This document shows positions 1 through 64,000 of a stretch of 64,000 nucleotides of DNA, piece by piece; positions within the stretch are counted from its first letter, which is position 1, and every line of letters begins with the position of its first letter. The notes under the pieces were generated by a model. That model worked only from the letters and a program-made list of their open reading frames with translations. It was not told the origin of the DNA and searched no databases. The DNA comes from Escherichia phage ECO07P2. Made by a program: the position numbers and the translations under genes. Location of the stretch: the sequence record OP172785. The stretch is one strand, 5' to 3'.

Positions 1-33
1 TTCATTTTCTGTTCCTCCGTAGTTGATAGTTGT

Positions 34-63
34 ATAGTACCACAGAGGAACAGTCTTGTAAAC
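34..63 (-). promoter_or_regulatory. T4-type early promoter (minus strand: GTTTAC-N18-TACTAT, then conserved ACAACTATCAACTAC start region)
   Basis: plus-strand gtaaac at 58-63 and atagta at 34-39, spacer 18; same architecture recurs 11 more times in window; drives gene beyond left edge (ATG at 3-5 with GGAGG). Confidence 0.6.
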
Positions 64-65
64 CA

Positions 66-368
66 CTAAAAGAAACTTCTTTCACAATTTTTTCCACTGA
101 ACCATGCGCTTACCGCTTTCTTAGTCTCAGGAGCAGTATTATCCATAAACCATTCAAAGGCAGCCTTTTTATGATTCTGGAGGGCTTCTCGGGCTTTAAT
201 CTGCTCACGGTCTATTAACACTAACATATGAGCCTTTCTTGTCACCATGGGCTTCTTATGATTTTTTGAATACTCCCAGTCATTTGTCCATCGCATTGTC
301 GTTGCGAATTGAAATACAGCTTCTTTAATCTTAGTTTCGTAAATTTCACGAGCCTTTGAGTATAACAT
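66..368 (-). CDS. hypothetical protein (about 101 aa)
   Basis: ORF in track; second Met at 368 is preceded by GGAGG Shine-Dalgarno so start placed there; no recognisable motif. Confidence 0.5.
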   Translation of the reverse strand: MLYSKAREIYETKIKEAVFQFATTMRWTNDWEYSKNHKKPMVTRKAHMLVLIDREQIKAREALQNHKKAAFEWFMDNTAPETKKAVSAWFSGKNCERSFF

Positions 369-469
369 CACTACCTCCATTCACCAGTTTAATTCTAGTC
401 ATCTTTTTAATGGCAGTCCATATAATCTATTTCTGAACTGCCTTTTTGTCATAGAAGTCCTCTTATGAA

Positions 470-1438
470 TTATTTCAGAAGAGTAACCTCAGCAATTTCT
501 TCCCAACCGTTTTTGTCGGTCATAATAAAGTCAGCAAGATAAAGAGCAGTACGCAGTGAAACATTGCGTAAACGATTAACATTGACTTTCATCCATGATA
601 ATGCTTTATAAGTTTCTTCATCAGAAAGACCGCGCTTTTGCATCATGTCGGTTGAAAGAATAACATCTTCAACCCTGACCATAATTTCTTCATTAGTGTG
701 AACACCCAAATCCAAATAAACTGAGCGGGACACTAATGCTTGTAAGTGTGGGGCAAGTTTAGTACCACGGTCTAATTCGCGGTCAATGTCAACGTTTGTG
801 ATAAAAACAATCGTTCCTTTAAATTCAAACTCACGGTCAATGCCTTTTTCTTCTAAGTAAGAAGATGCAGTGCTCCAGCAGACTTTACGGGTCTCTCCGG
901 TGTCCAGAGCAGCTTTTAGAAGATTAAGAATGTCCATATCAGAGAAAACATCCACATCATCAATCAAAAGGACAGAGTTCTCTTCACGATTATTCCAAAG
1001 CTGCTCATAAAGACCAATACCAGAGATTTTACCATTAATGCTTTTATATTCAATGTATCCATTATCATTTGCTTTATTTAAAGCTTTATCTAAAGAATAC
1101 GTTTTACCAATACCTGCTGCGCCAGAGATAATTAATGAACGAATATTTCCATTAATAATACCATTCGTCATCATTCCCATAACATTAAATCTTTTATTAA
1201 TGCGGGTTTTCATATCTTCATATGATTCTTTAACTTCTTCAACTTTTACACCATCATATGAAATATCTGATTTGTAAACCCAAACACCGCGACGTTTACC
1301 GTCAATTTCAACAAAAACTTTACCATCTCCTTGTGCATCTACCGGAGCATTATCTGGGAACCATTCGCCTAAGAGCTCAAAAGTTCCAGAGATTTCTTTA
1401 CCAAAGTAGATACCCTTATTGATAGTTACAGTTTTCAT
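470..1438 (-). CDS. P-loop ATPase, AAA-like (Walker A GAAGIGKT, Walker B LLIDDVD)
   Basis: ORF 322 aa from ATG at 1438 (track start at 1450 is a TTG); Walker A and B motifs read directly in translation; preceded by GGAGAA SD and early promoter. Confidence 0.7.
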   Translation of the reverse strand: MKTVTINKGIYFGKEISGTFELLGEWFPDNAPVDAQGDGKVFVEIDGKRRGVWVYKSDISYDGVKVEEVKESYEDMKTRINKRFNVMGMMTNGIINGNIRSLIISGAAGIGKTYSLDKALNKANDNGYIEYKSINGKISGIGLYEQLWNNREENSVLLIDDVDVFSDMDILNLLKAALDTGETRKVCWSTASSYLEEKGIDREFEFKGTIVFITNVDIDRELDRGTKLAPHLQALVSRSVYLDLGVHTNEEIMVRVEDVILSTDMMQKRGLSDEETYKALSWMKVNVNRLRNVSLRTALYLADFIMTDKNGWEEIAEVTLLK

Positions 1439-1475
1439 TTTATTCTCCAAATCTGTATCAGTAGTTGATAGTTGT

Positions 1476-1505
1476 ATAGTACCATAAAGCTTTATGCTTG
1501 TAAAC
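1476..1505 (-). promoter_or_regulatory. T4-type early promoter
   Basis: gtaaac 1500-1505, atagta 1476-1481, spacer 18, conserved downstream agtagttgatagttg block; upstream of ATPase gene. Confidence 0.65.
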
Positions 1506-1530
1506 AGTTTTGTGAAAAAATTTTTGAAAT

Positions 1531-1558
1531 AAAAAAAGGGGACCTCTAGGGCCCCCTT
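1531..1558 (-). terminator. rho-independent terminator (minus strand)
   Basis: minus-strand RNA GGGGGCC-CUAGA-GGUCCCC followed by U7; lies just after stop of ORF 1568-2053. Confidence 0.65.
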
Positions 1559-1567
1559 TGTGTTGAT

Positions 1568-2053
1568 TTATTCCATTTCTACTATATGCATGTTCTTTTT
1601 GCTATCAAAATATATGTTTTTAACTATTAACTCAGAATTAATTGGCAGTAAAAACTCTCTTTCATAATCTACCATACAAAGATTATCATAAAGCTTGTTA
1701 AGCTTATCATCGTCAGTTTGGCCAGATTCTTCAATTGCGATTAAATTTTCTAAAATGTCAATCATAGCAGTCGAATAGTCGAAAACGTTTGCATTTTTTA
1801 ACACTACTAAAACATTAGTCATATAGCGTTCTGCTGCAAACGTTTCAGCTATATGAGACTCACTGCTAAAGGAAGTTATTCTTTTAAATTTGATTCTCCT
1901 ATTAACTTCAAACTTATAAGATAGCACTTCCTCTATTGTAAGTCCTCTAAAAAGTATGTCTTTAATCTCAAGTTTGTCTTTAATGTAATCATTAACACGC
2001 TTATGATTAAAATCATTAATTTTGTTGCCAAGGCATTGCATTAAAATATGCAT
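1568..2053 (-). CDS. hypothetical protein (161 aa)
   Basis: ORF in track, tight packing with neighbours; no motif recognised. Confidence 0.55.
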   Translation of the reverse strand: MHILMQCLGNKINDFNHKRVNDYIKDKLEIKDILFRGLTIEEVLSYKFEVNRRIKFKRITSFSSESHIAETFAAERYMTNVLVVLKNANVFDYSTAMIDILENLIAIEESGQTDDDKLNKLYDNLCMVDYEREFLLPINSELIVKNIYFDSKKNMHIVEME

Positions 2054-2150
2054 TGTATTCTCCTCAATTTTTAAAGAGCAATTAATTAACTACACATATA
2101 TTATAATATGCTTTGCGATAGAAGTAAACAACTTTGTGACGTCATTTTAA

Positions 2151-2177
2151 ACAAAAAAGGGAGCCCGAAGGCTCCCT
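2151..2177 (-). terminator. rho-independent terminator with UUCG tetraloop (minus strand)
   Basis: minus-strand RNA GGGAGCC-UUCG-GGCUCCC followed by U6, immediately after stop of nucleotidyltransferase ORF. Confidence 0.7.
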
Positions 2178-2178
2178 A

Positions 2179-3189
2179 TCATTTATAATAACTTCGGTGG
2201 TTTTCAAGATAAACCCTCTCAAGGAAGTCATCCCAGAAACCCATGTCTACTTTTTGCTGCATACCGTTCTTAGAAGCTTCAATGGATGCTGCTTCTACTT
2301 GATCGACCACATCTTCCAAAAACTCTTGAACAGTTTTAAATGGATGTTTACCCAACTTCACGTCGAGAATAAATGGAGCATCTTGAAGTGGATAAACCAA
2401 GTCACCAGTTTTGTAAATTTCCAATAGTTGGAGTCCACCACGACAAGCATGACTCAGAGCTTTCCAGTCAATGCCCTCATTCGCTTCAGCCTTACGAGCA
2501 CGTTCGCCGTATTCAGCATCAAGTTTATTCAAAGACTGCTTAAGCTCAATAAGAGAAAGTGTTGTCTGATATTTACGACCCAACACAGTGTAAAACGTTT
2601 GTGGACCTGTTTTCTCATGATTATGGAACACCCATTCACAGAACTCGTTTTCTGGAAGACGATGCTTAATATCTTCAACTTTAGTGCGACGCTGCTTAAT
2701 GGAACCGTCTTCTTGGTAATCAACCCACTGATCAGGGATTTGATTAACTACTTTCAATACATCACGTAATGCGGCCAAACGAGAACCCTTGACACCATAT
2801 TTAGAAGCTTGCTTGCGGACATATCCTAAATAAGATTTCATGTTAGTTGTATAAAAACGAGAACGATTGTCTTGGATAAATTTCCATACATCAGGTAAAT
2901 CAGATTTAACCACTAGTTCAGGTGGAGTGTGGAGCATATCCAATGCTACAGTTTCACCATCTGCAGCTAATTTAAAGAAATACTTAAGACTGTATAGTTC
3001 ATGGTCAATATCATCTTTAGTGTTTTTAGATGATGTGTTGTTCGTGTTTTTACTCATATGCTCTTTAACATTTCCGATAAGAATATCGCGAGCAGGAGGA
3101 ACAAAGATTTCTTTAAAATCTACATCAGATTCTGGAGTAGAAGTTCCATAAAGATGACTACCAAAATAGCTTTTCATTACTGTTTTCAT
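2179..3189 (-). CDS. Pol-beta superfamily minimal nucleotidyltransferase-like protein (GS-x3-GT-x4-SDVD motif)
   Basis: 336 aa ORF; N-terminal FGSHLYGTSTPESDVDF matches the GS...[DE]x[DE] nucleotidyltransferase signature; long helical C-terminal region; family assignment by motif only. Confidence 0.6.
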   Translation of the reverse strand: MKTVMKSYFGSHLYGTSTPESDVDFKEIFVPPARDILIGNVKEHMSKNTNNTSSKNTKDDIDHELYSLKYFFKLAADGETVALDMLHTPPELVVKSDLPDVWKFIQDNRSRFYTTNMKSYLGYVRKQASKYGVKGSRLAALRDVLKVVNQIPDQWVDYQEDGSIKQRRTKVEDIKHRLPENEFCEWVFHNHEKTGPQTFYTVLGRKYQTTLSLIELKQSLNKLDAEYGERARKAEANEGIDWKALSHACRGGLQLLEIYKTGDLVYPLQDAPFILDVKLGKHPFKTVQEFLEDVVDQVEAASIEASKNGMQQKVDMGFWDDFLERVYLENHRSYYK

Positions 3190-3650
3190 TATTCAGCCTT
3201 ATATTCAATAACAGGACATACTTTAGCTTTACGCGCTTTTAAAAATTCGACGATAATAGATTTCTTTGGTTGAATAGGAGGTAAACCTTTATACGCCCTA
3301 TCAATATTTTCTACATGTAAAGCATAATCCTTTTTCCATTTATAATCTTTATATTTTTCATGCAGTTGTGCAGGAATAACAAATGAACCAATAATAAGTA
3401 AAACAAGCAAAATAGCAAGTATAAATGCTGATGGAATAAGAGTCCATAAACTACCAAAAATAAGCCATTTCTGCATAATTTCTGCGCAGATGATAGTTAG
3501 ACCTGCGAGTATAGTACATCCGAAAAAAGAAACGAAAAATGTAGGAATAACAATAGACCAAAAATACGCGCACAGTGTCTTAGGTCGTTTCCATTCATCA
3601 TTAAACATTTTGAATAATTTATAGTGCCAAGAGTTTTCATTAATAATCAT
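3189..3650 (-). CDS. membrane protein (predicted transmembrane helices)
   Basis: 153 aa ORF with two long hydrophobic stretches (FWSIVIPTFFVSFFGCTILAGLTIICA and WTLIPSAFILAILLVLLIIGSFVIP). Confidence 0.6.
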   Translation of the reverse strand: MIINENSWHYKLFKMFNDEWKRPKTLCAYFWSIVIPTFFVSFFGCTILAGLTIICAEIMQKWLIFGSLWTLIPSAFILAILLVLLIIGSFVIPAQLHEKYKDYKWKKDYALHVENIDRAYKGLPPIQPKKSIIVEFLKARKAKVCPVIEYKAE

Positions 3651-3652
3651 AA

Positions 3653-4174
3653 TTATCCTTTCATTGAAGGTGTAACAGTTGTTAAATACTTAATCATAGC
3701 TTCAGCTTCTGATTTTGATAATGAAATTTCTCCATTGTTTTGACGAATAGAAATAAAATCCGGATGACGGTCACCACCAGCTTTTAAAACACACATATAA
3801 GTATCAGTTTCATCTTCAATATTTGAAATAATTGAAGCAGTTCCGCATGAATGCGGTTTTTGATAAATCAATACGGCTTTTCTTCCACCGTTTGACTGTT
3901 CATAAACTTTTAACACATCAAACAAATCACTTCTTTTATCAATAGCTAAGATGTTGTTTTCATCTTCAATGTTAAATCCTTCGGATACTTCATAAAGTGT
4001 CACCCATAAATCACCTATATCGATAGTAGCATTTTCCTTTCCATGACTTTCAAGAGTATGACAAATTTTCTTGATTTCGTCATAACTCATTTTAATAATA
4101 TCATCTCCTTGAATAAGGAAGATGTCATTTTTAAATTCAATACGAATTAAACCACTTTCACTCGAAATAAACAT
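3653..4174 (-). CDS. hypothetical protein, paralog of adjacent ORF 4182-4739
   Basis: 173 aa; shares GFNIE(D/S)E and C-terminal (A/E)xxK(T/Y)YL(D/T)(S/T)V(I/T)P(T/S)M with neighbour. Confidence 0.6.
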   Translation of the reverse strand: MFISSESGLIRIEFKNDIFLIQGDDIIKMSYDEIKKICHTLESHGKENATIDIGDLWVTLYEVSEGFNIEDENNILAIDKRSDLFDVLKVYEQSNGGRKAVLIYQKPHSCGTASIISNIEDETDTYMCVLKAGGDRHPDFISIRQNNGEISLSKSEAEAMIKYLTTVTPSMKG

Positions 4175-4181
4175 ATTTTCC

Positions 4182-4739
4182 TCACTTTGAAATCATAGTT
4201 GGAATGACAGAATCAAGATAAGTCTTTAGCGCAATAGCTTCGTCTTTGGTAAATGTGACAATATGTGATCGAAAATCGTCAATTTGGCGAATAGTTAAGA
4301 CATCTCCCTCTTCATAACATTTTGATACATTTAAAAGAGTTTCATCATTCTGATTGCAAGCGTTAGTAATAATAGCATTGCAATTTTTGAGCCATTTTAA
4401 ACTATGTTTTCTTTCATTAGAATAATAAAAATATTTAATCTTAGCTATAAAATTATCCCAATTATTAATTGATAAGCATATCGACTCGCTTTCAATATTA
4501 AATCCTGGGCATAAAGAATAAAAATGAATTTTATGCTCATCATTAATGCTTACAATTTTATCAGTATAAGGTTTTTCAATTTGGGTTAAATGAATAATTT
4601 CGCTAGGCGTAAAATATAGCATATCGTCTTCTTGCGTCAAACGATACATATTATTTACTTTTTCTATAGCCAATTCACCAAAAAGTGAACTAACTTCTAA
4701 TACTAATCGTTTCATATTGATTCTCTTCGACTCACTCAC
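4182..4739 (-). CDS. hypothetical protein, paralog of adjacent ORF 3653-4174
   Basis: 185 aa; first codon at 4739 is GTG with AGGAG 8 nt upstream, alternative ATG at 4715; C-terminal similarity to neighbour. Confidence 0.5.
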   Translation of the reverse strand: MSESKRINMKRLVLEVSSLFGELAIEKVNNMYRLTQEDDMLYFTPSEIIHLTQIEKPYTDKIVSINDEHKIHFYSLCPGFNIESESICLSINNWDNFIAKIKYFYYSNERKHSLKWLKNCNAIITNACNQNDETLLNVSKCYEEGDVLTIRQIDDFRSHIVTFTKDEAIALKTYLDSVIPTMISK

Positions 4740-4766
4740 AATTACATACTCCTTTGAATAATATCA

Positions 4767-4796
4767 ATAATATTGTTCACCAGATTATAAGTAAAC
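4767..4796 (-). promoter_or_regulatory. T4-type early promoter (proximal of a tandem pair)
   Basis: gtaaac 4791-4796, ataata 4767-4772 (TATTAT on minus), spacer 18. Confidence 0.5.
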
Positions 4797-4874
4797 ATCG
4801 GGTAATTATATTGAATCATCACATACACAACAAACAAAACTTTCATTCTCTTCTCCCTGGCAGTTGACAAGATT

Positions 4875-4904
4875 ACTATACCATAACCTTGCCAACTTGT
4901 AAAC
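4875..4904 (-). promoter_or_regulatory. T4-type early promoter (distal of a tandem pair)
   Basis: gtaaac 4899-4904, actata 4875-4880 (TATAGT on minus), spacer 18. Confidence 0.5.
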
Positions 4905-5069
4905 CATTAAATGACGTTTTCAATAAAATTCTGAAGCTTTGTGTGAGCATCAACCATGATTTTCATTTCTTCCTTTGCGAAAGCTGTACCTCTTTCCCGA
5001 GAAGAATACTCATAGTCAGAAACTGCATTAGCGTATTCTTCAATTAGCTTCATTAAAAACATCTGCTTT

Positions 5070-5264
5070 TCAGTTTTCATTATTCCACCTAATCATTTCA
5101 AGATATTGAACTAACTTAGCTTTGGATTTATCCAAATCTCTTTTAGCTGCTTCTATACCGTCGTATGAATATCCTTCACAATGCTCAACTGCTAATTGAT
5201 ATGAATCTATTTCAACATCACGTACTAATTTAATGATTTTTTCAAACTGTTCGTGTGTCAGCAT
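5070..5264 (-). CDS. small hypothetical protein (64 aa)
   Basis: ORF in track with ATG at 5262-5264; acidic helical-looking sequence. Confidence 0.45.
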   Translation of the reverse strand: MLTHEQFEKIIKLVRDVEIDSYQLAVEHCEGYSYDGIEAAKRDLDKSKAKLVQYLEMIRWNNEN

Positions 5265-5266
5265 AC

Positions 5267-5449
5267 TTAAACTCTCGTATTATGATCGATAATTTCATCA
5301 AGAAACATATCTAAAGCTTCTACAGCATTATCAACTTTAGCTTCAAATTCTTCAATACCTGATAAGGCAAAGTTAACGCGTTCCTCATCTGCTTTGCGAA
5401 TTAAAGCTACCAATTCTTTAATTTTATCTGCTTGTTCGATACTAATCAT
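5267..5449 (-). CDS. small hypothetical protein (about 60 aa)
   Basis: start moved to ATG at 5449 (GGTGG SD) which overlaps stop of upstream gene. Confidence 0.45.
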   Translation of the reverse strand: MISIEQADKIKELVALIRKADEERVNFALSGIEEFEAKVDNAVEALDMFLDEIIDHNTRV

Positions 5450-5637
5450 TATTCCACCACATATGAAAGAGAGAATATTGCACACGCCATATGAGTTGCA
5501 GCTTCATCACACATATCATAACGTTTCTTAAGAAGTTCTTCAAGTTCTTCACTGGTAACTTCATCCATGTCGACGAAAAAATCACCATTAATGATGACGT
5601 AGATATTTCCTTCTTGATTAAGTGCTTCAATTTTCAT
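5449..5637 (-). CDS. small acidic hypothetical protein (62 aa)
   Basis: start moved to ATG at 5637 preceded by AGAGGAG SD; track ORF extends to 5682 only for lack of a stop. Confidence 0.5.
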
Positions 5638-5665
5638 GATGTTCTCCTCTTTATCCGATGGTTGT

Positions 5666-5695
5666 ATAGTATCACAGCTCAAATGGAAAGTAAAC
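5666..5695 (-). promoter_or_regulatory. T4-type early promoter
   Basis: gtaaac 5690-5695, atagta 5666-5671, spacer 18. Confidence 0.6.
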
Positions 5696-5704
5696 CGGTA
5701 AAAT

Positions 5705-5728
5705 GAAAAAAGTCTCCCGAAGGAGACT
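5705..5728 (-). terminator. rho-independent terminator with UUCG tetraloop (minus strand)
   Basis: minus-strand RNA AGUCUCC-UUCG-GGAGACU followed by U6; directly after stop of ORF 5733-6119. Confidence 0.7.
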
Positions 5729-5732
5729 AATG

Positions 5733-6119
5733 TTATTCGAGGGAAAGAAGATACTTACTCTGGTAAAACATTCCAGTAATATCATCTATCGTGCTTTGAA
5801 TGGCTGGAGGCATTTCTTTGTAAATGCTGTTAGATTGGTCTAGTATGCGATCAATCATTTTAACTGTATCAGTAGGAAGTTTACTGGCATCCGGAATTGA
5901 CGGTGTGTATTTTCTACCAGAATACCCCAAATATTGCTCACCAAATTTATCAATCAAATCTGGCAACTCAGAGAAAATAAAATCGTATGCTTTGTGTCTA
6001 GCATAACTTTTAGTTTCAAAATGCGCAGAATGAAAATAAGCTTGCGCAGCCATTAATAAACCTAAGTATTCATCTGCCTTTGAAGGTTTTCCGCTTTGTG
6101 AAAAGTCGCTGAATTTCAT
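5733..6119 (-). CDS. rI.-1: hypothetical protein at the T4 rI.-1 position
   Basis: 128 aa ORF immediately downstream of rI; length and position match T4 rI.-1 as I recall it. Confidence 0.6.
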
Positions 6120-6409
6120 TCAGTCTCCAATTTAATGTTCATAATTCTAGCGTATGATTGTGCCATCTCCGCGCCTCGCTCTATACATTCAAAATCGGAA
6201 GAGCACGGGTCATTTTTATAGGTCGTTCGCATAAAACTATAGAACTGTTCAGATGATTCTACGCTTTTATTTTCAAAAAGCGTATAAACATGTCTAATAC
6301 CAGATTCCATAAATTTATCAAAATGAGGATCGACGTTCGCTTCAATCGGCGGAGATAAAACAAACGCTAATCCTAGCATGGCGAATAGTGCCGCTGCTTT
6401 TAAGGCCAT
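6116..6409 (-). CDS. rI: lysis inhibition regulator RI (antiholin)
   Basis: 97 aa; MALKAAALFAMLGLAFVLSPPIEANVDPHFDKFMESGIRHVY... matches T4 RI nearly residue for residue; N-terminal signal-anchor; AGGAGG SD. Confidence 0.9.
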   Translation of the reverse strand: MALKAAALFAMLGLAFVLSPPIEANVDPHFDKFMESGIRHVYTLFENKSVESSEQFYSFMRTTYKNDPCSSDFECIERGAEMAQSYARIMNIKLETE

Positions 6410-6421
6410 AAAGGCCTCCTA

Positions 6422-6634
6422 TCATTTTTGTCCTGTATTTACTTTATGCCGATGCACGGCCTTAACTTTATCAAGGTATTTTTCAAAATTTCGCAATCTA
6501 GTATAGTCTGCCGGAGATTGGTTGAGTGATACTTCTCGACGCAAAGCTGAAATGATATTTCCAACTTCCCTACGAATTTCATCTAATTGAAGAACAGTAA
6601 GATTGCGAAGTTGCTTTTCAGTTAATTGTAGCAT
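6422..6634 (-). CDS. rI.1: hypothetical protein at the T4 rI.1 position
   Basis: 70 aa ORF between tk and rI. Confidence 0.5.
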
Positions 6635-6682
6635 ATATACATATACCCCTTTAGTTAGATAAATCTATTTATAACTTTTGCA

Positions 6683-7264
6683 CTAACCGAGCTTTTTAGT
6701 TAATTCATTCCAATGTTTTCTGCACAAAGAAACATAAATTTCATCACCAATACAGATTTGATTACCTTCTTTAACTGGTGTTCCATCTTCCATTAATCGA
6801 GCTGTCATAATCGCTTTTTTACCACAATGACAAACTGCTTTTAGTTCAATAAGTTTATCTGCAATTGCCAAAAGTTCTTTAGAACCTTCAAATAATTTTC
6901 CAGCGAAATCAGTCCTTAGACCATAAGCCATAACAGGAACATTATATGTATCAACAATTCGGCTTAATTGATGCACCTGTTCAGTTTTTAAAAACTGAGC
7001 TTCATCTACAAATACACAATGAATATCTTTTTGTGCTTCAGCCCATTTATAGAACTCAAAAATATCCATATCATCCGTAATAATATTCGCTTCCTGCTTA
7101 ATTCCAATGCGAGAAACGACTTCACAGACAGAATCGCGAGTATCAATAGCAGGTTTAAGAACTAATACACTCATTCCACGTTCTTTATAATTATGTGCAG
7201 CAGTCAAAAGAGAAGCAGATTTTCCAGCATTCATTGCTGCATAAGTAAAAATTAAACTCGCCAT
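6683..7264 (-). CDS. tk: thymidine kinase
   Basis: 193 aa; P-loop FTYAAMNAGKS and C-terminal zinc-binding CxxC...CRKH typical of type II thymidine kinase; same length as T4 Tk. Confidence 0.95.
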   Translation of the reverse strand: MASLIFTYAAMNAGKSASLLTAAHNYKERGMSVLVLKPAIDTRDSVCEVVSRIGIKQEANIITDDMDIFEFYKWAEAQKDIHCVFVDEAQFLKTEQVHQLSRIVDTYNVPVMAYGLRTDFAGKLFEGSKELLAIADKLIELKAVCHCGKKAIMTARLMEDGTPVKEGNQICIGDEIYVSLCRKHWNELTKKLG

Positions 7265-7265
7265 C

Positions 7266-7454
7266 TTAGTCCTTAGTTAAATTTTCTAAATATGTTTCTA
7301 AATCATTTTCAGCTTTATCGATAGATTTTACTAATTCGTAGTATGTTTTAGCATCTCCATAATCCGAAGCCAATTCAAAAGATAAATCTCGTTCTAAACT
7401 AATAATTTCGCTGATTAAAAATCGTATTTCATTCTTTTGTTCGCGAGTAATCAT
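7266..7454 (-). CDS. small hypothetical protein (tk.1 position)
   Basis: 62 aa ORF, translationally coupled to neighbours. Confidence 0.45.
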   Translation of the reverse strand: MITREQKNEIRFLISEIISLERDLSFELASDYGDAKTYYELVKSIDKAENDLETYLENLTKD

Positions 7455-7657
7455 AAGGAATTTATATAATCAATAAGTTCTTGTTCTTTATCGTCGAAAT
7501 CTTTACACAGTTCTTCGTATTCATCGGTATTAAAAGGACCGCATTCATCGCAAACTTTTTCCAATTCACTATTTTTATCCATAACTTCGTGAATAAGAGA
7601 AAACAGTCTGTCTTTTTGTTCTTTACTTAAACTCATAACCATGTAACCTTTAAGCAA
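7451..7657 (-). CDS. small hypothetical protein (tk.2 position), Cys-containing
   Basis: 68 aa ORF; CDECGP motif. Confidence 0.45.
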   Translation of the reverse strand: MLKGYMVMSLSKEQKDRLFSLIHEVMDKNSELEKVCDECGPFNTDEYEELCKDFDDKEQELIDYINSL

Positions 7658-7845
7658 TATTCTTCTACATGTTGTTTACGACCTTTCTTATCAATAAAGG
7701 TATATTCAACGAATGTTCCAATATAGTCTTTATCTACATCATGCGGACTATTAATTGGGCATTTAGTACGGCAAATGCGTTCCCATTGACGAATAATTTC
7801 TGCTTTGTTTTTAGGATCAAACGGATGCGGGTAATGTACTTTCAT
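7633..7845 (-). CDS. small hypothetical protein (tk.3 position)
   Basis: 70 aa ORF. Confidence 0.45.
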   Translation of the reverse strand: MKVHYPHPFDPKNKAEIIRQWERICRTKCPINSPHDVDKDYIGTFVEYTFIDKKGRKQHVEEYCLKVTWL

Positions 7846-8296
7846 AATCCACCACTATTAAATCAATATCAGGAGTAAACATATCGATTAATTTAGAAAC
7901 CTTATCCCAATCACCGCCAGCAATACCACAACCTATGCGTGGAATGTAAATTACTGGTTTAAATAAAAGGGTTTCTGCCTGTAGATTTAATTCTATCATG
8001 CAGTTTACTAAAGCACCATAATCAAGATTAGGACCCGGTTCGTATTGCGTATACAGGTTATAGCATATACCAAATCCTGCAGGATTATGTTTAAAAACAA
8101 TAGACATATCGCCTAATTTATCACGAGAACCGTACTCAGTAGTGGTTTTATCTATTTCTAAAATTTTAGGATAGGCTCTTGCTAATTGACCCGCTACACC
8201 TGAACCCATAGTATGAAAACAGTTGCACCCGTGCGCAATAATATTACCTTGAAGAAATAGGGCGACAATATCGCCCTTGATATATTTTACAATCAT
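7817..8296 (-). CDS. macro-domain protein (ADP-ribose binding or processing fold)
   Basis: 159 aa; HGCNCFHTMGSGVAGQL and GCGIAGG glycine-rich motifs typical of macro domains; occupies T4 tk.4 position. Confidence 0.65.
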   Translation of the reverse strand: MIVKYIKGDIVALFLQGNIIAHGCNCFHTMGSGVAGQLARAYPKILEIDKTTTEYGSRDKLGDMSIVFKHNPAGFGICYNLYTQYEPGPNLDYGALVNCMIELNLQAETLLFKPVIYIPRIGCGIAGGDWDKVSKLIDMFTPDIDLIVVDYESTLPASV

Positions 8297-8634
8297 CTAG
8301 TACTCAATCCTCGATTATAAGAATCTACCAAACGGTCAACCATTGAATGACAAGCGGCTTTATCTTTCTCCTCCGCAACTGAACATTCTAAGGTATTCCA
8401 CTTTTTAGCATATCGTTTTAATAAAGTATCGTTCTTGTATCTACTTGTTTTATCTCTTTCTCCGTCTTTATATGCATATATTAATTTCTGCGCAAATTCA
8501 GCTTGGCATGCTTTATTTTTCCCACAATAATCCGCGGCAGTACGGTTTACATACTCTCTAACTTCAGAATATGATATATCTGCTAACGCAGAAAATGAAA
8601 TTAATCCTACACATAAAACCAAAATTTTAGTCAT
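8293..8634 (-). CDS. secreted Cys-containing protein (position of T4 vs)
   Basis: 113 aa; N-terminal signal peptide MTKILVLCVGLISFSALA; identity with T4 Vs not verified. Confidence 0.5.
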   Translation of the reverse strand: MTKILVLCVGLISFSALADISYSEVREYVNRTAADYCGKNKACQAEFAQKLIYAYKDGERDKTSRYKNDTLLKRYAKKWNTLECSVAEEKDKAACHSMVDRLVDSYNRGLSTR

Positions 8635-9172
8635 TTACTATTTCCAAAAGTTTATTATTTTTAAGGTAGTTAGCCTTTTCTAGGACTTCAGAAGCATATT
8701 TAGAACCAGCTTTAACATTCCATCCCGAGTTATAAGAGGATATAGCTTTTCTTATATCACCCTTATGTATATTTAACCAATAAGAAAGTTCAATGTACGC
8801 CCAGGAAGCTGAATTGGACCGTTTATTCAACATTCTTTTTATTTCAGCATCAGTCATATTATAACCAAGTTCCTTAACTCTTGCTCGCATAGTTGGCAAA
8901 TAATTTTGGAACATTCCGTAGGCATGATGCTTTGGTTTAGATTTTAAATTAACTCCGGCAGAGCTTTCTTGCCATAAAATAGCAGCCATTATATGACCTA
9001 ATCCGCTCTTATGGATATTTTTGTGTGTTTTATATTTTCCATCCTTAGAAAATTGTTCCCCGAATTGATACGCGTAACGCATGTTATCGAGTTGGACATT
9101 ACTGAAAGTATGCTCGGAGCTATGCGCCATCATTGAAATGGCCAATAGACCAGCGAGTAGTGCTTTTCTCAT
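8627..9172 (-). CDS. soluble lytic transglycosylase-like protein with signal peptide (T4 vs.1-like)
   Basis: 181 aa; signal peptide MRKALLAGLLAISMMAHS; ILWQESS catalytic-Glu motif and YNSG motif of SLT domain. Confidence 0.7.
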   Translation of the reverse strand: MRKALLAGLLAISMMAHSSEHTFSNVQLDNMRYAYQFGEQFSKDGKYKTHKNIHKSGLGHIMAAILWQESSAGVNLKSKPKHHAYGMFQNYLPTMRARVKELGYNMTDAEIKRMLNKRSNSASWAYIELSYWLNIHKGDIRKAISSYNSGWNVKAGSKYASEVLEKANYLKNNKLLEIVND

Positions 9173-9179
9173 GCTTACC

Positions 9180-9641
9180 TCATTGAGTTTTAATTACTGC
9201 TTTAGAAGCCTTTCCTGGTAAACGACGACTGTTAATAATTGCCATCCTGCATTGAAGCGACGGGTCTTTGAACTTCGCATTAGGTTTACAAACTGTAAAT
9301 CCAAGCCAAAGATTTCCATCTGTGATTTCTAAACGCCCAGGACGATATTCAACCCCATCAATAAAATCCTCGTCAATGTCAGGACGCGGAGGCATACTCA
9401 GGAATTCATTAACTTCTAAAACATGGTCTTTTATTTTATGGAATAATTCAAAAACATATGTCTCATCAATCTCCCGTTGAATTGCACGATCAAGAAGATG
9501 CTGAGAATATTTTAGATGAAACGATGAGACCCCTGCTGCTTTTGATGCCTCACGAATCTCATTGTTAATTTGACGAAACTCCGACTCAAAGTGACGACGG
9601 AGCTTATTTCGACGGATAAAAACTTCTGTGTTGATAGTCAT
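9180..9641 (-). CDS. regB: RegB site-specific endoribonuclease
   Basis: 153 aa, same length as T4 RegB, located between vs.1-like gene and early promoter; assignment by length, synteny and recalled sequence. Confidence 0.8.
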   Translation of the reverse strand: MTINTEVFIRRNKLRRHFESEFRQINNEIREASKAAGVSSFHLKYSQHLLDRAIQREIDETYVFELFHKIKDHVLEVNEFLSMPPRPDIDEDFIDGVEYRPGRLEITDGNLWLGFTVCKPNAKFKDPSLQCRMAIINSRRLPGKASKAVIKTQ

Positions 9642-9668
9642 GTTATTCTCCTCTTAACTGATAGAAAA

Positions 9669-9698
9669 ATTATACCACAGTCAAGAGGAAAAGTAAAC
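9669..9698 (-). promoter_or_regulatory. T4-type early promoter upstream of regB
   Basis: gtaaac 9693-9698, attata 9669-9674 (TATAAT on minus), spacer 18. Confidence 0.65.
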
Positions 9699-9700
9699 AA

Positions 9701-9979
9701 TTATTCTTTAAATCTAATCAATTTATTCATAGACTTTGAAACTTCTGCACGAACCTCATGTAGGTTTTTGAGCTGTTCAAGACGCTGCTCATAGTAAGCA
9801 ATTTCATCTTCTTCGAGACAGTCCTGTGAATCTTCTTTAAGATAACGTGCGTAGTCCTGGAAAGCTTTACGGACTACTTCCTGGAAGTCATCAAGGCTTT
9901 GAATTTTCTTAGGAGCGACAGATACACGACGAGGGGCAGTATAATACTCATAACCAAACCCTGCGCTTAATTGAGCCAT
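9701..9979 (-). CDS. hypothetical protein (about 92 aa)
   Basis: start moved to ATG 9979 overlapping upstream stop (ATGA-type coupling). Confidence 0.45.
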
Positions 9980-10245
9980 TAATATTTTTCCTCTGGTTGG
10001 AACACAGCACGACAAGCCCACATACTGGCTTCTTTGAGTTTCGTTTTAGCAATAGTTAACTGATCGAGGCTTTCAGCATAATTCTTCGCGAATTCACAGT
10101 CTTCACAATTATCTAGTGCTTCCCAGAATTCGTCATATAAAGCATCAAAGATAAGTCCTAAACGAACTTCAGCATCTTTGATAGCATTCACTTTACCGAT
10201 TTTCTCTTCAGTATGTGGTTTATAACCTTTAATGTCTTCAATCAT
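9979..10245 (-). CDS. hypothetical protein (88 aa)
   Basis: ORF in track, ATG start, coupled to neighbours. Confidence 0.5.
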
Positions 10246-10459
10246 ATTCTACTTCCTCACCAGTACATAAATCATATTCAACTAAACGAATAGGTTCATG
10301 AATGCCATATCCTTGAACAGAAATTTCTGTCGTAGGATAAATTCCACTAATATCACCCATGTTCCACGCTTCATTAAATTGTTGTTCGCCTGAATTACTA
10401 AACCATTCGGCGAAAGCATTTAGCACATCTTTAGAACCTTCAATAATTATTTTTGCCAT
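10238..10459 (-). CDS. hypothetical protein (73 aa)
   Basis: ORF in track, ATG start. Confidence 0.5.
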   Translation of the reverse strand: MAKIIIEGSKDVLNAFAEWFSNSGEQQFNEAWNMGDISGIYPTTEISVQGYGIHEPIRLVEYDLCTGEEVEYD

Positions 10460-10821
10460 TACAAGCTCTCAGTAAAGGTACGAGCGATAACGTCGCGCTG
10501 CTGTTCCGGAGTCAGAGAGTTAAAGCGAACTGCATAACCGGATACACGGATGGTCAGCTGCGGATATTTTTCCGGATGCTTAACTGCATCTTCCAGAGTT
10601 TCACGACGCAAAACGTTTACGTTCAGGTGTTGACCACCTTCAATTTTAACCGTAGGCTGTGGTTCAATTTCAATTTCACGGGCATGCAAACCGTAGAAAA
10701 TTTCCGGATCTACAAAAGAGTCCTCTTTAAAGGTTTTAGAGACAATAATTCGTGCTTGAATACCATCTTCAAAATAAATAGTACCTTTATGTGTGCCTTC
10801 AAGAATTTGATATGCTTTCAT
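10459..10821 (-). CDS. grcA: autonomous glycyl radical cofactor (GrcA/YfiD-like; T4 Y06I-type)
   Basis: 120 aa; C-terminal [61 protein letters not shown] is essentially the E. coli GrcA glycyl-radical motif (RVSGY). Confidence 0.9.
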
Positions 10822-10827
10822 ATAACC

Positions 10828-11157
10828 TCAATTAGAAAATAAATTTATCCAAGATTGTTCTTTAATTAAAAATGGCTCAGAATCATATGCCATTAAACTT
10901 TGGGTGATTAGTCCTTTAAAAGGCCCATCAATAAATTCCATGGTAAAATATGGAATTTTATTCATTAATCTTGCATTAGGAGCAGTGCACAAAACTCTGC
11001 ATCCTTTGAATACGCCTTTTTGTAATTTGTATTGCTTAGGATAAAATTCGCTCAAGACGTTGTTATTTGCCAAAATTTCAAAATGATTCACCAATTTATT
11101 TTTAATAGTTTTTGGCGAAAAATAAAGATATTCGAAAAGTTGCGTATCTGTCATCAT
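10828..11157 (-). CDS. hypothetical protein (about 109 aa)
   Basis: start moved to ATG at 11157/11154 in an ATGATGA overlap with upstream stop. Confidence 0.45.
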   Translation of the reverse strand: MMTDTQLFEYLYFSPKTIKNKLVNHFEILANNNVLSEFYPKQYKLQKGVFKGCRVLCTAPNARLMNKIPYFTMEFIDGPFKGLITQSLMAYDSEPFLIKEQSWINLFSN

Positions 11158-11691
11158 TGCATTCCGATTACGAAAAACTGTGGACGAGTAATACCACCAG
11201 TACAGCATTTACTATTGCAGCAGTGTTGCACAGTTTCAATATGAATATCGTAAATTTTATCCATATCAGGAGATTTAACAGGCTCATCGATTATATACAA
11301 AATTCGAGAAAGCGATAAACCTCTGAACTTGCTACCTCTATTACCAACAAAACTACGGACAGAATCAGTAAATAAGCGGAATCGAATATCATCATTAGAA
11401 TAACGCGAAAATTCTTTTTTAATGTGGCCCGCAGAAATTTTAGCGTAAGCTGAAGTATTAGAAAGAACAATAACTGTTCCACCATCATACAGCCAATTAG
11501 CAGCAAAGTTAGTCACAGCAGTTGATTTACCAGATTGACGTCCACCATCTAGTCGAAGTGTGCAATACTGCTTAAGTAAGTCTTCAAATGGTGGGATATA
11601 ATCGTTTTTACAAATTTCTTCTACTCTAGCATCAGAATGGTGTGTAAAAGCATTCATCAGGGATAGATAAGGACCAGTTAAAAATGTTCTC
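11154..11691 (-). CDS. small P-loop NTPase-like protein
   Basis: about 179 aa from ATG 11691; Walker A-like GGRQSGKST and hydrophobic-DE stretch ILYIIDEP. Confidence 0.5.
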
Positions 11692-11727
11692 ATTTTATTC
11701 TCTCTAAATTTGGGCCATTCCATGGCG

Positions 11728-11762
11728 CATGAATTGTCCATTTCTGTATTTACCCATTACCG
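11728..11762 (-). repeat. copy 1 of a 35-bp conserved intergenic element (second copy at 12374-12408)
   Basis: 33/35 identity between the two copies; both sit 40-90 nt upstream of minus-strand gene starts. Confidence 0.6.
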
Positions 11763-11846
11763 CACTTGGGCTCGACCTTATTACAGGTTGGCGGGAATCC
11801 CTCATAGAACCATGAGGTCCAGCTTGTTCCCATATTTCTTATTTGC

Positions 11847-12320
11847 TTATTTGAATGATTTGACGTACTGAATAGAGCCTTTGCTATTCACGAAAGCGAT
11901 TTTACCATTTTTATTATACATGGTAGCAGTACGCTGATAGCCATAAGTTTGCTTACCAGATTGATAACCAACTAATGCAAAATTATCTTCACCCATTTTA
12001 TTCTGTTTAGCACGAATGCGTTCATGACCATGCGCCATAAGAACCTTAGCATCACCAGTTGCAATGGATCTACGAGTTTTTTCATCTTCAACTGTATTAA
12101 CAAAGTCGTCAAATGAATCAAATTTAGCGTGAGATTTATTATACAGTTTTCCATCTACTGCATAATTGTATCCCTGTACATCCATCTCAACTTCTGTACC
12201 ATCATCCAATACAGCAGTGATTTTTTGACCTTTTTTAAATTTCAAAAGATCAGTAAAAGATTCAGCAATAATTTGAGAATTAATAGCTGCCTCAGTAATA
12301 AATTCTTGATATGTTTTCAT
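11847..12320 (-). CDS. capsid-targeting-sequence (CTS) protein, internal-protein-like
   Basis: 157 aa; N-terminus MKTYQEFITEAA is the T4 CTS shared by IPI, IPII, IPIII and Alt and cut by gp21 after Glu. Confidence 0.7.
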   Translation of the reverse strand: MKTYQEFITEAAINSQIIAESFTDLLKFKKGQKITAVLDDGTEVEMDVQGYNYAVDGKLYNKSHAKFDSFDDFVNTVEDEKTRRSIATGDAKVLMAHGHERIRAKQNKMGEDNFALVGYQSGKQTYGYQRTATMYNKNGKIAFVNSKGSIQYVKSFK

Positions 12321-12360
12321 GTTATCCTTTAAATGTAAATAGTTTTATTCTTTAAGTTTT

Positions 12361-12408
12361 GGACAATTCACACGCATGAATTGTCCGTTTCTATATTTAC
12401 CCATTACC
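12361..12408 (-). repeat. copy 2 of conserved intergenic element, with perfect 10-bp inverted repeat
   Basis: ggacaattca-cacgca-tgaattgtcc hairpin (12361-12386) overlapping the 35-bp core shared with 11728-11762. Confidence 0.6.
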
Positions 12409-12427
12409 AGGTTCGAAATCGGCTTTA

Positions 12428-13006
12428 TTAAGAATTACCACGGGCTGCATTAGCAACGGCGTAAGCGTACTGAACATTAGCGTCTTTAAACGTACCTTTA
12501 GAGGTATCTAGTTCTGCCTTAAAGCCGCCTTTAGTCATAACCTCGGCGAATTCTTTACGGAAAGCCATTGCATCAAGGCTTCTCCATGACGATTTGTGCT
12601 TGGCGAATTCAAGACCAGCGTAGTTGACAGCCTTAGCTAATTTATTATCAATAACCCATTTACCAGCTTTAGGCACAAATACCGGGCCTTTCTGTTTGGA
12701 GAATAGTTTTAAATTCCAGCGACGAAGGTCACCGTCAGCTTTAACAAAAGCTGCGTCCAAGTTACTAGCAACAACATCTTGAATATGGCCAAATTTAAGC
12801 CCATCAACTTCAATATTTAGATCAGTACGCCAGCGAAGTCCTTCCCAAGCGAAAGCTTTAAAGTCAGAAGCCTTTGTAGCTAAATACCGTTCAATAGGAG
12901 CTGTTTTAGGGTCAAAGCCGTTTCCTCGGTAAGTCCACTCATCTTTATTAATGCCTTTGGCCTTTTCCACAGAAGCTTCAGTGATAAATTCTTTATAGGT
13001 TTTCAT
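12428..13006 (-). CDS. CTS protein (IPIII-sized internal protein)
   Basis: 192 aa; N-terminus MKTYKEFITEAS; length close to T4 IPIII (194 aa) but identity not verified. Confidence 0.7.
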   Translation of the reverse strand: MKTYKEFITEASVEKAKGINKDEWTYRGNGFDPKTAPIERYLATKASDFKAFAWEGLRWRTDLNIEVDGLKFGHIQDVVASNLDAAFVKADGDLRRWNLKLFSKQKGPVFVPKAGKWVIDNKLAKAVNYAGLEFAKHKSSWRSLDAMAFRKEFAEVMTKGGFKAELDTSKGTFKDANVQYAYAVANAARGNS

Positions 13007-13021
13007 GTGTTTCCTTTATTT

Positions 13022-13336
13022 TTATTCTTTAGGGAAGTTTTTAGAATATGCATCATAAAGCTTATTTCCAATACGGCGGAAAACTCTAGCCGCAAAACGA
13101 TTTTCTGGGTTTTTAATCATGATTTGCATCATATAAGTACCCGCGTCAGAAAGAGCTTCTTCATAGTACCCGTTAATTTCTTTAAGAGTCCTACGTTTAC
13201 CACCAGGACCATCAACAGTGATTTTCCATTTACCTGTAGAAGTGCGACTTGGCGGCTCAACTTGTTCAATCCAGATATAACCGCCTTCTACACGTTGGTT
13301 GGCGGATTCTGCAATAAATTCTTTATATGTTTTCAT
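13022..13336 (-). CDS. CTS protein (IPII-sized internal protein)
   Basis: 104 aa; N-terminus MKTYKEFIAESA; basic small protein. Confidence 0.7.
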   Translation of the reverse strand: MKTYKEFIAESANQRVEGGYIWIEQVEPPSRTSTGKWKITVDGPGGKRRTLKEINGYYEEALSDAGTYMMQIMIKNPENRFAARVFRRIGNKLYDAYSKNFPKE

Positions 13337-13366
13337 TTTTGTTTCCTTGTTTATTTTGATAGAGTA

Positions 13367-13396
13367 ATTATACCATATTAATACTTAAGCGTAAAC
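13367..13396 (-). promoter_or_regulatory. T4-type early promoter
   Basis: gtaaac 13391-13396, attata 13367-13372 (TATAAT), spacer 18. Confidence 0.6.
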
Positions 13397-13452
13397 CGTT
13401 TAAGCTTCACCGCCAGAAATAATTCCGAAGTTGTTAAATTGATACGAGTCAT
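13378..13452 (-). pseudogene. denV: relic of denV (endonuclease V) reduced to 24 codons
   Basis: minus-strand ATG at 13452 behind GGAGG encodes MTRINLTTSELFLAVKLKRFTLKY then stop; first 11 residues match T4 endonuclease V MTRINLTLVSEL as recalled. Confidence 0.5.
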
Positions 13453-13479
13453 AATTTCCTCCAAGTAGTTGATGAATGT

Positions 13480-13509
13480 ATAGTATCAAAGTCCTTGGAG
13501 GAAGTAAAC
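13480..13509 (-). promoter_or_regulatory. T4-type early promoter
   Basis: gtaaac 13504-13509, atagta 13480-13485, spacer 18. Confidence 0.6.
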
Positions 13510-13510
13510 A

Positions 13511-13792
13511 CTATTTTTCTGAAGCGCCTGAAATATATTTTTCAAGACGTTGTTTCATTAGCGAGCCGTTCTTAGCGATTTCTTCTGGTTTATCGCACAT
13601 ACGCAACAAGGCTTCAAGCTTAACGATATCGCTGGTACGTTCAAATTTGCGAGTATCTATCTTACTAGCAAGTTCAGAAATACGTGCTAATAGACTTTCA
13701 GCTTCAACCAAAGCTGCACCTAGCTTAGTTGCAAAGGTGTCAGTAGCTTCGTTAAGAATAGATTCTGATAAAAATTCACTATATGTTTTCAT
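13511..13792 (-). CDS. CTS protein (internal-protein-like, 93 aa)
   Basis: ATG at 13792 overlaps lysozyme stop; N-terminus [11 protein letters not shown]; track start at 13807 is a TTG. Confidence 0.65.
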
Positions 13793-14277
13793 ATATACGC
13801 TTTCCAAGTTCCTGTTTTAAATGTTGAGATTACGCGTTTCGCGCGATTAGGTGTCTGACGATACCATTTAGATTGGGCTAGATTTACTGCCGCTTCATCC
13901 CAGCGTTTTTGTTGAAGCATACGAAGAGAATTAGTAAAACCAGCGACGCCTGCTACACCCATTTGGAAGACCATATTGACCAACGCACATCGACGAACTG
14001 CATCTAAAGAATCATATACCGGTTTAAGTTTAGCATTACCCAAGATTCCGCGAACGGCTTTATCAACGTCTTCATTAAATAGCTTTTCAGCCTCATCAAG
14101 GGTAATTGTACCGTTGCATTTACGTCCGATCATTCTGTCAAGTTCAGCTTTAGCTACGGCTAAAGACGGGTTCTTTGTTACTAAATGGCCTATGCCAATC
14201 GTCCAAAAGCCTTCAGTGTCTTTGTATAAAGTCAGTCTAAGACCTTCATCTATACGCAACATTTCAAATATATTCAT
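13789..14277 (-). CDS. e: endolysin (T4 lysozyme e, muramidase)
   Basis: 162 aa; [28 protein letters not shown] matches T4 lysozyme with scattered substitutions. Confidence 0.95.
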
Positions 14278-14290
14278 AATACCTCCTAAG

Positions 14291-14311
14291 TATTTATAGA
14301 AGGTATTTATA
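14291..14311 (-). promoter_or_regulatory. two overlapping late promoters (TATAAATA on minus strand) upstream of e
   Basis: plus-strand tatttata at 14291-14298 and 14304-14311, 14-34 nt upstream of e start codon. Confidence 0.55.
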
Positions 14312-14313
14312 AA

Positions 14314-14754
14314 TTAAAAGAGGTTGTTCATTATTCGGTAAAGTGAAGGACCCATCACATATTGCCACTGAGTACGAGGAATAAGAGCAAAAGCGTCCAT
14401 CTCTGGAATCATAACGCCATCTTTATTTTCAAAATAAGACTCGCAATGGCAATTTCTAAACATCTCATGCTCTACTGGAATCGTATAATAAAATAATTGT
14501 AAGTCTTTATTACTAGAATATTTAAATACACCTAGGTCTTCTAGAAGGTCTGGATTATAATTGTTAAAACCTGTCTCTTCTAAACATTCTCTTCGTGCTG
14601 CATCTAATGCGCTTAAATCAGAACATTCTACACGACCTTTTGGAATATCCCAACGATGTGCCATCATTCCAGGCTTACGAGAACCAGTAACCCGACCCAT
14701 AAATAAATCTTTATCTTCTGTCATAAAGATAATACCAGCTGATAATGTTTTCAT
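14314..14754 (-). CDS. nudE: Nudix hydrolase NudE
   Basis: Nudix box GRVECSDLSALDAARRECLEETG; ATG at 14754 with AGGAAA SD (track start at 14769 is a TTG); directly downstream of e as in T4. Confidence 0.85.
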   Translation of the reverse strand: MKTLSAGIIFMTEDKDLFMGRVTGSRKPGMMAHRWDIPKGRVECSDLSALDAARRECLEETGFNNYNPDLLEDLGVFKYSSNKDLQLFYYTIPVEHEMFRNCHCESYFENKDGVMIPEMDAFALIPRTQWQYVMGPSLYRIMNNLF

Positions 14755-15113
14755 TTTAATTTCCTGCAATCACTCACAAACTCTTTCATTGATTCATTTT
14801 CAATATAAGACATGTAGCTATTATATTCTTTTAATTGTATTTTGTAATCCTTTTTTCTTTGCCAATTTATTTTAAAATTATCATAATGAAAATATAACAT
14901 GGTACCAAAGAATGAAAATAATGAAATAATTTTAGTATAGTGAAGTTCACTCCAAACTTCTGTTATATTTACTGTGCCGTCGATGTTTAAAATAAGACAG
15001 TCAATTAACAATCCAAAAAGACTACCCGCAAGAGCTGCAGCCAACGCCACAGCAAAAATTAAAAATGACTCAGGAAGCGAATATTTGGCTTTATTTAGTT
15101 TTGGCTTTTGCAT
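14751..15113 (-). CDS. small membrane protein
   Basis: 120 aa; hydrophobic helix FLIFAVALAAALAGSLFGLLIDCLIL; AAGGAA SD. Confidence 0.55.
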   Translation of the reverse strand: MQKPKLNKAKYSLPESFLIFAVALAAALAGSLFGLLIDCLILNIDGTVNITEVWSELHYTKIISLFSFFGTMLYFHYDNFKINWQRKKDYKIQLKEYNSYMSYIENESMKEFVSDCRKLK

Positions 15114-15487
15114 CGTGATTCCTTAACAAATTTCATAATTTCATCAAATTCATGTGCAGCAAGTTTAATCTGGTGTTCCTTTTTAATCTTTTTGCACTGG
15201 GCTTTCCAATCACGTACGCGTTTACGATAATGTCTTCCTTGATACCAGTATCCTACCCAATTTACGGGTACTAATAAAAGTGGAACTACCAATGGAAGAA
15301 TTAGCATTAACACAAGTATTTCGCCAGAATCAATATCAGTCATAACATCTAAAACACCTCCAATAATCAATAGAATTACAAATGATATAAGTATAACAGG
15401 ACCTATTAATACATCAGTAGAAATTATCTGACGCTTTAATTCATACTTCAACGGTTTACTTGGAAGGTATAGTGATGGTTTTGACAT
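15095..15487 (-). CDS. membrane protein
   Basis: about 130 aa from ATG 15487; two hydrophobic helices. Confidence 0.5.
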   Translation of the reverse strand: MSKPSLYLPSKPLKYELKRQIISTDVLIGPVILISFVILLIIGGVLDVMTDIDSGEILVLMLILPLVVPLLLVPVNWVGYWYQGRHYRKRVRDWKAQCKKIKKEHQIKLAAHEFDEIMKFVKESRCKSQN

Positions 15488-16064
15488 ATTCTCTACATTC
15501 CTTAACAAATTTTTCTAGTAATAAATCACTTTCAAAATTAGGATTTTCCACTAATTTATCAAAAAGATCATCAACAATATTCAAGATATTTCTTTTACTA
15601 AGAATACGTTTATTTTCATGCTTCGTTTCAGAATCAACTATAAGAGTAAAGAAATATTTCTTTCCCTGAAATTTTACTGTAGTATCAATATAGAATAAAT
15701 TTGACTTTTGTAAGTTACGTTTAAACCATGCGTCACTTAAACTATAAACACCGAGATAATCAAAATCGTCGTTTAAATAACATACTGTCCATTCAGGAGA
15801 AATGAAATCAGTAAATTCAACATCAAAATCACACGTCAATGAATGAATTGATTCAATACTGTTAATAAGTATTCCAGGACGTATTAAAGACTTTTTACCT
15901 CTAGAAAATCTTCCAGAAAGACTTTCATCAGTTTCATATGAAGACCCCCAATAGTAATTACGTCCTTCTGCCATACGTTTAAGAGCATTTAGTAATTGGT
16001 CTGGAACATCAACCTGTCTTTGGAACTCTTCAAACATTGAATTGAAATCACTTTGCATTTTCAT
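15456..16064 (-). CDS. hypothetical protein (202 aa)
   Basis: ORF in track; no motif recognised. Confidence 0.55.
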   Translation of the reverse strand: MKMQSDFNSMFEEFQRQVDVPDQLLNALKRMAEGRNYYWGSSYETDESLSGRFSRGKKSLIRPGILINSIESIHSLTCDFDVEFTDFISPEWTVCYLNDDFDYLGVYSLSDAWFKRNLQKSNLFYIDTTVKFQGKKYFFTLIVDSETKHENKRILSKRNILNIVDDLFDKLVENPNFESDLLLEKFVKECREYVKTITIPSK

Positions 16065-16084
16065 TCCTATTTACTCCAAGTAAT

Positions 16085-16100
16085 AGGGGCCGAAGCCCCT
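16085..16100 (-). terminator. UUCG-tetraloop hairpin after gene end (AGGGGC-UUCG-GCCCCU on minus RNA)
   Basis: 5 nt after stop of ORF 16106-16699; identical hairpin recurs after hoc at 56452-56467; no strong U tract so may be a stability or processing element. Confidence 0.45.
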
Positions 16101-16105
16101 TATCA

Positions 16106-16699
16106 TTATTTCAGAGAATTAATGTATTCCTGAACATCGGCAGAGGTAGTTTCAACCCCAGAAATATTACCATTAAAGGTTTCAACTCGAGCAAGGGTAT
16201 CTTCAATATCAACCTTAGTCAGTGCTGCAATTTCAACTACATCATCGGCAGTACTAATTCCAAGGGCATTTGCCGCACGAGTTTCACGGATATATTCCAA
16301 TTTAACTGCAAGTTCTTGGCGAGCATCATCTAACTCAACTACTTTCTTGGCGATTTCAATTCGCATTTCAGCATAACCATCAGCTTTAGTAGTCAACTGT
16401 TCAGCTGTTCGGCGATATAGTAAACCGAGTTTAGCATGCATTGTTACATCTTGACCCTCGGAAAGAAGCTTGCGAATTTCACGCTCTTTTGATTCGGCCT
16501 GCTTATTCTTTTCAATAACAAGTTCACGAATACGTTTTTCTTCATTAATAGATTTAACAGAAGCAGTTTTTAGATCTTTAATTTTATCAAGTAGTTTTGC
16601 TGCTGCAGCAGTATACTGTTCTTCAACAGATAGATTTTTAGCCATAGCAGAACCAAGTTTAGTGCGAATAAACTCAACAATTTTCTTCAGCATGTTCAT
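16106..16699 (-). CDS. coiled-coil protein (197 aa)
   Basis: heptad-rich, charged, Ala/Glu/Lys/Arg-rich sequence; no catalytic motif. Confidence 0.55.
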
Positions 16700-16745
16700 A
16701 GCATTTCCTTTAGTTAATTAAGGGTTTTATAATCCATGGGAGTAT

Positions 16746-16922
16746 TATACTCCGGATAGTTTGTAAACTATTTCAACATCGCCTTTTGCTGCTTTATAAC
16801 CTTCAGCCCAAGATACAACCGAGTTTTTATCCGAAGATTCAAATTCTGGCATTGGGCTTTCGCCAATGTTCACGCAGTATGTTTCTTCATTTTCGTCAAA
16901 CCAAATAATTAAAGTAGTCATT
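16746..16922 (-). CDS. possible small protein (58 aa) not in ORF track
   Basis: ATG at 16920-16922; hand translation MTTLIIWFDENEETYCVNIGESP...; weak SD. Confidence 0.3.
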
Positions 16923-16989
16923 TATTTCTCTGTTTCTGTATTTGTTTTGATAAGTCTATAATAACACCGTCCTTGGTGTTTGTACACAA

Positions 16990-17265
16990 TTATTTCATAT
17001 TATTGAAATATTCTTCAGCGATTTCGTCGTTATCATGGTAAACTTTAGAAGACAGTTTAACATAACTTTCAGCAGTGAACATGTTAATCACAACCTTTAC
17101 AGTATACCACTGACCATCTTCATTACCCATTACTGCATAGGTTTCAAACATCGGATGGTCAGGACCGATAACTTTAATATCATTCACTGTACGACCGAAA
17201 TCTTCTGAAACACATTTCATAAAGAAGTTGAACAGTTCGCCGTAATTATCCATTTCATTCTCCAA
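16990..17265 (-). CDS. hypothetical protein (91 aa)
   Basis: ORF in track, immediately downstream of an early promoter. Confidence 0.5.
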   Translation of the reverse strand: MENEMDNYGELFNFFMKCVSEDFGRTVNDIKVIGPDHPMFETYAVMGNEDGQWYTVKVVINMFTAESYVKLSSKVYHDNDEIAEEYFNNMK

Positions 17266-17296
17266 GTTGTTTTCTGTATCAGTAGTTGATAGTTGT

Positions 17297-17326
17297 ATAG
17301 TACCACGGAAGAACAGAGATGTAAAC
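17297..17326 (-). promoter_or_regulatory. T4-type early promoter
   Basis: gtaaac 17321-17326, atagta 17297-17302, spacer 18; flanking sequence nearly identical to promoters at 34-63 and 1476-1505. Confidence 0.65.
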
Positions 17327-17455
17327 AGTTTTGTGAAAAATTTTAAAAAGTTTTAGGGAATTCTAGGGCAGGGAGGGGCAATTAAAGGATAGGATAATAT
17401 ATTATAAAGGGTAGAAACTAAATGATGTCTAGAGAGGCCTGGAAAGGCCTAGATA

Positions 17456-17486
17456 CCAAAAAGCCCCAACCCTTTGGCTAGGGCTA
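17456..17486 (-). terminator. rho-independent terminator (minus strand)
   Basis: minus RNA AGCCCUAGCC-AAAG-GGUUGGGGCU followed by U5, just after stop of CTS gene 17493-17966. Confidence 0.6.
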
Positions 17487-17492
17487 AGAATG

Positions 17493-17966
17493 TTATTTGA
17501 TCTGTTTAGCAGACCAAATGCGGTCTTTAATAATTTTTTGGATGTCTTCAACATACTCAAGAGAGTGAGCATGTGGGTTATCTTTGAAACTATAAGCACG
17601 AGCCAGTTTTTGGCCTTCAGTTTTGATTACTAAAAGCTCTTTAAGGATAGCTTCATATTTGGAGATAATTCCTTTAACAATATTTTTTTCTTGTACAGCT
17701 TTAGGATCTGCTTTAGGAGCAGGTTTACCTGAAGCCTTTGCAAAAGCAGCTCCAGTAGCAACTAAACTTTTCCAAGCCATACTAACTGCATTCCCTGTAA
17801 ATCCTTCGGCTTTCATATCACGAGCAAATTGGAATCGTGATTCATCGGAAGCATCTTTATAGGAATATTTACCCGCGGCAATGGCAGCTTTTGCAACAGC
17901 TTGAATTTCAGTGCTAGATGCTTCATTTAACACAGCTTCATTTAAAAATTGAGCATATGATTTCAT
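17493..17966 (-). CDS. CTS protein (internal-protein-like, 157 aa)
   Basis: N-terminus MKSYAQFLNEAV resembles the CTS; Ala/Lys-rich body; own late promoter and flanking terminators. Confidence 0.6.
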   Translation of the reverse strand: MKSYAQFLNEAVLNEASSTEIQAVAKAAIAAGKYSYKDASDESRFQFARDMKAEGFTGNAVSMAWKSLVATGAAFAKASGKPAPKADPKAVQEKNIVKGIISKYEAILKELLVIKTEGQKLARAYSFKDNPHAHSLEYVEDIQKIIKDRIWSAKQIK

Positions 17967-18002
17967 CTTATTTCCTGTTTTAATTCGTGGTTTTAATATA
18001 CT

Positions 18003-18010
18003 TATTTATA
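18003..18010 (-). promoter_or_regulatory. late promoter (TATAAATA on minus strand)
   Basis: plus-strand tatttata 18003-18010, about 37 nt upstream of ATG at 17966. Confidence 0.55.
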
Positions 18011-18013
18011 CTA

Positions 18014-18040
18014 AAAAGCCCCAACCTTTCGGTCGGGGCT
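18014..18040 (-). terminator. rho-independent terminator with GAAA loop (minus strand)
   Basis: minus RNA AGCCCCGACC-GAAA-GGUUGGGGCU followed by U5; ends transcription coming from tRNA and small-RNA region. Confidence 0.65.
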
Positions 18041-18045
18041 AAGCC

Positions 18046-18351
18046 TTGCGGCAACCTTGTCGGGGTTCCACCTGCTAAGGCAAGTGTTTGTACGAAACGC
18101 CGGGACTTGAACCCGGTTATTAAGTAGTTGACGCTACTCAATATTTTTAAAAGGCCATATCTCGACCATATCCGAACGTTCCGTCAAAAACGCTACTCGG
18201 CTTACGGCAAAGATATTTCCTCGAATCGATAATTCGGTGCGCCGTTTCTGCTGTGATGTAAGGGGATATTAACAAATCGTAAAGATTTATTAAGACCAGT
18301 CCTTACTCAGGGAACATCAGTCCGACGACTTACCGGTAGCGACCCGGTTTC
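18046..18351 (-). ncRNA. ORF-free structured region; candidate stable small RNAs (position of T4 RNA species 1 and 2)
   Basis: 306 bp without ORF between terminator and tRNA cluster; minus strand carries a T-arm-like CCGGGTTCAAGTCCCGG; in T4 two stable RNAs lie distal to tRNA-Arg. Confidence 0.35.
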
Positions 18352-18702
18352 TTAATATTCTTTTAAAGCATCAATCTGTTCACGGCGTTTACGCCATAAA
18401 TCAATTGCCTCATACGCGGATTCAGCATTTCGAATTGGACGGCATTTATATAAAGACTTATGATTTTGATATTGCGTAGATAACGGAATTTTATCTAAAA
18501 GGTCTTTACGTTCAAAGTATTCGTAACCATCTAAACCAAATGAACGATTTTTGAGAAATTGCCAATGACCATATTCGTTTTCGACATAAACATAATCTGC
18601 ATGCTGATAAAGTAAATTAATTACACGTTCAGAAATAACAGTGTCATTGTGATTAAAATAGAATGTTAAATCATGAACTACTAAATAAACATTACCTTTC
18701 AT
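18352..18702 (-). CDS. hypothetical protein (116 aa) embedded in tRNA region
   Basis: ORF in track ending 16 nt before tRNA-Arg. Confidence 0.5.
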   Translation of the reverse strand: MKGNVYLVVHDLTFYFNHNDTVISERVINLLYQHADYVYVENEYGHWQFLKNRSFGLDGYEYFERKDLLDKIPLSTQYQNHKSLYKCRPIRNAESAYEAIDLWRKRREQIDALKEY

Positions 18703-18718
18703 ATTTTCCTCACTTAAT

Positions 18719-18794
18719 TGGTCGAGGCAGTAGGGATCGAACCTACGACCTAGGACTTAGAAGGTCCTTGCTCTTCCTTCTGAGCTATGCCCCG
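18719..18794 (-). tRNA. tRNA-Arg (anticodon UCU), CCA encoded
   Basis: hand-folded cloverleaf on minus strand; anticodon loop CUUCUAA; GGTTCGATCC T-arm. Confidence 0.8.
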
Positions 18795-18798
18795 TAAT

Positions 18799-18874
18799 TG
18801 GGGTGACCGATGGGAGTCGAACCCATGACTACGAGAATCACAATCTCGAGTTCTACCAACTGAACTACGGCCAC
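18799..18874 (-). tRNA. tRNA-His (anticodon GUG) with extra 5-prime G
   Basis: anticodon arm CGAGA-UUGUGAU-UCUCG; G-1 pairs with C73; T-arm GGGTTCGACTCCC. Confidence 0.7.
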
Positions 18875-18988
18875 ATTAATATCTACTCCAACAATCAAGA
18901 TGTCTTCACACGAAATTAAGAGAAGAGTGATCAGTTCAACCCCGATAATCGCGTCAAGTAGATATTAATGTGACAGTTGTCACAAATT

Positions 18989-19063
18989 TGGCGGACGTGA
19001 TAGGATTCGAACCTATAACCAATCGCTTAACAGGCGATCGCTCTGCCATTGAGCTACACATCC
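18989..19063 (-). tRNA. tRNA-Asn (anticodon GUU)
   Basis: anticodon arm ATCGC-CUGUUAA-GCGAT; T-arm ATAGG-TTCGAAT-CCTAT. Confidence 0.7.
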
Positions 19064-19067
19064 AAAT

Positions 19068-19154
19068 TGGTGGGGAGTGATGGAGTCGAACCACCCGAGT
19101 CGCAATGACAATGGATTTACAGTCCACACCGCTACCTCTACGGGATAACTCCCC
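19068..19154 (-). tRNA. tRNA-Tyr (anticodon GUA), long variable arm
   Basis: acceptor GGGGAGT/ACTCCCC; anticodon loop CUGUAAA; class II length 87 nt. Confidence 0.65.
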
Positions 19155-19167
19155 TTAATTCTTAATT

Positions 19168-19242
19168 TGGTGGCCCTGGGTGGAATTGAACCACCATCTG
19201 GCGATTATGAGTCGCTTGCTTGAACCTTCCAGCTACAGGGCC
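19168..19242 (-). tRNA. tRNA with CAU anticodon (T4 tRNA-Ile-like; Met by anticodon alone)
   Basis: anticodon loop CUCAUAA; adjacent to tRNA-Thr as the T4 Thr-Ile pair. Confidence 0.65.
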
Positions 19243-19243
19243 T

Positions 19244-19319
19244 TGGTGCTGATTGACGGAATCGAACCGCCGACCTTCTCATTACAAGTGAGTTGCTCTA
19301 CCTACTGAGCTAAATCAGC
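19244..19319 (-). tRNA. tRNA-Thr (anticodon UGU)
   Basis: acceptor GCTGATT/AATCAGC; anticodon loop CUUGUAA; T-arm GGCGG-TTCGATT-CCGTC. Confidence 0.75.
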
Positions 19320-19324
19320 AAAAC

Positions 19325-19414
19325 TGGCGGAGGCGATAGGATTTGAACCTATGAGTCGCCGGAGCGACTGCCGGTTTTCAAGACCGGTGCATTAAACCAC
19401 TCTGCCACGCCTCC
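19325..19414 (-). tRNA. tRNA-Ser (anticodon UGA), long variable arm
   Basis: anticodon arm CCGGT-CUUGAAA-ACCGG; 90 nt class II. Confidence 0.75.
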
Positions 19415-19416
19415 AG

Positions 19417-19490
19417 TCTCCATACAAGGATTTGAACCTTGGACCTCCTGATCCCAAATCAGGCGCTCTACCAAACTGAGCTACACGGAG
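19417..19490 (-). tRNA. tRNA-Pro (anticodon UGG), CCA not encoded
   Basis: anticodon arm CCTGA-UUUGGGA-TCAGG; only 2 nt from tRNA-Ser 5-prime end (dimeric precursor as in T4). Confidence 0.75.
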
Positions 19491-19500
19491 TAAATTAAAT

Positions 19501-19574
<74 letters not shown>

Positions 19575-19579
19575 AAATT

Positions 19580-19666
19580 TGGTGCGAGAAGTGGGACTCG
19601 AACCCACAAGGAAATCATTCCGCAGCATTTTAAGTGCTGTGCCTTTACCAATTTGACCATTCTCGC
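19580..19666 (-). tRNA. tRNA-Leu (anticodon UAA), long variable arm
   Basis: anticodon arm CAGCA-CUUAAAA-TGCTG; 87 nt. Confidence 0.75.
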
Positions 19667-19667
19667 G

Positions 19668-19740
19668 CTGGGAATAAAGGACTCGAACCTTTGCATCCTG
19701 GAATCAAAATCCAGTGCCTTACCAACTTGGCTAATTCCCA
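19668..19740 (-). tRNA. tRNA-Gln (anticodon UUG), CCA not encoded
   Basis: acceptor TGGGAAT/ATTCCCA; anticodon arm CTGGA-UUUUGAU-TCCAG; 1 nt from tRNA-Leu (Gln-Leu dimeric precursor). Confidence 0.75.
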
Positions 19741-19837
19741 ATTATTAACAAAGGCTCTCAAGCAAGAACCCTTGATGATAGAGGGTATTAATCAGTGCGA
19801 TATGAGTTAATAATAACAAATAATTCTTAAAGCATAT

Positions 19838-20125
19838 TTACCATTTATGATAATACATATTTACGATGCATTCAAGACCCAAAGGATTCTTGAAAATATC
19901 ATATTCAAGAGGACCTTTTTCTGTTTCAATAAAGAAATCAAAATTTACTGTATTAAATTTACGGTCTTCCTTCACTAATTTAACTTGAGAAGATGAACGG
20001 TCAATGTAAACCTTTTCAACTTCAAAACATGTTAAAATGCCATAATCATCAATCAAGGCTTTAGCCGCATCTTGATCATATTTATATCCATTTTCAATGG
20101 ACGATACTTTCGCATAAAGAATCAT
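19838..20125 (-). CDS. hypothetical protein (95 aa)
   Basis: ORF in track. Confidence 0.5.
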   Translation of the reverse strand: MILYAKVSSIENGYKYDQDAAKALIDDYGILTCFEVEKVYIDRSSSQVKLVKEDRKFNTVNFDFFIETEKGPLEYDIFKNPLGLECIVNMYYHKW

Positions 20126-20127
20126 TA

Positions 20128-20532
20128 TTAACCTTTATCAACAATAGTATGTGTATGGGCATTTACAATTTGCCACCAGTCGAAACTATCGCCAAATCGT
20201 TTTGATTTATTGTCTTCAATAATTTGGCGTAATTCATCTTCTGTTTCAGCATACGCAATCAAATCATCATATCCACCGCAAGGATAGTAATTATCGCCTG
20301 CGAACAAAAGAAAATTTACTTTAGATGGGTCTACATAATAATGCTCTTTAGGATATTTAGTTCCTTTCCAATCAGTTACTTCAACATAACGGTAAGAAAA
20401 TCCATTTTTACTTTCAACCCAACTCCACGCTTCAAAAGGAGTATTAAAAACTCTATCAGGTATTAAATTACCTTCAAAATGAGAAGGATTTGCATAATCC
20501 CCAGCATAAACATAATATTCGTTAATATTCAT
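20128..20532 (-). CDS. hypothetical protein (134 aa), Trp/Tyr-rich
   Basis: ORF in track. Confidence 0.5.
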   Translation of the reverse strand: MNINEYYVYAGDYANPSHFEGNLIPDRVFNTPFEAWSWVESKNGFSYRYVEVTDWKGTKYPKEHYYVDPSKVNFLLFAGDNYYPCGGYDDLIAYAETEDELRQIIEDNKSKRFGDSFDWWQIVNAHTHTIVDKG

Positions 20533-20718
20533 TTATTCACCTTTAGAAATTTTATCCATAACGATAGCAATTAAACCAATTAAAAATGCTACTACAAGTG
20601 AAAACACATTTTCTGCTGTAGTTAATAATCCGCATATAAATCCAACAAACATTGAAAAACTAAAAGCAGAAGCAGAAATTGCAATAGCAACATTTCGAAT
20701 TAATTCACAACGTTTCAT
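20533..20718 (-). CDS. small membrane protein (61 aa)
   Basis: two hydrophobic helices in translation. Confidence 0.45.
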   Translation of the reverse strand: MKRCELIRNVAIAISASAFSFSMFVGFICGLLTTAENVFSLVVAFLIGLIAIVMDKISKGE

Positions 20719-20746
20719 TTTATTCTCCTCAGTAGTTGATAGGGTA

Positions 20747-20776
20747 ATAATATCACTACCCCATCTAAAAGTAAAC
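20747..20776 (-). promoter_or_regulatory. T4-type early promoter
   Basis: gtaaac 20771-20776, ataata 20747-20752 (TATTAT), spacer 18. Confidence 0.6.
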
Positions 20777-20786
20777 GGTTTATAAA

Positions 20787-21095
20787 CTATTTTATTCCGC
20801 GTGATGCAATTGTGTTCTGCCGTTTAACACCAGTTTGTTTAAAGTCATGATTGTCGATTTGATCGGTACGAGCAACACCGAATGATGATTTAATCTTAGC
20901 TTTAGATCCTTTAGTTATAGAAATAAACATCTCGGAAGCCCCTTTCTTAAAGTCCGAGGCGATTACTTCAACGCCGTTCTTAGCAAGTGACCTCAGAATT
21001 GCCTCCGCGTACTCATCATCAAGACTCGCCTGAGTATTAATAACGAATGTCTTTGGTGCAGCCGCTTCATTGATAAATTCTTGATATGTTTTCAT
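20787..21095 (-). CDS. CTS protein (internal-protein-like, about 102 aa)
   Basis: MKTYQEFINEAAAPK from ATG at 21095; an upstream in-frame ATG at 21107 would add 4 residues. Confidence 0.65.
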   Translation of the reverse strand: MKTYQEFINEAAAPKTFVINTQASLDDEYAEAILRSLAKNGVEVIASDFKKGASEMFISITKGSKAKIKSSFGVARTDQIDNHDFKQTGVKRQNTIASRGIK

Positions 21096-21129
21096 TTTGA
21101 TTTCCATTTAGTTTTGTTTTGATAGTGTA

Positions 21130-21159
21130 ATAGTATCACAACTAAACCACCGTGTAAAC
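21130..21159 (-). promoter_or_regulatory. T4-type early promoter
   Basis: gtaaac 21154-21159, atagta 21130-21135, spacer 18. Confidence 0.6.
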
Positions 21160-21162
21160 AAT

Positions 21163-21435
21163 TTATTTTAAATAAATTGCATATTTTTTATAACCAGCCG
21201 TCTCGTGACGCAGACCTTTTTCATTAGCAAAGCGTTCAATATTATTAATTTGATTCTGATCAAGTTCTGAAATATCAAATACAAAAAAGTTTCGTTTATT
21301 TCCTAACGTTACATGATTCGTCAAATCAATGTTATAAAGATGATTTATATTATCAATCATAGTCTTAACAGATTTGCTAATTTTTACTTCTTCATTAAGA
21401 GCAGATTCAACGATAAACTCTTTGAAAGTTTTCAT
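21163..21435 (-). CDS. CTS protein at the ipI position (internal protein I-like)
   Basis: 90 aa; N-terminus MKTFKEFIVESA; located just upstream of 57B as T4 ipI. Confidence 0.7.
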   Translation of the reverse strand: MKTFKEFIVESALNEEVKISKSVKTMIDNINHLYNIDLTNHVTLGNKRNFFVFDISELDQNQINNIERFANEKGLRHETAGYKKYAIYLK

Positions 21436-21465
21436 TTTATTTTCCTAATTAATTTTGATGAGGTA

Positions 21466-21495
21466 ATAGTATCACTACCTCATCAACGTGTAAAC
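21466..21495 (-). promoter_or_regulatory. T4-type early promoter
   Basis: gtaaac 21490-21495, atagta 21466-21471, spacer 18. Confidence 0.6.
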
Positions 21496-21507
21496 AACTT
21501 TGTGAAA

Positions 21508-22204
<697 letters not shown>

Positions 22205-22205
<1 letters not shown>

Positions 22206-22918
22206 TATAGTACCTTTAGTGTATTTTTAATTTTAGAAAAAAGTTCTTCAAGAGAACCATCGTTTGTAATTACTAAATCGCCATCACGAATTGGCAATCC
22301 AGCTTCTGTAATATGAGTATCATTGGATTTTTGACCAGGACGAACTACATGAATTACTGTAGCACCCATCGCCCTAGCCGCATCCATTTCATGATCTTGA
22401 CGAGTATCAGGAACGATATAATAATCATAACCTGAGTTAAATTTATCAAGATAATCTAAAGCAAATAATTTTACCCAATACATGCGGTCGAAGTTATTAA
22501 CAATCAAATCCGTACCTAGGGCTTGCATCAGACGACGGACTGACCATTGATCTTCAATATTATTTATAACGTCAGCAATCTTGTTAAATGCTACGAAATT
22601 AACTGCGTCATCAAAAACAAACACACCTTTAATTGGGCTTTTACTATTAAGATAACAAAATGCTTGTTCCATAATCGTAATTACTTCTAATTTAGTCAGA
22701 TTTAAATTAGTCTCACGATCATAGTCAATTCCTTCAAACTCTTTACGAGTTAAGCAAGGATAGTCAGTGTTTGCTACAAATACGCCCCATGCATAAGCCA
22801 ATGCATCTTTAATAGGACCAGCAAGTTGATATTTAACTGCAGAATAATTATTCATGATAAAATCTGCAGTAGTATCTTTTCCACTACGCTTTACACCACT
22901 TAAAAAGATTAGTTTCAT
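22205..22918 (-). CDS. 1: deoxynucleoside monophosphate kinase gp1
   Basis: 237 aa; N-terminal P-loop MKLIFLSGVKRSGKDT as in T4 gp1. Confidence 0.9.
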
Positions 22919-22967
22919 ATGTTTCTCCTCAAATTTAGTTAAGATTATAACACATGAAACTGAAGCA

Positions 22968-23498
22968 TTAAACTTCTGCTATAATTTTACCATCTTTTTC
23001 TACTTGAAAATACGTATAAGGAATCGTTGCTGTACATACTAAAGCTGGGTCTGAATCTTCTGTGTAGCTAAATTCTACTTCAGACAGGTCAGAAACCCAA
23101 GGCTTATAAAAATTTATTGACATCACGATTTCAGTTTTACTATTATCTAAAATGTAAAGCGTAATGTATTCAGGACCTGTTTTTTGGGCAGTATTTTCGC
23201 CTGTAAGATAGTTACTAGTTCCTAACATCCATTCATACATTCCTATCCACGACTTAAGCTCTTCATCAACTATAAATCTCACGATGAGTGGGTCGTACTC
23301 AAATGTAACACCTGGACGTTGTGCTCTGCCCAGTCCAAACGGCCCAGTCACGGTATCAGTAACAGGTATCCTAATTCCCGGAATAGGAACTGACTGAGCA
23401 TTTAAAGTAAAAGCAGATGTAGTATTACTATGAGGTATTGATACTACAAAGTTAGTTGTATTTGCTTGGTTAAAAATTTGTTGTAGTGCTTGCGACAT
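22968..23498 (-). CDS. 3: tail completion and sheath stabiliser gp3
   Basis: start placed at MSQALQQ (ATG 23498, GAGGAA SD) giving 176 aa as in T4. Confidence 0.75.
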   Translation of the reverse strand: MSQALQQIFNQANTTNFVVSIPHSNTTSAFTLNAQSVPIPGIRIPVTDTVTGPFGLGRAQRPGVTFEYDPLIVRFIVDEELKSWIGMYEWMLGTSNYLTGENTAQKTGPEYITLYILDNSKTEIVMSINFYKPWVSDLSEVEFSYTEDSDPALVCTATIPYTYFQVEKDGKIIAEV

Positions 23499-23604
23499 AT
23501 ATTCCTCATAATGCTTCATAAATGTTAGTGGTATAATGGGTCTAAGTCCCTTCCATTCAATTCCAATTAGAACAAACAATAGAAAAGAATGGAAGATAAT
23601 AGAA

Positions 23605-24429
23605 TTAGATATTTGACCAGACTTTGTTTGCAGAGAAACGTTTTCCTTTTGAAACGAACTGCTGAAGTGGCATTAATACAACGTTCGCCCAGTCTTTCGG
23701 GGCGATTTCAACAAGGCTACCCATGATATTACCAGGTATATATGCCTTAATCATTTGGTCTGCACCTCTAAATCCTTTCACTTGACTCCAATCAATTTTT
23801 AATTTCGTTTTATTAGTAATAGTAGGTGTATTCGAATATTGCTTTAAAAGCTCTTCTAGAAATTGCTGACGAGCTTTAGGTGGAATATAGTGCAAGTTCA
23901 ATCCATACATTAAATTATGTTTACCTAAACCAAGGTAAATTATCAAAGGAAATTTATCCCAGTAAGGAAGAGTTTCCTTGTGTTTAGCATCGTAAGCAAA
24001 AGCATATATTCGTCCCGGCTGCGGGCGAACAACTTTATGTCCTTTTACCTGCTTAATAGTTTCAGCAAACCACTTTCTGGTTTTATTATTAATTGCTGCG
24101 CCTTCATTACGAATTTTATCACGCAATGTTTGCCTAAATGAATTTATCATAAGCAGTTGTCTTTCTTGCTTATTGAGTTTATTCATTGGTTTTGATTCAA
24201 GATTTTGAATCTTTTCAGCTGTTTTAATTCCTGAAGCATATTTTGACATTGCCGAAGTAAACGTAGAGTATTTGATTCCTCTTTCTTCGGCAAATTGCTT
24301 TCCTGTCATTCCTTTTGCTTTGGCCTTTTTATATTCAAGACCTATCTGAATCCATTTCTTCTCGTTTAATGATTGCTTAACCTTTGGAACTTGGGGAGTG
24401 CTTTCATTAATTATTTGAAAAATAGCCAT
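23605..24429 (-). CDS. 2: DNA end protector gp2
   Basis: 274 aa, same as T4 gp2; synteny 3-2-4. Confidence 0.8.
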
Positions 24430-24881
24430 TATGCCCCCTTAAAGCCAAGAGCTCGTAATCCATCTTCTGTTAGAATTCTAAATTTTATTCCACGCTTTTC
24501 AGCTAAAGCTTGCGCTGCTTTCCATTTGTCAGTATTAACGGAATATGTATAAATTTCATTCATAAATCTTTTCTTCGCTGCAGTTGTTAGATGTGCTGGT
24601 TTAACTGGTGGTTGTGTTTCTTTTTTAGGTTTTATTTCAATAAAAAATTCTTGCCCAGAAGAATCTTTCATCCAAATATCCATGAAGTATCTACGTTTTT
24701 TCCCTTCTGCATTACAAAAATAAGGAATTACTGCTGTTTCACTACCCCATGCAATAATTTCTGGATTTTTATCTAACCATTCAAAAAAGAATTTTTCCCA
24801 ATTTGATCTATACGTAATTTTTTTAGGGTCACCTCTATATTTTGATATATTTTTAGGAACCCATTTTCCAGAATATGCCAT
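24429..24881 (-). CDS. 4: head completion protein gp4
   Basis: 150 aa, same as T4 gp4; AGGAG SD. Confidence 0.8.
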
Positions 24882-24895
24882 TGGATTCTCCTTAT

Positions 24896-24903
24896 AAATA
24901 GAT
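24896..24903 (+). promoter_or_regulatory. late promoter TATAAATA for gene 53
   Basis: exact TATAAATA about 26 nt upstream of gp53 ATG. Confidence 0.6.
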
Positions 24904-24910
24904 AATATAT

Positions 24911-24918
24911 TTATAAAC
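24911..24918 (-). promoter_or_regulatory. late promoter (TATAAATA on minus strand) for gene 4
   Basis: plus-strand tatttata; divergent from the gene 53 promoter. Confidence 0.5.
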
Positions 24919-24928
24919 AGGAGGGCCC

Positions 24929-25519
24929 ATGCTCTTTACATTTTTTGATCCGATTGAATATGCGGCCAAAACGGTGAATAAAAACGCGCCGACTATTCCT
25001 ATGACAGATATTTTTAGAAACTATAAAGACTATTTCAAACGCGCTCTTGCGGGATATCGCTTACGTACTTATTATATTAAAGGTTCACCACGCCCGGAAG
25101 AATTAGCAAATGCTATATATGGAAATCCGCAGTTGTATTGGGTTTTATTGATGTGTAATGATAATTATGATCCGTATTATGGATGGATTACTTCGCAAGA
25201 AGCTGCTTATCAAGCATCTATACAAAAATACAAAAACGTAGGTGGAGACCAAATAGTATATCATGTGAATGAAAACGGTGAAAAATTTTATAATTTAATA
25301 TCATATGATGATAATCCATATGTTTGGTATGACAAAGGCGATAAAGCTAGAAAATATCCTCAATATGAAGGAGCTCTTGCTGCGGTCGATACGTATGAAG
25401 CTGCTGTTCTTGAAAATGAAAAACTTCGTCAAATAAAAATAATAGCAAAATCAGACATCAATTCATTTATGAACGACCTCATACGTATAATGGAGAAATC
25501 TTATGGAAATGATAAGTAA
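24929..25519 (+). CDS. 53: baseplate wedge protein gp53
   Basis: 196 aa, same length and position as T4 gp53. Confidence 0.85.
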   Translation: MLFTFFDPIEYAAKTVNKNAPTIPMTDIFRNYKDYFKRALAGYRLRTYYIKGSPRPEELANAIYGNPQLYWVLLMCNDNYDPYYGWITSQEAAYQASIQKYKNVGGDQIVYHVNENGEKFYNLISYDDNPYVWYDKGDKARKYPQYEGALAAVDTYEAAVLENEKLRQIKIIAKSDINSFMNDLIRIMEKSYGNDK

Positions 25520-27230
25520 TAACCTTAATTGGTTTGTTGGTGTTGTTGAAGATAGAATGGACCCATTAAAATTAGGTCGTGTTCGTGTTCGTGTAGTTGG
25601 TCTGCATCCACCTCAAAGAGCCCAAGGCGATGTAATGGGTATTCCAACTGATAAATTACCATGGATGTCAGTTATTCAACCTATAACTTCTGCAGCAATG
25701 TCTGGAATTGGAGGTTCCGTTACTGGACCAGTAGAAGGAACTAGAGTTTATGGTCATTTTTTAGACAAATGGAAAACTAACGGAATTGTCCTTGGTACTT
25801 ATGGCGGAATAGTTCGCGAAAAACCTAATAGACTTGAAGGATTTTCTGACCCAACTGGACAGTATCCTAGACGTCTAGGAAATGATACTAACGTATTAAA
25901 CCAAGGCGGAGAAGTAGGATATGATTCGTCTTCTAATATTATCCAAGATAGCAATCTAGACACTGCGATAAATCCTGATGATAGACCGCTATCAGAAATT
26001 CCAACTGATGATAATCCAAATATGTCAATGGCTGAAATGCTTCGCCGTGATGAAGGATTAAGACTAAAAGTTTATTGGGATACTGAAGGATATCCGACAA
26101 TTGGCATTGGTCATCTTATCATGAAGCAACCAGTTCGTGATATGGCCCAAATTAATAAAGTTTTATCAAAACAAGTTGGTCGTGAAATTACCGGAAATCC
26201 AGGTTCTATTACAATGGAAGAAGCGGTAGCTTTATTTGAACGTGATTTGGCTGATATGCAACGTGACATTAAATCACATTCTAAAGTTGGCCCAGTTTGG
26301 AAAGCAGTTAATCGTTCTCGTCAAATGGCATTAGAAAATATGGCATTTCAGATGGGTGTCGGCGGTGTAGCTAAATTTAACACAATGTTAACTGCTATGT
26401 TAGCCGGAGATTGGGAAAAAGCATATAAAGCTGGTCGTGATTCATTGTGGTATCAACAAACAAAAGGCCGTGCATCCCGTGTTACCATGATTATTCTTAC
26501 AGGTAATTTGGAATCATACGGTATTGAAGTGAAAACACCGGCTAGGTCTTTGTCAGCAATGGCTGCTGCTGTAACAAAGTCTTCTGATCCAGCTGACCCT
26601 CCTATTCCGAATGATTCGAGAATTTTATTTAAAGAACCTGTTTCTTCATATAAAGGTGAATATCCGTATGTTCACACAATGGAAACTGAAAGCGGTCATA
26701 TTCAAGAATTTGACGATACCCCGGGACAAGAACGATACAGATTAGTCCATCCGACTGGAACATATGAGGAAGTATCACCGTCAGGAAGAAGAACAAGAAA
26801 AACTGTTGATAATTTGTATGATATAACAAATGCTGATGGTAATTTTTTGGTAGCTGGCGATAAAAAGACTAATGTCGGTGGATCAGAAATTTATTACAAC
26901 ATGGATAATCGTCTTCACCAAATAGATGGAAGCAATACGATATTTGTGCGTGGCGATGAAACTAAGACAGTTGAAGGTAATGGAACTATCCTAGTCAAAG
27001 GTAATGTTACTATTGTAGTTGAAGGTAATGCTGACATCACAGTTAAAGGAGATGCTACCACTTTAGTTGAAGGTAATCAAACTAATACAGTAAATGGAAA
27101 TCTTTCTTGGAAAGTTGCTGGGACAGTTGATTGGGACGTTGGTGGCGATTGGACAGAAAAAATGGCATCTATGAGTTCTATTTCATCTGGTCAATACACA
27201 ATTGATGGATCGAGGATTGACATTGGCTAA
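25503..27230 (+). CDS. 5: baseplate hub and tail lysozyme gp5 (cell-puncturing spike)
   Basis: 575 aa; internal lysozyme domain MAEMLRRDEGLRLKVYWDTEGYPTIGIGHL; C-terminal VEGN/VKG beta-helix repeats. Confidence 0.95.
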   Translation: MEMISNNLNWFVGVVEDRMDPLKLGRVRVRVVGLHPPQRAQGDVMGIPTDKLPWMSVIQPITSAAMSGIGGSVTGPVEGTRVYGHFLDKWKTNGIVLGTYGGIVREKPNRLEGFSDPTGQYPRRLGNDTNVLNQGGEVGYDSSSNIIQDSNLDTAINPDDRPLSEIPTDDNPNMSMAEMLRRDEGLRLKVYWDTEGYPTIGIGHLIMKQPVRDMAQINKVLSKQVGREITGNPGSITMEEAVALFERDLADMQRDIKSHSKVGPVWKAVNRSRQMALENMAFQMGVGGVAKFNTMLTAMLAGDWEKAYKAGRDSLWYQQTKGRASRVTMIILTGNLESYGIEVKTPARSLSAMAAAVTKSSDPADPPIPNDSRILFKEPVSSYKGEYPYVHTMETESGHIQEFDDTPGQERYRLVHPTGTYEEVSPSGRRTRKTVDNLYDITNADGNFLVAGDKKTNVGGSEIYYNMDNRLHQIDGSNTIFVRGDETKTVEGNGTILVKGNVTIVVEGNADITVKGDATTLVEGNQTNTVNGNLSWKVAGTVDWDVGGDWTEKMASMSSISSGQYTIDGSRIDIG

Positions 27231-27759
27231 TATACTTCCAATGAGCGCTGATTTAGGAGAATCCATGGAAGGTTCTTCTATCGACGTCACCTTTACCGCT
27301 CAATTAGAAACAGGTGAAACGTTAGTATCTATAAATATAACTAGTTACGAAGAAACTCCTGGGGTTTTAGTAGAAGAAAATCGTTTATATGGAACGTATG
27401 AATCTGTATTTGGATTTGGAAATGATGCGTTGAAATATCGTTTAGATAATGAATTTAAAACCGCTGCTTCATGGGAAGACCTTCCAACTGATTCTAATAC
27501 TCAGTTATATCTATGGAAAGCTCCTCAAAACCTCCAGAAGACATTCACTTACGAAGTAACATTAATATATGACTACCAAGAACAAGGTGAATCTGGAGGT
27601 TCTGGCAGTAATTCTAGGTCATCTTCTGATACTACTGAACCAACGAATCCTCCAGCTCCAATAAGAAAAACTCTTGTTAAAAATTACACAAAAACTATAG
27701 TTGGAAATTGGAGTCGTTGGGCTAATAAATTGAGAAGCTATGTGTATGAGAGGCCATAA
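27202..27759 (+). CDS. hypothetical protein (5.1 position); start uncertain
   Basis: ORF in track overlapping gp5 end; several in-frame Met candidates. Confidence 0.5.
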
Positions 27760-28053
27760 ATGTCAGGATTAAGTTATGATAAGTGTGTTACTGCCGGCCA
27801 TGAAGCATGGCCTCCAACGGTTGTGAATGCTACACAAAGTAAAGTATTCACCGGAGGAATTGCTGTTCTCGTAGCAGGTGATCCAATTACAGAACATACA
27901 GAAATTAAAAAGCCATATGAAACACATGGCGGAGTGACACAACCTAGAACTTCTAAGGTATATGTCACTGGAAAGAAAGCTGTTCAAATGGCTGATCCAA
28001 TATCATGCGGTGATACTGTGGCTCAGGCATCATCTAAAGTATTCATTAAATAG
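27760..28053 (+). CDS. 5.4: PAAR-repeat spike tip protein gp5.4
   Basis: 97 aa, Gly/Thr-rich with Cys and His residues; same length as T4 gp5.4. Confidence 0.75.
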
Positions 28054-28061
28054 GATTTAAA

Positions 28062-30044
28062 ATGGCAAATACCCCTGTAAATTATCAATTAACAAGAACA
28101 GCAAATGCTATTCCCGAGATATTCGTCGGGGGCACATTTGCTGAAATAAAACAAAACCTCATTGAATGGCTTAATGGCCAAAATGAATTTTTGGATTATG
28201 ATTTTGAAGGCTCAAGATTAAACGTTCTGTGTGACCTTTTGGCTTATAATACGCTGTACATTCAGCAGTTTGGTAATGCTGCCTTGTATGAAAGCTTTAT
28301 GCGTACTGCTAACTTACGTAGTTCAGTAGTTCAAGCGGCACAAGATAATGGATATTTACCTACTTCAAAATCAGCTGCTCAAACTGAAATTATGCTAACT
28401 TGTACAGACGCATTGAATAGAAATTACATTACTATTCCTCGTGGTACTCGCTTTTTAGCATATGCAAAAGATACTTCAGTTAATCCTTACAACTTTGTAT
28501 CTACTGAAGATGTTATTGCTATTCGTGATAAAAATAACCAATATTTTCCACGTTTAAAATTGGCTCAGGGACGTATAGTAAGAACTGAAATCATTTATGA
28601 TAAATTAACACCTATTATCATTTATGACAAAAATATTGATAGAAACCAGGTTAAATTATATGTTGATGGAGCAGAATGGATTAACTGGACAAGAAAGTCA
28701 ATGGTTCATGCTGGTTCTACATCAACAATTTACTACATGCGTGAAACTATTGATGGAAATACTGAGTTTTATTTTGGTGAAGGTGAGATTTCTGTTAATG
28801 CGGCAGAAGGAGCATTGACTGCTAATTATATTGGGGGTCTTAAACCTACCCAGAACTCTACGATTGTTATTGAGTACATCAGTACTAACGGCGCAGATGC
28901 GAATGGCGCAGTCGGATTTTCATATGCAGATACATTGACAAATATAACTGTCATCAACATTAATGAAAATCCAAACGATGACCCAGATTTTGTTGGGGCA
29001 GATGGCGGCGGCGATCCAGAAGATATTGAACGTATTCGCGAATTGGGTACTATTAAACGCGAAACCCAGCAACGCTGCGTAACTGCGACTGACTATGATA
29101 CATTCGTTTCAGAGAGATTTGGTTCTATTATTCAAGCAGTTCAGACTTTCACTGATTCTACTAAACCTGGTTATGCATTTATTGCTGCTAAACCTAAATC
29201 GGGGCTGTATTTAACTACTGTACAACGCGAAGATATTAAAAATTATCTCAAAGACTATAATTTAGCTCCTATTACGCCATCAATTATTTCTCCTAATTAT
29301 CTTTTTATTAAGACTAATTTAAAAGTCACATATGCTTTAAATAAGCTACAAGAATCCGAACAGTGGCTCGAAGGTCAAATAATTGATAAAATTGATCGTT
29401 ATTATACCGAAGACGTAGAAATTTTTAACTCATCTTTCGCTAAATCTAAGATGTTGACATATGTAGATGATGCAGATCACTCTATCATTGGCTCATCAGC
29501 GACAATTCAAATTGTTCGTGAAGTACAAAACTTCTATAAAACGCCTGAAGCAGGTATTAAATACAATAATCAAATAAAAGATCGTTCTATGGAATCTAAT
29601 ACGTTTTCATTTAATTCTGGACGAAAGGTTGTGAATCCTGATACTGGTTTAGAAGAAGATGTATTATATGACGTTCGCATAGTATCAACAGACCGAGATT
29701 CTAAAGGAATTGGTAAAGTTATTATTGGTCCATTTGCTTCTGGCGATGTTACAGAAAATGAAAACATTCAGCCGTATACAGGCAACGATTTTAACAAATT
29801 AGCAAATTCTGATGGACGCGACAAATACTATGTTATCGGTGAAATAAATTATCCAGCTGATGTGATTTATTGGAATATCGCTAAAATTAATTTAACATCT
29901 GAAAAATTTGAAGTTCAGACCATCGAATTATATTCTGACCCAACCGATGATGTTATCTTTACTCGCGACGGTTCACTGATTGTATTTGAAAATGACTTAC
30001 GTCCACAATACTTAACTATCGATTTGGAGCCTATATCACAATGA
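28062..30044 (+). CDS. 6: baseplate wedge protein gp6
   Basis: 660 aa; synteny and size identical to T4. Confidence 0.9.
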   Translation: MANTPVNYQLTRTANAIPEIFVGGTFAEIKQNLIEWLNGQNEFLDYDFEGSRLNVLCDLLAYNTLYIQQFGNAALYESFMRTANLRSSVVQAAQDNGYLPTSKSAAQTEIMLTCTDALNRNYITIPRGTRFLAYAKDTSVNPYNFVSTEDVIAIRDKNNQYFPRLKLAQGRIVRTEIIYDKLTPIIIYDKNIDRNQVKLYVDGAEWINWTRKSMVHAGSTSTIYYMRETIDGNTEFYFGEGEISVNAAEGALTANYIGGLKPTQNSTIVIEYISTNGADANGAVGFSYADTLTNITVININENPNDDPDFVGADGGGDPEDIERIRELGTIKRETQQRCVTATDYDTFVSERFGSIIQAVQTFTDSTKPGYAFIAAKPKSGLYLTTVQREDIKNYLKDYNLAPITPSIISPNYLFIKTNLKVTYALNKLQESEQWLEGQIIDKIDRYYTEDVEIFNSSFAKSKMLTYVDDADHSIIGSSATIQIVREVQNFYKTPEAGIKYNNQIKDRSMESNTFSFNSGRKVVNPDTGLEEDVLYDVRIVSTDRDSKGIGKVIIGPFASGDVTENENIQPYTGNDFNKLANSDGRDKYYVIGEINYPADVIYWNIAKINLTSEKFEVQTIELYSDPTDDVIFTRDGSLIVFENDLRPQYLTIDLEPISQ

Positions 30045-33000
30045 CAGTAAAAGCACCTTCAGTCACTAGTCTCAGAATTTCCAAGTTATCCGCAAATCAG
30101 GTGCAAGTACGCTGGGATGACGTTGGTGCTAATTTCTACTATTTTGTAGAAATCGCTGAGACAAAAACAAACTCGGGGGAAAATCTCCCGAGTAATCAAT
30201 ACAGATGGATTAACTTAGGATATACTGCAAATAACAGCTTCTTTTTTGATGATGCTGACCCGTTGACATCATACATTATCAGAGTAGCTACTGCTGCGCA
30301 AGATTTTGAGCAGTCTGATTGGATTTATACCGAAGAGTTTGAAACTTTTGCTACAAATGCTTATACATTTCAAAACATGATTGAAATGCAATTAGCTAAT
30401 AAATTCATTCAGGAAAAATTTACTCTTAATAATTCTGATTATGTCAATTTTAATAATGACACTATAATGGCTGCATTGATGAATGAATCATTTCAGTTCA
30501 GCCCATCATATGTTGACGTTTCATCAATAAGCAATTTTATTATTGGTGAAAATGAGTATCATGAAATACAAGGTTCTATTCAGCAAGTATGTAAGGATAT
30601 TAACCGAGTTTATTTGATGGAATCAGAAGGGATTCTATACCTTTTTGAGCGTTATCAACCTGTAGTTAAAGTATCCAATGATAAAGGACAAACTTGGAAA
30701 GCTGTAAAGCTCTTCAATGACCGCGTAGGATATCCTTTATCTAAGACAGTATATTACCAATCTGCGAACACAACATATGTTCTAGGATACGACAAGATTT
30801 TCTATGGCCGCAAATCGACTGATGTTAGATGGTCAGCTGACGATGTCAGATTTAGTTCTCAGGATATAACATTCGCTAAACTTGGCGACCAATTACATTT
30901 AGGATTTGATGTAGAAATTTTTGCCACTTACGCAACTTTGCCAGCGAATGTATATCGCATTGCAGAAGCTATTACTTGCACCGATGATTACATTTATGTT
31001 GTCGCCAGAGACAAAGTTAGATACATAAAAACAAGCAATGCACCCATAGATTCTGATCCATTATCTCCAACATATTCGGAAAGGCTTTTTGAACCTGATA
31101 CAATGACTATAACCGGAAATCCTAAAGCAGTATGCTATAAAATGGATTCTATCGGTGATAAAGTTTTTGCTCTTATTATTGGTGAAGTTGAAACATTAAA
31201 TGCTAATCCTAGAACATCAAAAATAATTGATTCTGCTGATAAAGGAATATATGTTTTAAATCATGACACAAAAACATGGAAAAGAGTTTTTGGCAACACT
31301 GAAGAAGAAAGAAGACGTATTCAACCAGGGTATGCGAATATGTCAACTGATGGTAAATTAGTTTCTCTATCATCGAGCAATTTTAAATTTTTAAGTGATA
31401 ATGTTGTTAATGACCCTGAAACTGCAGTAAAATATCAGTTAATCGGTGCTGTTAAATATGAATTTCCTCGTGAATGGTTAGCTGATAAGCATTATCATAT
31501 GATGGCATTTATAGCAGATGAAAAGTCTGATTGGGAAACTTTTACTCCTCAGCCGATGAAATACTATGCAGAACCATTCTTTAACTGGTCTAAAAAATCT
31601 AACACACGTTGTTGGATAAACAACTCTGATAGGGTTGTAGTAGTTTATGCTGATTTAAAATACACTAAAGTTATAGAAAATATTCCGGAAACATCACCAG
31701 ATAGATTAGTTCATGAATATTGGGATGATGGCGATTGTACTATAGTAATGCCAAATGTTAAATTCACTGGATTTAAAAAATATGCATCTGGGATGCTTTT
31801 CTATAAAGCCTCTGGCGAAATAATTTCTTACTATGATTTTAACTATCGTGTTAAAGACACTGTCGAAATTATTTGGAAGCCAACTGAAGTATTTTTAAAA
31901 GCATTTTTACAAAACCAAGAGCATGAAACTCCTTGGTCGCCCGAAGAAGAGCGTGGATTAGCTGACCCTGATTTAAGACCATTGATTGGCACAATGATGC
32001 CTGATTCTTATTTGTTACAGGATTCGAATTTTGAGGCATTTTGCGAAGCATATATTCAGTATCTTTCTGATGGATATGGAACCCAGTATAATAATTTACG
32101 AAATTTAATTCGTAACAAATATCCACGAGAAGAGCATGCGTGGGAATATTTGTGGTCAGAGATATATAAAAGAAACATTTATTTAAATGCTGACAAACGC
32201 GATGCTGTTGCAAGATTTTTCGAATCACGTAGCTATGATTTTTATTCTACTAAAGGAATTGAAGCATCATACAAATTTCTTTTTAAAGTTCTTTATAATG
32301 AAGAGGTTGAAATTGAAATTGAATCTGGGGCTGGTACTGAATATGATATAATCGTTCAATCTGATTCTTTGACTGAAGACTTAGTAGGACAAACGATTTA
32401 TACAGCCACAGGAAGATGTAATGTTACTTATATAGAAAGAAGCTATTCTAATGGTAAATTGCAATGGACCGTAACTATTCATAATCTTTTGGGAAGATTG
32501 ATTGCCGGTCAAGAAGTTAAAGCAGAAAGACTTCCTAGTTTTGAAGGCGAAATTATTCGTGGCGTTAAAGGAAAGGATTTGCTTCAAAACAATATAGACT
32601 ATATTAATAGAAGTAGATCATACTATGTAATGAAAATTAAATCCAATTTACCTTCTTCCCGCTGGAAATCTGACGTTATTCGTTTTGTTCATCCAGTAGG
32701 ATTTGGATTTATAGCAATTACCCTTTTAACAATGTTTATTAATGTTGGTTTAACTCTTAAACATACAGAGACTATAATTAATAAATACAAAAACTATAAA
32801 TGGGATTCTGGATTGCCTACTGAATACGCTGATAGAGTAGCTAAATTGACTCCAACTGGAGAAATTGAGCATGATTCAGTAACAGGCGAAGCAATTTATG
32901 AGCCTGGCCCAATGGCTGGCGTAAAATATCCTCTTCCTGATGACTATAATGCTGAAAATAATAATTCAATATTTCAAGGTCAATTGCCGTCTGAACGACG

Positions 33001-33139
33001 TAAATTAATGAGTCCTTTATTTGATGCATCTGGAACAACATTTGCACAATTTAGGGATTTAGTTAATAAACGTCTAAAAGATAATATAGGAAATCCAAGA
33101 GACCCTGAAAATCCAACACAGGTTAAAATAGATGAATGA
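30041..33139 (+). CDS. 7: baseplate wedge initiator gp7
   Basis: 1032 aa; synteny and size identical to T4. Confidence 0.9.
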   Translation: MTVKAPSVTSLRISKLSANQVQVRWDDVGANFYYFVEIAETKTNSGENLPSNQYRWINLGYTANNSFFFDDADPLTSYIIRVATAAQDFEQSDWIYTEEFETFATNAYTFQNMIEMQLANKFIQEKFTLNNSDYVNFNNDTIMAALMNESFQFSPSYVDVSSISNFIIGENEYHEIQGSIQQVCKDINRVYLMESEGILYLFERYQPVVKVSNDKGQTWKAVKLFNDRVGYPLSKTVYYQSANTTYVLGYDKIFYGRKSTDVRWSADDVRFSSQDITFAKLGDQLHLGFDVEIFATYATLPANVYRIAEAITCTDDYIYVVARDKVRYIKTSNAPIDSDPLSPTYSERLFEPDTMTITGNPKAVCYKMDSIGDKVFALIIGEVETLNANPRTSKIIDSADKGIYVLNHDTKTWKRVFGNTEEERRRIQPGYANMSTDGKLVSLSSSNFKFLSDNVVNDPETAVKYQLIGAVKYEFPREWLADKHYHMMAFIADEKSDWETFTPQPMKYYAEPFFNWSKKSNTRCWINNSDRVVVVYADLKYTKVIENIPETSPDRLVHEYWDDGDCTIVMPNVKFTGFKKYASGMLFYKASGEIISYYDFNYRVKDTVEIIWKPTEVFLKAFLQNQEHETPWSPEEERGLADPDLRPLIGTMMPDSYLLQDSNFEAFCEAYIQYLSDGYGTQYNNLRNLIRNKYPREEHAWEYLWSEIYKRNIYLNADKRDAVARFFESRSYDFYSTKGIEASYKFLFKVLYNEEVEIEIESGAGTEYDIIVQSDSLTEDLVGQTIYTATGRCNVTYIERSYSNGKLQWTVTIHNLLGRLIAGQEVKAERLPSFEGEIIRGVKGKDLLQNNIDYINRSRSYYVMKIKSNLPSSRWKSDVIRFVHPVGFGFIAITLLTMFINVGLTLKHTETIINKYKNYKWDSGLPTEYADRVAKLTPTGEIEHDSVTGEAIYEPGPMAGVKYPLPDDYNAENNNSIFQGQLPSERRKLMSPLFDASGTTFAQFRDLVNKRLKDNIGNPRDPENPTQVKIDE

Positions 33140-34136
33140 TTCAAGTGTTATCTATCGTGCGATAGTTACTTCAAAATTTAGAACAGAAAAAATGTTGAAT
33201 TTTTATAATTCAATTGGAAGTGGTCCGGATAAAAACACTATCTTTATCACATTTGGAAGATCAGAACCATGGTCATCAAATGAAAATGAGGCGGGCTTTG
33301 CCCCGCCTTATCCCACTGATTCTGTATTAGGTGTAACTGATATGTGGACACATATGATGGGAACAGTAAAAGTTCTTCCATCAATGCTTGATGCTGTTAT
33401 TCCTCGCAGAGATTGGGGAGATACTAGATATCCGGATCCATACACATTTAGAATTAACGATATTGTAGTGTGTAACTCAGCTCCTTACAATGCTACTGAA
33501 TCAGGCGCAGGCTGGCTAGTATATCGTTGTTTAGATGTTCCTGATACTGGAATGTGTTCAATAACATCTTTAACTGATAAGGATGAATGCCTCAAATTAG
33601 GTGGAAAATGGACTCCTTCTGCTAGGTCAATGACTCCTCCTGAAGGTCGAGGAGACGCGGAAGGAACAATCGAACCCGGCGACGGATATGTTTGGGAATA
33701 TCTTTTTGAGATTCCGCCTGATGTATCTATAAATAGATGCACGAATGAATATATCGTGGTTCCTTGGCCTGAGGAATTAAAAGAAGACCCGGCCAGATGG
33801 GGGTATGAAGATAATCTCACTTGGCAACAAGATGATTTTGGATTAATTTACCGTGTTAAGGCAAATACTATCCGTTTTAAAGCATATTTAGATTCAGTTT
33901 ATTTTCCTGAAGCTGCATTGCCGGGAAATAAAGGATTTAGACAAATATCAATAATCACGAATCCTCTTGAAGCTAAAGCTAATCCAAATGACCCAAACGT
34001 TAAAGCTGAAAAGGATTATTATGATCCGGAAGATTTAATGAGGCATTCGGGCGAAATGATTTATATGGAAAATAGGCCACCTATTATCATGGCAATGGAT
34101 CAAACAGAAGAAATCAATATTCTGTTTACATTTTAA
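33132..34136 (+). CDS. 8: baseplate wedge protein gp8
   Basis: 334 aa as in T4. Confidence 0.9.
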   Translation: MNDSSVIYRAIVTSKFRTEKMLNFYNSIGSGPDKNTIFITFGRSEPWSSNENEAGFAPPYPTDSVLGVTDMWTHMMGTVKVLPSMLDAVIPRRDWGDTRYPDPYTFRINDIVVCNSAPYNATESGAGWLVYRCLDVPDTGMCSITSLTDKDECLKLGGKWTPSARSMTPPEGRGDAEGTIEPGDGYVWEYLFEIPPDVSINRCTNEYIVVPWPEELKEDPARWGYEDNLTWQQDDFGLIYRVKANTIRFKAYLDSVYFPEAALPGNKGFRQISIITNPLEAKANPNDPNVKAEKDYYDPEDLMRHSGEMIYMENRPPIIMAMDQTEEINILFTF

Positions 34137-34141
34137 CTTAA

Positions 34142-34168
34142 GGGAGCCCATGGGCTCCCTTTTTCTTT
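34142..34168 (+). terminator. rho-independent terminator after gene 8
   Basis: GGGAGCCC-AU-GGGCUCCC hairpin followed by UUUUUCUUU. Confidence 0.65.
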
Positions 34169-34175
34169 ATAAATA
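34168..34175 (+). promoter_or_regulatory. late promoter TATAAATA for gene 9
   Basis: exact TATAAATA 25 nt upstream of gp9 ATG. Confidence 0.6.
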
Positions 34176-34199
34176 CTATAAACTCATAAGGAAACCGCT

Positions 34200-35066
34200 A
34201 TGTTCATTCAAGAACCAAAGAAATTGATTGATACCGGCGAAATTGGTAACGCTTCTACTGGTGATATCTTATTCGACGGTGGTAATAAAATTAATAGTGA
34301 TTTTAACGCAATTTATAATGCGTTTGGCGATCAACGCAAAATGGCAGTAGCAAATGGCACTGGAGCAGATGGCCAAATTATCCATGCTACTGGATATTAT
34401 CAAAAACACTCTATTACAGAGTACGCAACTCCAGTAAAAGTTGGCACTAGGCATGATATTGATACCTCTACTGTAGGTGTTAAAGTTATCATTGAAAGAG
34501 GCGAACTCGGCGATTGTGTTGAATTCATTAACTCAAATGGATCAATATCAGTTAATAATCCTTTAACAATTCAAGCTATTGATTCAATTAAAGGTGTTTC
34601 GGGTAATTTAGTAGTAACTAGTCCATATAGTAAAGTTACTTTACGCTGTATTTCATCTGATAATTCTACATCGGTTTGGAACTATTCTATTGAAAGTATG
34701 TTTGGGCAAAAGGAATCACCAACTGAAGGTACATGGAATATTTCTACAACCGGATCAGTTGATATTCCACTATTTCATCGCACTGAATACAATATGGCTA
34801 AATTGTTAGTTACATGCCAATCAGTAGATGGAAGAAAAATTAAAACAGCAGAAATAAATATTCTTGTGGATACTGTTAATTCAGAGGTAATTTCTTCTGA
34901 ATATGCTGTCATGCGAGTTGGTAATGAAACCGAAGAAGACGAAATCGCTAATATTGCATTTAGTATTAAAGAAAATTATGTAACGGCGACTATAAGTTCT
35001 TCAACTGTCGGTATGAGAGCAGCAGTTAAAGTTATCGCTACGCAGAAAATCGGGGTGGCTCAATAA
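34200..35066 (+). CDS. 9: baseplate protein gp9 (long tail fibre socket)
   Basis: 288 aa as in T4. Confidence 0.9.
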   Translation: MFIQEPKKLIDTGEIGNASTGDILFDGGNKINSDFNAIYNAFGDQRKMAVANGTGADGQIIHATGYYQKHSITEYATPVKVGTRHDIDTSTVGVKVIIERGELGDCVEFINSNGSISVNNPLTIQAIDSIKGVSGNLVVTSPYSKVTLRCISSDNSTSVWNYSIESMFGQKESPTEGTWNISTTGSVDIPLFHRTEYNMAKLLVTCQSVDGRKIKTAEINILVDTVNSEVISSEYAVMRVGNETEEDEIANIAFSIKENYVTATISSSTVGMRAAVKVIATQKIGVAQ

Positions 35067-36874
35067 TGAAACAAAATATTAATATCGGTAATGTTGTAGA
35101 TGATGGTACCGGTGACTACCTGCGTAAAGGTGGTATAAAAATAAATGAAAACTTTGATGAGCTTTATTATGAACTCGGTGATGGTGATGTTCCATATTCA
35201 GCCGGTGCCTGGAAAACTTATGATGCTTCATCAGGACAAACATTAACAGCAGAATGGGGAAAATCATACGCTATTAATACATCTTCTGGAAGAGTGACTA
35301 TAAATCTTCCAAAGGGTACAGTTAATGATTACAACAAGGTAATTAGAGCCAGAGACGTATTTGCTACATGGAACGTTAATCCAGTTACACTAGTAGCTGC
35401 TTCCGGTGATACGATTAAAGGGTCTGCAGTACCAGTTGAAATTAATGTTCAATTCAGTGATTTAGAACTAGTGTATTGTGCCCCAGGACGTTGGGAATAT
35501 GTCAAAAATAAACAAATTGACAAAATTACCAGTTCAGACATTAGTAATGTAGCTCGCAAAGAATTTTTAGTTGAAGTTCAAGGACAAACGGACTTTTTAG
35601 ATGTTTTCCGTGGAACTAGTTATAATGTAAATAACATCAGAGTAAAACATCGCGGTAACGAATTGTATTACGGTGATGTATTTAGCGAAAACAGCGATTT
35701 TGGCTCTCCGGGCGAAAATGAAGGTGAATTAGTTCCTCTTGATGGATTTAATATTCGATTAAGACAGCCTTGTAATATTGGTGACACTGTTCAAATCGAA
35801 ACATTTATGGATGGTGTATCGCAGTGGAGAAGTTCATATACAAGACGTCAAATTAGATTGTTAGATTCAAAATTAACGTCAAAAACTTCTCTAGAAGGAA
35901 GTATTTACGTTACTGATTTATCAACAATGAAATCAATTCCATTTTCTGCTTTTGGATTAATTCCAGGAGAACCTATTAATCCTAACTCTCTTGAAGTTCG
36001 TTTTAATGGAATTTTGCAGGAATTGGCTGGCACAGCTGGAATGCCATTATTTCATTGTGTTGGTGCCGATTCAGACGATGAAGTAGAATGCTCTGTTTTA
36101 GGTGGAACTTGGGAACAATCTCATACCGATTATTCAGTTGAAACTGATGAAAACGGCATACCGGAAATTTTACATTTCGATAGAGTATTTGAGCATGGTG
36201 ACATTATCAATATCACCTGGTTTAATAATGATTTGGGTACATTATTAACAAAAGATGAGATTATTGATGAAACCGATAATCTCTATGTATCGCAAGGGCC
36301 GGGAGTAGATATTTCTGGTGATGTAAATTTAACAGACTTCGATAAAATTGGTTGGCCAAATGTAGAAGCAGTTCAATCTTATCAACGCGAATTTAATGCT
36401 GTTTCAAATATCTTTGATACGATTTATCCTATTGGAACTATATATGAAAACGCTGTTAATCCAAACAACCCTGTTACATATATGGGATTCGGCTCATGGA
36501 AATTATTTGGGCAAGGAAAAGTTTTAGTTGGATGGAATGAAGATATTTCGGACCCTAACTTTGCTCTAAATAACAATGATTTAGATTCTGATGGAAATCC
36601 TTCGCATACTGCAGGTGGAACAGGTGGTTCTACTTCTGTTACATTGGAAAATGCTAATCTTCCTGCAACTGAAACAGATGAAGAAGTTCTAATAGTTGAT
36701 GAAAATGGATCAGTCATTGTTGGTGGGTGTCAATACGATCCAGATGAATCCGGTCCAATTTACACTAAATACCGTGAAGCTAAAGCATCTACTAACTCTA
36801 CTCATACTCCGCCAACATCAATAACTAACATTCAACCATATATTACAGTTTATCGTTGGATAAGGATTGCATAA
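35066..36874 (+). CDS. 10: baseplate wedge protein gp10
   Basis: 602 aa as in T4. Confidence 0.9.
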
Positions 36875-37533
36875 TGAGTTTACTTAATAATAAAGCGGGA
36901 GTTATTTCCCGCTTAGCAGATTTTCTTGGTTTTAGACCTAAAGCTGGTAATATAGACGTAATGAATCGTCAATCAGTTGGGTCAGTGACAATTTCTCAAT
37001 TAGCGAAAGGATTTTATGAACCTAACGTAGAATCAGCTATTAATGATGTTCATAATTTTTCTATAAAAGACGTTGGTACAATTATTACTAATAAAACTGG
37101 TGTTTCTCCTGAGGGTGTTTCTCAAACTGATTATTGGGCATTTTCAGGAACTGTGACAGATGATTCGCTTCCTCCTGGTTCTCCTGTTACTGTATTAGTA
37201 TTTGGTCTTCCAGTTTCAGCAACAACCGGAATGACAGCTATCGAGTTTGTTGCCAAAGTTCGCGTTGCACTGCAAGAAGCTATTGCGTCATTTACTGCTA
37301 TCAACTCATATAAAGACCATCCAACAGATGGTAGTAAATTAGAAGTTACTTATTTAGATAATCAAAAACATGTATTAAGCACATATTCTACATATGGAAT
37401 AACTATTTCGCAGGAAATTATTTCTGAGTCTAAACCTGGCTATGGTACATGGAATTTATTAGGCGCACAAACTGTAACTTTAGATAATCAGCAGACTCCT
37501 ACAGTATTTTATCATTTTGAGAGAATAGCATGA
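36874..37533 (+). CDS. 11: baseplate wedge and short-tail-fibre connector gp11
   Basis: start at ATG 36874 overlapping gp10 stop gives 219 aa as in T4. Confidence 0.9.
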
Positions 37534-39113
37534 GTAATAATACATATCAACACGTTTCTAATGAATCTCGTTATGTAAAATTTGATCCTACCGATACAAA
37601 TTTTCCACCAGAGATTACTGATGTTCAGGCTGCTATAGCAGCCATTTCTCCTGCTGGCGTAAATGGAGTTCCTGATGCATCGTCAACAACAAAGGGAATT
37701 TTATTTCTTGCCACTGAACAGGAAGTTATAGATGGAACTAATAATACCAAAGCAGTTACACCAGCAACGTTGGCAACAAGATTATCATATCCAAACGCAA
37801 CTGAAACTGTTTACGGATTAACAAGATATTCAACCGATGATGAAGCCATTGCTGGAGTTAATAATGAATCTTCTATAACTCCTGCTAAATTTACTGTCGC
37901 CCTTAATAATGCCTTTGAAACTCGTGTTTCAACTGAATCATCAAATGGGGTTATTAAAATTTCATCTCTACCACAAGCATTAGCTGGTGCAGATGATACT
38001 ACTGCAATGACTCCATTAAAAACACAACAGTTAGCTGTTAAATTGATTGCGCAAATTGCTCCTTCTAAAAATGCTGCTACAGAATCTGAACAAGGCATAA
38101 TTCAGTTAGCTACAGTAGCACAGGCTCGTCAGGGAACTTTAAGAGAAGGATACGCAATTTCTCCTTATACGTTTATGAATTCTACTGCTACTGAAGAATA
38201 TAAAGGCGTAATTAAATTAGGAACACAGTCAGAAGTTAACTCGAATAATGCTTCTGTTGCGGTTACTGGCGCAACTCTGAATGGTCGTGGTTCTACGACG
38301 TCAATGAGAGGCGTAGTTAAATTAACTACAACCGCCGGTTCACAGAGTGGAGGCGATGCTTCATCAGCCTTAGCTTGGAATGCTGACGTTATCCACCAAA
38401 GAGGCGGTCAAACTATTAATGGAACACTTCGCATTAATAACACACTTACAATAGCTTCAGGTGGAGCAAATATTACCGGAACAGTTAACATGACTGGCGG
38501 TTATATTCAAGGTAAGCGTGTCGTAACACAAAATGAAATTGATAGAACTATTCCTGTCGGAGCTATTATGATGTGGGCCGCTGATAGTCTTCCTAGTGAT
38601 GCTTGGCGTTTTTGCCACGGTGGAACTGTTTCAGCGTCAGATTGTCCATTATATGCTTCTAGAATTGGAACAAGATATGGCGGAAGCTCATCAAATCCCG
38701 GATTACCTGACATGCGTGGTCTTTTTGTTCGTGGTTCTGGTCGTGGCTCTCACTTAACAAATCCAAATGTTAATGGTAATGACCAATTTGGTAAGCCTAG
38801 ATTAGGTGTAGGTTGTACCGGCGGATATGTTGGCGAAGTACAAAAACAGCAGATGTCTTATCATAAACATGCTGGCGGATTTGGTGAATGGGATGATGCT
38901 GGAGCATTTGGTAATACCCGCAGATCAAATTTTGTCGGTACACGCAAAGGACTTGACTGGGATAACCGTTCATACTTCACTAATGACGGATATGAAATTG
39001 ACCCAGCATCACAACGAAATTCCAGATATACATTAAATCGTCCCGAATTAATTGGAAATGAAACACGTCCATGGAACATTTCTTTAAACTACATAATTAA
39101 GGTAAAAGAATGA
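37530..39113 (+). CDS. 12: short tail fibre gp12
   Basis: 527 aa as in T4; repetitive Ala/Thr/Gly-rich shaft. Confidence 0.9.
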
Positions 39114-40573
39114 CAGATATTGTACTGAATGACTTACCATTCGTTGACGGCCCTCCTGCAGAGGGCCAGAGCCGCATTTCCTGGATTAAAAACGGCGAAG
39201 AAATATTAGGAGCTGACACACAATATGGAAGTGAAGGCTCAATGAATAGACCTACAGTTTCTGTACTAAGAAATGTTGAAGTTCTTGATAAAAACATTGG
39301 AATACTTAAAACATCTTTAGAAACCGCAAATAGTGATATTAAAACAATTCAGGGCATCTTAGATGTATCTGGTGATATTGAAGCTTTGGCCCAAATAAGT
39401 ATCAATAAAAAGGATATTTCTGACCTCAAAACGCTAACCAGTGAACATACAGAAATATTAAATGGAACTAATAATACGGTTGACAGTATTCTTGCCGATA
39501 TTGGTCCATTTAACTCCGAGGCCAACTCTGTATACAGAACAATCAGAAATGATTTACTGTGGATAAAGCGTGAACTTGGGCAATACACTGGTCAAGATAT
39601 TAATGGTCTTCCTGTTGTAGGAAATCCTAGTAGTGGAATGAAGCATCGCATTATTAATAATACCGATGTCATTACTTCACAGGGAATACGTTTAAGCGAA
39701 TTAGAAACAAAATTTATTGAATCTGATGTAGGTTCTTTGACTATTGAAGTTGGTAATCTCCGTGAAGAGCTTGGACCTAAACCACCGTCATTTTCACAAA
39801 ACGTTTATAGCCGCTTAAATGAAATTGACACTAAACAGACAACAGTTGAGTCTGACATTAGCGCTATTAAGACCTCAATAGGATATCCAGGAAATAATTC
39901 GATTATCACGAGTGTTAATACAAACACTGATAATATTGCATCTATTAATTTAGAGCTAAATCAAAGTGGAGGTATTAAACAGCGTTTAACCGTTATTGAA
40001 ACTTCTATTGGTTCAGATGATATTCCTTCGAGTATTAAAGGCCAAATCAAAGATAATACAACTTCAATCGAAGCTCTAAATGGAATCGTCGGTGAAAACA
40101 CTTCATCCGGTTTAAGAGCGAATGTTTCGTGGTTAAACCAAATTGTTGGAACTGATTCTAGCGGTGGACAACCTTCTCCTCCTGGGTCTCTTTTAAACCG
40201 AGTTTCTACAATTGAAACTTCTGTTTCAAGCTTGAACAACGATGTTCAGAACCTACAAGTAGAGATTGGTAATAACAGCACAGGAATTAAAGGGCAAGTT
40301 GTAGCATTAAATACTTTAGTAAATGGAACTAATCCAAACGGTTCAACTGTCGAAGAACGTGGATTAACCAATTCAATAAAAGCTAACGAAACAAACATCG
40401 CATCAGTTACACAAGAAGTGAATACAGCCAAAGGTAGTATATCTTCTCTGCAAGGTGATGTTCAAGCTCTACAAGAAGCAGGTTATATTCCTGAAGCTCC
40501 AAAAGATGGTCAAGCTTACGTTCGTAAAGACGGCGAATGGGTATTACTTTCTACCTTTTTATCACCAGCATAA
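39110..40573 (+). CDS. wac: fibritin (whisker) Wac
   Basis: 487 aa; coiled-coil repeats and C-terminal foldon [27 protein letters not shown]. Confidence 0.95.
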
Positions 40574-40576
40574 CAT

Positions 40577-40592
40577 GGGGCCGCAAGGCCCC
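40577..40592 (+). terminator. GNRA-loop hairpin after wac (weak terminator)
   Basis: GGGGCC-GCAA-GGCCCC immediately after wac stop; U tract is weak. Confidence 0.35.
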
Positions 40593-40605
40593 AAAGGATT
40601 TTTAA

Positions 40606-42307
<1,702 letters not shown>

Positions 42308-42348
42308 TAAATATTATAAACTAATTAAAGCCCAGATTAGGAGAAATC

Positions 42349-45489
<3,141 letters not shown>

Positions 45490-45517
45490 TATTAAAGCAT
45501 ATTAAAGAGGATTAAAA

Positions 45518-47497
45518 ATGACTTTATTATCTCCGGGCATTGAGCTCAAAGAAACTACGGTTCAAAGCACCGTGGTTAATAACTCTACTGGTACAGCAGC
45601 TTTGGCCGGTAAATTCCAGTGGGGTCCTGCTTTTCAGATTAAACAGGTTACAAATGAAGTAGATTTAGTTAATACTTTTGGTCAACCAACCGCTGAAACT
45701 GCTGACTATTTTATGTCTGCGATGAATTTCTTGCAGTACGGAAATGACTTACGAGTAGTTCGTGCTGTTGATAGAGATACCGCTAAAAACTCATCGCCAA
45801 TTGCTGGTAATATTGAATACACAATTTCTACCCCAGGTAGTAACTACGCGGTTGGAGATAAAATCACGGTCAAATATGTTTCAGATGATATTGAAACTGA
45901 AGGTAAAATTACTGAAGTAGACGCAGATGGAAAAATTAAGAAAATTAATATTCCTACTGCAAAAATTATCGCTAAAGCGAAAGAAGTAGGCGAATATCCA
46001 ACACTAGGTTCTAACTGGACTGCGGAAATTTCTTCATCTTCCTCTGGTTTAGCTGCAGTAATAACTCTTGGAAAAATTATTACTGATTCTGGTATTTTAT
46101 TAGCTGAAATTGAAAATGCTGAAGCTGCTATAACAGCTGTTGATTTTCAGGAAAATCTTAAAAAATATGGAATTCCAGGAGTAGTAGCTCTTTATCCAGG
46201 CGAATTAGGCGATAAAATCGAAATCGAAATCGTATCTAAAGCTGACTATGCAAAAGGAGCTTCTGCATTACTCCCAATTTATCCGGGCGGTGGTACTCGT
46301 GCATCTACTGCTAAAGCAGTGTTTGGATATGGACCACAAACTGATTCACAGTACGCTATTATAGTTCGTCGCAATGATGCTATTGTTCAAAGCGTTGTTC
46401 TTTCAACGAAGCGTGGTGAAAAAGATATTTACGATAGTAACATCTATATTGATGACTTTTTCGCAAAAGGTGGTTCAGAATATATTTTCGCAACTGCACA
46501 AAACTGGCCAGAAGGCTTCTCTGGAATTTTAACTCTGTCTGGTGGATTATCGTCAAATGCTGAAGTAACAGCAGGAGATTTGATGGAAGCTTGGGACTTC
46601 TTTGCTGACCGCGAATCTGTTGATGTTCAGTTGTTTATTGCGGGTTCTTGCGCCGGCGAATCTTTAGAAACAGCATCTACTGTCCAAAAACACGTCGTTT
46701 CAATTGGGGATGCTCGCCAGGATTGCTTAGTATTGTGCTCACCACCGCGTGAAACTGTAGTTGGAATTCCTGTAACTCGTGCTGTTGATAACTTAGTCAA
46801 TTGGAGAACTGCAGCAGGTTCATACACTGATAATAACTTTAATATCAGTTCAACTTATGCAGCAATTGATGGTAACTACAAATATCAGTATGACAAATAT
46901 AATGATGTAAATCGCTGGGTTCCATTAGCAGCTGATATTGCAGGTTTATGCGCAAGAACTGATAACGTTTCTCATACTTGGATGTCTCCAGCTGGTTATA
47001 ATCGTGGCCAGATTCTTAACGTTATTAAACTTGCTATTGAAACTCGCCAGGCGCAGCGCGACCGTTTATACCAAGAAGCTATCAACCCAGTAACTGGTAC
47101 AGGTGGTGATGGTTACGTATTGTATGGTGATAAAACAGCTACTTCTGTTCCTTCTCCATTTGATCGTATTAACGTTCGTCGTCTGTTTAATATGTTGAAA
47201 ACGAATATCGGACGTAGTTCAAAATATCGTTTGTTCGAATTAAACAACGCGTTTACTCGTTCATCATTCCGCACAGAAACTGCCCAGTACTTACAGGGAA
47301 TTAAAGCTCTCGGTGGAATTTATGAATATCGTGTAGTTTGCGATACAACAAATAACACTCCGTCAGTAATTGATAGAAATGAGTTTGTTGCAACATTCTA
47401 CATCCAACCGGCTAGAAGCATTAACTACATTACCTTGAACTTCGTAGCAACTGCTACTGGTGCAGATTTCGATGAGTTAACTGGTCTTGCAGGTTAA
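45518..47497 (+). CDS. 18: tail sheath protein gp18
   Basis: 659 aa as in T4. Confidence 0.95.
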   Translation: MTLLSPGIELKETTVQSTVVNNSTGTAALAGKFQWGPAFQIKQVTNEVDLVNTFGQPTAETADYFMSAMNFLQYGNDLRVVRAVDRDTAKNSSPIAGNIEYTISTPGSNYAVGDKITVKYVSDDIETEGKITEVDADGKIKKINIPTAKIIAKAKEVGEYPTLGSNWTAEISSSSSGLAAVITLGKIITDSGILLAEIENAEAAITAVDFQENLKKYGIPGVVALYPGELGDKIEIEIVSKADYAKGASALLPIYPGGGTRASTAKAVFGYGPQTDSQYAIIVRRNDAIVQSVVLSTKRGEKDIYDSNIYIDDFFAKGGSEYIFATAQNWPEGFSGILTLSGGLSSNAEVTAGDLMEAWDFFADRESVDVQLFIAGSCAGESLETASTVQKHVVSIGDARQDCLVLCSPPRETVVGIPVTRAVDNLVNWRTAAGSYTDNNFNISSTYAAIDGNYKYQYDKYNDVNRWVPLAADIAGLCARTDNVSHTWMSPAGYNRGQILNVIKLAIETRQAQRDRLYQEAINPVTGTGGDGYVLYGDKTATSVPSPFDRINVRRLFNMLKTNIGRSSKYRLFELNNAFTRSSFRTETAQYLQGIKALGGIYEYRVVCDTTNNTPSVIDRNEFVATFYIQPARSINYITLNFVATATGADFDELTGLAG

Positions 47498-47532
47498 TAC
47501 GGTGCATTCTAAAGGCCTGTTTCGGCAGGCCA

Positions 47533-47540
47533 TATAAATA
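47533..47540 (+). promoter_or_regulatory. late promoter TATAAATA (distal) for gene 19
   Basis: exact TATAAATA; preceded by GGCCUG-UUUCGG-CAGGCC hairpin. Confidence 0.5.
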
Positions 47541-47591
47541 CACTATATCCTTAATTCTTTAATTCTATATGCCCTAGGTTAAACATAGGGA

Positions 47592-47599
47592 TATAAATA
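47592..47599 (+). promoter_or_regulatory. late promoter TATAAATA (proximal) for gene 19
   Basis: exact TATAAATA 15 nt upstream of gp19 ATG. Confidence 0.6.
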
Positions 47600-47613
47600 C
47601 TACAGAGGCTAAT

Positions 47614-48105
47614 ATGTTTGTAGATGATGTAACACGAGCGTTTGAATCTGGTGATTTTGCTCGACCTAACTTATTCCAAGTAGAAATTTCTTATCTTGGA
47701 CAAAATTTTACGTTTCAATGCAAAGCCACTGCTTTACCAGCTGGTATTGTAGAAAAAATTCCAGTCGGATTTATGAACCGTAAAATTAACGTAGCAGGCG
47801 ATCGTACATTCGATGACTGGACTGTTACAGTAATGAACGATGAGGCACATGATGCTCGCCAGAAGTTTGTTGACTGGCAAAGCATTGCTGCTGGGCAAGG
47901 GAACGAAATTACTGGTGGAAAACCAGCAGAGTATAAAAAGAGCGCTATTGTACGCCAATATGCTCGTGACGCTAAAACTGTAACAAAAGAAGTCGAAATT
48001 AAAGGCCTGTGGCCTACTAACGTGGGTGAACTTCAATTAGATTGGGATTCAAACAATGAAATCCAAACCTTTGAAGTAACTCTCGCTCTCGATTATTGGG
48101 AATAA
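47614..48105 (+). CDS. 19: tail tube protein gp19
   Basis: 163 aa as in T4. Confidence 0.95.
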   Translation: MFVDDVTRAFESGDFARPNLFQVEISYLGQNFTFQCKATALPAGIVEKIPVGFMNRKINVAGDRTFDDWTVTVMNDEAHDARQKFVDWQSIAAGQGNEITGGKPAEYKKSAIVRQYARDAKTVTKEVEIKGLWPTNVGELQLDWDSNNEIQTFEVTLALDYWE

Positions 48106-48137
48106 AATGAATGGGGAGAAATCCCCATCCTGCTTAA

Positions 48138-49762
<1,625 letters not shown>

Positions 49763-49763
<1 letters not shown>

Positions 49764-50005
49764 TGGAAGGTTTAATTGAAGCTATTAAATCAAACGACCT
49801 CGTAGCCGCTCGTAAATTATTTGCTGAAGCCATGGCTGCAAGAACGATTGATTTAATTAAAGAAGAAAAAATCGCTATCGCTCGTAATTTCTTAATTGAA
49901 GGTGAAGAACCTGAAGATGAGGATGATGACGAAGATGGTGATGATAAAGACGACAAAAAAGACAAAGACTCTGATGAAGATGACGAAGACGAGGATGATG
50001 AATAA
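49763..50005 (+). CDS. 67: prohead core protein gp67
   Basis: 80 aa with poly-acidic C-terminus. Confidence 0.85.
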
Positions 50006-50430
50006 TGCTTCTGATCCCTGAAACTCATGAATTAGTTCTCGAGAATGTCGAAGCACTTATTCCTGAAGCACAGGGTCGCTTTGACGAATTGTCTTCTGCT
50101 TTAAATAAAGACGATATAAATACAATTGTCGAGAATATGCTTGATGATGAAACTGATTTAGCGGTTGCATTAGCTTCTATTAATGAAAATATGCCGTTAA
50201 ATGAATTCATCGTTAAACATGTTTCTGCCCGTGGTGAAATTACTCGCACTAAAGATCGCAAAACCCGCGAACGAAATGCATTTCAAACCACTGGGCTGTC
50301 TAAAGCAAAACGTAGACAAATTGCTCGTAAAGCTACCAAAACGAAGATTGCCAATCCAGCAGGTCAATCTCGTGCTCAGCGTAAGCGTAAAAAAGCTCTT
50401 AAACGCCGTAAAGCATTAGGATTAAGCTAA
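50005..50430 (+). CDS. 68: prohead core protein gp68
   Basis: 141 aa as in T4; basic C-terminus. Confidence 0.85.
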
Positions 50431-51068
50431 TGAATGAACCCCAATTACTAATTGAAACTTGGGGTCAACCTGGCGAAATTATTGATGGTGTGCCAATGCT
50501 TGAATCCCACGATGGAAAAGACCTAGGTTTAAAACCGGGTTTATACATCGAAGGAATATTCATGCAAGCGGAAGTCGTCAATAGAAATAAACGTCTTTAT
50601 CCAAAACGCATATTAGAAAAAGCGGTAAAAGACTATATCAATGAGCAAGTTTTAACTAAACAAGCTCTCGGAGAATTAAATCATCCTCCACGCGCTAATG
50701 TTGACCCGATGCAAGCCGCTATCATTATAGAAGATATGTGGTGGAAAGGAAATGACGTATACGGACGAGCTCGTGTTATTGAAGGTGACCATGGTCCTGG
50801 AGATAAATTAGCAGCTAATATTCGTGCCGGATGGATTCCAGGAGTTTCTTCTCGTGGATTAGGTTCATTGACTGACACAAATAAAGGTTATCGTATCGTA
50901 AACGAAGGATTCAAATTAACTGTAGGTGTTGATGCAGTATGGGGTCCAAGTGCTCCAGATGCATGGGTAACTCCTAAGGAAATTACCGAATCACAGACGG
51001 CGGAAGCCGATACAAGTGCCGATGACGCCTATATGGCTCTCGCAGAGGCCATGAAAAAAGCGTTATAA
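50430..51068 (+). CDS. 21: prohead core scaffold protease gp21
   Basis: 212 aa as in T4. Confidence 0.95.
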   Translation: MNEPQLLIETWGQPGEIIDGVPMLESHDGKDLGLKPGLYIEGIFMQAEVVNRNKRLYPKRILEKAVKDYINEQVLTKQALGELNHPPRANVDPMQAAIIIEDMWWKGNDVYGRARVIEGDHGPGDKLAANIRAGWIPGVSSRGLGSLTDTNKGYRIVNEGFKLTVGVDAVWGPSAPDAWVTPKEITESQTAEADTSADDAYMALAEAMKKAL

Positions 51069-51071
51069 ATA
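51064..51071 (+). promoter_or_regulatory. late promoter TATAAATA for gene 22
   Basis: exact TATAAATA overlapping gp21 stop, 27 nt upstream of gp22 ATG. Confidence 0.55.
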
Positions 51072-51098
51072 TTATTATCTAAACAACAGGACTACAAA

Positions 51099-51908
51099 AT
51101 GCTTAAAGAACAACTGATTGCCGAAGCGCAGAAAATTGATGCTTCCGTTGCTCTTGATAGTATTTTCGAATCAGTTAATATTTCTCCGGAAGCAAAAGAA
51201 ACTTTCGGCACTGTATTCGAAGCTACCGTCAAGCAGCACGCCGTTAAATTAGCTGAATCTCATATCGCTAAAATTGCTGAAAAAGCAGAAGAAGAAGTAG
51301 AAAAAAATAAAGAAGAAGCCGAAGAAAAAGCTGAGAAGAAAATCGCTGAGCAAGCTTCTAAATTCATCGACCATCTTGCGAAAGAATGGCTCGCTGAAAA
51401 TAAATTAGCAGTTGATAAAGGCATCAAAGCCGAACTGTTTGAATCCATGCTTGGTGGATTAAAAGAGCTCTTTGTTGAACACAACGTTGTTGTTCCAGAA
51501 GAATCAGTTGATGTTGTAGCTGAAATGGAAGAAGAGCTGCAAGAACATAAAGAAGAATCAGCTCGTCTGTTCGAAGAACTCAATAAGCGTGACGCATATA
51601 TCAATTATGTGCAGCGTGAAGTGGCATTGAGCGAAAGTACTAAAGATCTGACTGAGTCTCAAAAAGAAAAAGTCTCTGCTCTGGTCGAAGGTATGGATTA
51701 TTCAGATGAATTCTCAAGTAAATTGAGTGCCATCGTAGAAATGGTGAAGAAGTCTAATAAAGATGAAAGCACTATTACTGAGGGTATAAATACTCCTGAT
51801 ACTGAAGCAGCCGGACTGAATTTCGTCACTGAAGCTGTAGAAGATAAAGCTGCACCTGGTGCAGAAGATATTGTAAGTGTATATGCGAAAGTCGCATCTC
51901 GTTTCTAA
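51099..51908 (+). CDS. 22: prohead core scaffold protein gp22
   Basis: 269 aa, Glu/Lys/Ala-rich coiled coil. Confidence 0.9.
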   Translation: MLKEQLIAEAQKIDASVALDSIFESVNISPEAKETFGTVFEATVKQHAVKLAESHIAKIAEKAEEEVEKNKEEAEEKAEKKIAEQASKFIDHLAKEWLAENKLAVDKGIKAELFESMLGGLKELFVEHNVVVPEESVDVVAEMEEELQEHKEESARLFEELNKRDAYINYVQREVALSESTKDLTESQKEKVSALVEGMDYSDEFSSKLSAIVEMVKKSNKDESTITEGINTPDTEAAGLNFVTEAVEDKAAPGAEDIVSVYAKVASRF

Positions 51909-51926
51909 TTTTAAAGGTTAACACAA

Positions 51927-53492
51927 ATGACTATCAAAACTAAAGCTGAACTTTTGAACAAATGGAAGCCATTACTGGAAGGTGAAGGTTTACCGGAAAT
52001 TGCTAATAGCAAACAAGCGATTATCGCTAAAATCTTTGAAAACCAGGAAAAAGATTTCCAGACAGCTCCGGAATATAAAGACGAAAAAATTGCTCAGGCA
52101 TTTGGTTCTTTCTTAACAGAAGCTGAAATCGGTGGTGACCACGGTTACAATGCTACCAACATCGCTGCAGGTCAGACTTCTGGCGCAGTAACTCAGATTG
52201 GCCCGGCTGTTATGGGTATGGTACGTCGTGCTATTCCTAACCTGATTGCTTTCGATATTTGCGGTGTTCAACCAATGAGCAGCCCAACCGGTCAGGTATT
52301 CGCACTCCGCGCGGTATATGGTAAAGATCCGATCGCTTCCGATGCTAAAGAAGCATTCCACCCAATGTATGGTCCAGACGCAATGTTCTCTGGTCAGGGT
52401 GCTGCTAAGAAATTCCCAGCTCTGGCTGCTAGCACACAAACCGTTGTAGGTGATATCTATACTCACTTCTTCCAGGAAACTGGTACTGTGTATCTGCAAG
52501 CTTCCGCTGTAGTAACAATCGATGCTGGTGCGACTGATGCTGCTAAATTAGATGCTGAAATTAAGAAACAAATGGAAGCTGGTGTACTGGTAGAAATCGC
52601 TGAAGGTATGGCTACTTCTATCGCTGAACTTCAGGAAGGTTTCAACGGTTCTACCGATAACCCATGGAATGAAATGGGCTTCCGTATCGATAAACAAGTT
52701 ATCGAAGCTAAATCTCGCCAGCTGAAAGCTGCTTACTCTATCGAATTAGCACAAGACCTCCGCGCTGTTCACGGTATGGATGCTGATGCTGAACTGTCTG
52801 GTATTCTGGCTACCGAAATCATGCTGGAAATCAACCGCGAAGTTGTTGATTGGATTAACTACTCGGCTCAGGTTGGTAAATCTGGTATGACCCTGACTCC
52901 GGGTTCTAAAGCTGGTGTATTTGACTTCCAGGATCCGATTGATATTCGTGGTGCTCGCTGGGCGGGTGAATCCTTTAAAGCTCTGTTGTTCCAGATTGAC
53001 AAAGAAGCAGTTGAAATTGCTCGTCAGACCGGTCGTGGTGAAGGTAACTTCATTATCGCTTCCCGTAACGTAGTTAACGTTCTGGCTTCAGTTGATACTG
53101 GCATTTCTTATGCTGCACAGGGTCTGGCTACCGGCTTTAACACTGATACTACCAAGTCAGTATTTGCGGGTGTTCTGGGTGGTAAATACCGCGTATATAT
53201 CGACCAGTATGCTAAACAGGATTATTTCACTGTAGGTTATAAAGGTCCGAACGAAATGGATGCTGGTATTTACTATGCTCCATATGTAGCTCTGACTCCG
53301 CTGCGTGGTTCCGATCCGAAGAACTTCCAACCAGTAATGGGATTCAAAACTCGTTACGGTATCGGTATCAACCCATTTGCAGAATCCGCTGCTCAGGCTC
53401 CGGCTTCTCGCATCCAGAGCGGTATGCCTTCTATTCTGAATAGCCTTGGTAAAAACGCTTACTTCCGCCGTGTATATGTTAAAGGTATCTAA
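51927..53492 (+). CDS. 23: major capsid protein gp23
   Basis: 521 aa; translation matches T4 gp23 almost residue for residue, including the N-terminal propeptide MTIKTKAELLNKWKPLLEGEGLPE. Confidence 0.98.
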   Translation: MTIKTKAELLNKWKPLLEGEGLPEIANSKQAIIAKIFENQEKDFQTAPEYKDEKIAQAFGSFLTEAEIGGDHGYNATNIAAGQTSGAVTQIGPAVMGMVRRAIPNLIAFDICGVQPMSSPTGQVFALRAVYGKDPIASDAKEAFHPMYGPDAMFSGQGAAKKFPALAASTQTVVGDIYTHFFQETGTVYLQASAVVTIDAGATDAAKLDAEIKKQMEAGVLVEIAEGMATSIAELQEGFNGSTDNPWNEMGFRIDKQVIEAKSRQLKAAYSIELAQDLRAVHGMDADAELSGILATEIMLEINREVVDWINYSAQVGKSGMTLTPGSKAGVFDFQDPIDIRGARWAGESFKALLFQIDKEAVEIARQTGRGEGNFIIASRNVVNVLASVDTGISYAAQGLATGFNTDTTKSVFAGVLGGKYRVYIDQYAKQDYFTVGYKGPNEMDAGIYYAPYVALTPLRGSDPKNFQPVMGFKTRYGIGINPFAESAAQAPASRIQSGMPSILNSLGKNAYFRRVYVKGI

Positions 53493-53506
53493 TCTTTGAC
53501 GATTTA

Positions 53507-53537
53507 AGGGACCTTCGGGTCCCTTTAGTTGTTTTTA
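53507..53537 (+). terminator. rho-independent terminator after gene 23 (UUCG loop)
   Basis: AGGGACC-UUCG-GGUCCCU hairpin followed by UUAGUUGUUUUUA. Confidence 0.7.
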
Positions 53538-53540
53538 TGG

Positions 53541-53548
53541 TATAAATA
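53541..53548 (+). promoter_or_regulatory. late promoter TATAAATA for gene 24
   Basis: exact TATAAATA 28 nt upstream of gp24 ATG. Confidence 0.6.
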
Positions 53549-53575
53549 AATCATATAAACCAAAAGGAAAGCGCA

Positions 53576-54859
53576 ATGGCTAAAATCAACGAACTTCTGC
53601 GCGAATCAACCACAACGAATAGCAACTCAATCGGTCGCCCAAATCTCGTTGCTTTGACTCGCGCTACCACTAAATTAATATATTCTGACATTGTAGCAAC
53701 GCAAAGAACTAATCAACCTGTTGCTGCTTTTTATGGTATCAAATACCTTAACCCAGATAACGAATTTACGTTTAAAACTGGTGCTACTTACGCTGGCGAA
53801 GCTGGATATGTAGACCGAGAACAAATCACAGAATTAACAGAAGAGTCTAAATTAACTCTCAATAAAGGCGATTTATTCAAATATAATAATATCGTTTATA
53901 AAGTATTAGAAGATACACCATTTGCTACCATTGAAGAAAGCGATTTAGAATTAGCTCTTCAGATTGCAATTGTTCTTTTAAAGGTTCGTCTATTTTCTGA
54001 CGCAGCGTCAACGAGCAAATTTGAAAGCTCTGATAGCGAAATTGCTGATGCTAGATTCCAGATTAATAAATGGCAAACCGCAGTTAAATCTCGTAAACTT
54101 AAAACTGGCATTACAGTTGAATTAGCACAAGATTTAGAAGCAAATGGATTCGATGCTCCTAATTTCTTGGAAGATTTGCTCGCAACTGAAATGGCGGATG
54201 AAATCAATAAAGATATTCTGCAGTCTTTGATTACAGTATCAAAACGCTATAAAGTTACAGGAATTACTGATACTGGATTCATTGATTTGAGTTATGCATC
54301 CGCGCCTGAAGCTGGTCGTTCATTATACCGAATGGTGTGTGAAATGGTTTCGCATATCCAAAAAGAATCAACTTATACAGCAACGTTCTGTGTTGCTTCA
54401 GCTCGTGCTGCTGCGATTCTTGCTGCATCAGGTTGGTTAAAACATAAACCAGAAGATGACAAATATCTTTCACAAAATGCCTACGGGTTCTTAGCTAATG
54501 GTTTACCGCTTTATTGCGATACTAACAGCCCATTAGATTATGTAATCGTTGGTGTAGTAGAAAATATCGGTGAAAAAGAAATTGTTGGATCAATTTTCTA
54601 TGCTCCGTATACAGAAGGTCTTGACTTAGATGACCCTGAACATGTAGGTGCATTTAAAGTTGTGGTTGATCCAGAAAGCTTACAACCGTCTATCGGTTTA
54701 TTAGTTAGATATGCTTTATCAGCAAATCCTTACACTGTAGCAAAAGATGAAAAAGAAGCAAGAATAATTGATGGTGGAGACATGGATAAAATGGCGGGTC
54801 GTTCAGATTTGTCTGTTTTATTAGGTGTTAAGCTACCAAAAATTATCGTTGATGAATAA
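53576..54859 (+). CDS. 24: capsid vertex protein gp24
   Basis: 427 aa as in T4; paralogous to gp23. Confidence 0.95.
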   Translation: MAKINELLRESTTTNSNSIGRPNLVALTRATTKLIYSDIVATQRTNQPVAAFYGIKYLNPDNEFTFKTGATYAGEAGYVDREQITELTEESKLTLNKGDLFKYNNIVYKVLEDTPFATIEESDLELALQIAIVLLKVRLFSDAASTSKFESSDSEIADARFQINKWQTAVKSRKLKTGITVELAQDLEANGFDAPNFLEDLLATEMADEINKDILQSLITVSKRYKVTGITDTGFIDLSYASAPEAGRSLYRMVCEMVSHIQKESTYTATFCVASARAAAILAASGWLKHKPEDDKYLSQNAYGFLANGLPLYCDTNSPLDYVIVGVVENIGEKEIVGSIFYAPYTEGLDLDDPEHVGAFKVVVDPESLQPSIGLLVRYALSANPYTVAKDEKEARIIDGGDMDKMAGRSDLSVLLGVKLPKIIVDE

Positions 54860-54864
54860 AACAA

Positions 54865-54890
54865 AGGGACCGAAAGGTCCCTTTTTATTT
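54865..54890 (+). terminator. bidirectional terminator between gene 24 and rnlB
   Basis: AGGGACC-GAAA-GGUCCCU hairpin flanked by A-run on one side and T-run on the other. Confidence 0.7.
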
Positions 54891-55893
54891 AACTTACCAA
54901 TTCAATCCAAGCCGGACGAAGTACATCTTGTACCATTTTAACTAATTCCTTTTTAATCAAAGAAGGATTATCCGATTGAGTTAGAGTAATACCTTCACGA
55001 GAAGTTTCTTCCAAAATATCTTGAACAGTTAGCCCCATTACCTTTCCAAAATCTTTTGGACCAATTTCGCCAATTTTAGAAATAACGTTATTTACTCGGT
55101 TCAGTGTAACATAGCAAGCTAAAATTCCCAGCAATTTATTATCAGCTTCTGACAACTCAACTTTAGCTTTAATAGGCTTATCAGACTTTTTCTTTTCGCT
55201 AAATTTAGAGTTCTTGCATTTAATCGCTACACGATTGCCATTAGGCATCCAAGAAGGATAACAAGGTTTCAATACATATCCTTCAGCAGTAAATACTTCG
55301 CCTTTTGCTTCGGCATTCCAAACGCATTTATTTGCATCAACTAATCCAGCATGGTCTACTGTAAAATTATAATCCTGGACGACAGAATCTAAATCATTTG
55401 GCAATTTAATAAGCTCTTCAAATTTACCGCGACCTAAAAGTGGAGCCATTTTAAATTTAAATGTATTGCAGAATGATTCCATCATATAATCATCGACATA
55501 AGTTACATCACCGCTTTCCGTAGTAACAATAATGTCAAATACATAAAAGTCTTTATCGCCATAATCGACATTCTTCTGAATGCCAGGTCCAGCGAATTCA
55601 CCAAAAACTTGATAAGATACAACTGCTGAAGTTTCCATAATATCTTGTACTGCTTTAATGGAATCAGCGTAATTCTTTAGAATAATTTCATACCCAAAGA
55701 AATCTTCAGCAGGAAAAATAGGACCAGTACGTTTAGCACAAGTTACTTTATCACGCTCAATAATCAATGAAAAGTTTGTACCATGAATCTTTTCACGAGC
55801 TACCCATTCGCCGCCAGTCAATCCTAAACTGTAGAGTTTTTCAATGAATTTAGAATTGTAATGATTTTCAAGACTGCTATACTTTTTAAACAT
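54889..55893 (-). CDS. rnlB: RNA ligase 2 (RnlB)
   Basis: 334 aa; nucleotidyl-transferase lysine motif in EKIHGTNFS and motif IV/V region; same length and position as T4 Rnl2. Confidence 0.85.
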
Positions 55894-55902
55894 AATTAAT
55901 CC

Positions 55903-56181
55903 TCAAAATGTAATTTCTAACCAATCACCATCACGCTGATCACTATTGACTTTAAAGCTAAATCCTTCTTTTCTCAGCCAATCACCAATTTCTTCAGTAA
56001 TCAATTTATCGCGAGCAGTACAATAATAACTAAAATATGTTTTACCTTGTTCAGCTGCTTTATTAGCAAGTTCCGAAAAATCTTTAATAAAACACTCTAG
56101 TTTAAACTGTTTACTTTTAAGTGCTTTTTCGCGTAATTGATTAGCAAAAGATTCATTTTCATAAAGATCATACTGTTCCAT
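55903..56181 (-). CDS. hypothetical protein (92 aa)
   Basis: ORF in track between rnlB and hoc. Confidence 0.5.
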   Translation of the reverse strand: MEQYDLYENESFANQLREKALKSKQFKLECFIKDFSELANKAAEQGKTYFSYYCTARDKLITEEIGDWLRKEGFSFKVNSDQRDGDWLEITF

Positions 56182-56383
56182 TTTTCACCTTTTTATTAAT
56201 ATGTCTTTTTCTATAGACAACTTTTTCTCGAGTCTCAAATTTATTCTTAGCAGTCATAGCTCGAGCCCACAATACAGCCACTTCTTTCGCCTGCAAGTTC
56301 AATTCACGAGCAATTTCAATGAATGACTTTCCAGACTCATGAAGAGTAAACACCACAACCTCAGTTCTCATAATCAATCTCAT
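56168..56383 (-). CDS. hypothetical protein (71 aa)
   Basis: ORF in track; basic. Confidence 0.45.
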   Translation of the reverse strand: MRLIMRTEVVVFTLHESGKSFIEIARELNLQAKEVAVLWARAMTAKNKFETREKVVYRKRHINKKVKNGTV

Positions 56384-56451
56384 GTTATCGAGTTGATGCC
56401 ATTATATACAACGTTTTCTGATTGTGTTTTGCGTGCTTTCAAAATGAAGAA

Positions 56452-56467
56452 AGGGGCCGAAGCCCCT
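56452..56467 (-). terminator. UUCG-tetraloop hairpin after hoc
   Basis: identical AGGGGC-UUCG-GCCCCU hairpin to the one at 16085-16100, 5 nt after hoc stop. Confidence 0.5.
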
Positions 56468-56472
56468 TATGA

Positions 56473-57603
56473 TTATGGATAGGTATAGATGATACCAGTT
56501 TCTAAAGCAGTTTTATGAATGATGTATCCATTGCGCGATTCTTGAACATCAACTTCTGGATAGTCTTTCATCATCTTCTGAAGAGTGTAACGATGCAAGT
56601 AGTACTTACTATCTGGGTCGTCAGTTTTCCAATCTTTACCTTCTTCAGTCATTTTTTGGATTTCATCCATAACCCACCAACCGCACCAGATGTAAGCTGA
56701 AGTGCGATGTGGAAGAGGATGAACATAAGGTAATTCACCTTCTGGTTCCGGAGCAACTTTATCAGTTACCTGAACTTGACCTTCTGCTGTGATAGTTTTG
56801 CTATCATAGTCAGTTGCTGTAACGACAGCAGTAACTTCAATAGTTTGACTTCCAATAGATGATGTATCAACGGTGTATACATTAGTTGACCCTTCTACTG
56901 GAGAAGAATCTTTCTTCCATGAATATTCAATTTGCGCTTCTTCTGGAGCATCAGTGACATTAGCAGTAAATGTAGCTGAAGCATCTTGTTGAACGTTAAT
57001 AGAAGGAGGAGTCAATGTAACCTGTGGATTCATTGTCTTCTTATTAACAGTCAGTGATACTTCATTAGAAGTAACTTCCTTTGCATCATAATCTGTCGCT
57101 GTTACTTGAGCTACGCATTTAATTCTTTTTACTCCACTTGTAGTTGGAGTATAGCTAAATGCAGCGGAAGTTGCTTCACTAACAGGAGAATCATCTACAT
57201 ACCACTGATACGTAGCAGACGCTCCAACTGGTTGAGAATCTAAGGCAGCAGTAAATTGAACTGGGGTTCCAATTACTCCAGCTGAAGGACTATCTGGAGT
57301 TACTGCCAAAGTAGTTGTTTGTGTCTTATTTTGAACTGTGATAGTTGTAGTAGCTTCTGCTGTTTCAGCTTCAGCTTCTGGAACTGTATTTGTTGCAACT
57401 ACTTTAATAGTCTTTTGACCGGCAGGTCCTTTTAGTACATAACTAAAAGTTGCTTCAGCTCCATCTTGTGGAACATCATCTACAGTCCAAGCATAGGTAA
57501 TAGTTCCGCCTCCAGTTTCACCACTGGGTGTAGCAGTAAACTGCTGAGTCTGATCTATAACTCCAGTAGGTGTTTTAGGAGTTATATCAACTGTAAAAGC
57601 CAT
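56473..57603 (-). CDS. hoc: highly immunogenic outer capsid protein Hoc
   Basis: 376 aa; tandem Ig-like domains with repeated YxWxxD and Thr-rich beta strands; same length as T4 Hoc. Confidence 0.85.
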   Translation of the reverse strand: MAFTVDITPKTPTGVIDQTQQFTATPSGETGGGTITYAWTVDDVPQDGAEATFSYVLKGPAGQKTIKVVATNTVPEAEAETAEATTTITVQNKTQTTTLAVTPDSPSAGVIGTPVQFTAALDSQPVGASATYQWYVDDSPVSEATSAAFSYTPTTSGVKRIKCVAQVTATDYDAKEVTSNEVSLTVNKKTMNPQVTLTPPSINVQQDASATFTANVTDAPEEAQIEYSWKKDSSPVEGSTNVYTVDTSSIGSQTIEVTAVVTATDYDSKTITAEGQVQVTDKVAPEPEGELPYVHPLPHRTSAYIWCGWWVMDEIQKMTEEGKDWKTDDPDSKYYLHRYTLQKMMKDYPEVDVQESRNGYIIHKTALETGIIYTYP

Positions 57604-57612
57604 AAGTTATCC

Positions 57613-58293
57613 TTATTTTAATGTTACGAAAGAAGAGTTGCGTGTTTCACGAATTAGAACTGATCCGTCACGGTTAATGTAGTAAATTAAGCTAAATAAA
57701 GTTTGATGTGCCGACGCGTGTTCAAAACTAGTTGGGTGAGATTTCCAATCCGGAGTTTCAGCAATCCATTGATAAATCCACCAAGGAACAGTACAGAATC
57801 CTGGATTTTTTCCAATCAGCTGAAGATTCGGACTAAAGTTTTCCGGAAGAGTAAATACAGACGGCTTTTCAGATTCAATAATCTCAGCTACGGCCTGCTC
57901 GAATTTTTCTTCAACAAAAGGAGTATCTTCAATCAAAACATCGGTATTTTCAGGAATTTTATCCGTTTCTACTACTTCAATTTTAATGTCAGATTTAACC
58001 GGAGAATCAATCAGAAGTGCTGCCTCTGGATTGACTTCTTCATCGTCATATTTTAACCCCTCTGCAGCATCAGCAGCATTGATTAAGTCTTTAATAGATA
58101 ACCCATCAGTCTCTGGCATAGGTTCACTAGCGAGCTTCTGGAGGGCTTCTTCAATATCAGCAACGATATTATCAAAAGATTTATTCTTTTTGACCTTTAT
58201 ACCAAACTGTTCAGCATATTCAGCTAATTTAGCCTTAGCTTCTTTATTATCATCAAGAGCCTTCAGCTCTGCAATATAATCTTTATCTATCAT
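57613..58293 (-). CDS. inh: inhibitor of prohead protease gp21 (Inh)
   Basis: 226 aa, same length and position as T4 Inh. Confidence 0.75.
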   Translation of the reverse strand: MIDKDYIAELKALDDNKEAKAKLAEYAEQFGIKVKKNKSFDNIVADIEEALQKLASEPMPETDGLSIKDLINAADAAEGLKYDDEEVNPEAALLIDSPVKSDIKIEVVETDKIPENTDVLIEDTPFVEEKFEQAVAEIIESEKPSVFTLPENFSPNLQLIGKNPGFCTVPWWIYQWIAETPDWKSHPTSFEHASAHQTLFSLIYYINRDGSVLIRETRNSSFVTLK

Positions 58294-58306
58294 AATATTT
58301 CCTCAG

Positions 58307-58314
58307 TATAAATA
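58307..58314 (+). promoter_or_regulatory. late promoter TATAAATA upstream of uvsW
   Basis: exact TATAAATA 30 nt upstream of uvsW ATG. Confidence 0.5.
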
Positions 58315-58343
58315 TAGATATATTTATTACATGGTATTTAGAC

Positions 58344-59855
58344 ATGACTGACATTAAAGTACATTTTTATGATTTTAGTCACGTGAGAATTGATTGTGAA
58401 GAAAGTACATTTCATGAACTCCGTGATTTCTTTAGCTTTGAAGCTGATGGGTATCGTTTTAATCCGAAATACAAGTATGGTCACTGGGATGGACGAATCC
58501 GTCTATTAGATTATAATCGCCTTCTTCCGTTTGGTTTAGTCGGGCAAATTAAAAAGTTCTGTGATAACTTTGGCTATAAAGCCTGGATTGACCCACAGAT
58601 TAACGAAAAAGAAGAATTATCAAGAAAAGATTTTGATGAATGGCTTTCTAAGTTAGAAATCTATTCAGGAAATAAAAGAATTGAACCGCACTGGTATCAA
58701 AAAGATGCAGTGTTCGAAGGATTAGTTAATCGTCGTAGAATTCTTAATCTTCCAACATCCGCAGGTAAATCATTAATTCAAGCTTTGCTTGCACGTTATT
58801 ATTTGGAAAATTATGAAGGTAAAATTCTTATCATTGTTCCAACAACTTCTCTGACAACTCAGATGGCTGATGACTTTGTTGACTATCGTTTATTCAGTCA
58901 TGCAATGATAAAGAAAATCGGTGGTGGAGCATCAAAAGATGATAAATATAAAAATGATGCACCAGTCGTTGTTGGTACATGGCAAACTGTAGTAAAACAA
59001 CCAAAAGAATGGTTCTCACAGTTTGGAATGATGATGAACGATGAATGCCATCTTGCCACAGGAAAAAGTATTTCATCTATCATATCAGGTTTAAATAACT
59101 GCATGTTTAAATTCGGTCTATCAGGTTCATTACGTGATGGCAAAGCTAATATCATGCAGTATGTTGGAATGTTTGGTGAAATATTTAAGCCAGTAACGAC
59201 TTCTAAATTAATGGAAGATGGACAAGTAACTGAGTTAAAAATTAATAGTATTTTTCTTCGCTATCCTGATGAGTTCACTACTAAATTAAAGGGAAAAACT
59301 TACCAAGAAGAAATAAAAATTATTACTGGGCTCAGTAAAAGAAATAAATGGATCGCTAAATTAGCTATTAAACTTGCGCAAAAAGATGAAAATGCTTTTG
59401 TCATGTTTAAACATGTATCACATGGTAAAGCTATTTTCGATTTAATTAAAAATGAATACGATAAAGTTTATTACGTATCAGGGGAAGTTGATACTGAAAC
59501 GCGCAATGTAATGAAAACCTTAGCTGAAAACGGTAAAGGAATAATTATAGTAGCTAGTTATGGTGTATTTTCTACTGGTATTTCAGTTAAAAATCTGCAT
59601 CACGTTGTTTTAGCACACGGTGTTAAATCTAAAATTATTGTATTGCAAACAATAGGTCGCGTATTACGTAAGCATGGTTCTAAAACAATCGCAACAGTCT
59701 GGGACCTCATAGATGATTGCGGTGTTAAGCCAAAATCTGCTAATACGAAAAAGAAATACGTTCATTTGAACTATCTTTTAAAACACGGCATTGATCGTAT
59801 TCAGCGCTACGCAGATGAAAAATTTAATTACGTAATGAAAACAGTTAATTTATAA
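58344..59855 (+). CDS. uvsW: UvsW DNA/RNA helicase (SF2)
   Basis: 503 aa; Walker A LPTSAGKS, DECH box MMNDECHL and helicase C motifs. Confidence 0.9.
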   Translation: MTDIKVHFYDFSHVRIDCEESTFHELRDFFSFEADGYRFNPKYKYGHWDGRIRLLDYNRLLPFGLVGQIKKFCDNFGYKAWIDPQINEKEELSRKDFDEWLSKLEIYSGNKRIEPHWYQKDAVFEGLVNRRRILNLPTSAGKSLIQALLARYYLENYEGKILIIVPTTSLTTQMADDFVDYRLFSHAMIKKIGGGASKDDKYKNDAPVVVGTWQTVVKQPKEWFSQFGMMMNDECHLATGKSISSIISGLNNCMFKFGLSGSLRDGKANIMQYVGMFGEIFKPVTTSKLMEDGQVTELKINSIFLRYPDEFTTKLKGKTYQEEIKIITGLSKRNKWIAKLAIKLAQKDENAFVMFKHVSHGKAIFDLIKNEYDKVYYVSGEVDTETRNVMKTLAENGKGIIIVASYGVFSTGISVKNLHHVVLAHGVKSKIIVLQTIGRVLRKHGSKTIATVWDLIDDCGVKPKSANTKKKYVHLNYLLKHGIDRIQRYADEKFNYVMKTVNL

Positions 59856-59869
59856 GGGCTTCGGCCCTT
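59854..59869 (+). other. UUCG hairpin between uvsW and uvsW.1
   Basis: AAGGGC-UUCG-GCCCUU followed by GGAG SD of uvsW.1. Confidence 0.45.
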
Positions 59870-60111
59870 TGGAGAAAAAGATGTTACTAGAATTTAAACA
59901 ATTTCTTTATGAAGCTTCTATTGATGAATTTATGGGTAAAATTGCCTCTTGCCAAACATTAGAAGGTCTAGAAGAACTTGAAGCTTATTATAAGAAAAGA
60001 GTTAAAGAAACTGAATTAAAAGATACTGATGACATCTCTGTGAGAGATGCTTTGGCAGGAAAAAGAGCTGAATTAGAAGATTCAGACGATGAAGTAGAAG
60101 AAAGCTTTTAA
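59869..60111 (+). CDS. uvsW.1: UvsW.1 small acidic protein
   Basis: 80 aa ORF immediately after uvsW with its own SD. Confidence 0.7.
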   Translation: MEKKMLLEFKQFLYEASIDEFMGKIASCQTLEGLEELEAYYKKRVKETELKDTDDISVRDALAGKRAELEDSDDEVEESF

Positions 60112-60113
60112 AT

Positions 60114-60145
60114 TAAAAAAGGCCCAACCAAAAAAGGAAGGGCCA
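60114..60145 (-). terminator. rho-independent terminator (minus strand) at convergent gene ends
   Basis: minus RNA GGCCC-14 nt loop-GGGCC followed by U6. Confidence 0.5.
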
Positions 60146-60167
60146 AAACTATAGACTAAAGGTCACA

Positions 60168-60335
60168 CTATAGCAAAAGTTGTGTTTCATTTAATTGTTC
60201 TTCCGAACTTTCTGAAACTGGTAGTTCTTTAATGTAATTATAACAAGGCCCAGGATGTACAGGACCTTTGTCTGTTTCAACAACCAATGCAGAATCGATT
60301 GGAGTTTTACAGACAACACAAATCTTATCTGACAT
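60168..60335 (-). CDS. small Cys-containing protein (uvsY.-2 position), 55 aa, absent from ORF track
   Basis: ATG 60335 with GAGGAG SD; hand translation MSDKICVVCKTPIDSALVVETDKGPVHPGPCYNY...; CxxC plus C suggests zinc ribbon. Confidence 0.45.
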   Translation of the reverse strand: MSDKICVVCKTPIDSALVVETDKGPVHPGPCYNYIKELPVSESSEEQLNETQLLL

Positions 60336-60363
60336 GATTGTCTCCTCTAAATTATATATCTAT

Positions 60364-60588
60364 TTATATAACTCTCATATGCATATCAATGCCCATATCT
60401 TTAGAATAAAAATATTCATCGAGATATCCGGCAAATTTTCCTTTAATATAAAGTACATCTTCACCGCATGGGTGGTCGGCCAGGATACGAATATCCTGAC
60501 GCTTGAGATTATACTTTTTCATTAAGAATTGAATTTCCGTTTCGAATTCTTCTTCATAATTAAAAGCATCATCAATGCTATATTTCAT
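60364..60588 (-). CDS. hypothetical protein (uvsY.-1 position)
   Basis: 74 aa ORF overlapping uvsY stop. Confidence 0.55.
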   Translation of the reverse strand: MKYSIDDAFNYEEEFETEIQFLMKKYNLKRQDIRILADHPCGEDVLYIKGKFAGYLDEYFYSKDMGIDMHMRVI

Positions 60589-61001
60589 TATTTTCCAGCC
60601 TCAAATGCTCGCATGTCTTGAATATGCTTAATAGCAAATCCACGTGATTTTATAGCATCAAGAGCTCCGCTACAGAAATCCAATAAAATTCCCCAATATT
60701 GTAATGAAGTATCAACTTTTAAAACATCCTTATCAGCTGATAGAACTGTCTTCATTTCTGATTTTTCATAACGATCCATACTAAATTCATCACCATCTCC
60801 TCGTCCCGAGTAGTAGTCTAATTTAGCTTTAAGAGCAACTTTTTTCTGTGCTTCAATTCTAAGCATTTCCTTTTTAATACTTGAATGCTTATTGAGCCAT
60901 TTACTATATAACATCACATTATTAGCTGCTTCATACTGTAATTTAGTCGAATCTATAAACACATCTTTCTTCAATTCTTCTTGAAGATCTTCTAATTTCA
61001 T
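60588..61001 (-). CDS. uvsY: recombination mediator UvsY
   Basis: 137 aa as in T4 UvsY. Confidence 0.9.
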   Translation of the reverse strand: MKLEDLQEELKKDVFIDSTKLQYEAANNVMLYSKWLNKHSSIKKEMLRIEAQKKVALKAKLDYYSGRGDGDEFSMDRYEKSEMKTVLSADKDVLKVDTSLQYWGILLDFCSGALDAIKSRGFAIKHIQDMRAFEAGK

Positions 61002-61067
61002 ATTGTTCTCTATTCAATTGTTATTGGATGGACTTAGATTCATTATACCACGTTTATACGTGAAGCA

Positions 61068-61466
61068 TTATACTCTGTTACTGGAAGCCAGTTGCAATTT
61101 TATCTGCTCAATATCATCAGGGTTATCGATGACCGAAAAGCGTATTTCTACTATCAGAGTGTAATCATCATAAACTGGTATTACATTAACTGCTAATTTA
61201 TCAATACGTGGCTCGTAGTTTCTTACTGCGCTTTCAATGTTACGCTCAACAGTATCAGCAGTAAGAGGAGTCATATTCTCAAAAAGCTGATCAGATAAAT
61301 CACATCCAAATTCTGGGTCAAATGGTCTTGACCCTTTTCTGGTTGTAATAATTCCCAAAAGGCTATTTTTAATTGACCTTAATCCAAGAGATCTAGAAAC
61401 GTCTTTGTCCCAATCCATTTTCATTTCCGGGTCAATGTCAGAATAAAGCTTATTAATATTTGCCAT
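61068..61466 (-). CDS. 25: baseplate wedge protein gp25
   Basis: 132 aa as in T4; lysozyme-like fold protein. Confidence 0.9.
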   Translation of the reverse strand: MANINKLYSDIDPEMKMDWDKDVSRSLGLRSIKNSLLGIITTRKGSRPFDPEFGCDLSDQLFENMTPLTADTVERNIESAVRNYEPRIDKLAVNVIPVYDDYTLIVEIRFSVIDNPDDIEQIKLQLASSNRV

Positions 61467-62092
61467 TACAATAGCTCAAAGAATTCTTTGAGTCCTCTTA
61501 TTACATGAGCGTGAGATTTTCCACACTCTGGACATTTAATTGGAACAGCCAAATAAACAGTAGGCTTTAAAAGCATATCTTTTATAGCTACAATATCTGA
61601 CTCTGTGATGATAGAATATAAATCTTCCAACTCTTTTTCATTTAAGTCTTCAATTGGAATGCTTTCGCCGTTAGCATGAATCGTTTCTATACATGATACT
61701 ATCATGTGGGCTATATTTTTATCATCAAAAATTTTAGGGTATCGGAATTTAATTTTAATGTCACCCAGTGTATACCAGAGGTCTTCTGGTGCATCTATTT
61801 GTGCATGTAATAGATTTATATGGGTTGGTATTTCAGTTCCACAGGTGCACTTCCAGGAGTTTTCGTGATTAACTTCTCCAAGAGAATGCGCCCATAAATG
61901 AATCAACAGTAGCTCTGATTCTTGACGGTTTAAATCTTTTGCATTTGTGCATTCTTTGATTAGCTTTTTAACGATCTCTTCTACTGAACCGTTCTTTTTA
62001 GCAGTAATAAGTTCTAGATATTCTTTAAGAGTAAATGCGCGACAATTGATTATTTTAGAACCAACTCTCACATCAAATTTGTATTCATACAT
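61466..62092 (-). CDS. 26: baseplate hub protein gp26
   Basis: 208 aa as in T4. Confidence 0.85.
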
Positions 62093-62113
62093 ATTTAGCT
62101 CCTTTATTTATCA

Positions 62114-62125
62114 TATTTATAAATA
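62114..62125. promoter_or_regulatory. overlapping divergent late promoters (TATTTATAAATA) for genes 26 and 51
   Basis: plus TATAAATA 62118-62125 and minus TATAAATA (plus tatttata 62114-62121) share the central TATA. Confidence 0.6.
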
Positions 62126-62142
62126 GAATAAAAGGAGCATCT

Positions 62143-62892
62143 ATGGCAAACATTATTCGTTGTAAATTACCAGATGGTGTTCATCGTTTTAAACCATTTA
62201 CGGTAGAAGATTATCGAGATTTTTTGTTAGTTCGAAACGATATAGAACATCGGTCACCACAAGAACAAAAAGAAATAATTACTGATTTAATTGATGATTA
62301 TTTTGGAGACTATCCGAAGACTTGGCAACCATTTATATTTTTGCAGGTATTTGTAGGGTCAATAGGTAAAACTAAAGTACCAGTCACATTCGTATGTCCA
62401 AAATGTAAAAAAGAAAAGACAGTTCCATTTGAAATATATCAAAAAGAATTAAAGGAACCTGTTTTTGATGTAGCTAATGTTAAAATTAAATTAAAGTTTC
62501 CTTCTGAGTTTTATGAAAATAAAGCAAAGATGATTACTGAAAATATTCATTCTGTTCAAGTAGATGAAACATGGTATGATTGGAAGGAAATTAGTGAATC
62601 AAGTCAAATAGAACTTGTTGATGCCATCGAGATAGAAACATTAGAAAAAATTCTCGATGCAATGAATCCTATTAATTTAACATTGCATATGTCCTGCTGT
62701 GACAAGTATGTAAAAAAATACACTGATATAGTAGATGTGTTTAAGCTATTAGTTAACCCAGATGAAATATTTACTTTTTATCAAATTAATCACACGCTCG
62801 TAAAAAGTAATTATAGCTTAAATTCAATAATGAAAATGATTCCTGCCGAGCGCGGATTCGTATTAAAACTGATTGAGAAGGATAAACAATAA
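62143..62892 (+). CDS. 51: baseplate hub assembly protein gp51
   Basis: 249 aa as in T4. Confidence 0.85.
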
Positions 62893-64000
62893 TGAGTATG
62901 CTGCAACGCCCAGGATATCCAAATCTCAGCGTTAAATTGTTTGATAGTTACGACGCTTGGAGTAATAATAGATTTGTTGAATTAGCTGCTACTATTACCA
63001 CATTAACTATGCGGGATTCTCTTTATGGCCGAAATGAAGGAATGCTGCAGTTTTATGATTCTAAAAATATCCATACAAAAATGGATGGAAATGAAATAAT
63101 TCAGATTTCTGTAGCTAATGCAAACGATATTAATAATGTTAAAACACGAATTTATGGATGTAAGCATTTTTCCGTGTCAGTAGATTCAAAGGGTGATAAC
63201 ATCATTGCTATTGAATTGGGAACTATTCATTCTATAGAAAATCTTAAATTTGGCAGACCGTTTTTCCCTGATGCAGGTGAATCTATAAAGGAAATGCTTG
63301 GCGTCATTTATCAAGACCGCACATTATTAACTCCAGCAATAAATGCTATAAATGCTTATGTTCCTGATATTCCATGGACTAGTACATTTGAAAATTATTT
63401 GTCCTATGTAAGAGAAGTTGGTCTAGCTGTAGGAAGCGACAAATTTGTATTTGTGTGGCAAGACATCATGGGAGTTAACATGATGGACTATGATATGATG
63501 ATAAATCAAGAACCATATCCAATGATTGTCGGTGAACCATCTTTAATAGGTCAATTCATCCAAGAATTAAAATATCCATTAGCATATGATTTTGTTTGGT
63601 TGACTAAATCGAATCCTCACAAACGTGACCCAATGAAAAACGCTACTATCTATGCGCATTCATTTTTAGATTCTTCAATACCAATGATTACTACAGGAAA
63701 GGGTGAAAACTCTATTGTGGTGTCAAGGTCAGGTGCTTATTCTGAAATGACTTATAGGAATGGATATGAAGAAGCTATTCGTCTTCAAACTATGGCACAA
63801 TACGATGGTTATGCTAAATGTTCTACTGTCGGTAATTTTAACTTGACACCTGGAGTTAAAATTATTTTTAATGATAGTAAAAACCAATTTAAAACAGAAT
63901 TTTACGTTGATGAAGTTATCCATGAATTATCAAATAATAATTCAGTAACTCATTTATATATGTTCACTAATGCAACGAAACTGGAAACAATAGACCCAGT
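62892..64000 (+). CDS. 27: baseplate hub protein gp27 (3-prime partial, runs off window)
   Basis: ATG 62892 overlapping gp51 stop; open frame to window end ([28 protein letters not shown]...); absent from ORF track for lack of a stop. Confidence 0.85.

Follow-up and report, generated by a model that had tools for sequence, protein, structure and literature searches.

RESULTS

The vs.8 locus

We analyzed a 64,000-nucleotide stretch of the Escherichia phage ECO07P2 genome (record OP172785), referred to here as the window. On its minus strand, just downstream of the internal-protein genes, lies a small P-loop gene that is the ortholog of phage T4 vs.8. The genes of the locus, together with the large terminase gene of the same phage, are as follows.

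10459-10821: vs.6, GrcA-like (Gly_radical, E = 2.8e-18)
10828..11157, minus strand: vs.7, 109 aa, immediately downstream of vs.8, its ATG overlapping the vs.8 TGA (ATGA); PHROG 2049, E = 4.6e-54
11154..11693, minus strand: vs.8 coding sequence, 179 aa plus TGA stop, a stand-alone terminase-type ASCE P-loop ATPase core (open reading frame [ORF], PHROG 1488, identity to T4 Vs.8, AF2 model, and hhalign alignment to the gp17 family)
11694..11846, minus strand: conserved noncoding leader between ip4 and vs.8, holding a spurious 16-codon extension of a 195-aa ORF
11847-12320: ip4, internal-protein gene (DUF7412, E = 5.7e-96)
43654..45486, plus strand: gene 17, large terminase and parent type of the Vs.8 fold (RQLGKT P-loop by motif scan; homologs carry Pfam Terminase_6N and 6C; profile match to Vs.8)

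A preliminary description of this DNA had placed an ORF of about 179 aa at 11154-11691, between a GrcA block and an internal-protein block. We confirm this ORF, which is read from the minus strand and flanked by vs.6 and ip4 as described, but its end had been set 2 nt short of the true position, 11693. The interval 11154-11693 translates without internal stops, and the length of 11154-11691 is not a multiple of 3. The mechanical ORF list gives a 195-aa frame (11154-11741, minus strand), inside which the 179-aa form begins at the ATG at 11693. This shorter start (MRTFLTGPYL...; MRTFLTGPYLSLMNAF...) is the conserved Met at which alignments of first 19 and then 36 homologs begin; among these homologs, extensions 5′ of it are absent or unrelated. 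The start at 11741 was rejected because its extension is not conserved and falls within the conserved noncoding leader.

T4 Vs.8 agrees with the protein described here in orthology, genomic position, motifs, and conserved upstream leader. Its annotation differs, giving 219 aa with a 40-aa N-terminal extension that reads through the leader, and a 13-nt indel directly upstream, between T4 and the window, disrupts the reading frame. The gene preceding vs.8 is denV in T4 and ip4 here.

vs.8 opens the vs.8-to-vs.1 block. It lies on the same strand as its neighbors, downstream of the e/internal-protein block and upstream of vs.7/vs.5...regB-vs.1, and the same order is found in Shigella phage Shfl2, T4, STML-198-type phages, and metagenomic relatives. 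The position is kept even in relatives only 40 to 44% identical, where vs.8 comes first after the lysozyme/internal-protein block, with a preceding gap of ~125 to 175 nt. Its stop in those relatives overlaps the start of a Vs.7-like or Vs.5-like gene, followed by Acb2-like, RegB, Vs.1, and Vs genes. Shorter vs.7 homologs follow vs.8 at loci L004 and L005 and are absent from L002 and L003. Homologs of vs.4 bear an Acb2_Tad1_hairpin domain, and vs.3 encodes the sponge TadIV-1, which counters type IV Thoeris (PMC13243611). The study of vs.3 used "the promoter of vs.8" to drive vs.3-vs.8 genes (PMC13243611).

Identity and distribution of vs.8

Vs.8 of ECO07P2 is 92.7% identical to T4 Vs.8 (AAD42678.1; 64253-64912 in the T4 record) over all 179 residues. 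It matches PHROG 1488 along its full length (E = 3e-79), with residues 19 to 195 of the long ORF aligned to positions 2 to 177 of the 177-position profile. PHROG 1488 has no function assigned; T4 Vs.8 is labeled "conserved hypothetical protein," and PMC13601566 speaks of an "uncharacterized ATPase-like protein." Shfl2 annotates its gene as "hypothetical protein Vs.8"; one flank holds Vs.7, Vs.6 (GrcA-like), and Vs.5, and the opposite flank holds Ip4 and IpIII. In time-resolved omics of T4, both the RNA and the protein of vs.8 fall in the early class (PMC9697503, supplement). The ORF is a genuine gene, given the PHROG 1488 match, its occurrence once each in 1,010 phage records (see below), and its early RNA and protein in T4.

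Megablast of the 2-kb region matched 886 T4-like phage records. By tblastn, vs.8 was found once each in 1,010 of 50,697 phage records, all of them large T4-like phages of enterobacteria; queries from the most divergent members (P0048 and P0053) returned the same ~1,000 records and no new clades. A HMMER scan of 1.84 billion cluster representatives gave 35 matches only. The N-terminal domain of gp17 was present at ≥80% identity in ~1,018 phage records, so that Vs.8 appears to be near-universal in the clade when the two counts, rather than individual records, are compared. Among Klebsiella and Enterobacter T4-like phages, Vs.8 identity falls to 38 to 44%, whereas the gp17 N-terminal domain there is ~84% identical. 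On these sequence comparisons, vs.8 evolves far faster than gp17.

Motifs of the ATPase core

The preliminary description had reported GGRQSGKST as a Walker A motif and ILYIIDEP as a Walker B-like motif. Both are present, the second being a Walker B with its catalytic Glu. The motifs and other conserved positions are as follows.

11520..11546, minus strand: Walker A/P-loop GGRQSGKST, residues 50 to 58, in which R52-Q53 is the terminase-type RQxGK[ST] signature (aligned to gp17 S161-RQLGKT-T168)
11355..11357, minus strand: R113, an invariant family-specific arginine for which a gp17 counterpart is absent (36/36; non-Arg at the aligned gp17 position)
11319..11324, minus strand: R124-G125, the "RG" arginine ahead of the Walker B strand (hhalign to gp17 R245-G246)
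11280..11303, minus strand: Walker B and catalytic carboxylate ILYIIDEP, residues 131 to 138, with D136 and E137 (aligned to gp17 MIYIDE, D255 and E256)
11157..11180, minus strand: last β-strand and C-terminal G-M-Q, residues 172 to 179 (strand 172 to 177 in the AF2 model; family conservation)

A Walker A pattern is unremarkable by itself, with 4 in the six-frame translation of the window against a shuffle mean of 2.4. A Walker A followed in frame by hhhhDE 40 to 120 aa further on occurs twice in the window (thymidine kinase and the Vs.8 ORF) and in none of 50 shuffles.

Fold of Vs.8

An AF2 model built from the 19-sequence alignment (pLDDT, 79.9; pTM, 0.82) has five β-strands alternating with helices and a low-confidence Cys-rich loop at residues 160 to 167. 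Its structural neighbors are P-loop ASCE domains, including Sf6 gp2, P74-26 TerL, and phi29 gp16, and Foldseek against the PDB agrees, listing P74-26 TerL and the phi29 ATPase. Structure prediction had been among the checks proposed for the preliminary description of a small stand-alone P-loop NTPase-type protein, and it returned a P-loop fold. The same description had judged the protein too short to make up an AAA or helicase core. This does not hold: Vs.8 amounts to a whole RecA-like core, such as is found in domain 1 of helicases and N-subdomain I of terminases, and it shares homology with the ATPase of large terminases of the T4 type. Judged by fold only, terminase and SF2 helicase domain 1 score equally well.

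No Pfam, NCBIfam, or PADLOC family matched Vs.8 above threshold, and when the sequence by itself was searched against PDB sequences, NCBIfam, and PADLOC, no significant match emerged. A Pfam "Conotoxin" match (E = 0.0012) is an artifact of the Cys-rich loop HCCNSKCC. Membership in the kinase, AAA+, and helicase families was rejected in each case. Kinases were absent from the top 60 structural neighbors, and no kinase family recurred in Pfam scans of 36 members (CobU appeared once, E = 0.038). The AAA_14 and AAA_30 matches are subthreshold and local to the P-loop (~15 bits against a cutoff of 27, over ~35 residues), and the model has no C-terminal helical domain. The match to SF1/SF2 helicases is to RecA1 only; compared with the SF2/DEAD-box proteins, Vs.8 is a single 179-aa domain without helicase motifs beyond Walker A and B, and its profiles point to terminase.

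Homology to the gp17 ATPase

The simplest searches gave weak evidence: a HMMER profile reached gp17 among PDB sequences at an E value of 0.15, tied with DnaB-like helicases, and pairwise BLASTP gave 0.056. The link to terminase needed profile-profile comparison. Vs.8 matched PHROG 2 (terminase large subunit) with an E value of 3.7e-6. Pfam Terminase_6N was a subthreshold match in 20 of the 36 members (best, 6.8e-5), and Vs.8 itself scored 14.6 bits against a gathering cutoff of 22, which is below threshold. By hhalign, the Vs.8 alignment matched the single gp17 sequence of the same window with an E value of 4.5e-5, and the Vs.8 profile matched a 20-sequence gp17 alignment with a probability of 92.2% (E = 5.8e-7), pairing Vs.8 residues 32 to 146 with gp17 residues 142 to 265. 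The aligned pairs include R52-Q53-x-G55-K56-S57 with R162-Q163-L-G165-K166-T167, R124-G125 with R245-G246, and D136-E137 with D255-E256.

Conservation was counted over 36 sequences, down to 27% identity. G51, G55, K56, A59, and R113 are invariant (36/36); R52 is kept in 35 and Q53, R124, and G125 in 34 each. D136 is present in 31 and replaced by Glu in the other 5, while E137 is present in 34 and is Asp in 2. Near the C terminus, G177 (35/36) and Q179 (33/36) are conserved, and almost every homolog stops exactly at ...G-M-Q.

Several of these residues have counterparts of established role. gp17 E256 is the catalytic glutamate (PMC5737356). The P74-26 TerL trans-arginine finger, R139, lies between α2 and β3 and has been proven; T4 also has an arginine there (PMC5727402). 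That T4 arginine is presumably gp17 R245, which would make Vs.8 R124 its counterpart. The P-loop arginine, R52, is the cis "sensor" arginine of terminases. The end of Vs.8 would fall at the place of the terminase C (coupling) motif, a match to gp17 T285-T287 by order of elements, these residues being unaligned.

Vs.8 thus shares with the N-terminal ATPase subdomain I of T4 gp17 (PDB 2O0H; Terminase_6N) the ASCE fold, RQxGK[ST] with its cis arginine, the RG arginine, and hhhhDE with its catalytic Glu, at ~18% identity. The features of the TerL ASCE core are accordingly all in place. The lid (N-subdomain II) is missing, Vs.8 ending at the counterpart of the strand that bears the coupling motif, and so is the RNase H-like nuclease/translocase domain (Terminase_6C, PF17289) found in gp17 homologs. 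Vs.8 also lacks the first ~140 residues of gp17. The position aligned to the adenine-binding Q143 of gp17 is variable, and the TTT coupling motif gives way to the C-terminal GMQ. Vs.8, and not gp17, has the extra invariant R113. Expression differs as well, being early for Vs.8 and late for gp17. Since it lacks the first ~140 residues, a conserved Q143 equivalent, the TTT motif, the lid, and the nuclease domain, Vs.8 is a paralog of the terminase ATPase and not a terminase.

DISCUSSION

A terminase-like ATPase core reported to activate EcAvs2 on coexpression

The likeness of Vs.8 to terminase and its toxicity with EcAvs2 were already published in 2026, and our analysis reproduces the homology independently. 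The paper (PMC13601566; Nat Commun, August 2026, with a preprint in April 2026) used AlphaFold 3 to screen proteins from T4 and PhiC120 against EcAvs2, an immune sensor, and picked out vs.8. It reports the homology to the terminase ATPase and the toxicity of T4/PhiC120 Vs.8 when coexpressed with EcAvs2. The AF3 model given there places Vs.8 with ATP in the terminase pocket. In the EcAvs2 complex, ATP bridges sensor and target, and the authors suggest that such Avs2 activators may be antidefense proteins that Avs2 came to recognize (PMC13601566). The toxicity was reported for the T4/PhiC120 proteins, to the first of which the ortholog in the window has the 92.7% identity given above. What we add is residue-level conservation, the mapping of the arginines, the corrected start codon, and the distribution figures.

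Two nonterminase Avs2 activators, Ksap1 and Ksap2, resemble Vs.8. They too are small, lineage-restricted phage proteins without an assigned function, have a terminase-ATPase-like sheet, are reported or predicted to sit in the Avs2 terminase pocket, and are toxic on coexpression (PMC13601566). Vs.8 differs from them in that its homology to terminase can be detected in the sequence and its Walker motifs are intact. A single immune interaction has been reported for Vs.8; in it the sensor is activated rather than inhibited, and it was seen by coexpression, not infection.

A possible wider family

Foldseek against predicted viral structures found, beyond the orthologs, uncharacterized proteins of 143 to 176 aa at 14 to 24% identity. 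Their sources are T4-like phages infecting Proteus, Aeromonas, Vibrio, and Acinetobacter, as well as jumbo phages such as 201phi2-1, EL, Phabio, CBB, and Desertfox. Two candidates were tested with an HMM from the Vs.8 alignment. Gene 103 of Aeromonas phage Aes508 (147 aa) matched with an E value of 1.6e-8, has NAGRQTGKTT and MVDE intact, and lies upstream of nrdB-nrdA-regB-vs.1, a position comparable to that of vs.8. Gene 134 of Acinetobacter phage 133 (149 aa) matched weakly (E = 0.009 in a 50-kb search) and has an SRQYGAT P-loop without the lysine. The Vs.8 module may thus extend beyond the "specific phage taxa" of PMC13601566, with catalysis dispensable in some lineages. We regard this extension as a lead and not as a result.

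Proposed role of Vs.8

We consider it probable, on balance, that the product of this T4 vs.8 ortholog is an early single-domain ASCE ATPase, a cut-down paralog of gp17 N-subdomain I. Weighing against the terminase link are the weak plain HMMER and BLASTP values given above, the Terminase_6N score below the gathering cutoff, and the tie with SF2 helicase domain 1 on fold. Judged by its motifs, Vs.8 very likely binds ATP-Mg. Slightly better than even is the expectation that it also hydrolyzes ATP, most likely when assembled into an oligomer or joined by a partner. Hydrolysis is suggested by the conservation of a catalytic Glu that is unneeded for binding, and an oligomer or partner by the conserved arginine at the position of the P74-26 TerL trans finger. 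Catalysis may differ from that of terminase or be weak, since Q143 has no conserved equivalent and the lid subdomain is missing. Alone, Vs.8 would be unable to cut DNA or to package or translocate it.

ATP-bound Vs.8 would be a look-alike of the terminase ATPase domain and would engage factors that recognize that domain. Of the roles considered, the one that we favor, tentatively and at less than even odds, is that through this resemblance Vs.8 acts in phage-host conflict. This role is favored by early expression, by the place of vs.8 at the head of a block with proven counterdefense genes (TadIV-1 and an Acb2-family protein) and beside the internal-protein genes, by fast evolution, and by recognition by a terminase sensor. 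Near-universality in the clade and activation, rather than inhibition, of the sensor speak against it.

A more specific version of the conflict role, which we consider rather doubtful, would make Vs.8 a decoy or counterdefense protein. As an early mimic of the terminase ATPase, it would load ATP and occupy, titrate, or mistime sensors of the TerL ATPase (Avs1-3, Upx-like, or other) before terminase appears, and activation of EcAvs2 would then be a host counteradaptation. Small, divergent versions of the module, some with dead P-loops, might occur widely among jumbo phages and among the T4-like phages that infect Aeromonas, Acinetobacter, Vibrio, and Proteus.

Vs.8 might instead be an ATP-independent scaffold or mimic in which the fold is what matters, the Walker motifs being kept for an ATP-stabilized fold or interface. 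The bridging of sensor and target by ATP in the EcAvs2 complex (PMC13601566) would fit, as would the loss of the Walker A lysine in the candidate distant relative from phage 133. That relationship is itself weak, however (Foldseek E = 1.7e-3, besides the HMM value above), and the catalytic Glu, which binding does not need, is kept in 34 of the 36 sequences. We regard such a scaffold as improbable.

A regulator of packaging is an unlikely alternative of similar standing on other evidence. Mimicking the gp17 ATPase subunit, Vs.8 would bind gp16 (the small terminase) or gp17 itself and, early in infection, tune or hold back terminase assembly or ATPase activity, for example, as a nontranslocating "poison" or placeholder subunit that gives or takes the trans-arginine. 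The homology is indeed specific to gp17 N-subdomain I and keeps the intersubunit RG arginine, and vs.8 is near-universal alongside gp17 at ≥80% identity. The timing is discordant, however, with Vs.8 early and gp16 and gp17 acting late; evolution much faster than that of gp17 clashes with a tightly fitted partner; and we found no packaging phenotype reported and no interaction data in the literature.

We give equally little weight to a stand-alone nucleic-acid-dependent NTPase, a single RecA-like module that would act early on RNA or DNA of the phage or its host, together with Vs.7, to which it is translationally coupled. The overlap of the vs.8 stop with the vs.7 start (ATGA), the Vs.7-like genes that follow vs.8 in several distant phages, and the presence of RegB, an RNA endonuclease, in the same gene block would be in keeping with it. 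Yet a helicase requires a pair of RecA-like domains, the helicase motifs other than Walker A and B are missing, and vs.7 is absent beside vs.8 in STML-198-type phages. Nor is Vs.7 informative as a partner: it has only 9 homologs, many truncated, and its AF2 model (pLDDT, 50) is unusable, which leaves a nucleic-acid-binding partner unsupported.

The nucleotide kinase-like enzyme of the preliminary description, whose 179-aa size resembles that of P-loop kinases and whose window holds other nucleotide-metabolism enzymes (thymidine kinase, for one, was picked up by the same Walker A and B scan), is hardly credible in view of the conserved catalytic Glu directly after the Walker B Asp, the lack of a recurring kinase family in Pfam and of any NCBIfam match, and a specific profile match that is to terminase. 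The broader reading as a small NTPase stands, possibly a regulatory one.

The gene is not new, since T4 maps have shown vs.8 for decades, and the observation from which we started is explained and ordinary. What stands out is that essentially every T4-type enterobacterial phage keeps an early, fast-evolving copy of the packaging ATPase core with its catalytic motifs intact. If Vs.8 were a decoy or counterdefense protein directed at terminase-sensing immunity, a virus would be duplicating the molecular pattern that its host recognizes; if it regulated packaging, one of the best-studied molecular motors would have an extra component.

The vs.8 leader and a repeated intergenic element

By eye, the ~110 nt upstream of the vs.8 start are near-identical in T4 and Shfl2, whichever gene lies upstream, and indels disrupt the frame. 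The leader had no Rfam match and folded no better than shuffles (z = 0.09), and its reading as an RNA element was rejected on these grounds. Promoter and terminator scans found sites no more numerous than in shuffles, and no convincing T4 early, middle, or late promoter could be placed in the leader by eye. The leader holds one of two copies of a repeated element.

11726..11783, minus strand: copy 1, the "35-bp element" of the preliminary description, with core GGTAATGGGTAAATACAGAAATGGACAATTCATGCG, in the conserved vs.8 leader; 79% identical to copy 2
12373..12430, minus strand: copy 2, upstream of ip4, with a perfect 10-bp hairpin at 12360-12387

An element does precede the ORF as had been described, and a repeat search showed the 35 bp to be part of a 58-nt duplication with copies 79% identical. 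Its 36-nt core, GGTAATGGGTAAATAYAGAAAYGGACAATTCATGCG, has two copies in the window, where 0 are expected. These data would be compatible with a role as a promoter or in processing. At the corresponding place, T4 has denV and ipII, without ip4, and carries only the vs.8 copy of the element. Because the two copies bracket the ip4 cassette here, they fit a conserved junction for swapping internal-protein cassettes.

A duplicated intergenic segment brackets the ip4 cassette

Between ipIII and vs.8, the window carries ip4 (11847-12320), whereas T4 carries ipII and denV (64939-65718); denV is absent from this interval of the window. A 58-nt intergenic segment is present in two copies in the window, one 5′ of vs.8 and the other 5′ of ip4, so that the pair brackets the ip4 cassette. 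Only one copy occurs in T4, where ip4 is missing. The segment lies in these regions:

Window 11694-11846, minus strand: intergenic region on the vs.8 side, with one copy
Window 12321-12430, minus strand: intergenic region on the ip4 side, with the other copy
T4 locus (L006) 5794-5940: intergenic region for the same segment

The ip4-side copy contains a perfect 10-bp hairpin (12360-12387). The segment may be a recombination junction for the exchange of internal-protein cassettes, or else a promoter or processing site.

Start sites, annotation, and the gene downstream

The annotated vs.8 starts in T4 (L006 5254-5913) and in the Shigella phage Shfl2 locus (L001 3756-4259) look wrong. T4 Vs.8 as annotated is 219 aa, including a 40-aa extension that is read-through of a conserved noncoding leader. 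In Shfl2, a 1-nt deletion falls just 3′ of the conserved MRTF start, and the annotation therefore begins at a Met farther along, giving 167 aa. Naming of vs.8 also varies among the public records matched: it is labeled "large terminase subunit" in records Sfk20, Roth01, Roth16, and JLBYU22, while in several records vs.8 or vs.7 is labeled "endoribonuclease," probably by transfer from the adjacent regB.

An ATGA overlap at window positions 11154-11157, in which TGA is the vs.8 stop and ATG the vs.7 start, suggests that the two genes are translationally coupled. Vs.7-like genes (79 to 81 aa; Pfam Phage_T4_Y06J in precomputed hits) also lie 3′ of vs.8 in some distant phages, and none follows vs.8 in STML-198-type phages. 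The predicted structure of Vs.7 has a pLDDT of only 50.

Vs.8-like proteins in other phages

Two divergent small proteins outside the enterobacterial clade are encoded at genome positions comparable to that of vs.8:

Aeromonas phage Aes508 locus (L009) 20010-20453: gene 103, Vs.8-like protein
Acinetobacter phage 133 locus (L008) 29556-30005: gene 134, Vs.8-like candidate

Gene 103 retains GRQTGKTT and hhhhDE; gene 134, a weakly matching candidate, reads SRQYGAT, the Walker A lysine being lost. The Vs.8 model resembles uncharacterized proteins of 143 to 176 aa in BFVD (Foldseek E values of 1e-7 to 2e-3), from the jumbo phages 201phi2-1, EL, Phabio, CBB, Desertfox, and JA29 and from T4-like phages of Vibrio and Proteus. 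Many large phages may encode small stand-alone ASCE modules.

Only close relatives share a Cys-rich loop, placed with low model confidence between the last helix and last strand:

Window 11202-11225: HCCNSKCC, Vs.8 residues 157-164

This loop accounts for a spurious Pfam conotoxin match and is a possible metal or disulfide site.

Counter-defense neighbors

Counter-defense genes neighbor vs.8:

Window 9701-10245: vs.3 and vs.4

The vs.3 gene is the ortholog of T4 TadIV-1, a sponge against type IV Thoeris (PMC13243611), and vs.4 is homologous to proteins with the Acb2_Tad1_hairpin domain.

Follow-up and report, generated by a model that had tools for sequence, protein, structure and literature searches.

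Why does a 35-bp sequence occur twice, 647 bp apart, around one internal-protein (IP) gene of a Tequatrovirus, each time shortly before a minus-strand start codon, and is it a signal in its own right? We analyzed the window containing both copies, that is, the whole 64-kb stretch of DNA. The 35-mer is probably a fragment of a larger RNA element and is seen twice because of recombination in the hyperplastic IP locus. The larger element appears to be a deeply conserved, so far unannotated folded RNA region upstream of the gene vs.8. The repeat copies and the genes around them are:

11727..11761, minus strand: copy 1 of the 35-mer, GGUAAUGGGUAAAUACAGAAAUGGACAAUUCAUGC on the sense strand (pattern search)
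12374..12408, minus strand: copy 2 of the 35-mer (pattern search)
11154..11693, minus strand: vs.8, encoding a 179-aa P-loop protein (phrog_1488; T4 annotation)
11847..12320, minus strand: Ip4, an internal-protein gene of 157 aa (DUF7412, 5.7e-96; phrog_3155, internal virion protein)
12428..13006, minus strand: an IpIII-like internal-protein gene (phrog_5341), ending in a TAATAA stop that forms the left junction of copy 2

A pattern search of the 64-kb window allowing up to three mismatches gave two matches, written on the plus strand as 11727-11761 and 12374-12408, and no third copy; 100 dinucleotide shuffles gave none. The two copies are direct repeats around Ip4, identical at 33 of 35 positions with the mismatches confined to the two N positions of the pattern. 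The initial annotation had reported this duplication at this identity and placed copy 2 correctly; copy 1 begins one base earlier than it gave (11728-11762), because the pattern search places the match at 11727-11761. Frequent occurrence of the motif genome-wide, which it had named as counting against its reading, was not seen: the window holds exactly two matches. The near end of copy 2 lies 53 nt from the Ip4 ATG (12320), within the 40-90 nt that had been claimed for both copies, and that of copy 1 only 33 nt from the vs.8 ATG (11693), outside it. Ungapped likeness reaches 58 nt at 79% (11726-11783 versus 12373-12430; repeat family D2), with the flanks of the 35-mer alike at about 40-70% only.

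Neither copy matches any T4 promoter class, early, middle or late, as the initial annotation had maintained. The GTTTAC, TGCTT and TATAAATA boxes are missing from both copies in the window, where the late-box position reads GGTAAATA in each (6/8 of TATAAATA); the TGCTT MotA box is also absent from both repeat units and their 60-nt flanks, and a sigma-70 scan found nothing at either copy. Relatives offer some grounds for a weak or remnant promoter, either a decayed early one (GGGTAAATA where other genera have GGGTTTACA) or, in some copy-2 versions, one of late type. The orthologous position in Mosigvirus-, Dhakavirus-, Jiaodavirus- and Kanagawavirus-type phages reads GGGTTTACATA, which contains the T4 early -35 box, and copy 2 of Shfl2, ESh24 and TB004 reads GATAAATA, 7/8 of the late box. 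However, no consistent -10 hexamer follows GTTTAC (candidates are AATTAT, TAACAT, AAACAT and CCATGT), and neither copy carries the early sigma-70-type promoter consensus of the T4/PST-type PeSL (promoter-early stem-loop) cassettes, TTTACW-N17-TAYWAT (PMC4122927). We regard a promoter origin as very doubtful, and the 35-mer is no free-standing promoter or operator.

The surroundings of copy 1 point instead to a leader RNA. Copy 1 lies in a non-coding block that separates Ip4 from vs.8 and has the following parts, from 5' to 3' on the sense strand:

11712-11817, minus strand: non-coding block of ~105 nt upstream of vs.8, found in T4 and >1000 phage records
11800..11817, minus strand: P0 hairpin, CCUCAU-GGUUCU-AUGAGG (RNAalifold pairs 46-71 to 49-68, 28/28 sequences)
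11749..11796, minus strand: predicted three-way-junction RNA core of 48 nt (covariance model R1, covariation counts and compensatory variants), which comprises the next six entries
11789-11793, minus strand: 5' strand of helix P1
11785-11788 and 11775-11778, minus strand: helix P2, ACCU/AGGU, with loop GUAAUA at 11779-11784
11772-11774, minus strand: joining strand CGA
11762-11771, minus strand: helix PJ, a hairpin of 3 bp, GCC-CAA-G(U)GC
11757-11761, minus strand: joining strand GGUAA
11753-11756, minus strand: 3' strand of P1, U-(G)-GG
11712..11730, minus strand: invariant 3' block of the vs.8 leader, AUGCGCCAUGGAAUGGCCC, almost without variation across 28 T4-like sequences that represent at least 7 genera
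11691..11705, minus strand: vs.8 ribosome-binding region AGAGAG (11700-11705) and ATG (11691-11693), from the sequence and homologue comparison

P0 directly follows the Ip4 stop in the window and denV in T4. A single compensatory variant, CCUUAU/AUAAGG, occurs in one homologue (L044), and the SA21RB annotation has a rho-independent terminator overlapping this hairpin. Copy 1 straddles two parts of the leader, namely the 3' end of the three-way junction (11749-11761) and a small hairpin, AUGGA-CAA-UUCAU (11729-11741). The invariant joining strand GGUAA and the 3' strand of the closing helix make up its first 10 nt (GGUAAUGGGU); the remaining 25 nt form the Tequatrovirus variant of a small, lineage-specific hairpin that leads into the invariant block. 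The 3' block, AUGYGCCANGGAAYGGCCC, varies at three positions only (Y, N and Y) and ends 6-7 nt before the vs.8 ribosome-binding site. The view of the 35-mer as an element in itself, which the initial annotation had taken, therefore falls: copy 1 is the edge of the junction plus the start of the vs.8 leader, and copy 2 lacks the junction.

The junction is conserved as nucleotide sequence and not as protein. CCAACCTGTAATAAGGTCGAGCCCAAGTGCGGTAA is identical between phages whose Vs.8 proteins are only 62-65% identical, and reading frames through it differ or hold stops from one phage to another. A coding explanation, in which the repeat would encode a small peptide (MGKYRNGQFM...) or the N-terminus of Vs.8, can point to the two differences between the copies, both of which fall at synonymous third positions of the frame ATG GGT AAA TAY AGA AAY GGA CAA TTC ATG, to the T4 annotation, which starts vs.8 at an upstream ATG and runs through the region, and to a 33-aa ORF annotated there in G4498. 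In other phages that frame is stopped or shifted, the frame of the conserved 3' block differs among T4, the window and L016, the rV5-like version has no start codon, and no Shine-Dalgarno sequence is present. Moreover, the 31-nt core lacks any synonymous variation, the opposite of coding constraint, and we rejected both the small ORF and the N-terminal extension as highly improbable. The vs.8 ORF itself is conserved in all homologues from MRTFLTG onward; Vs.8 has weak similarity to terminase ATPase and no informative match in Pfam or PDB.

The covariance model R1 gave a single match in the window (70.6 bits, E 2e-23) and no further copy of the junction in the 64 kb; the next match, at 25608-25643 (E 0.7), lies inside the gene 5 coding sequence and was dismissed as chance. 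For the covariation count, which covered 24 distinct sequences, P1 was modelled as a closing pair followed by a bulged G and then further pairs. The score was 0.235, compared with 0.079 in shuffles, none of which (0/500) reached it, and a maximum of 0.068 in slid controls. Pair types in this count were AU12/UA5/UG4/GC2, CG17/GC5 and CG19/GC3; an A-U pair of P2 becomes G-C in two lineages; and PJ occurs as GCC..G(U)GC, GCG-CAA-UGC, GCG-CAA-CGC, GCC-CGC-GGC and GUC-CGC-GAC. Independent compensatory variants occur in P0, P1, P2 and PJ. G-U pairs are used at the P1 closing pair (UG in 4 sequences), in PJ (GU) and at pair 5-46 (GU in 6 sequences); on the opposite strand such positions would become A-C mismatches, and the structure therefore belongs to the sense-strand RNA. 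With conserved helices that compensatory changes support on one strand, the leader appears to be a structured cis-regulatory or non-coding RNA.

Both joining strands are nearly invariant, and the P2 loop has the form G-U-R-R-N-A and always reads UAA, UAG or UGA. One P2 pair is broken in two sequences (the ACAU variants). Fold stability at copy 1 is ordinary (z = -0.14 over 150 nt and +0.10 over the 48-nt core), and with helices this short the fold would depend on tertiary contacts or a partner. Since much of the core is invariant, it is silent for or against pairing. Pairing of the invariant 3' block with a junction strand or with the 5' GGGAUUCC segment was no better than in shuffles. A long-range RNAalifold model was rejected for clashing with the better-supported P2 and PJ helices, as were single-sequence minimum-free-energy folds, which disagree between lineages.

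Conservation could also act on the DNA, as a binding site for a protein or a homing endonuclease or as a recombination hotspot. The 31-bp stretch identical across genera, the recombination junctions inside the element and an inversion of the copy-2 loop, a DNA-level event, would all accord with this. But the helices covary with arbitrary sequences and G-U pairs, which are meaningless for duplex DNA, and the sense-strand orientation relative to the neighboring genes is always kept. We therefore consider purely DNA-level conservation very unlikely.

The initial annotation had proposed a search of other T4-like genomes, which found copy 1 in T4, between denV and vs.8, and the leader block in >1000 phage records. 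The junction core extends further, to rV5-like phages, Kagunavirus and phage contigs of ~46-70 kb, where it usually lies upstream of tRNA clusters (7 loci). In the rV5-like phages it sits between two near-consensus promoters (consensus matches only), and in Kagunavirus Ivi it is inside a 338-nt insertion. pSe_SNUABM_01 lacks the junction, and its vs.8 leader begins at GGTAAATACAG; some Tequatroviruses keep the vs.8 leader without the junction, which is therefore dispensable at least in some hosts. On these distributions the junction is a separable module.

Rfam 15 gave four matches between 11500 and 12600 at E<=10, all far below gathering scores; they fall within genes, except that one (E=7.5) extends partly across copy 2, and none touches copy 1 or the leader block (11712-11817). 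In five other loci, from rV5-like phages, Kagunavirus, Gelderlandvirus and Winklervirus, it gave nothing over the element at E<=1. ARAGORN found no tRNA or tmRNA at the element. We rejected a host origin, as the element had no match in 5,426 E. coli genomes and the core was not found in 185,579 bacterial and archaeal species genomes. The literature on T4 sRNAs, transcription maps and catalogues of phage structured RNAs held nothing specific to the element, and the core sequence was not found in the literature searched; a catalogue of 10,006 candidate viral csRNAs (PMC10690425) could contain the motif.

Copy 2 has a different history. Its features are:

12343..12421, minus strand: copy-2 unit of 79 nt, a paralogue of the vs.8 leader in truncated form (junctions set by comparing SA21RB and T4)
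12361..12386, minus strand: perfect 10-bp hairpin, GGACAAUUCA UGCGUG UGAAUUGUCC (inverted-repeat search and folding)
12321..12342, minus strand: internal-protein leader CTATTTACATTTAAAGGATAAC, directly before the Ip4 ATG and found before IP genes in T4, SA21RB, RB33 and others

The copy-2 unit covers the parent leader from the P2 loop through the ribosome-binding region of vs.8. Model R1 does not match it, and its join with the ipIII stop lies at the microhomology TAATAA(A/G)G. The corresponding spacer is 12 nt in SA21RB and holds a PeSL in T4. The perfect inverted repeat that had been described for copy 2, with a degenerate version in copy 1, is borne out: the arms lie at 12361-12370 and 12377-12386 around a loop at 12371-12376, and as RNA the hairpin reaches -15 kcal/mol (z = -4.77), whereas in copy 1 only ~6-7/9 positions are pairable and the only hairpin is a weak one of 5 bp. 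In ESh24 the arms read GGGCAATTCA/TGAATTGCCT, with a compensatory change and a G-U pair, and in VEc74 and TB004 the loop is inverted. Copy 2 is a truncated duplicate of the vs.8 leader in which the junction was lost and the 3' block was remodelled into a perfect hairpin.

If both 35-mers were instead working copies of one cis-regulatory site, a repressor operator or an RNase site co-regulating vs.8 and Ip4, one would expect the 33/35 identity against poorly conserved flanks, the location of both copies 33-53 nt before a start codon, and the fact that even diverged copy-2 versions keep 30-31/35 identity to copy 1. Copy 2, however, is present in only ~12 of roughly 460 Tequatrovirus-type records; altogether 15 records have two copies, and most genomes have the sequence in one place. 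RB33 and SA21RB carry Ip4 without copy 2. The left third of the 35-mer drifts in Shfl2, ESh24 and TB004 (GGTAATAGATAAATA, GGTAATTGATAAATA), and the loop inversion removes the last 3 nt of the match. The initial annotation had offered a 5'-UTR structure, a recombination footprint, and an operator or processing site as roles. The first suits copy 1 and the second copy 2; a shared operator or processing site for both genes is unsupported because copy 2 lacks the junction and, in the other phages that have it, the left half of the 35-mer drifts and the hairpin arms alone are kept. We judge such a site unlikely. The identity of the two copies is nonetheless beyond simple decay when set against their flanks, and therefore calls for gene conversion or an additional function of the segment; gene conversion across 647 bp in a highly recombinogenic phage would also explain it.

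On the sense strand the copy-2 hairpin is followed by AAAACUU, which therefore does not provide the U tract of a terminator. On the plus strand a U-rich tail comes next, and copy 2 could be an intrinsic terminator (hairpin plus GUUUCUAUAUUUA) that keeps antisense transcription out of the IP genes, its tail being supplied by the left part of the 35-mer, which is conserved. A consensus scan reports this site at 12360-12387 on the plus strand (tail TTTCTATATT), the hairpin-adjacent TAAATAYAGAAAC is kept in copy-2 orthologues while GGTAATGGG drifts, and loop inversion would leave such a terminator unaffected. Yet the scan found 2 terminator-like sites where 2.2 are expected by chance, only 4 of the 10-11 stem pairs are G-C, no plus-strand gene or promoter was identified nearby, and the G-U pair of ESh24 in minus-strand RNA is a C-A mismatch in plus-strand RNA. 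This explanation is quite unlikely.

The neighbors of the repeats (ipII, ipIII, Ip4 and denV) vary among T4, RB33, SA21RB, G4498 and pzk-kv4. In pzk-kv4 two full copies flank an ipII-like gene, and the second is a chimera whose 5' half is T4-type and whose 3' half is Jiaodavirus-type. This arrangement resembles the PeSL cassettes of T4-type phages (Arbiol et al. 2010, PMC2839356; Comeau et al. 2014, PMC4122927), in which a short conserved intergenic motif with a stem-loop lies in hyperplastic regions, flanks variable small genes (here internal-protein genes) and provides homology for cassette gain and loss. Copy 2 stands exactly where T4 has its PeSL between ipIII and ipII, a stem-loop is present (the 10-bp perfect stem of copy 2; the weak 5-bp hairpin of copy 1), and the copies flank Ip4 at a location where gene content differs among relatives. 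Besides lacking the promoter, the repeat differs from PeSLs in its one or two copies per genome, compared with dozens, and in its parent, a three-way-junction RNA conserved far beyond T4-like phages.

We propose that the junction acts as sense-strand RNA that binds a putative host or phage factor, and that it may control vs.8 translation or the processing, stability or read-through of early transcripts; its role might be that of a factor-binding element of early transcripts or of the vs.8 leader. The invariant core would double as a homology patch through which phages exchange IP cassettes, in the manner of PeSL elements. Copy 2 would be without junction function, and its hairpin may be an intercistronic RNA stem-loop that replaces the T4 PeSL stem-loop, or may have been perfected by DNA-level palindrome correction.

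T4 has translational operators in 5' leaders, including the gene 32 pseudoknot, the gene 43 hairpin operator and the RegA sites. As a conserved, structured, untranslated RNA just upstream of the ribosome-binding site of an early gene, copy 1 with the block before vs.8 fits that pattern; it differs in having no sequence or structural similarity to these operators, and the junction module occurs without vs.8 in other phage families. Nascent-RNA antitermination and leader elements, such as the HK022 put RNA and the boxB-boxA leaders of rrn operons, are small multi-helix RNAs downstream of a strong promoter and upstream of untranslated tRNA or stable-RNA genes. By analogy, the junction in rV5-like phages and the ~46-kb contigs may occupy a comparable context, and P2 could be likened to a boxB-type short hairpin with a GNRA-like loop. 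In contrast to these elements, the junction lacks boxA, put consists of two stem-loops rather than a three-way junction, and the T4-like junction is 7 kb from tRNAs. T4 stable RNAs C and D (species 1 and 2) lie in the tRNA cluster and are likewise small ncRNAs of T4-type phages linked to tRNA genes; the covariance model found no second junction in the window, the whole tRNA cluster (18719-19740) included, and these RNAs are therefore not homologous to the junction. Possible resemblances to twister and hammerhead cores, the SRP Alu UGUAAU turn, the tmRNA tag end, the 23S GUAAUA 1095 loop, the tRNA-Tyr anticodon loop and CsrA GGA sites are leads only, none of them backed by a test.

The 48-nt junction could represent a new class of phage ncRNA under near-absolute constraint, with a conserved partner and with its core serving as the crossover point for IP cassettes between genera, a reading in which our confidence is slightly less than even. 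The class would span Straboviridae (T4 included), Vequintavirinae, Kagunavirus and other enterobacterial phages, typically heading tRNA operons outside the T4-likes; its roles would be, for example, read-through or processing of untranslated RNA, decoying of an RNA-targeting factor, or small-molecule sensing. T4 is among the best-studied genomes, yet this non-coding block, more conserved than the surrounding genes, is absent from Rfam and the searched literature; its presence in >1000 sequenced phages of several families would make it a worthwhile target for RNA biology. It would also be a second kind of homology patch, besides PeSLs, for swapping internal-protein (anti-restriction) cassettes, which is relevant to the evolution of host range and to engineering T4-like phages for therapy. 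Existing annotations are corrected, since the RNA is overlain by several small 'hypothetical proteins' and, in T4, by the N-terminal extension of vs.8. The 'endonuclease' adjoining the element in TU01 is a denV fragment rather than a homing endonuclease.

The repeat lies in a Tequatrovirus (T4-like) genome segment in which nudE, e (lysozyme), four internal protein (IP) genes, vs.8 and vs.7 follow one another, all on the minus strand. A pattern search allowing up to 3 mismatches gave exactly two matches to the 35-bp element in the 64-kb window, where chance predicts none. The duplication described in the initial annotation is real, with copy 2 (upstream of Ip4) at 12374–12408 as reported and copy 1 (upstream of vs.8) at 11727–11761, one base from the position first given. 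The identity of 33/35 and the perfect 10-bp inverted repeat in copy 2 (arms 12361–12370 and 12377–12386) were confirmed, as was the lack of early, middle or late promoter boxes in either copy. Ungapped likeness of the two copies extends to 58 nt (79%), and the copy-2 hairpin as RNA has a folding energy of -15 kcal/mol (z = -4.77).

Copy 1 is present in T4, after the denV stop and ahead of the conserved vs.8 start, where it falls within the GenBank-annotated N-terminal extension of vs.8. The comparison drew on viral, metagenomic and GenBank phage collections, from which both vs.8 loci and pattern matches were taken. Conservation of a ~105-nt block (window 11712–11817) exceeds that of the flanking genes, and CCAACCTGTAATAAGGTCGAGCCCAAGTGCGGTAA is unchanged between phages whose Vs.8 proteins are only 62–65% identical. 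Reading frames through the block differ between T4, the window and Mosigvirus/Dhakavirus-type phages, stops are present, and the rV5-like version lacks a start codon; the block is thus constrained at the level of nucleic acid. By BLAST, more than 1000 phage records match the block or its core.

Alignment of 21–25 distinct versions of the core gave a three-way junction as the best-supported fold, which is arranged with its neighbors as follows, in the direction of vs.8:

11800–11817, minus strand: upstream hairpin P0
11749–11796, minus strand: 48-nt junction core, made up of the next five elements
P1: closing helix, variable in sequence
P2: hairpin ACCU-GUAAUA-AGGU
Joining strand after P2: CGA
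PJ: 3-bp hairpin GCC-CAA-G(U)GC
Second joining strand: GGUAA, then the P1 closing nucleotide and a conserved bulged G
11729–11741, minus strand: small hairpin AUGGA-CAA-UUCAU in the variable segment
11712–11730, minus strand: invariant 3' block AUGYGCCANGGAAYGGCCC, directly 3' of the variable segment
11700–11705, minus strand: vs.8 ribosome-binding site (vs.8 ATG at 11693)

The sense-strand sequence of copy 1 is GGUAAUGGGU followed by AAAUACAGAAAUGGACAAUUCAUGC. Its first ten bases are the joining strand GGUAA and the P1 3' strand, and the rest is the Tequatrovirus-specific form of the variable segment, including the small hairpin. In other genera GGGTTTACATA, with the early -35 box of T4 inside it, occupies the position of GGGTAAATA, and a consistent -10 is missing downstream of it.

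Existing annotations over the block clash. The vs.8 gene of T4 (L002, NC_000866, 64835–64912) is annotated as 219 aa from an ATG within P0, that of RB33 (L003, 962–1549) begins with the small-hairpin ATG, and in G4498 (L004, 1386–1487) a separate 33-aa ORF is called. The conserved Vs.8 protein begins at MRTFLTG, so the upstream extensions are probably annotation artefacts.

The helices covary on the sense strand. The covariation score was 0.235 compared with 0.079 in shuffles (0/500 shuffles reached 0.235), with pair counts from an alignment fitted to the covariance model of the core and so biased toward the structure; a MAFFT alignment agrees for the closing pair. Sliding the 3' partner by 1–3 columns lowered the score to 0.068 or less. 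The P1 closing pair is AU in 12 sequences, UA in 5, UG in 4 and GC in 2, and the next two pairs are CG/GC at 17/5 and 19/3. In P2, G-C replaces A-U twice, once in the Gelderlandvirus lineage and once in the diverged tandem copy of contig L073; PJ occurs as GCG-CAA-UGC (PTK), GCG-CAA-CGC (CIP9), GCC-CGC-GGC (L077) and GUC-CGC-GAC (L073); and P0, retained in 28/28 T4-like sequences, carries one double change (CCUUAU/AUAAGG). P2, PJ and P0 are each backed by independent compensatory variants. G-U pairs are confined to the sense strand, which indicates that the structure is an RNA in the gene direction. Against a strong autonomous fold, the copy 1 region is thermodynamically ordinary (z = -0.14 and +0.10), much of the core never varies and is hence silent on pairing, and one P2 pair is broken in two sequences. 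We consider it highly probable that the junction functions as a structured RNA.

Two other folds were considered. A single long hairpin for the core (ViennaRNA) is disrupted by the PJ variants, and long-range pairing between the junction and the invariant 3' block (RNAalifold) is at odds with P2 and PJ and fares no better than shuffled sequences.

Across all junction homologues compared, the P2 loop (window 11779–11784) reads GUAAUA, GUAAAA, GUAACA, GUGAAA, GUAGCA or GUAGAA. Positions 2–4 are invariably UAA, UGA or UAG, in a sample too small to separate this from 'two purines, not GG'. Three or more lineages evolved GUAG-type loops. In L066, a ~70-kb phage contig, the tRNA cluster includes an amber-suppressor-like tRNA with anticodon CUA (9535–9610; labelled tRNA-Pyl by ARAGORN), and the junction P2 loop in this contig is GUAGAA.

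The junction is distributed as a module. The model matched the window once (70.6 bits) and did not match copy 2. In Vequintavirus (rV5-like) genomes a pair of sigma-70 promoter-like sites, both near consensus, flanks the junction, and a small ORF and a tRNA cluster lie downstream; in phage contigs of ~46–47, ~70 and ~118–141 kb the junction lies 200–570 nt upstream of same-strand tRNA genes (7 loci). In Kagunavirus Ivi (L022, 313–650) the endolysin gene is followed by a 338-nt insertion, missing from close relatives (compared with ORH_001, L063), and the junction sits within it. Besides the junction, the insertion contributes an intrinsic terminator and a 24-codon ORF that has a good ribosome-binding site, and so looks like a moron-type module. 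Karamvirus/Kanagawavirus-type contigs have two tandem junctions before vs.8, ~110 nt apart (L077 9020–9179, plus strand; L073 5093–5251, minus strand); the second is strongly diverged, with all three helices preserved through compensatory changes. Conversely, Salmonella phage pSe_SNUABM_01 retains the vs.8 leader from GGTAAATACAG onward without the junction, as apparently do F26 and LF82-5, judged only by partial BLAST query coverage. Both the tandem copies and the leaders without a junction support modularity.

In the ~46-kb contigs the junction belongs to an array in which long hairpin units (CACAACAGGUAAUGGC ... GCCAUUUCCGUUGUG) bracket ~60-nt inserts, and tRNA-Ser/Thr/Arg/Met genes follow directly downstream; array and tRNA genes together resemble a multi-RNA operon. 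The arrays are located at:

L026 5000–5600, minus strand
L068 8400–8980, minus strand
L075 1880–2480, plus strand
L079 190–700, minus strand

Copy 2 is, on sequence comparison, a truncated paralogue produced by cassette shuffling. The ipIII-Ip4 spacer is 41 nt in SA21RB, holds a promoter-early stem-loop (PeSL) in T4, and contains a 79-nt insert in the window (12343–12421). At the left end of the insert the ipIII stop TAATAAAGC is fused to P2 loop sequence of the parent element (TAATAAGG), followed by a decayed junction strand (GCCGAGTTCGAACCYGGTAAT compared with GGTCGAGCCCAAGTGCGGTAAT in the parent), the 35-mer, a remodelled 3' block and a terminal AAGAATAAAA, a match to GAGAATAAAA of the vs.8 ribosome-binding region. 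The insert is followed by the usual IP-gene leader CTATTTACATTTAAAGGA. Copy 2 occurs in 15 records (~12 phages), among which GGTAATGGG drifts and the hairpin arms stay; the ESh24 arms GGGCAATTCA/TGAATTGCCT show an A-U to G-C double change and a G-U pair. In VEc74 (L059, 1841–1866) and TB004 (L062) the hairpin loop is inverted relative to the window (12361–12386), CACGCA versus TGCGTG, a 6-nt flip inside a perfect palindrome that points to either template switching or recombination within the molecule. The six changes that make GCCAUGGAAUGGCCC a perfect partner of GGACAAUUCA look like quasi-palindrome correction, a DNA-level process, so the conserved copy-2 stem is no proof of RNA function.

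Recombination junctions fall within the element. Ip4 lies between the two copies, which are direct repeats spaced 647 bp apart, and Klebsiella phage pzk-kv4 has two complete elements flanking an ipII-like gene, the second chimeric, T4-type in its 5' half and Jiaodavirus-type in its 3' half, which indicates a crossover within the invariant core.

The closest known system to the duplication is PeSL-mediated modular shuffling. The element resembles PeSLs in location, stem-loop and flanking of variable IP genes, but lacks their defining early promoter and high copy number and so is not a PeSL. By analogy with PeSLs (PMC2839356, PMC4122927), the invariant core may serve as a homology patch for IP-cassette exchange, of which copy 2 would be a by-product; its hairpin may work as an intercistronic stem-loop or merely persist. 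The junction RNA itself may bind a conserved host or phage factor. In T4-like phages it may regulate vs.8 translation jointly with the invariant block beside the ribosome-binding site; more generally, it may affect how early, partly untranslated transcripts are processed, how stable they are or how they are read through, a role that would be consistent with its position heading tRNA operons in other phages. The nearest analogues of copy 1, in function only, are T4 translational operators and the leader/antitermination RNAs of untranslated operons. We favor, with some reserve, the overall picture of a conserved junction RNA, IP-cassette exchange and copy 2 as its by-product, and regard the locus as a recombination-scarred regulatory cassette; any single specific biochemical role for the junction RNA is doubtful.

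The core had no match in Rfam 15, in E. coli genomes or in 185,579 bacterial and archaeal species genomes, and its sequence was not found in the searchable literature. The junction may be among the unlabelled candidates of a large viral csRNA catalogue (PMC10690425). It matches no curated RNA family, and there is a substantial chance that it represents a new one.

The four tandem IP-type genes (11847–13807, minus strand) share the N-terminal capsid-targeting sequence MKTY(K/Q/S)EF. The DNA of this common N-terminus and start region makes up a 34-nt repeat family, D1 (12289–12322, 12975–13008, 13305–13338 and 13761–13794). The IP-gene leader TATTTACATTTAAAGGAAACAYATG (window 12321–12342) recurs before every IP gene, and decayed copies (TATTTACATTTAAATAACATGGGAA) just upstream of P0 in four comparison loci (L005, L008, L013, L014) suggest that IP genes were formerly deleted at that spot. 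Eleven tRNA genes (Gln, Leu, Gly, Pro, Ser, Thr, Met, Tyr, Asn, His, Arg) are clustered at 18719–19740 of the window, on the minus strand like the element and ~7 kb upstream of it; gaps of 115 nt and smaller within the cluster could leave room for T4-type stable RNAs.

Follow-up and report, generated by a model that had tools for sequence, protein, structure and literature searches.

A lysozyme-proximal internal-protein locus in Escherichia phage ECO07P2 with four capsid-targeting genes and a denV deletion scar

The window analyzed here, a stretch of 64,000 nucleotides from Escherichia phage ECO07P2 (sequence record OP172785), contains four minus-strand ORFs of 157, 192, 104 and 93 aa between the lysozyme gene e and vs.8, all of which begin with MKTY(Q/K/S)EF(I/L)xE, the signature of the capsid-targeting sequence (CTS) of T4-type internal proteins (Ips). 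The coordinates of these ORFs, given below, were confirmed, and the original prediction of four CTS-type genes was borne out. A six-frame scan of the window returned five matches to MKTY.EF, all five on the minus strand, where 0.0006 are expected from the amino-acid frequencies of the window itself and 200 shuffled windows together gave one match. To define CTS membership, we adopted the determinants established experimentally for T4 IPIII, in which residues 4 and 7 act in targeting, residues 8 and 10 act in processing, and L/I-x-E is the cleavage motif (PMC9026906); Y4, F7, I/L8 and E10, followed by A or S, are present in every one of the four ORFs. The 30 nt encoding the CTS are 82% identical among the four genes, versus 24-38% in their flanks.

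The flanking genes place these ORFs in the known variable Ip locus, which spans e to vs.8/denV (the other such interval being 57B to trna.4). The e gene (13789..14277, minus strand) is a 162-aa ORF with 82% nucleotide identity to T4 e, and an identical gene on a public contig is assigned to the Phage_lysozyme Pfam family; vs.8 lies at 11154-11741. Synteny was compared with T4, G4498, Shfl2, W143, PP01 and RB69. The gene order of the four Ip ORFs is also present in public data, and their exact sequences occur on dozens to hundreds of deposited contigs.

Directly after e, the 93-aa ORF (13511..13792, minus strand) encodes an RB69 ORF127-type internal head protein (Ip5-like), the ATG of which overlaps the e stop codon. 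It matches phrog_3499 ("internal head protein"), is found in 496 phage records, has a body 100% identical to RB69 ORF127, G4498 gp128 and a W143 ORF, and shares 47.6% identity (E 9e-24) with bas37_0261, which is Ip5 of T6. Two candidate gp21 cleavage sites are present, LSE/S (residue 10) and LNE/A (residue 15), where the slash marks the predicted cut. Similarly, Ip5 of T6 (bas37_0261) and RB69 ORF127 carry a CTS followed by a second L-x-E site, the first motif of RB69 ORF127 itself being degraded to MKTYMNFYQN. While Ip5 resides at the ipI locus, the 93-aa subfamily follows e immediately and is translationally coupled to it. The predicted mature protein is near neutral, with a pI of about 6.3.

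The 104-aa ORF (13022..13336, minus strand; CTS MKTYKEFIAE/S) is the precursor of Ip10, with a predicted mature form of 94 aa and pI 9.6. It shares 98% identity with the PP01 "Ip10 internal head protein" and 71% with SP18 Ip10, shares a 90% cluster with Ip10 of phage Pol (CAA84455), and also clusters with RB69 ORF124c. As in PP01, W143 and RB69, another Ip gene follows it directly. The ORF matches phrog_3966 and is found in 189 phage records; PHROGs labels this family "unknown function".

The next gene, of 192 aa (12428..13006, minus strand; CTS MKTYKEFITE/A), is an orthologue of IpIII. It aligns to T4 IPIII over its full length at 91% identity (E 1e-132), matches phrog_5341 (E 2.8e-116) and the precomputed Pfam family Phage_T4_IpIII, and its exact sequence is labelled "internal protein III" in phage ECO07P2. 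The CTS architecture and the position downstream of e are the same as for T4 IPIII, from which it differs by 17 substitutions and a one-residue deletion; the mature protein is predicted to have 182 aa and a pI of 9.6.

The 157-aa ORF (11847..12320, minus strand; CTS MKTYQEFITE/A) encodes the Ip4 (IpIV) precursor, with a predicted mature protein of 147 aa, 16.5 kDa and pI 9.1. Pfam DUF7412 matches across residues 1-157 at 319.4 bits (cutoff 27), and phrog_3155 ("internal virion protein") matches as well. The sequence agrees with Shfl2 "Ip4" and PP01 "IpIV" at 100% identity, is exactly that of T2 IpIV, and occurs on 459 contigs, with Ip4 found in 470 phage records; no feature distinguishes it from Ip4 of T2, Shfl2 or PP01. 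Its sole structural match in BFVD is "Ip4 [phage K3]". In T4 and W143 the slot that it occupies here is held by ipII, and Ip4/IpIV of T2, K3, RB14/32/51, Shfl2 and PP01 sits in the same slot, between ipIII (or ip10) and vs.8. Full-length relatives at 61-82% identity are present in Salmonella, Klebsiella and Serratia phages, with 49 invariant columns and a conserved His/Gly-rich core (MAHGHxRI...NKxGEDNFAL.GYQSGK).

Beyond the CTS, the mature bodies are mutually unrelated, as had been proposed. After trimming of the first 10 residues, BLASTP gave E<0.1 for no pair, pairwise hhalign of the post-CTS bodies gave no probability above 1%, and alignment of the Ip4 and Ip10 profiles was confined to columns 1-13. 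At its e-proximal locus T4 has ipIII and ipII only, and to that extent the suggestion of extra cargo relative to T4 holds; the correction is that the 192-aa ORF is IpIII itself. IpII is missing, with Ip4 in its slot, and Ip10 together with the ORF127/Ip5-like gene constitutes a module of the RB69/W143 type. T4 IPI and IPII are absent from the window: tblastn matches of IPII are confined to or driven by the CTS, and once the CTS is taken away no window ORF matches T4 IPII better than E 0.45.

PADLOC, NCBIfam and PDB sequence searches returned nothing significant, and structure prediction of the Ips gave no functional lead. Low-scoring matches to curli inhibitors, for Ip10 (Pfam CsgH, E 0.08; PDB 2n59, E 0.29) and for Ip4 (NCBIfam "curli synthesis inhibitor", E 0.0022, 17 bits against a cutoff of 300), were set aside as noise, because they fall far below cutoffs and a full profile HMM search with Ip4 over 1.8 billion representatives yielded only seven matches, of which the full-length ones have CTS-like N-termini, as expected of Ip4 relatives.

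Between the Ip10 and 93-aa genes lies a chimeric 24-codon ORF (13378..13452, minus strand), resolved by alignments to T4, W143 and G4498. The denV relic foreseen next to e is real: the denV promoter, the ATG and about 7-8 codons (13452-13432) are retained. At TTTAACA (13438-13432) this start is joined, out of frame, to the 3' end of a CTS gene that has otherwise been lost, one of the RB69 ORF125/W143 86-aa type; its last nine codons (..FGIISGGEA) and the stop remain (13400..13431, minus strand). Alignment to W143 runs to position 3402 of L003 and restarts at 4024, with ~620 bp missing, and direct sequence comparison resolves the junction to a 7-nt microhomology. The body of denV was not found elsewhere in the window, and the identical junction is present in phage RPN226. 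The "denV relic" marks a ~620-bp deletion in which denV and a fifth Ip gene were lost in one event, a neat example of remodelling in this cassette locus; the loss would predict the UV sensitivity classically seen in denV-minus phages.

Upstream of the relic, the denV early promoter and its stem-loop are intact (13455..13510, minus strand) and conserved with T4, W143 and G4498; this PeSL-like element comprises inverted repeat I2 and folds as RNA at -17.8 kcal/mol (z -3.7). A T4 early-type promoter (GTTTAC, spacer, TGGTATAAT; 13367..13396, minus strand) lies upstream of Ip10, with a 10/12 match and an extended -10, the best in the region. Sigma-70 promoters and terminators are not enriched in the region (11 promoter-like sites versus 10.6 expected), and we accepted this 10/12 site alone, given that it lines up with the GTTTAC..TGTGAT elements 5' of T4 ipII, ipIII and the ipI-locus genes. 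Two T4 late promoters (TATAAATA; 14291..14311, minus strand) are positioned upstream of e, the same layout as in T4, and are the only ones from which e and the Ip genes could be transcribed late.

The Ip4 cassette is bounded by a 58-nt direct repeat (family D2, 79% identity), with the upstream copy at 12373..12430 and the downstream copy, between Ip4 and vs.8, at 11726..11783. An 11-bp stem-loop (arms 12360-12370 and 12377-12387; fold -18.2 kcal/mol, z -3.9) starts 13 nt outside the upstream copy and overlaps its Ip4-proximal end, while the downstream copy has no stable hairpin. More than 30 Ip variants have been described at the two loci, with promoter/stem-loop elements on their flanks (PMC2839356). 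Such elements recall the PeSL cassettes of RB49 and phi1, in which a promoter and stem-loop between non-essential genes provide homology for shuffling (Arbiol et al. 2010); according to that paper, those of the Ip locus are not homologous to these cassettes but analogous, being made up of T4 early promoters with AT-rich stems (PMC2839356). Beyond what PeSL cassettes offer, the CTS-coding start and the 58-nt repeat supply extra homology here.

In addition to the e-proximal genes, the window includes the second internal-protein (ipI) locus, which holds the fifth MKTY.EF match and an MKTFKEF variant. The fifth intact CTS gene, Ip9-like, encodes 90 aa starting MKTFKEFIVE/S (21163..21435, minus strand), and the sixth encodes 102 aa starting MKTYQEFINE/A (20787..21095, minus strand) and matches phrog_2667. 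The same genome also encodes the gp21 prohead protease, which removes the CTS (50430..51068, plus strand; Pfam Peptidase_S77, E 1.5e-111), and the gp22 scaffolding core protein, with which T4 internal proteins co-purify (51099..51908, plus strand; Pfam T4_CASP, E 3.8e-90), along with gp67, gp20 and gp23.

The four proteins had been put forward as candidate new effectors, and the word "new" is not supported: all four belong to internal-protein families already named or annotated, covered by PHROGs 3155, 5341, 3966 and 3499 and by Pfam DUF7412, with Ip4 named in phages K3 and T2, Ip10 in Pol, SP18 and PP01, and the Ip5 family in T6. Seeing injected Ips as a varied set of anti-restriction factors is likewise the published mainstream view, which later papers trace to Repoila 1994 and Bair 2007 and which Silas et al. 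2025 (PMC12373910) put to a direct test. Because Ip4, IpIII, Ip10 and the Ip5-like protein are already named and are found in hundreds of deposited genomes, the locus is an ordinary example of the known variable Ip locus, and with the tag, the proteins and the anti-defense hypothesis all in the literature or in annotations, it carries little weight as a discovery.

The gene identities, CTS determinants, protease and scaffold genes and mosaic structure described above lead us to a reading that we hold with high confidence, namely that this is the e-proximal Ip locus of a Tequatrovirus, encoding, in a cassette array, four head-packaged, host-injected proteins that most likely block type IV nucleases. 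We infer the packaging, cleavage, ejection and anti-restriction function of these four proteins; ejection together with DNA has been demonstrated for T4 IPs and CTS fusions only (PMC12373910, PMC9026906), and literature searches returned nothing relevant on virion proteomics of these Ip families. During prohead assembly, the first 10 residues of each precursor would dock the protein onto the scaffolding core; gp21 would then cut after the Glu of (I/L)-x-E, leaving the mature protein in the head with the DNA. The mature Ips would enter the cell together with the DNA and would therefore act ahead of any phage gene expression. In T4, Ip1, Ip2 and Ip3 inhibit GmrSD enzymes, a different one in each case (Silas et al. 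2025, PMC12373910), and by orthology IpIII would block the ECOR17-kind enzyme, a type IV restriction enzyme of the two-gene GmrSD type. For Ip4, Ip10 and the Ip5-like protein, the most likely role of each is to bind and block a separate variant of modification-dependent (type IV) nuclease.

For the uncharacterized Ips, T4 IPI*, a GmrSD inhibitor, and Bas37_0260, the CTS-bearing protein of phage Bas37 that inhibits McrBC (bioRxiv 10.1101/2025.11.20.689424), are the best models of how they may act. The delivery logic of CTS, packaging and injection is alike, while beyond the CTS neither protein has sequence similarity to any ORF of the window; a search of the window for a Bas37_0260 homologue gave CTS-driven matches only. 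The array itself, with unrelated bodies behind a conserved 30-nt CTS start and with early-promoter/stem-loop elements and short repeats in between, would let the T4 recombination system swap, add and delete cassettes through the shared sequences. Here Ip4 has taken the place of IpII, and denV and the fifth Ip gene have gone in a single deletion.

These proteins could instead be mainly structural, as basic head-filling proteins that neutralize DNA charge or aid prohead assembly, with their diversity reflecting neutral drift of dispensable cargo. Mature Ip4, Ip10 and IpIII are indeed basic (pI 9.1-9.6), and in T4 each IP is present at about 300 copies per head and binds DNA at low salt, IPIII-minus and triple mutants accumulate polyheads (PMC9026906), and internal-protein lysines touch DNA phosphates (PMC3012670). 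Moreover, ip4-10 gave no reproducible hit against 15 GmrSD groups (Silas et al. 2025, PMC12373910), as this alternative would have it. However, all three T4 IPs have specific restriction-enzyme targets, each family is well conserved as a full-length ORF (Ip4 as given above), beyond what charge alone would need, and the ORF127-type protein is not basic; we consider a mainly structural role improbable, and structural and anti-defense roles are not mutually exclusive. A further alternative, which we regard as very improbable, is that the shared N-terminus serves in some of the genes as a recombination or translation-initiation cassette and not as a working targeting signal, with some products being early cytoplasmic proteins. 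The nucleotide-level conservation of the CTS-coding 30 nt, which extends to synonymous positions, the early promoters immediately 5' of Ip10 and, in T4, of ipII and ipIII, and the degraded motif of RB69 ORF127 are all consistent with it. Against this, every experimentally important CTS residue is kept in the four ORFs, and late transcripts would come from the two promoters upstream of e.

The negative result of ip4-10 on the 15 GmrSD groups also fits the idea that the injected proteins act on targets other than type IV restriction, either other defenses or host takeover, in the manner of the ADP-ribosyltransferase Alt, which is packaged cargo with another role (PMC9026906); the His/Gly-rich core of Ip4 could be a catalytic or ligand-binding site. 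We give this idea a small but appreciable chance. It is similarly a minority prospect that, among Ip4, Ip10 and the ORF127/Ip5-like protein, one or more would on injection inhibit a defense outside the GmrSD family, whether another class of modification-dependent nuclease or a non-nuclease system, which we raise because ip4-10 failed on those groups and a McrBC-inhibiting CTS protein has just been reported. If true, the six-protein Ip repertoire of this phage would be a broader pre-loaded anti-defense kit than the model in which all Ips target GmrSD variants.

Returning to the favored reading of a cassette array of injected proteins that most likely block type IV nucleases, the 58-nt repeats on both sides of the Ip4/IpII slot appear to be part of how the locus is remodelled. 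Each of Ip4, Ip10 and the Ip5-like protein is widely distributed, with 189 to 496 phage genomes on deposit, and would be delivered before any phage gene is expressed, which makes the three good candidates for new restriction inhibitors. In T4-like phages used for therapy, host range is probably shaped by which Ips are present.

Four minus-strand ORFs between lysozyme gene e and vs.8, encoding proteins of 157 aa (11847-12320, MKTYQEFITE), 192 aa (12428-13006, MKTYKEFITE), 104 aa (13022-13336, MKTYKEFIAE) and 93 aa (13511-13792), lie exactly where the original prediction placed them and begin with a capsid-targeting sequence (CTS), the first ten residues of T4-type internal proteins (Ips). The CTS motif recurs far above chance: scanning all six frames across the window returned five matches to MKTY.EF, all on the minus strand, against an expectation of 0.0006 from the window's own residue frequencies, and 200 shuffled windows yielded one match. 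The proteins are mutually unrelated beyond this start, as had been proposed; without the first 10 residues no BLASTP comparison among them fell below E 0.1, hhalign probabilities were ≤1%, and the alignment of the Ip4 (157-aa) and Ip10 (104-aa) profiles was restricted to the first 13 columns. Mature Ip4, Ip10 and IpIII (192 aa) are basic (pI 9.1-9.6), and the 93-aa protein is near neutral.

All four genes belong to families that were already named and are widely deposited. The region belongs to a Tequatrovirus and matches 893 phage records, chiefly Escherichia and Shigella T4-like phages, and its 192- and 104-aa proteins, like the 102- and 90-aa ones of the ipI locus, are identical in sequence to those of Escherichia phage ECO07P2; the order vs.8, Ip genes, e, nudE is common to T4, G4498, Shfl2, W143 and PP01, and a public assembly contig has the identical order e(162), 93, 104, 192, 157, vs.8. 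The 157-aa ORF is Ip4/IpIV (Pfam DUF7412 at 319 bits; phrog_3155; 470 phage records), identical to the protein of T2, Shfl2 and PP01, with 'Ip4 [phage K3]' as its sole BFVD match. The 104-aa ORF is Ip10 (189 records), 98% identical to PP01 Ip10, sharing a cluster with Ip10 of phage Pol and equal to RB69 ORF124c, while the 93-aa ORF (phrog_3499; 496 records) is an RB69 ORF127-type internal head protein with a body identical to ORF127 and 47.6% identity to bas37_0261, deposited as Ip5 of T6. T4 carries only ipIII and ipII at this site, as stated in the original prediction; the 192-aa ORF is the IpIII orthologue (91% identity to T4 IPIII, E 1e-132), and none of the four is an IpII homologue. Three of the four are thus absent from the T4 locus and are extra cargo in that sense, but none is new, and the hypothesis that such proteins counter host defences has been published and partly tested. 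The sequence had been read correctly and the reasoning is in line with the field, but this is a textbook polymorphic Ip locus. What the present analysis adds is the precise identity of each gene, the finding that Ip4 replaces IpII, a resolved deletion scar in denV and a fifth Ip gene, the 58-nt repeats on either side of the Ip4 slot, and a further pair of Ip genes at the ipI locus.

Names assigned to protein clusters here should be read with caution. The public 90%-identity cluster of RB69 ORF125, an 86-aa Ip, also contains full-length denV proteins of 137-143 aa, and that of the 93-aa protein also contains 86-aa members; this mixing looks like a clustering artefact caused by gene calls that adjoin or overlap.

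The first ten residues of T4 IPIII suffice to package even foreign proteins, with residues 4 and 7 serving targeting and 8 and 10 processing, and the prohead protease gp21 cleaves after Glu in L/I-x-E (PMC9026906). Y4, F7, I/L8 and E10, followed by Ala or Ser, are present in all four ORFs, and the window encodes gp21 (Peptidase_S77), the gp22 scaffold, gp67, the portal and gp23. Because the CTS residues are intact and the protease, scaffold and head genes are at hand, packaging, cleavage and ejection of the four Ips are well supported by inference. The 93-aa protein has a second cleavage site at residue 15 (LNE|A), and this one alone is intact in its RB69 orthologue. There (L006, the RB69 locus, 1387-1668) the first motif is degraded to MKTYMNFYQN; the loss of Glu10 and retention of LNE|A suggest that cleavage in this family occurs at residue 15 instead of residue 10.

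The genes are arranged as cassettes that share their starts. The first 30 coding nt are 82% identical across the four genes, compared with 38% for the 25 nt upstream and 24-34% for the following 90 nt. A T4 early-type promoter (GTTTAC, spacer, TGGTATAAT) upstream of Ip10 aligns with elements upstream of T4 ipII, T4 ipIII and the two ipI-locus genes, and the denV promoter stem-loop is stable (-17.8 kcal/mol, z -3.7). This anatomy matches the published description of Ip loci: early-promoter/stem-loop elements, analogues of PeSLs, lie on either side of more than 30 Ip variants and keep shuffling within two small loci (PMC2839356, citing Repoila 1994; Comeau 2007). Late promoters (TATAAATA) occur nearby only upstream of e, as two tandem copies 13 bp apart (14291-14298 and 14304-14311, minus strand), conserved in the same layout in T4; therefore, late expression of the Ips would come via read-through from e, to which the 93-aa gene is translationally coupled by an ATGA overlap. 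The window holds 23 occurrences of TATAAATA versus 9.9 expected.

The Ip4 cassette is bracketed by a 58-nt direct repeat (79% identical; upstream copy 12373-12430, downstream copy 11726-11783). An 11-bp stem-loop (12360-12387; -18.2 kcal/mol, z -3.9) extends into the Ip4-proximal end of the upstream copy; no such hairpin occurs at the downstream copy. In W143 the same slot, bracketed by the same repeats, holds IpII, and the repeat probably supplies the homology for an IpII/Ip4 allele swap. In T4 the core of the repeat falls either within the annotated 5' end of vs.8 or immediately upstream of it. The start of vs.8 (11154-11741, minus strand) is itself ambiguous: the longest ORF (195 aa, MDNSCAMEW...) starts within the repeat, an internal Met (MRTFLTG..., from the W143 ipII-vs.8 alignment) would give ~179 aa, and annotated lengths are 504-540 nt in G4498, Shfl2 and W143 and 660 nt in T4.

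Comparison with W143 (order e, 93-aa Ip, denV, 86-aa Ip, Ip10, IpIII, IpII, vs.8; the left half is the same in RB69) also resolved the junction of the denV relic predicted beside e. Relative to W143, ~620 bp are missing (L003, the W143 locus, 3402-4024), and the junction reads ATCAATTTAACA|ACTTCGG. TTTAACA lies within denV codons 5-8 and again close to the 3' end of the 86-aa CTS gene; therefore, a single microhomology-mediated deletion took almost the whole of denV and of a fifth Ip gene. The denV promoter/stem-loop, ATG and ~7 codons remain, the latter joined out of frame to the lost Ip's last nine codons (13452-13378, minus strand). The resulting chimeric 24-codon ORF, MTRINLTTSELFLAVKLKRFTLKY (13378-13452), is now driven by the intact denV promoter and RBS. 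The 64 kb hold no denV body elsewhere, and UV sensitivity of the kind seen in classical denV mutants is predicted for this phage with its denV deletion. An identical scar is present in phage RPN226 (L007, 1904-2500), followed directly by a 198-aa IpIII variant with a 7-residue duplication (GNGFDNPGNGFD), with neither Ip10 nor Ip4, an arrangement that illustrates fast reshuffling at the Ip locus.

Two further intact CTS genes occupy the ipI locus downstream of 57B, both on the minus strand: a 102-aa gene (20787-21095, MKTYQEFINE, phrog_2667), the fifth MKTY.EF match, and a 90-aa gene with the MKTFKEF variant (21163-21435, MKTFKEFIVE, phrog_7673, cluster named Ip9 in phage IME08). Neither has homology to T4 IPI, so the six Ips of the phage include neither IPI nor IPII. 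Eleven tRNA genes (Arg, His, Asn, Tyr, Met, Thr, Ser, Pro, Gly, Leu and Gln) lie at 18719-19740 on the minus strand; the T4 tRNA locus has eight and is not known to include His, Asn, Tyr and Met.

Function searches of the Ips (Pfam, NCBIfam, PADLOC, PDB sequences) gave nothing significant except DUF7412, and the structure model of Ip10, at pLDDT 58, is not reliable. Ip4 forms a narrow family (14 homologues in a 5.8-billion index; 7 matches in 1.8 billion representatives); its distant members begin MNF(E/K)(Q/D)FLNES, and its core is strongly conserved (MDVxGYNY..GKLYNKxHAKF, LMAHGHxRI, NKxGEDNFAL.GYQSGK). Ip4-10 have been tested on 15 GmrSD groups with no reproducible positive. T4 Ip1, Ip2 and Ip3 do not cross-protect: each is an inhibitor of its own GmrSD-family type IV restriction enzyme (PMC12373910). 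In phage Bas37, a protein carrying a CTS acts against McrBC as an inhibitor (bioRxiv 10.1101/2025.11.20.689424). By orthology with T4 Ip3, the IpIII protein here thus very probably inhibits the ECOR17-type enzyme, and our best guess is that Ip4, Ip10 and the Ip5-like 93-aa protein would play a similar role against other modification-dependent nucleases.

Follow-up and report, generated by a model that had tools for sequence, protein, structure and literature searches.

A 24-codon denV remnant in a Tequatrovirus is very probably the scar of a 628-bp deletion between short direct repeats

Between the lysozyme gene e and the internal-protein genes of Escherichia phage ECO07P2 lies a minus-strand open reading frame (ORF) of only 24 codons that begins like denV, which encodes the pyrimidine-dimer repair enzyme endonuclease V. 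Is this ORF what remains of denV, and if so, was the gene disrupted by the insertion of cargo genes, as the initial annotation had proposed, or lost in another way? We analyzed a 64-kb stretch (hereafter, the window) of the ~167-kb genome. The ORF is exactly as the initial annotation had described it: it lies behind a GGAGG site and encodes MTRINLTTSELFLAVKLKRFTLKY. We refer to it as the stub. The coordinates of the stub and of the features around it are given in Table 1.

The window is part of the genome of a Tequatrovirus, and its positions 12300 to 14400 matched 797 phage records. The closest record to the window was phage ECO07P3, with 97.7% identity over 95% of the first 25 kb; no near-identical phage record was found. 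On the minus strand, the gene order is a nudE homologue, e, CTS93, the stub, CTS104, ipIII, CTS157, and a homologue of T4 ORF 64.0. Genes bearing a capsid-targeting sequence (CTS, MKTYxEFIxE) are named here by protein length in amino acids, hence CTS93, CTS86, CTS104, and CTS157. Such genes do flank the stub on both sides, as had been noted, and the CTS-coding repeats number four, at 12289, 12975, 13305, and 13761. CTS93, ipIII, CTS157, and the CTS86 of phage W143 matched PHROG families of internal head or virion proteins, while the sole PHROG match of CTS104 was to a family of unknown function.

Table 1. Features of the denV stub and its surroundings in the window, in order along the minus strand
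Feature	Position	Strand	Remarks
Gene e, T4 lysozyme homologue	13789..14277	minus	locus anchor
CTS93, 93 aa, internal head protein family	13511..13792	minus	upstream neighbor of stub; family from PHROG
denV upstream promoter-like site, TTTACT-N17-TACTAT	13480..13508	minus	kept; fits TTTACW-N17-TAYWAT
denV Shine-Dalgarno sequence, GGAGG	13458..13462	minus	kept; identical in W143, RPN226, and TU01
Stub ORF, chimeric, 24 codons, MTRINLTTSELFLAVKLKRFTLKY then stop	13378..13452	minus	start ATG 13452..13450; denV codons 1-7 plus out-of-frame CTS86 3′ end
denV 5′ remnant, ATGACTCGTATCAATTTAACA, codons 1-7 (MTRINLT)	13432..13452	minus	identical to W143 denV nt 1-21 (L001 2450..2470)
Deletion junction, single TTTAACA	13432..13438	minus	two copies 628 bp apart in intact relatives
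CTS86 3′ remnant, own frame ...NFGIISGGEA then stop	13400..13431	minus	wrong frame in stub ORF
Early-type promoter of next gene, TTTACG-17-TATAAT with TG	13367..13395	minus	called by promoter scan
CTS104, 104 aa (MKTYKEFIAE...)	13022..13336	minus	downstream neighbor of stub; protein identical to W143 L001 3194..3508
ipIII homologue, 192 aa, with CTS	12428..13006	minus	PHROG
CTS157, 157 aa, DUF7412, internal virion protein	11847..12320	minus	family of the sole IP gene of T2 at this locus
Alternative, T4-type denV slot, 105 bp, empty	11742..11846	minus	after last IP gene, before ORF 64.0 homologue

At the peptide level, the stub had no significant match. A profile search returned no Pfam families at E ≤ 0.01 and no Pyr_excise match, while the control, intact W143 DenV, scored 53.4 bits on PF03013 (cut-off 23); in tblastn against T4 endonuclease V (EndoV) within the window, the stub gave E = 6.6. 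We established its identity instead by nucleotide colinearity with relatives. Window 13900..13432 corresponds to W143 (MZ189262) L001 2001..2470 with 98% identity over 470 nt, an alignment that spans the end of CTS93, the promoter-like site, the Shine-Dalgarno sequence, and the first 21 nt of denV. This colinearity bears out the proposal of a denV relic: by position, the stub is a true remnant of denV, at a locus where close relatives carry the full-length gene.

The likeness to EndoV is, however, shorter than the eleven residues that had been claimed. Colinearity with denV ends at nt 21, which is codon 7, and the final 7 nt of this remnant are common to both breakpoints of the event described below. 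Residues 8-24 derive from the out-of-frame 3′ end of CTS86 and from the spacer of the next promoter, within which the stop codon lies; in its own frame, the CTS86 tail ends in FNNFGIISGGEA before its stop. The resemblance of "TSEL" in the stub to "VSEL" of EndoV was considered and rejected as a coincidence, since these residues come from the frameshifted CTS86 tail. With homology stopping after codon 7, the stub lacks the ~138-aa length of the enzyme and the region of the catalytic Glu23 and of Arg22/Arg26 of T4 EndoV; positions 22-24 of the stub are L, K, and Y, from an unrelated frame. The Met-Thr-Arg N terminus (MTRINLT) is retained, and with it, nominally, the α-amino group of Thr2, the catalytic nucleophile of T4 EndoV, but this is insufficient for activity. 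With neither the glycosylase fold nor the catalytic Glu23, the stub peptide is best regarded as non-functional.

The far side of the break is also colinear with W143. Window 13438..12900 corresponds to L001 3092..3644 at 90% identity, and the left and right alignments overlap by 7 nt, TTTAACA. W143 contains two copies of this heptamer, at L001 2464 and 3092, and both are also present in phages TU01 and PaulHMueller; the window has one. Both flanks of the junction are colinear, but compared with the intact arrangement, which in W143 reads e, CTS93, denV (414 bp), CTS86, CTS104, ipIII, ipII, the window is missing 628 bp. Gone with this segment are 131 of the 138 denV codons (8-138) and, from CTS86, the first ~76. 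The breakpoints fall in denV codons 5-7 and CTS86 codons 74-76, the latter 32 nt before the CTS86 stop. Most phages have the intact arrangement: 159 of 261 phage records covered at least 80% of a 951-bp intact reference.

These alignments bear directly on the proposal that denV was disrupted by inserted cargo in the form of CTS or internal-protein genes. CTS genes do lie on either side of the stub, and cassette shuffling is a familiar feature of the internal-protein locus (PMC4122927). However, the same CTS genes occupy the same positions in phages whose denV is intact, no 3′ part of denV was found beyond any "insert" in the window, and the junction contains nothing foreign: both flanks are colinear with W143 and 628 bp are missing. 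An insertion would, moreover, need to complete two ORFs at once, whereas a deletion accounts in one step for the truncation of two genes, each of which relatives carry in full. We therefore favor a deletion spanning two genes and reject insertion as highly improbable.

How might this deletion have arisen? Identity over 7 nt at the junction would be expected by chance at ~8/4^7, or about 5e-4 by a rough estimate. From this 7-nt identity, we infer that the direct repeats probably either slipped or recombined through their short homology. Many spontaneous deletions of T4 have classically been traced to events of this kind, as in the rII deletion literature. We propose that the ancestor had the order e, CTS93, denV, CTS86, CTS104, ipIII, and that a single 628-bp deletion between the direct TTTAACA heptamers in denV and CTS86 removed most of both denV and the adjacent internal-head-protein gene. 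The length of the deletion is not divisible by 3 (628 = 3 × 209 + 1), so the retained denV start reads the CTS86 tail out of frame and stops in the next promoter, giving the 24-codon ORF. We consider it very probable that the stub is the scar of one such TTTAACA microhomology deletion in a Tequatrovirus.

The same junction was found in one other phage. Escherichia phage vB_EcoM-RPN226 (OL770073.2, Thailand) contains, in an unannotated segment at 142290..142463, the identical junction (ATGACTCGTATCAATTTAACA followed directly by ACTTC) in the same 24-codon frame. Among 50,697 records, RPN226 was the only one to show this junction in one contiguous alignment piece, with 96.1% identity. The exact junction had no matches in IMG/VR, in JGI metagenome contigs, or in GTDB genome contigs. 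The existence of RPN226 argues against an artefact of the laboratory stock or of assembly. Although short direct repeats can give rise to both polymerase slippage and assembly collapse, a repeat of 7 nt is far too short for the latter, and RPN226, which was independently isolated and sequenced, has the identical junction with several single-nucleotide differences around it. Since an independent isolate carries the same junction, assembly error is unlikely, and we assign very little probability to an artefact of either kind.

A deletion scar that keeps its expression signals might still be expressed. The initial annotation had placed the stub between two early promoters, and we agree, on different grounds for each. 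The downstream promoter (13395..13367) is of the strong sigma-70/T4-early type and was called by a promoter scan. The upstream site matches the E. coli consensus at 8 of 12 positions and falls below the threshold of the generic scan, but it fits the T4/PST early-promoter consensus, TTTACW-N17-TAYWAT (PMC4122927). The promoter, Shine-Dalgarno sequence, and ATG of denV are identical in TU01, PaulHMueller, and RPN226. Transcription of the stub probably continues and, the denV promoter, Shine-Dalgarno sequence, and ATG being intact, a short peptide may be made from it.

We also considered that the 24-codon ORF could be a functional micro-protein gene that is maintained by way of the denV expression signals. 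The intact promoter-like site, strong Shine-Dalgarno sequence, and ATG are compatible with this idea, as is the finding that the ORF is also open in RPN226, where it encodes MTRINLTTSELFLVVRLKQFTLKY. Yet the ORF is known from only two carriers, and these differ, as counted by eye, by three non-synonymous and two synonymous changes in 24 codons. It has no family match, its junction was not found in the IMG/VR, metagenome, or genome collections, and the stubs left by other denV deletions, described below, are unrelated to it. A selected micro-protein thus seems to us highly improbable, and we continue to regard the stub as a deletion scar.

The window and RPN226 share the left flank of the junction, with ~100 identical nt, but not the right flank, where 7 of 100 positions differ. 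On this right flank the window is W143-like (1-2 differences), whereas RPN226 resembles PaulHMueller (2 differences in 117 nt), in which denV and CTS86 are both intact. RPN226 also differs from the window in lacking CTS104, so that ipIII directly follows the stub. This could reflect two separate deletions between the same TTTAACA pair, each on its own haplotype, or a single old allele that later recombined within ~20 nt of the junction.

Other relatives have lost denV in other ways. In phage G4498 (L002 2451..2560), a 310-bp deletion internal to denV leaves the stub MTRPKRPLR, followed by a stop codon, and keeps the 3′ end of the gene. To judge by spacing alone, which is a G4498-like 499-500 bp in FL23, B1.1, Phaginator, JM10, FL44, BF15, F27, 235Ecol030PP, G8, Shinka, and FL12, we infer that this junction is common to ~10 other phages. 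In ECO07P3 (L004 1197..1711), a deletion of 1149 bp with the junction TCGCTG fuses denV codon 76 into the interior of ipIII and takes out the CTS genes between them; GenBank labels the two fragments, of 78 and 81 aa, "endonuclease V" and "internal protein III," respectively. In ZCEC14 (L005 2570..2710), a 572-bp deletion with the junction AAACGGT runs from denV codon 38 into the next promoter, at its -35 region, and leaves a 46-aa ORF. The G4498 and ZCEC14 breakpoints were read by eye from sequences with single-nucleotide differences near the junctions. Like the deletion in the window, all of these start inside denV, have junction homologies of 5-7 nt, and leave short frameshifted stubs.

Because their breakpoints and sizes differ, the deletions in the window, in the G4498-type phages, in ECO07P3, and in ZCEC14 are independent. 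On this comparison of breakpoints, there are at least three other independent denV deletions among relatives, and loss of denV is recurrent in this group of phages. Such loss is ordinary and unsurprising, since the gene is dispensable and the region that holds it is hyperplastic. A stronger reading is that denV is repeatedly selected against in enteric Tequatroviruses and that the TTTAACA pair is a recurrent deletion hotspot; the glycosylase could, for example, be costly or be sensed by host defence. This reading would suit the same junction on two right-flank haplotypes, the three or more further deletions of independent origin in denV, and a decayed relic at a second site, but we think it improbable.

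The second-site relic is in W143. In addition to the intact denV next to e, this phage carries (L001 4585..4651) a decayed, internally deleted denV with its own promoter and Shine-Dalgarno sequence, reading ATGACTCG joined to ATGAAAAAATT and, in translation, LDEKILMKPHWYKY, a stop codon, and GKNIY. It lies after ipII, at the T4-type slot. With an intact gene at one site and a relic at the other, denV evidently occupied two alternative slots in this lineage. The statement that the stub sits where denV belongs relative to e and the internal-protein genes holds for the W143-type order but not for T4, where denV follows ipII.

Small rearrangements were also seen elsewhere at the locus. In TU01/JS09-type phages, the CTS86 gene has its own in-frame internal deletion of ~144 bp, which leaves a 36-aa ORF, MYQEFITEADDKGPKVDVDDIGYDFNNFGIISGGKA (L012 1095..1205), a further sign that small deletions are frequent at the e/IP locus. 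A 58-nt direct repeat with 79% identity between copies occurs in the window at 11726..11783 and 12373..12430, in intergenic sequence downstream of CTS157 and ipIII. T4 has this element as well, after denV (L006 about 2194..2260; 90% over 187 nt to W143). The repeat had no Rfam match, and an Rfam scan of 11000..14500 yielded only sub-threshold chance hits; it may be a terminator or recombination module. The neighboring ORF 64.0 homologue (11154..11741, 195 aa) contains a P-loop-like GGRQSGKST and matched the terminase large subunit ATPase region weakly in PHROG (E = 3.7e-6). In T4, ORF 64.0 encodes a 25-kDa protein and lies downstream of denV.

Does the phage encode DenV elsewhere? Using tblastn with T4 and W143 DenV, we found no further denV-like sequence at E ≤ 1 in the 64-kb window, and the T4-type slot at 11742..11846 contained no denV remnant. 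As a proxy for the part of the genome outside the window, we searched the complete genome of RPN226 with the same two proteins and found no DenV-like sequence (best E = 3.9; positive control, 2.9e-86). Across phages, DenV is essentially single copy, with 1125 places in 1119 records. From these searches, the enzyme is likely to be gone from the phage, and with it glycosylase-initiated dimer repair. The initial annotation had spoken of a loss of phage-encoded UV repair, which is a reasonable reading for the glycosylase pathway only.

The general biological importance of this loss is small, but it has some practical consequences. T2 and several other sequenced Tequatroviruses also lack the EndoV glycosylase, and without it the phage would be expected to exceed T4 in UV sensitivity, which is relevant to the UV handling of stocks for phage therapy and biocontrol. 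One candidate injected internal head protein, CTS86, would also be lost. For annotation, short ORFs that start with MTRINLT at the e/IP locus are deletion scars and should be tagged as pseudogene remnants. For the hyperplastic internal-protein region of T4-like genomes, the stub also offers a clean natural example of deletion between short direct repeats.

How does this locus compare with known systems? With the denV of close relatives, the stub shares the promoter, Shine-Dalgarno sequence, start codon, and MTRINLT. Unlike T4 denV, whose product is a pyrimidine-dimer DNA glycosylase/AP lyase (PF03013), it lacks the Pyr_excise domain, and beyond MTRINLT its codons come from unrelated sequence read out of frame. 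Phage T2 (AP018813) is like the window in that denV is absent from the interval that separates e from the ORF 64.0 homologue, as it is from all 20 kb of T2 that we examined. At this position T2 carries a single CTS gene of 157 aa (L011 6757..7991), of the same family as CTS157 of the window. T2 differs in having no stub at the locus, while the window keeps a 21-nt 5′ remnant with its expression signals. The T2 ORF 64.0 homologue appears to be disrupted, being annotated as a 57-aa fragment only, and this record evidently contains many wrong product names; the 157-aa CTS gene, for example, is called "valyl tRNA synthetase modifier." In classical work (Streisinger 1956; Harm 1963), T2 was reportedly about twice as UV-sensitive as T4 and without v (denV) function, which fits the absence of denV from this locus. 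By analogy with this classical work, the phage studied here would be expected roughly to resemble T2 or T4 v-minus mutants in its UV sensitivity.

The other system for comparison is cassette shuffling. Shuffling mediated by PeSL modules in T4-like hyperplastic regions was reportedly described by Arbiol in 2010, and the IP locus was reportedly discussed in this context by Repoila in 1994. PeSL modules, which consist of an early promoter and a stem-loop, are implicated in cassette shuffling in the hyperplastic regions of T4-like phages (Comeau 2014, PMC4122927). We considered PeSL-mediated excision as the origin of the stub and rejected it, as the breakpoints are inside two coding sequences and both flanking promoters are retained. 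Like the PeSL systems, the window has a hyperplastic internal-protein locus with repeated promoter, Shine-Dalgarno, and CTS modules between genes. Unlike them, it appears to have undergone a plain short-direct-repeat deletion, with breakpoints that lie outside the promoter modules.

Follow-up and report, generated by a model that had tools for sequence, protein, structure and literature searches.

Hairpins of the C(UUCG)G type that lie between the cistrons of bacteriophage T4 were reportedly described by Tuerk et al. (1988, PNAS 85:1364). A passage of PMC4371310 places the discovery of the UUCG tetraloop in T4 mRNA, and passages there and in PMC8948821 (citing Tuerk 1988) describe CUUCGG hairpins as abundant in the intergenic regions of T4 and as stopping reverse transcriptase. 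The terminators of T4 are described as a GC stem with a 4-nt loop and poly(U), and a T4 terminator with weak poly(U) inside mobE has been found to stop about 30% of transcripts (PMC2988022). T4-type phages furthermore carry promoter-early stem-loop composites (PeSLs), the stems of which are built from a G-run arm and a C-run arm (PMC2839356, PMC4122927). Members of this class are recognized by an early sigma-70-type promoter (TTTACW N17 TAYWAT), by a Shine-Dalgarno sequence with a start codon, and by about 100 bp that are conserved between copies. In E. coli operons, finally, REP elements form 3'-terminal stem-loops that block exonucleases, and a stable intercistronic hairpin that lies within an operon and is devoid of a U tract is likewise expected to stall PNPase and RNase II.

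The hairpins considered here are found in a stretch of 64,000 nt of DNA from Escherichia phage ECO07P2, hereafter referred to as the window. The phage is a T4-like Tequatrovirus, its identity to phages such as phiD1 and ECO07P3 being about 97%. With the genes named as in T4, the first of the two focal hairpins separates e.6 from e.5 and the second separates hoc from 24.3, and T4 itself has both hairpins at these junctions, together with identical near flanks. We consider it quite probable that this pair, which is three in T4, represents the classical C(UUCG)G extra-stable hairpin of T4, operating at the mRNA level just past a stop codon, as a terminator at hoc and as a leaky attenuator or barrier at e.6, and that the identity of the copies has arisen by convergence. 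The feature is real and looks functional, yet it is ordinary and already known, and it is not a new module; extra-stable UUCG stem-loops are set just past genes in many bacteria, too, where they end or protect mRNAs. Indeed it is from the T4 lineage that the first description of the UUCG tetraloop comes, and in several relatives the hairpins already carry the annotation of putative terminators.

Sequence, placement and conservation of the hairpins

The first-pass annotation of the window had reported the same hairpin 5 nt past two unrelated stop codons, those of ORF 16106-16699 and of hoc, and this is borne out by the sequence, in which the codon is TAA and the hairpin is on the coding strand both times. 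On the minus (sense) strand the window has two exact matches to the 16-mer AGGGGCTTCGGCCCCT, one at 16085-16100 and one at 56452-56467, and on the plus strand it has a relative with two mismatches, AAGGGCTTCGGCCCTT, at 59854-59869; from dinucleotide shuffles, 0.02 matches with at most two mismatches are expected. The spacer between stop codon and hairpin reads TGATA at e.6 (ORF 16106-16699) and TCATA at hoc (ORF 56473-57603), and since the hoc stem reaches 7 bp by way of an extra A-U pair, the gap between stop codon and hairpin is 4 nt there. Read along the minus strand, the e.6 site is ...CUGAAA UAA UGAUA (AGGGGC UUCG GCCCCU) AUUACUU GGAG UAAAUAGGA AUG..., and the hoc site is ...UAUCCA UAA UCAUA (AGGGGC UUCG GCCCCU) UUCUUCAUUUUG....

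The 16-mer is predicted to fold into a 6-bp stem with a UUCG loop at -11.2 kcal/mol, and both hairpins are retained in the minimum-energy fold of their 86-nt contexts. Both sites have five G-C pairs and a 4-nt loop, as in the GC-rich stem of a Rho-independent terminator, and both have, on the sense strand, a UUCG loop closed by C-G on a stem of 6 bp at e.6 and 7 bp at hoc, as in a C(UUCG)G tetraloop. When the whole window was searched with Rfam covariance models at gathering score only 11 tRNAs were matched, none of them at the hairpins. These tRNA matches form a cluster on the minus strand (18722-19740), one of them being barely above the threshold (19073-19152, 30.2 bits), and the T4 annotation lists eight tRNAs. 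The features of the two sites are collected in Table 1 along with further hairpins of the window.

Table 1. Hairpins of the window and the genes and signals adjoining the two focal copies
Feature	Position	Strand	Basis or remark
AGGGAGCC-UUCG-GGCUCCCU with U5, 1 nt past the nrdC.11 homologue	2158..2177	-	strong terminator type; T4 equivalent 55414-55433
AGUCUCC-UUCG-GGAGACU with U5, 4 nt past the rI.-1 homologue, then GGTTTACTTTCC	5711..5728	-	terminator plus early-promoter -35 type
e.5 homologue, 202 aa, downstream gene	15456..16064	-	ORF list; T4 e.5 starts at the equivalent ATG
GGAG Shine-Dalgarno of e.5	16074..16077	-	7 nt past the hairpin, 9 nt before the ATG at 16064; read from the sequence
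Hairpin AGGGGC-UUCG-GCCCCU between e.6 and e.5	16085..16100	-	exact match, fold; no U tract downstream
e.6 homologue, 197 aa, upstream gene	16106..16699	-	ORF list; named e.6 by the G28 and T4 annotation
AAGGGACC-UUCG-GGUCCCUU, 13 nt past gene 23 (major head protein)	53506..53525	+	hairpin scan
Two-way hairpin between convergent gene 24 (plus, GAAA loop) and rnlB (minus, UUUC loop)	54863..54884	both	U-rich tails on both strands
Interrupted U-rich tail UCUUCAUUUUG of the hoc hairpin	56440..56450	-	5 U in the first 8 nt
Hairpin AAGGGGC-UUCG-GCCCCUU, 7 bp, after hoc	56451..56468	-	fold, terminator scan
hoc, 376 aa	56473..57603	-	TAA 4-5 nt before the hairpin
AAGGGC-UUCG-GCCCUU, 2-nt overlap of the uvsW stop	59854..59869	+	adjoins the UGGAG Shine-Dalgarno of the next ORF; no U tract

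For a census of such hairpins the T4 genome (NC_000866) was scanned whole and the hairpins were mapped onto the T4 annotation, a strong hairpin being defined as a stem of at least 6 bp with at least 4 G/C, G-U pairs allowed. UUCG is the commonest loop among the strong hairpins of T4, occurring 22 times as compared to 4 times for the next commonest loop on the sense strand, and dinucleotide shuffles lead one to expect just 0.53 strong UUCG hairpins in T4 and 0.19 in the window, where 8 are found. All 22 of the T4 hairpins are on the transcribed strand, and 16 of them are located between a 5-nt overlap with a stop codon and 25 nt past it, with 14 of these 16 confined to the range from 5 nt overlap to 6 nt past the stop; the remaining ones are the known gene 60 bypass hairpin and five hairpins within coding sequence. 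The exact 16-mer is present in three copies in T4, all on the sense strand. The third copy (29953-29968, outside the window) is found 3 nt past the regA stop, with AUUUGGAGUAUAAU between it and gene 43. A U tract is missing here as it is at e.6, and UUGGAGUA follows at both places.

The other hairpins that had been listed for the window (at 2158, 5711, 53506, 54863 and 59854) are real as well, all of them being on the sense strand and located from 2 nt overlap to 13 nt past an ORF stop, and the hairpins with GCAA, GAAA and CAUG loops after wac, 19 and 8 are likewise on the sense strand and within this range. At 54863..54884 the NR1 record annotates terminators, and for the UUCG hairpin at 59854-59869 the T4 scan turned up no equivalent at that place. 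In this part of the window gene 24 is found directly after gene 23 (53492-53576) and uvsW directly after inh (58293-58344), and from these direct junctions it follows that the phage is without the homing-endonuclease genes segD and segE that T4 has there.

Conservation of the hairpins was studied in loci encoding e.6 and Hoc homologues, which were taken from IMG/VR. At the e.6 site all homologues (73-99% protein identity) have a hairpin within 2-8 nt and then the next Shine-Dalgarno sequence, with just 3-5 U before the latter, and the stems differ between lineages, namely AGGGGC-UUCG, GGAGGAC-UCCG, GGGAGAC-UUCG, and GGGGGC with a UUU or AAA loop. At the hoc site a hairpin is found a few nucleotides past the stop codon in 19 of the 20 complete loci (33-92% identity), and these relatives display 14 distinct hairpins with UUCG, UUGC, GCAA or CUAG loops, most of them having a U-run downstream. 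In the hoc alignment 96.9% of the cells are paired and five of the seven pairs exhibit compensatory change, and the covariation score is 0.576, with shuffles giving 0.206 and no slid register exceeding 0.161, in an alignment that is loop-anchored on searched hairpins and thereby biased toward pairing. Even in the raw hoc sequences it is plain that stems have turned over while their place in the genome stayed the same. In relatives a hairpin is retained at either orthologous site, and it is the sequence of its stem that changes. The enrichment of UUCG, the confinement of all 22 hairpins to the transcribed strand and the compensatory changes in relatives are in good agreement with the earlier notion that the hairpin is an RNA-level feature belonging to a gene-closing family. 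As for the count of the exact 16-mer in the genome and in relatives, which the first-pass annotation had proposed as a check, there are two copies in the window and three in T4, and the stems at the sites of the relatives vary.

Predicted termination and read-through at the two sites

At hoc the terminator scan flags the minus (sense) strand, on which a U tract follows the stem, and the site is listed as a terminator in the NR1 and SA21RB records. A late promoter is located upstream of inh (PMC2988022), and in the spacer between hoc and 24.3 a TATAAT is present without an acceptable -35 element or MotA box on the sense strand. Judged from the sequence, the hoc copy most likely ends the inh-hoc transcript, acting as a moderately strong Rho-independent terminator, and its hairpin would remain at the 3' end of this transcript as a cap against 3'-to-5' exonucleases. 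The first-pass annotation had stated that neither copy has a strong U tract; this is correct for e.6, but holds only in part for hoc, where the U-rich tail UCUUCAUUUUG is flagged as terminator-like.

The e.6 site is labelled 'putative transcriptional terminator' in the annotation of phage G28. On the sense strand, however, the terminator scan does not flag the tail of the e.6 hairpin (AUUACUUGGAG; ATTACTTGGAG; AUUACUUGG), which is without a U tract, and the AUUACUU that follows the hairpin leads directly into the GGAG of e.5. A promoter scan of the 41-nt spacer between e.6 and e.5 gave no promoter-like site, and the early RNA class covers both e.5 and e.6 in T4 (omics data, PMC9697503 supplement). 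Since the e.6 hairpin has no U tract and the ribosome-binding site of e.5 is found 7 nt further on, most polymerases must read through, and transcription of e.5 needs this read-through of the e.6 hairpin. From a tail that scores as a non-terminator we infer that attenuation at e.6 is at most leaky, and the e.6 hairpin is most likely a leaky attenuator that would also act as a barrier to 3'-exonucleases. In this capacity it would shield the e.6 RNA from 3'-exonucleases once the RNA has been cleaved downstream, and as a local structure it may in addition free the initiation region of e.5 from pairing with upstream sequence and thereby provide insulation. On the other side of e.6 the window has, at 16745-16921 on the minus strand, an unrelated 58-aa ORF where T4 has e.7 (111 aa); this ORF is identical to RB14ORF134 according to the phage G28 annotation and constitutes a gene swap adjoining the e.6 module.

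By a d'Aubenton-Carafa-type formula, which is approximate and serves for rough ranking only, e.6 (-25), uvsW (-47), wac (-32) and 19 (-51) rank as non-terminators and nrdC.11 (+42) and rI.-1 (+17) as terminators, while hoc is borderline, at -10 with the 7-bp stem and at about +19 when the G-C core alone is counted by hand as the stem. The T4-type hairpins fall into at least two classes, one of which has a U tract and comprises terminators, some of them joined to early promoters, and another that is without U tract and directly precedes the next ribosome-binding site. Hairpins adjoining the next Shine-Dalgarno sequence are found at e.6, regA, uvsW and 37>38. The division into stability or processing on the one side and termination on the other, as drawn in the first-pass annotation, is accordingly too coarse, the hoc copy being terminator-like and the e.6 copy not.

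It is conceivable, albeit in our view on the doubtful side, that neither copy terminates transcription and that their function is post-transcriptional only, the hairpins acting as 3'-exonuclease blocks or as 5' caps after endonuclease cleavage and thus setting the half-lives of neighbouring cistrons. The stem-loop is predicted to be extremely stable, T4 mRNA is degraded by 3'-exonucleases, and RegB, RNase E and RNase G cut intergenically (PMC3014915); furthermore a CUUCGG hairpin at the 5' end is reported, in a passage of PMC8948821, to stabilize gene 32 mRNA, and the GGAG located 7 nt past the e.6 hairpin would be in line with such a function. The U-rich tail at hoc is however typical of terminators, and the e.5 site GGAGUAAAUAG agrees with the strong RegB consensus GGAGRAYARAA at just 7 of 11 positions, these being the fixed GGAG and three others. 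A strong RegB site at e.5 is rejected on account of this poor match (consensus from PMC3014915).

Unlikely, too, and more so, is the possibility that both copies are plain Rho-independent terminators of high efficiency, with one transcription unit ending after e.6 and another after hoc. Support for it comes from the records of relatives, in which both sites are annotated as putative terminators, from the agreement with the T4 type of GC stem, 4-nt loop and poly(U) (PMC2988022), and from the fact that about 60% of the independent occurrences of the 16-mer among those listed are followed by a U-run. It is in poor agreement with the e.6 site, where the tail AUUACUUGG is without a U tract and the sense strand is unflagged, where relatives have just 3-5 U before the Shine-Dalgarno sequence, and where the 41-nt spacer offers no promoter-like site, yet e.5 has to be expressed and belongs to the same early class as e.6.

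A translational role appears rather improbable. By this explanation the terminating ribosome melts the hairpin, which either uncouples initiation at e.5 from termination at e.6 or ties formation of the terminator to translation of the upstream gene. Positions from 5 nt overlap to 6 nt past the stop codon are within the ribosome footprint, and in T4 this range holds 14 of the 16 UUCG hairpins that follow stop codons. Moreover several hairpins adjoin the next Shine-Dalgarno sequence, as mentioned for e.6, regA, uvsW and 37>38. The tight packing may however merely reflect genome compaction, and UUCG loops are described, in a passage of PMC4371310, as binding no proteins.

Copied module or convergence

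The exact duplication at distant loci had been taken by the first-pass annotation to suggest a discrete module for RNA stability or processing, and a flanking context common to both copies had been noted. A shared AUAAU-N-AUA indeed exists (8 of 9 positions, the TAA included, AT-rich), but it is not significant and it is not conserved in close relatives, which have TCTC before the hoc hairpin, unlike the spacer of the window. Local alignment of the 30-nt flanks of e.6 and hoc in T4 yields p = 0.54 upstream and 0.92 downstream as compared to shuffled flanks, and a copied module is rejected for this pair, since the flanks are no more alike than shuffled ones. Exact matches to the 16-mer are furthermore found in unrelated viral contigs (at least 120, with a G+C of 33-64%) and, across many phyla, in contigs of bacteria or archaea (again at least 120). 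Among the matches listed, at least 5 U are found in the 8 nt after the 16-mer in 61-63% of those in UUCG orientation as opposed to 22-28% of those in antisense. The arm-swapped 16-mer AGCCCCTTCGGGGGCT, used as a control for a preference for G in the 5' arm, also has at least 120 matches. In Hoc lineages that are 47-53% identical the hairpin is (A/G)UGGGGC-UUCG-GCCCCA(U/C), having the same core but a different outer pair. The claim that duplication signifies a discrete module is thus not supported, in view of the absence of a significant shared flank, the occurrence of the 16-mer in all these viral, bacterial and archaeal contigs, the outer pair that differs in distant Hoc stems, and the reuse by T4 of several further stems besides AGGGGC.

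Given the missing flank homology and the ubiquity of the 16-mer, the exact duplication is best read as convergence, and the sites are identical in this 16-mer because it is near the simplest and most stable solution rather than through copying. The stem would be composed of one A-U pair and four G-C pairs that have their G in the 5' arm, with a C-G pair closing the UUCG, and a hairpin built in this way would form in the mRNA immediately on transcription, just past the stop codon. For the purpose of annotation it follows that the exact repeat of a 16-nt GC-clamped UUCG hairpin is no evidence of a mobile or duplicated module.

Among the 16 post-stop UUCG hairpins of T4 there are nonetheless 9 pairs with identical 6-nt arms as compared to an expectation of 0.12 (uniform) or about 1.2 (position-specific). 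This excess of identical stems may reflect either preferred whole stems or some exchange between sites. We see a slim chance that the UUCG hairpins without U tract that adjoin the next GGAG (e.6>e.5, regA>43, uvsW>next ORF) are a distinct device, or else that identical stems have spread between the intergenic sites of T4. In the former case the device might be an attenuator gated by translation, or it might protect 3' ends in a manner coupled to RegB or RNase E cutting the Shine-Dalgarno sequence downstream; in the latter case spreading might take place by micro-homology recombination or gene conversion among the T4 intergenic sites, and if true, this would account for identical stems being about 8 times above the position-independent model.

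Composites of the PeSL kind are present in these genomes. On the minus strand, from 5711-5728 to about 5680, the window has a hairpin, U5 and then GGTTTACTTTCC, with a GGTTTAC early-promoter -35 element following the hairpin, and this fits a terminator-promoter composite of the PeSL kind (PMC4122927). In T4 the downstream flanks of soc and rI.-1 share this arrangement of hairpin, U5 and GGTTTACTTTCC (alignment score 19, p < 0.0003). A 36-nt direct repeat (83% identity), located at 17453-17488 and 18008-18043 on the minus strand around ORF 17493-17966 (157 aa), is formed by a 10-bp terminator hairpin (AGCCCC..GGUUGGGGCU, then UUUU) that is present twice. T4 has a single copy of this 10-bp hairpin (70834-70857, after rnaC) and is without the 157-aa ORF, and the arrangement resembles the insertion of a gene cassette between two duplicates of a terminator, in the manner of modular shuffling of the PeSL type. 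In T4, moreover, the hairpins at 15303-15324 (after soc) and 130339-130360 (after 30.9) have a common, non-trivial stem and tail of about 24 nt, AGGACUCC-UUCG-GGAGUCCUUUUUU, for which convergence on a G-run is a less ready explanation than it is for AGGGGC.

That the two focal copies themselves are a copied or mobile PeSL-like cassette, made identical by recombination or gene conversion between intergenic sites, is nevertheless very unlikely. The over-representation of identical stems in T4 (the 9 pairs against about 1.2), the TTTTCATTT..GGTTTACTTTCC shared by the soc and rI.-1 flanks, the 36-nt terminator repeat flanking an extra ORF at 17453-18043 and the modular shuffling via PeSLs that has been described (PMC2839356, PMC4122927) all speak in favor of such a scheme. 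However, similarity between the e.6 and hoc flanks is absent, the e.6 spacer is without a promoter, the same 16-mer is found in hundreds of unrelated genomes, and 16 bases are very short for homologous exchange. A DNA-level palindrome (a cruciform, a protein-binding site or a recombination signal) or a chance repeat has next to no probability and both are rejected on strand bias and enrichment, since even though the stem is a perfect inverted repeat in DNA, a palindrome does not require 22 of 22 UUCG loops to be on the transcribed strand, the counts are about 40 times the shuffle expectation, and pairing is preserved by compensatory changes.

Comparison with known systems

REP elements are longer imperfect palindromes with a conserved sequence and a dedicated transposase lineage, whereas the feature described here is a 16-nt generic hairpin. 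With the PeSLs the focal copies have in common that they are intergenic stem-loops with a G-run and a C-run, of a kind that acts as terminator or attenuator, and the published consensus A3-4G3-loop-C3T3-4 resembles the stems found here. No recognisable early promoter is however found after either focal copy and the flanks are not conserved between the copies, and membership in the PeSL class is rejected on both of these grounds.

The likeness to the intrinsic terminators of E. coli and T4 is closer, comprising a GC-rich stem and a 4-nt loop just past the stop codon and, at hoc, the U-rich tail as well, but the e.6 copy differs in being without a U tract and in the read-through that is needed for e.5. 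It is the C(UUCG)G hairpins of T4 that the focal copies resemble the most, sharing with these the UUCG closed by C-G, the short GC-rich stem, the intergenic position on the mRNA strand and indeed the phage lineage itself. There is no structural difference between these hairpins and the focal copies, and T4 carries both of them in addition to the copy at regA.
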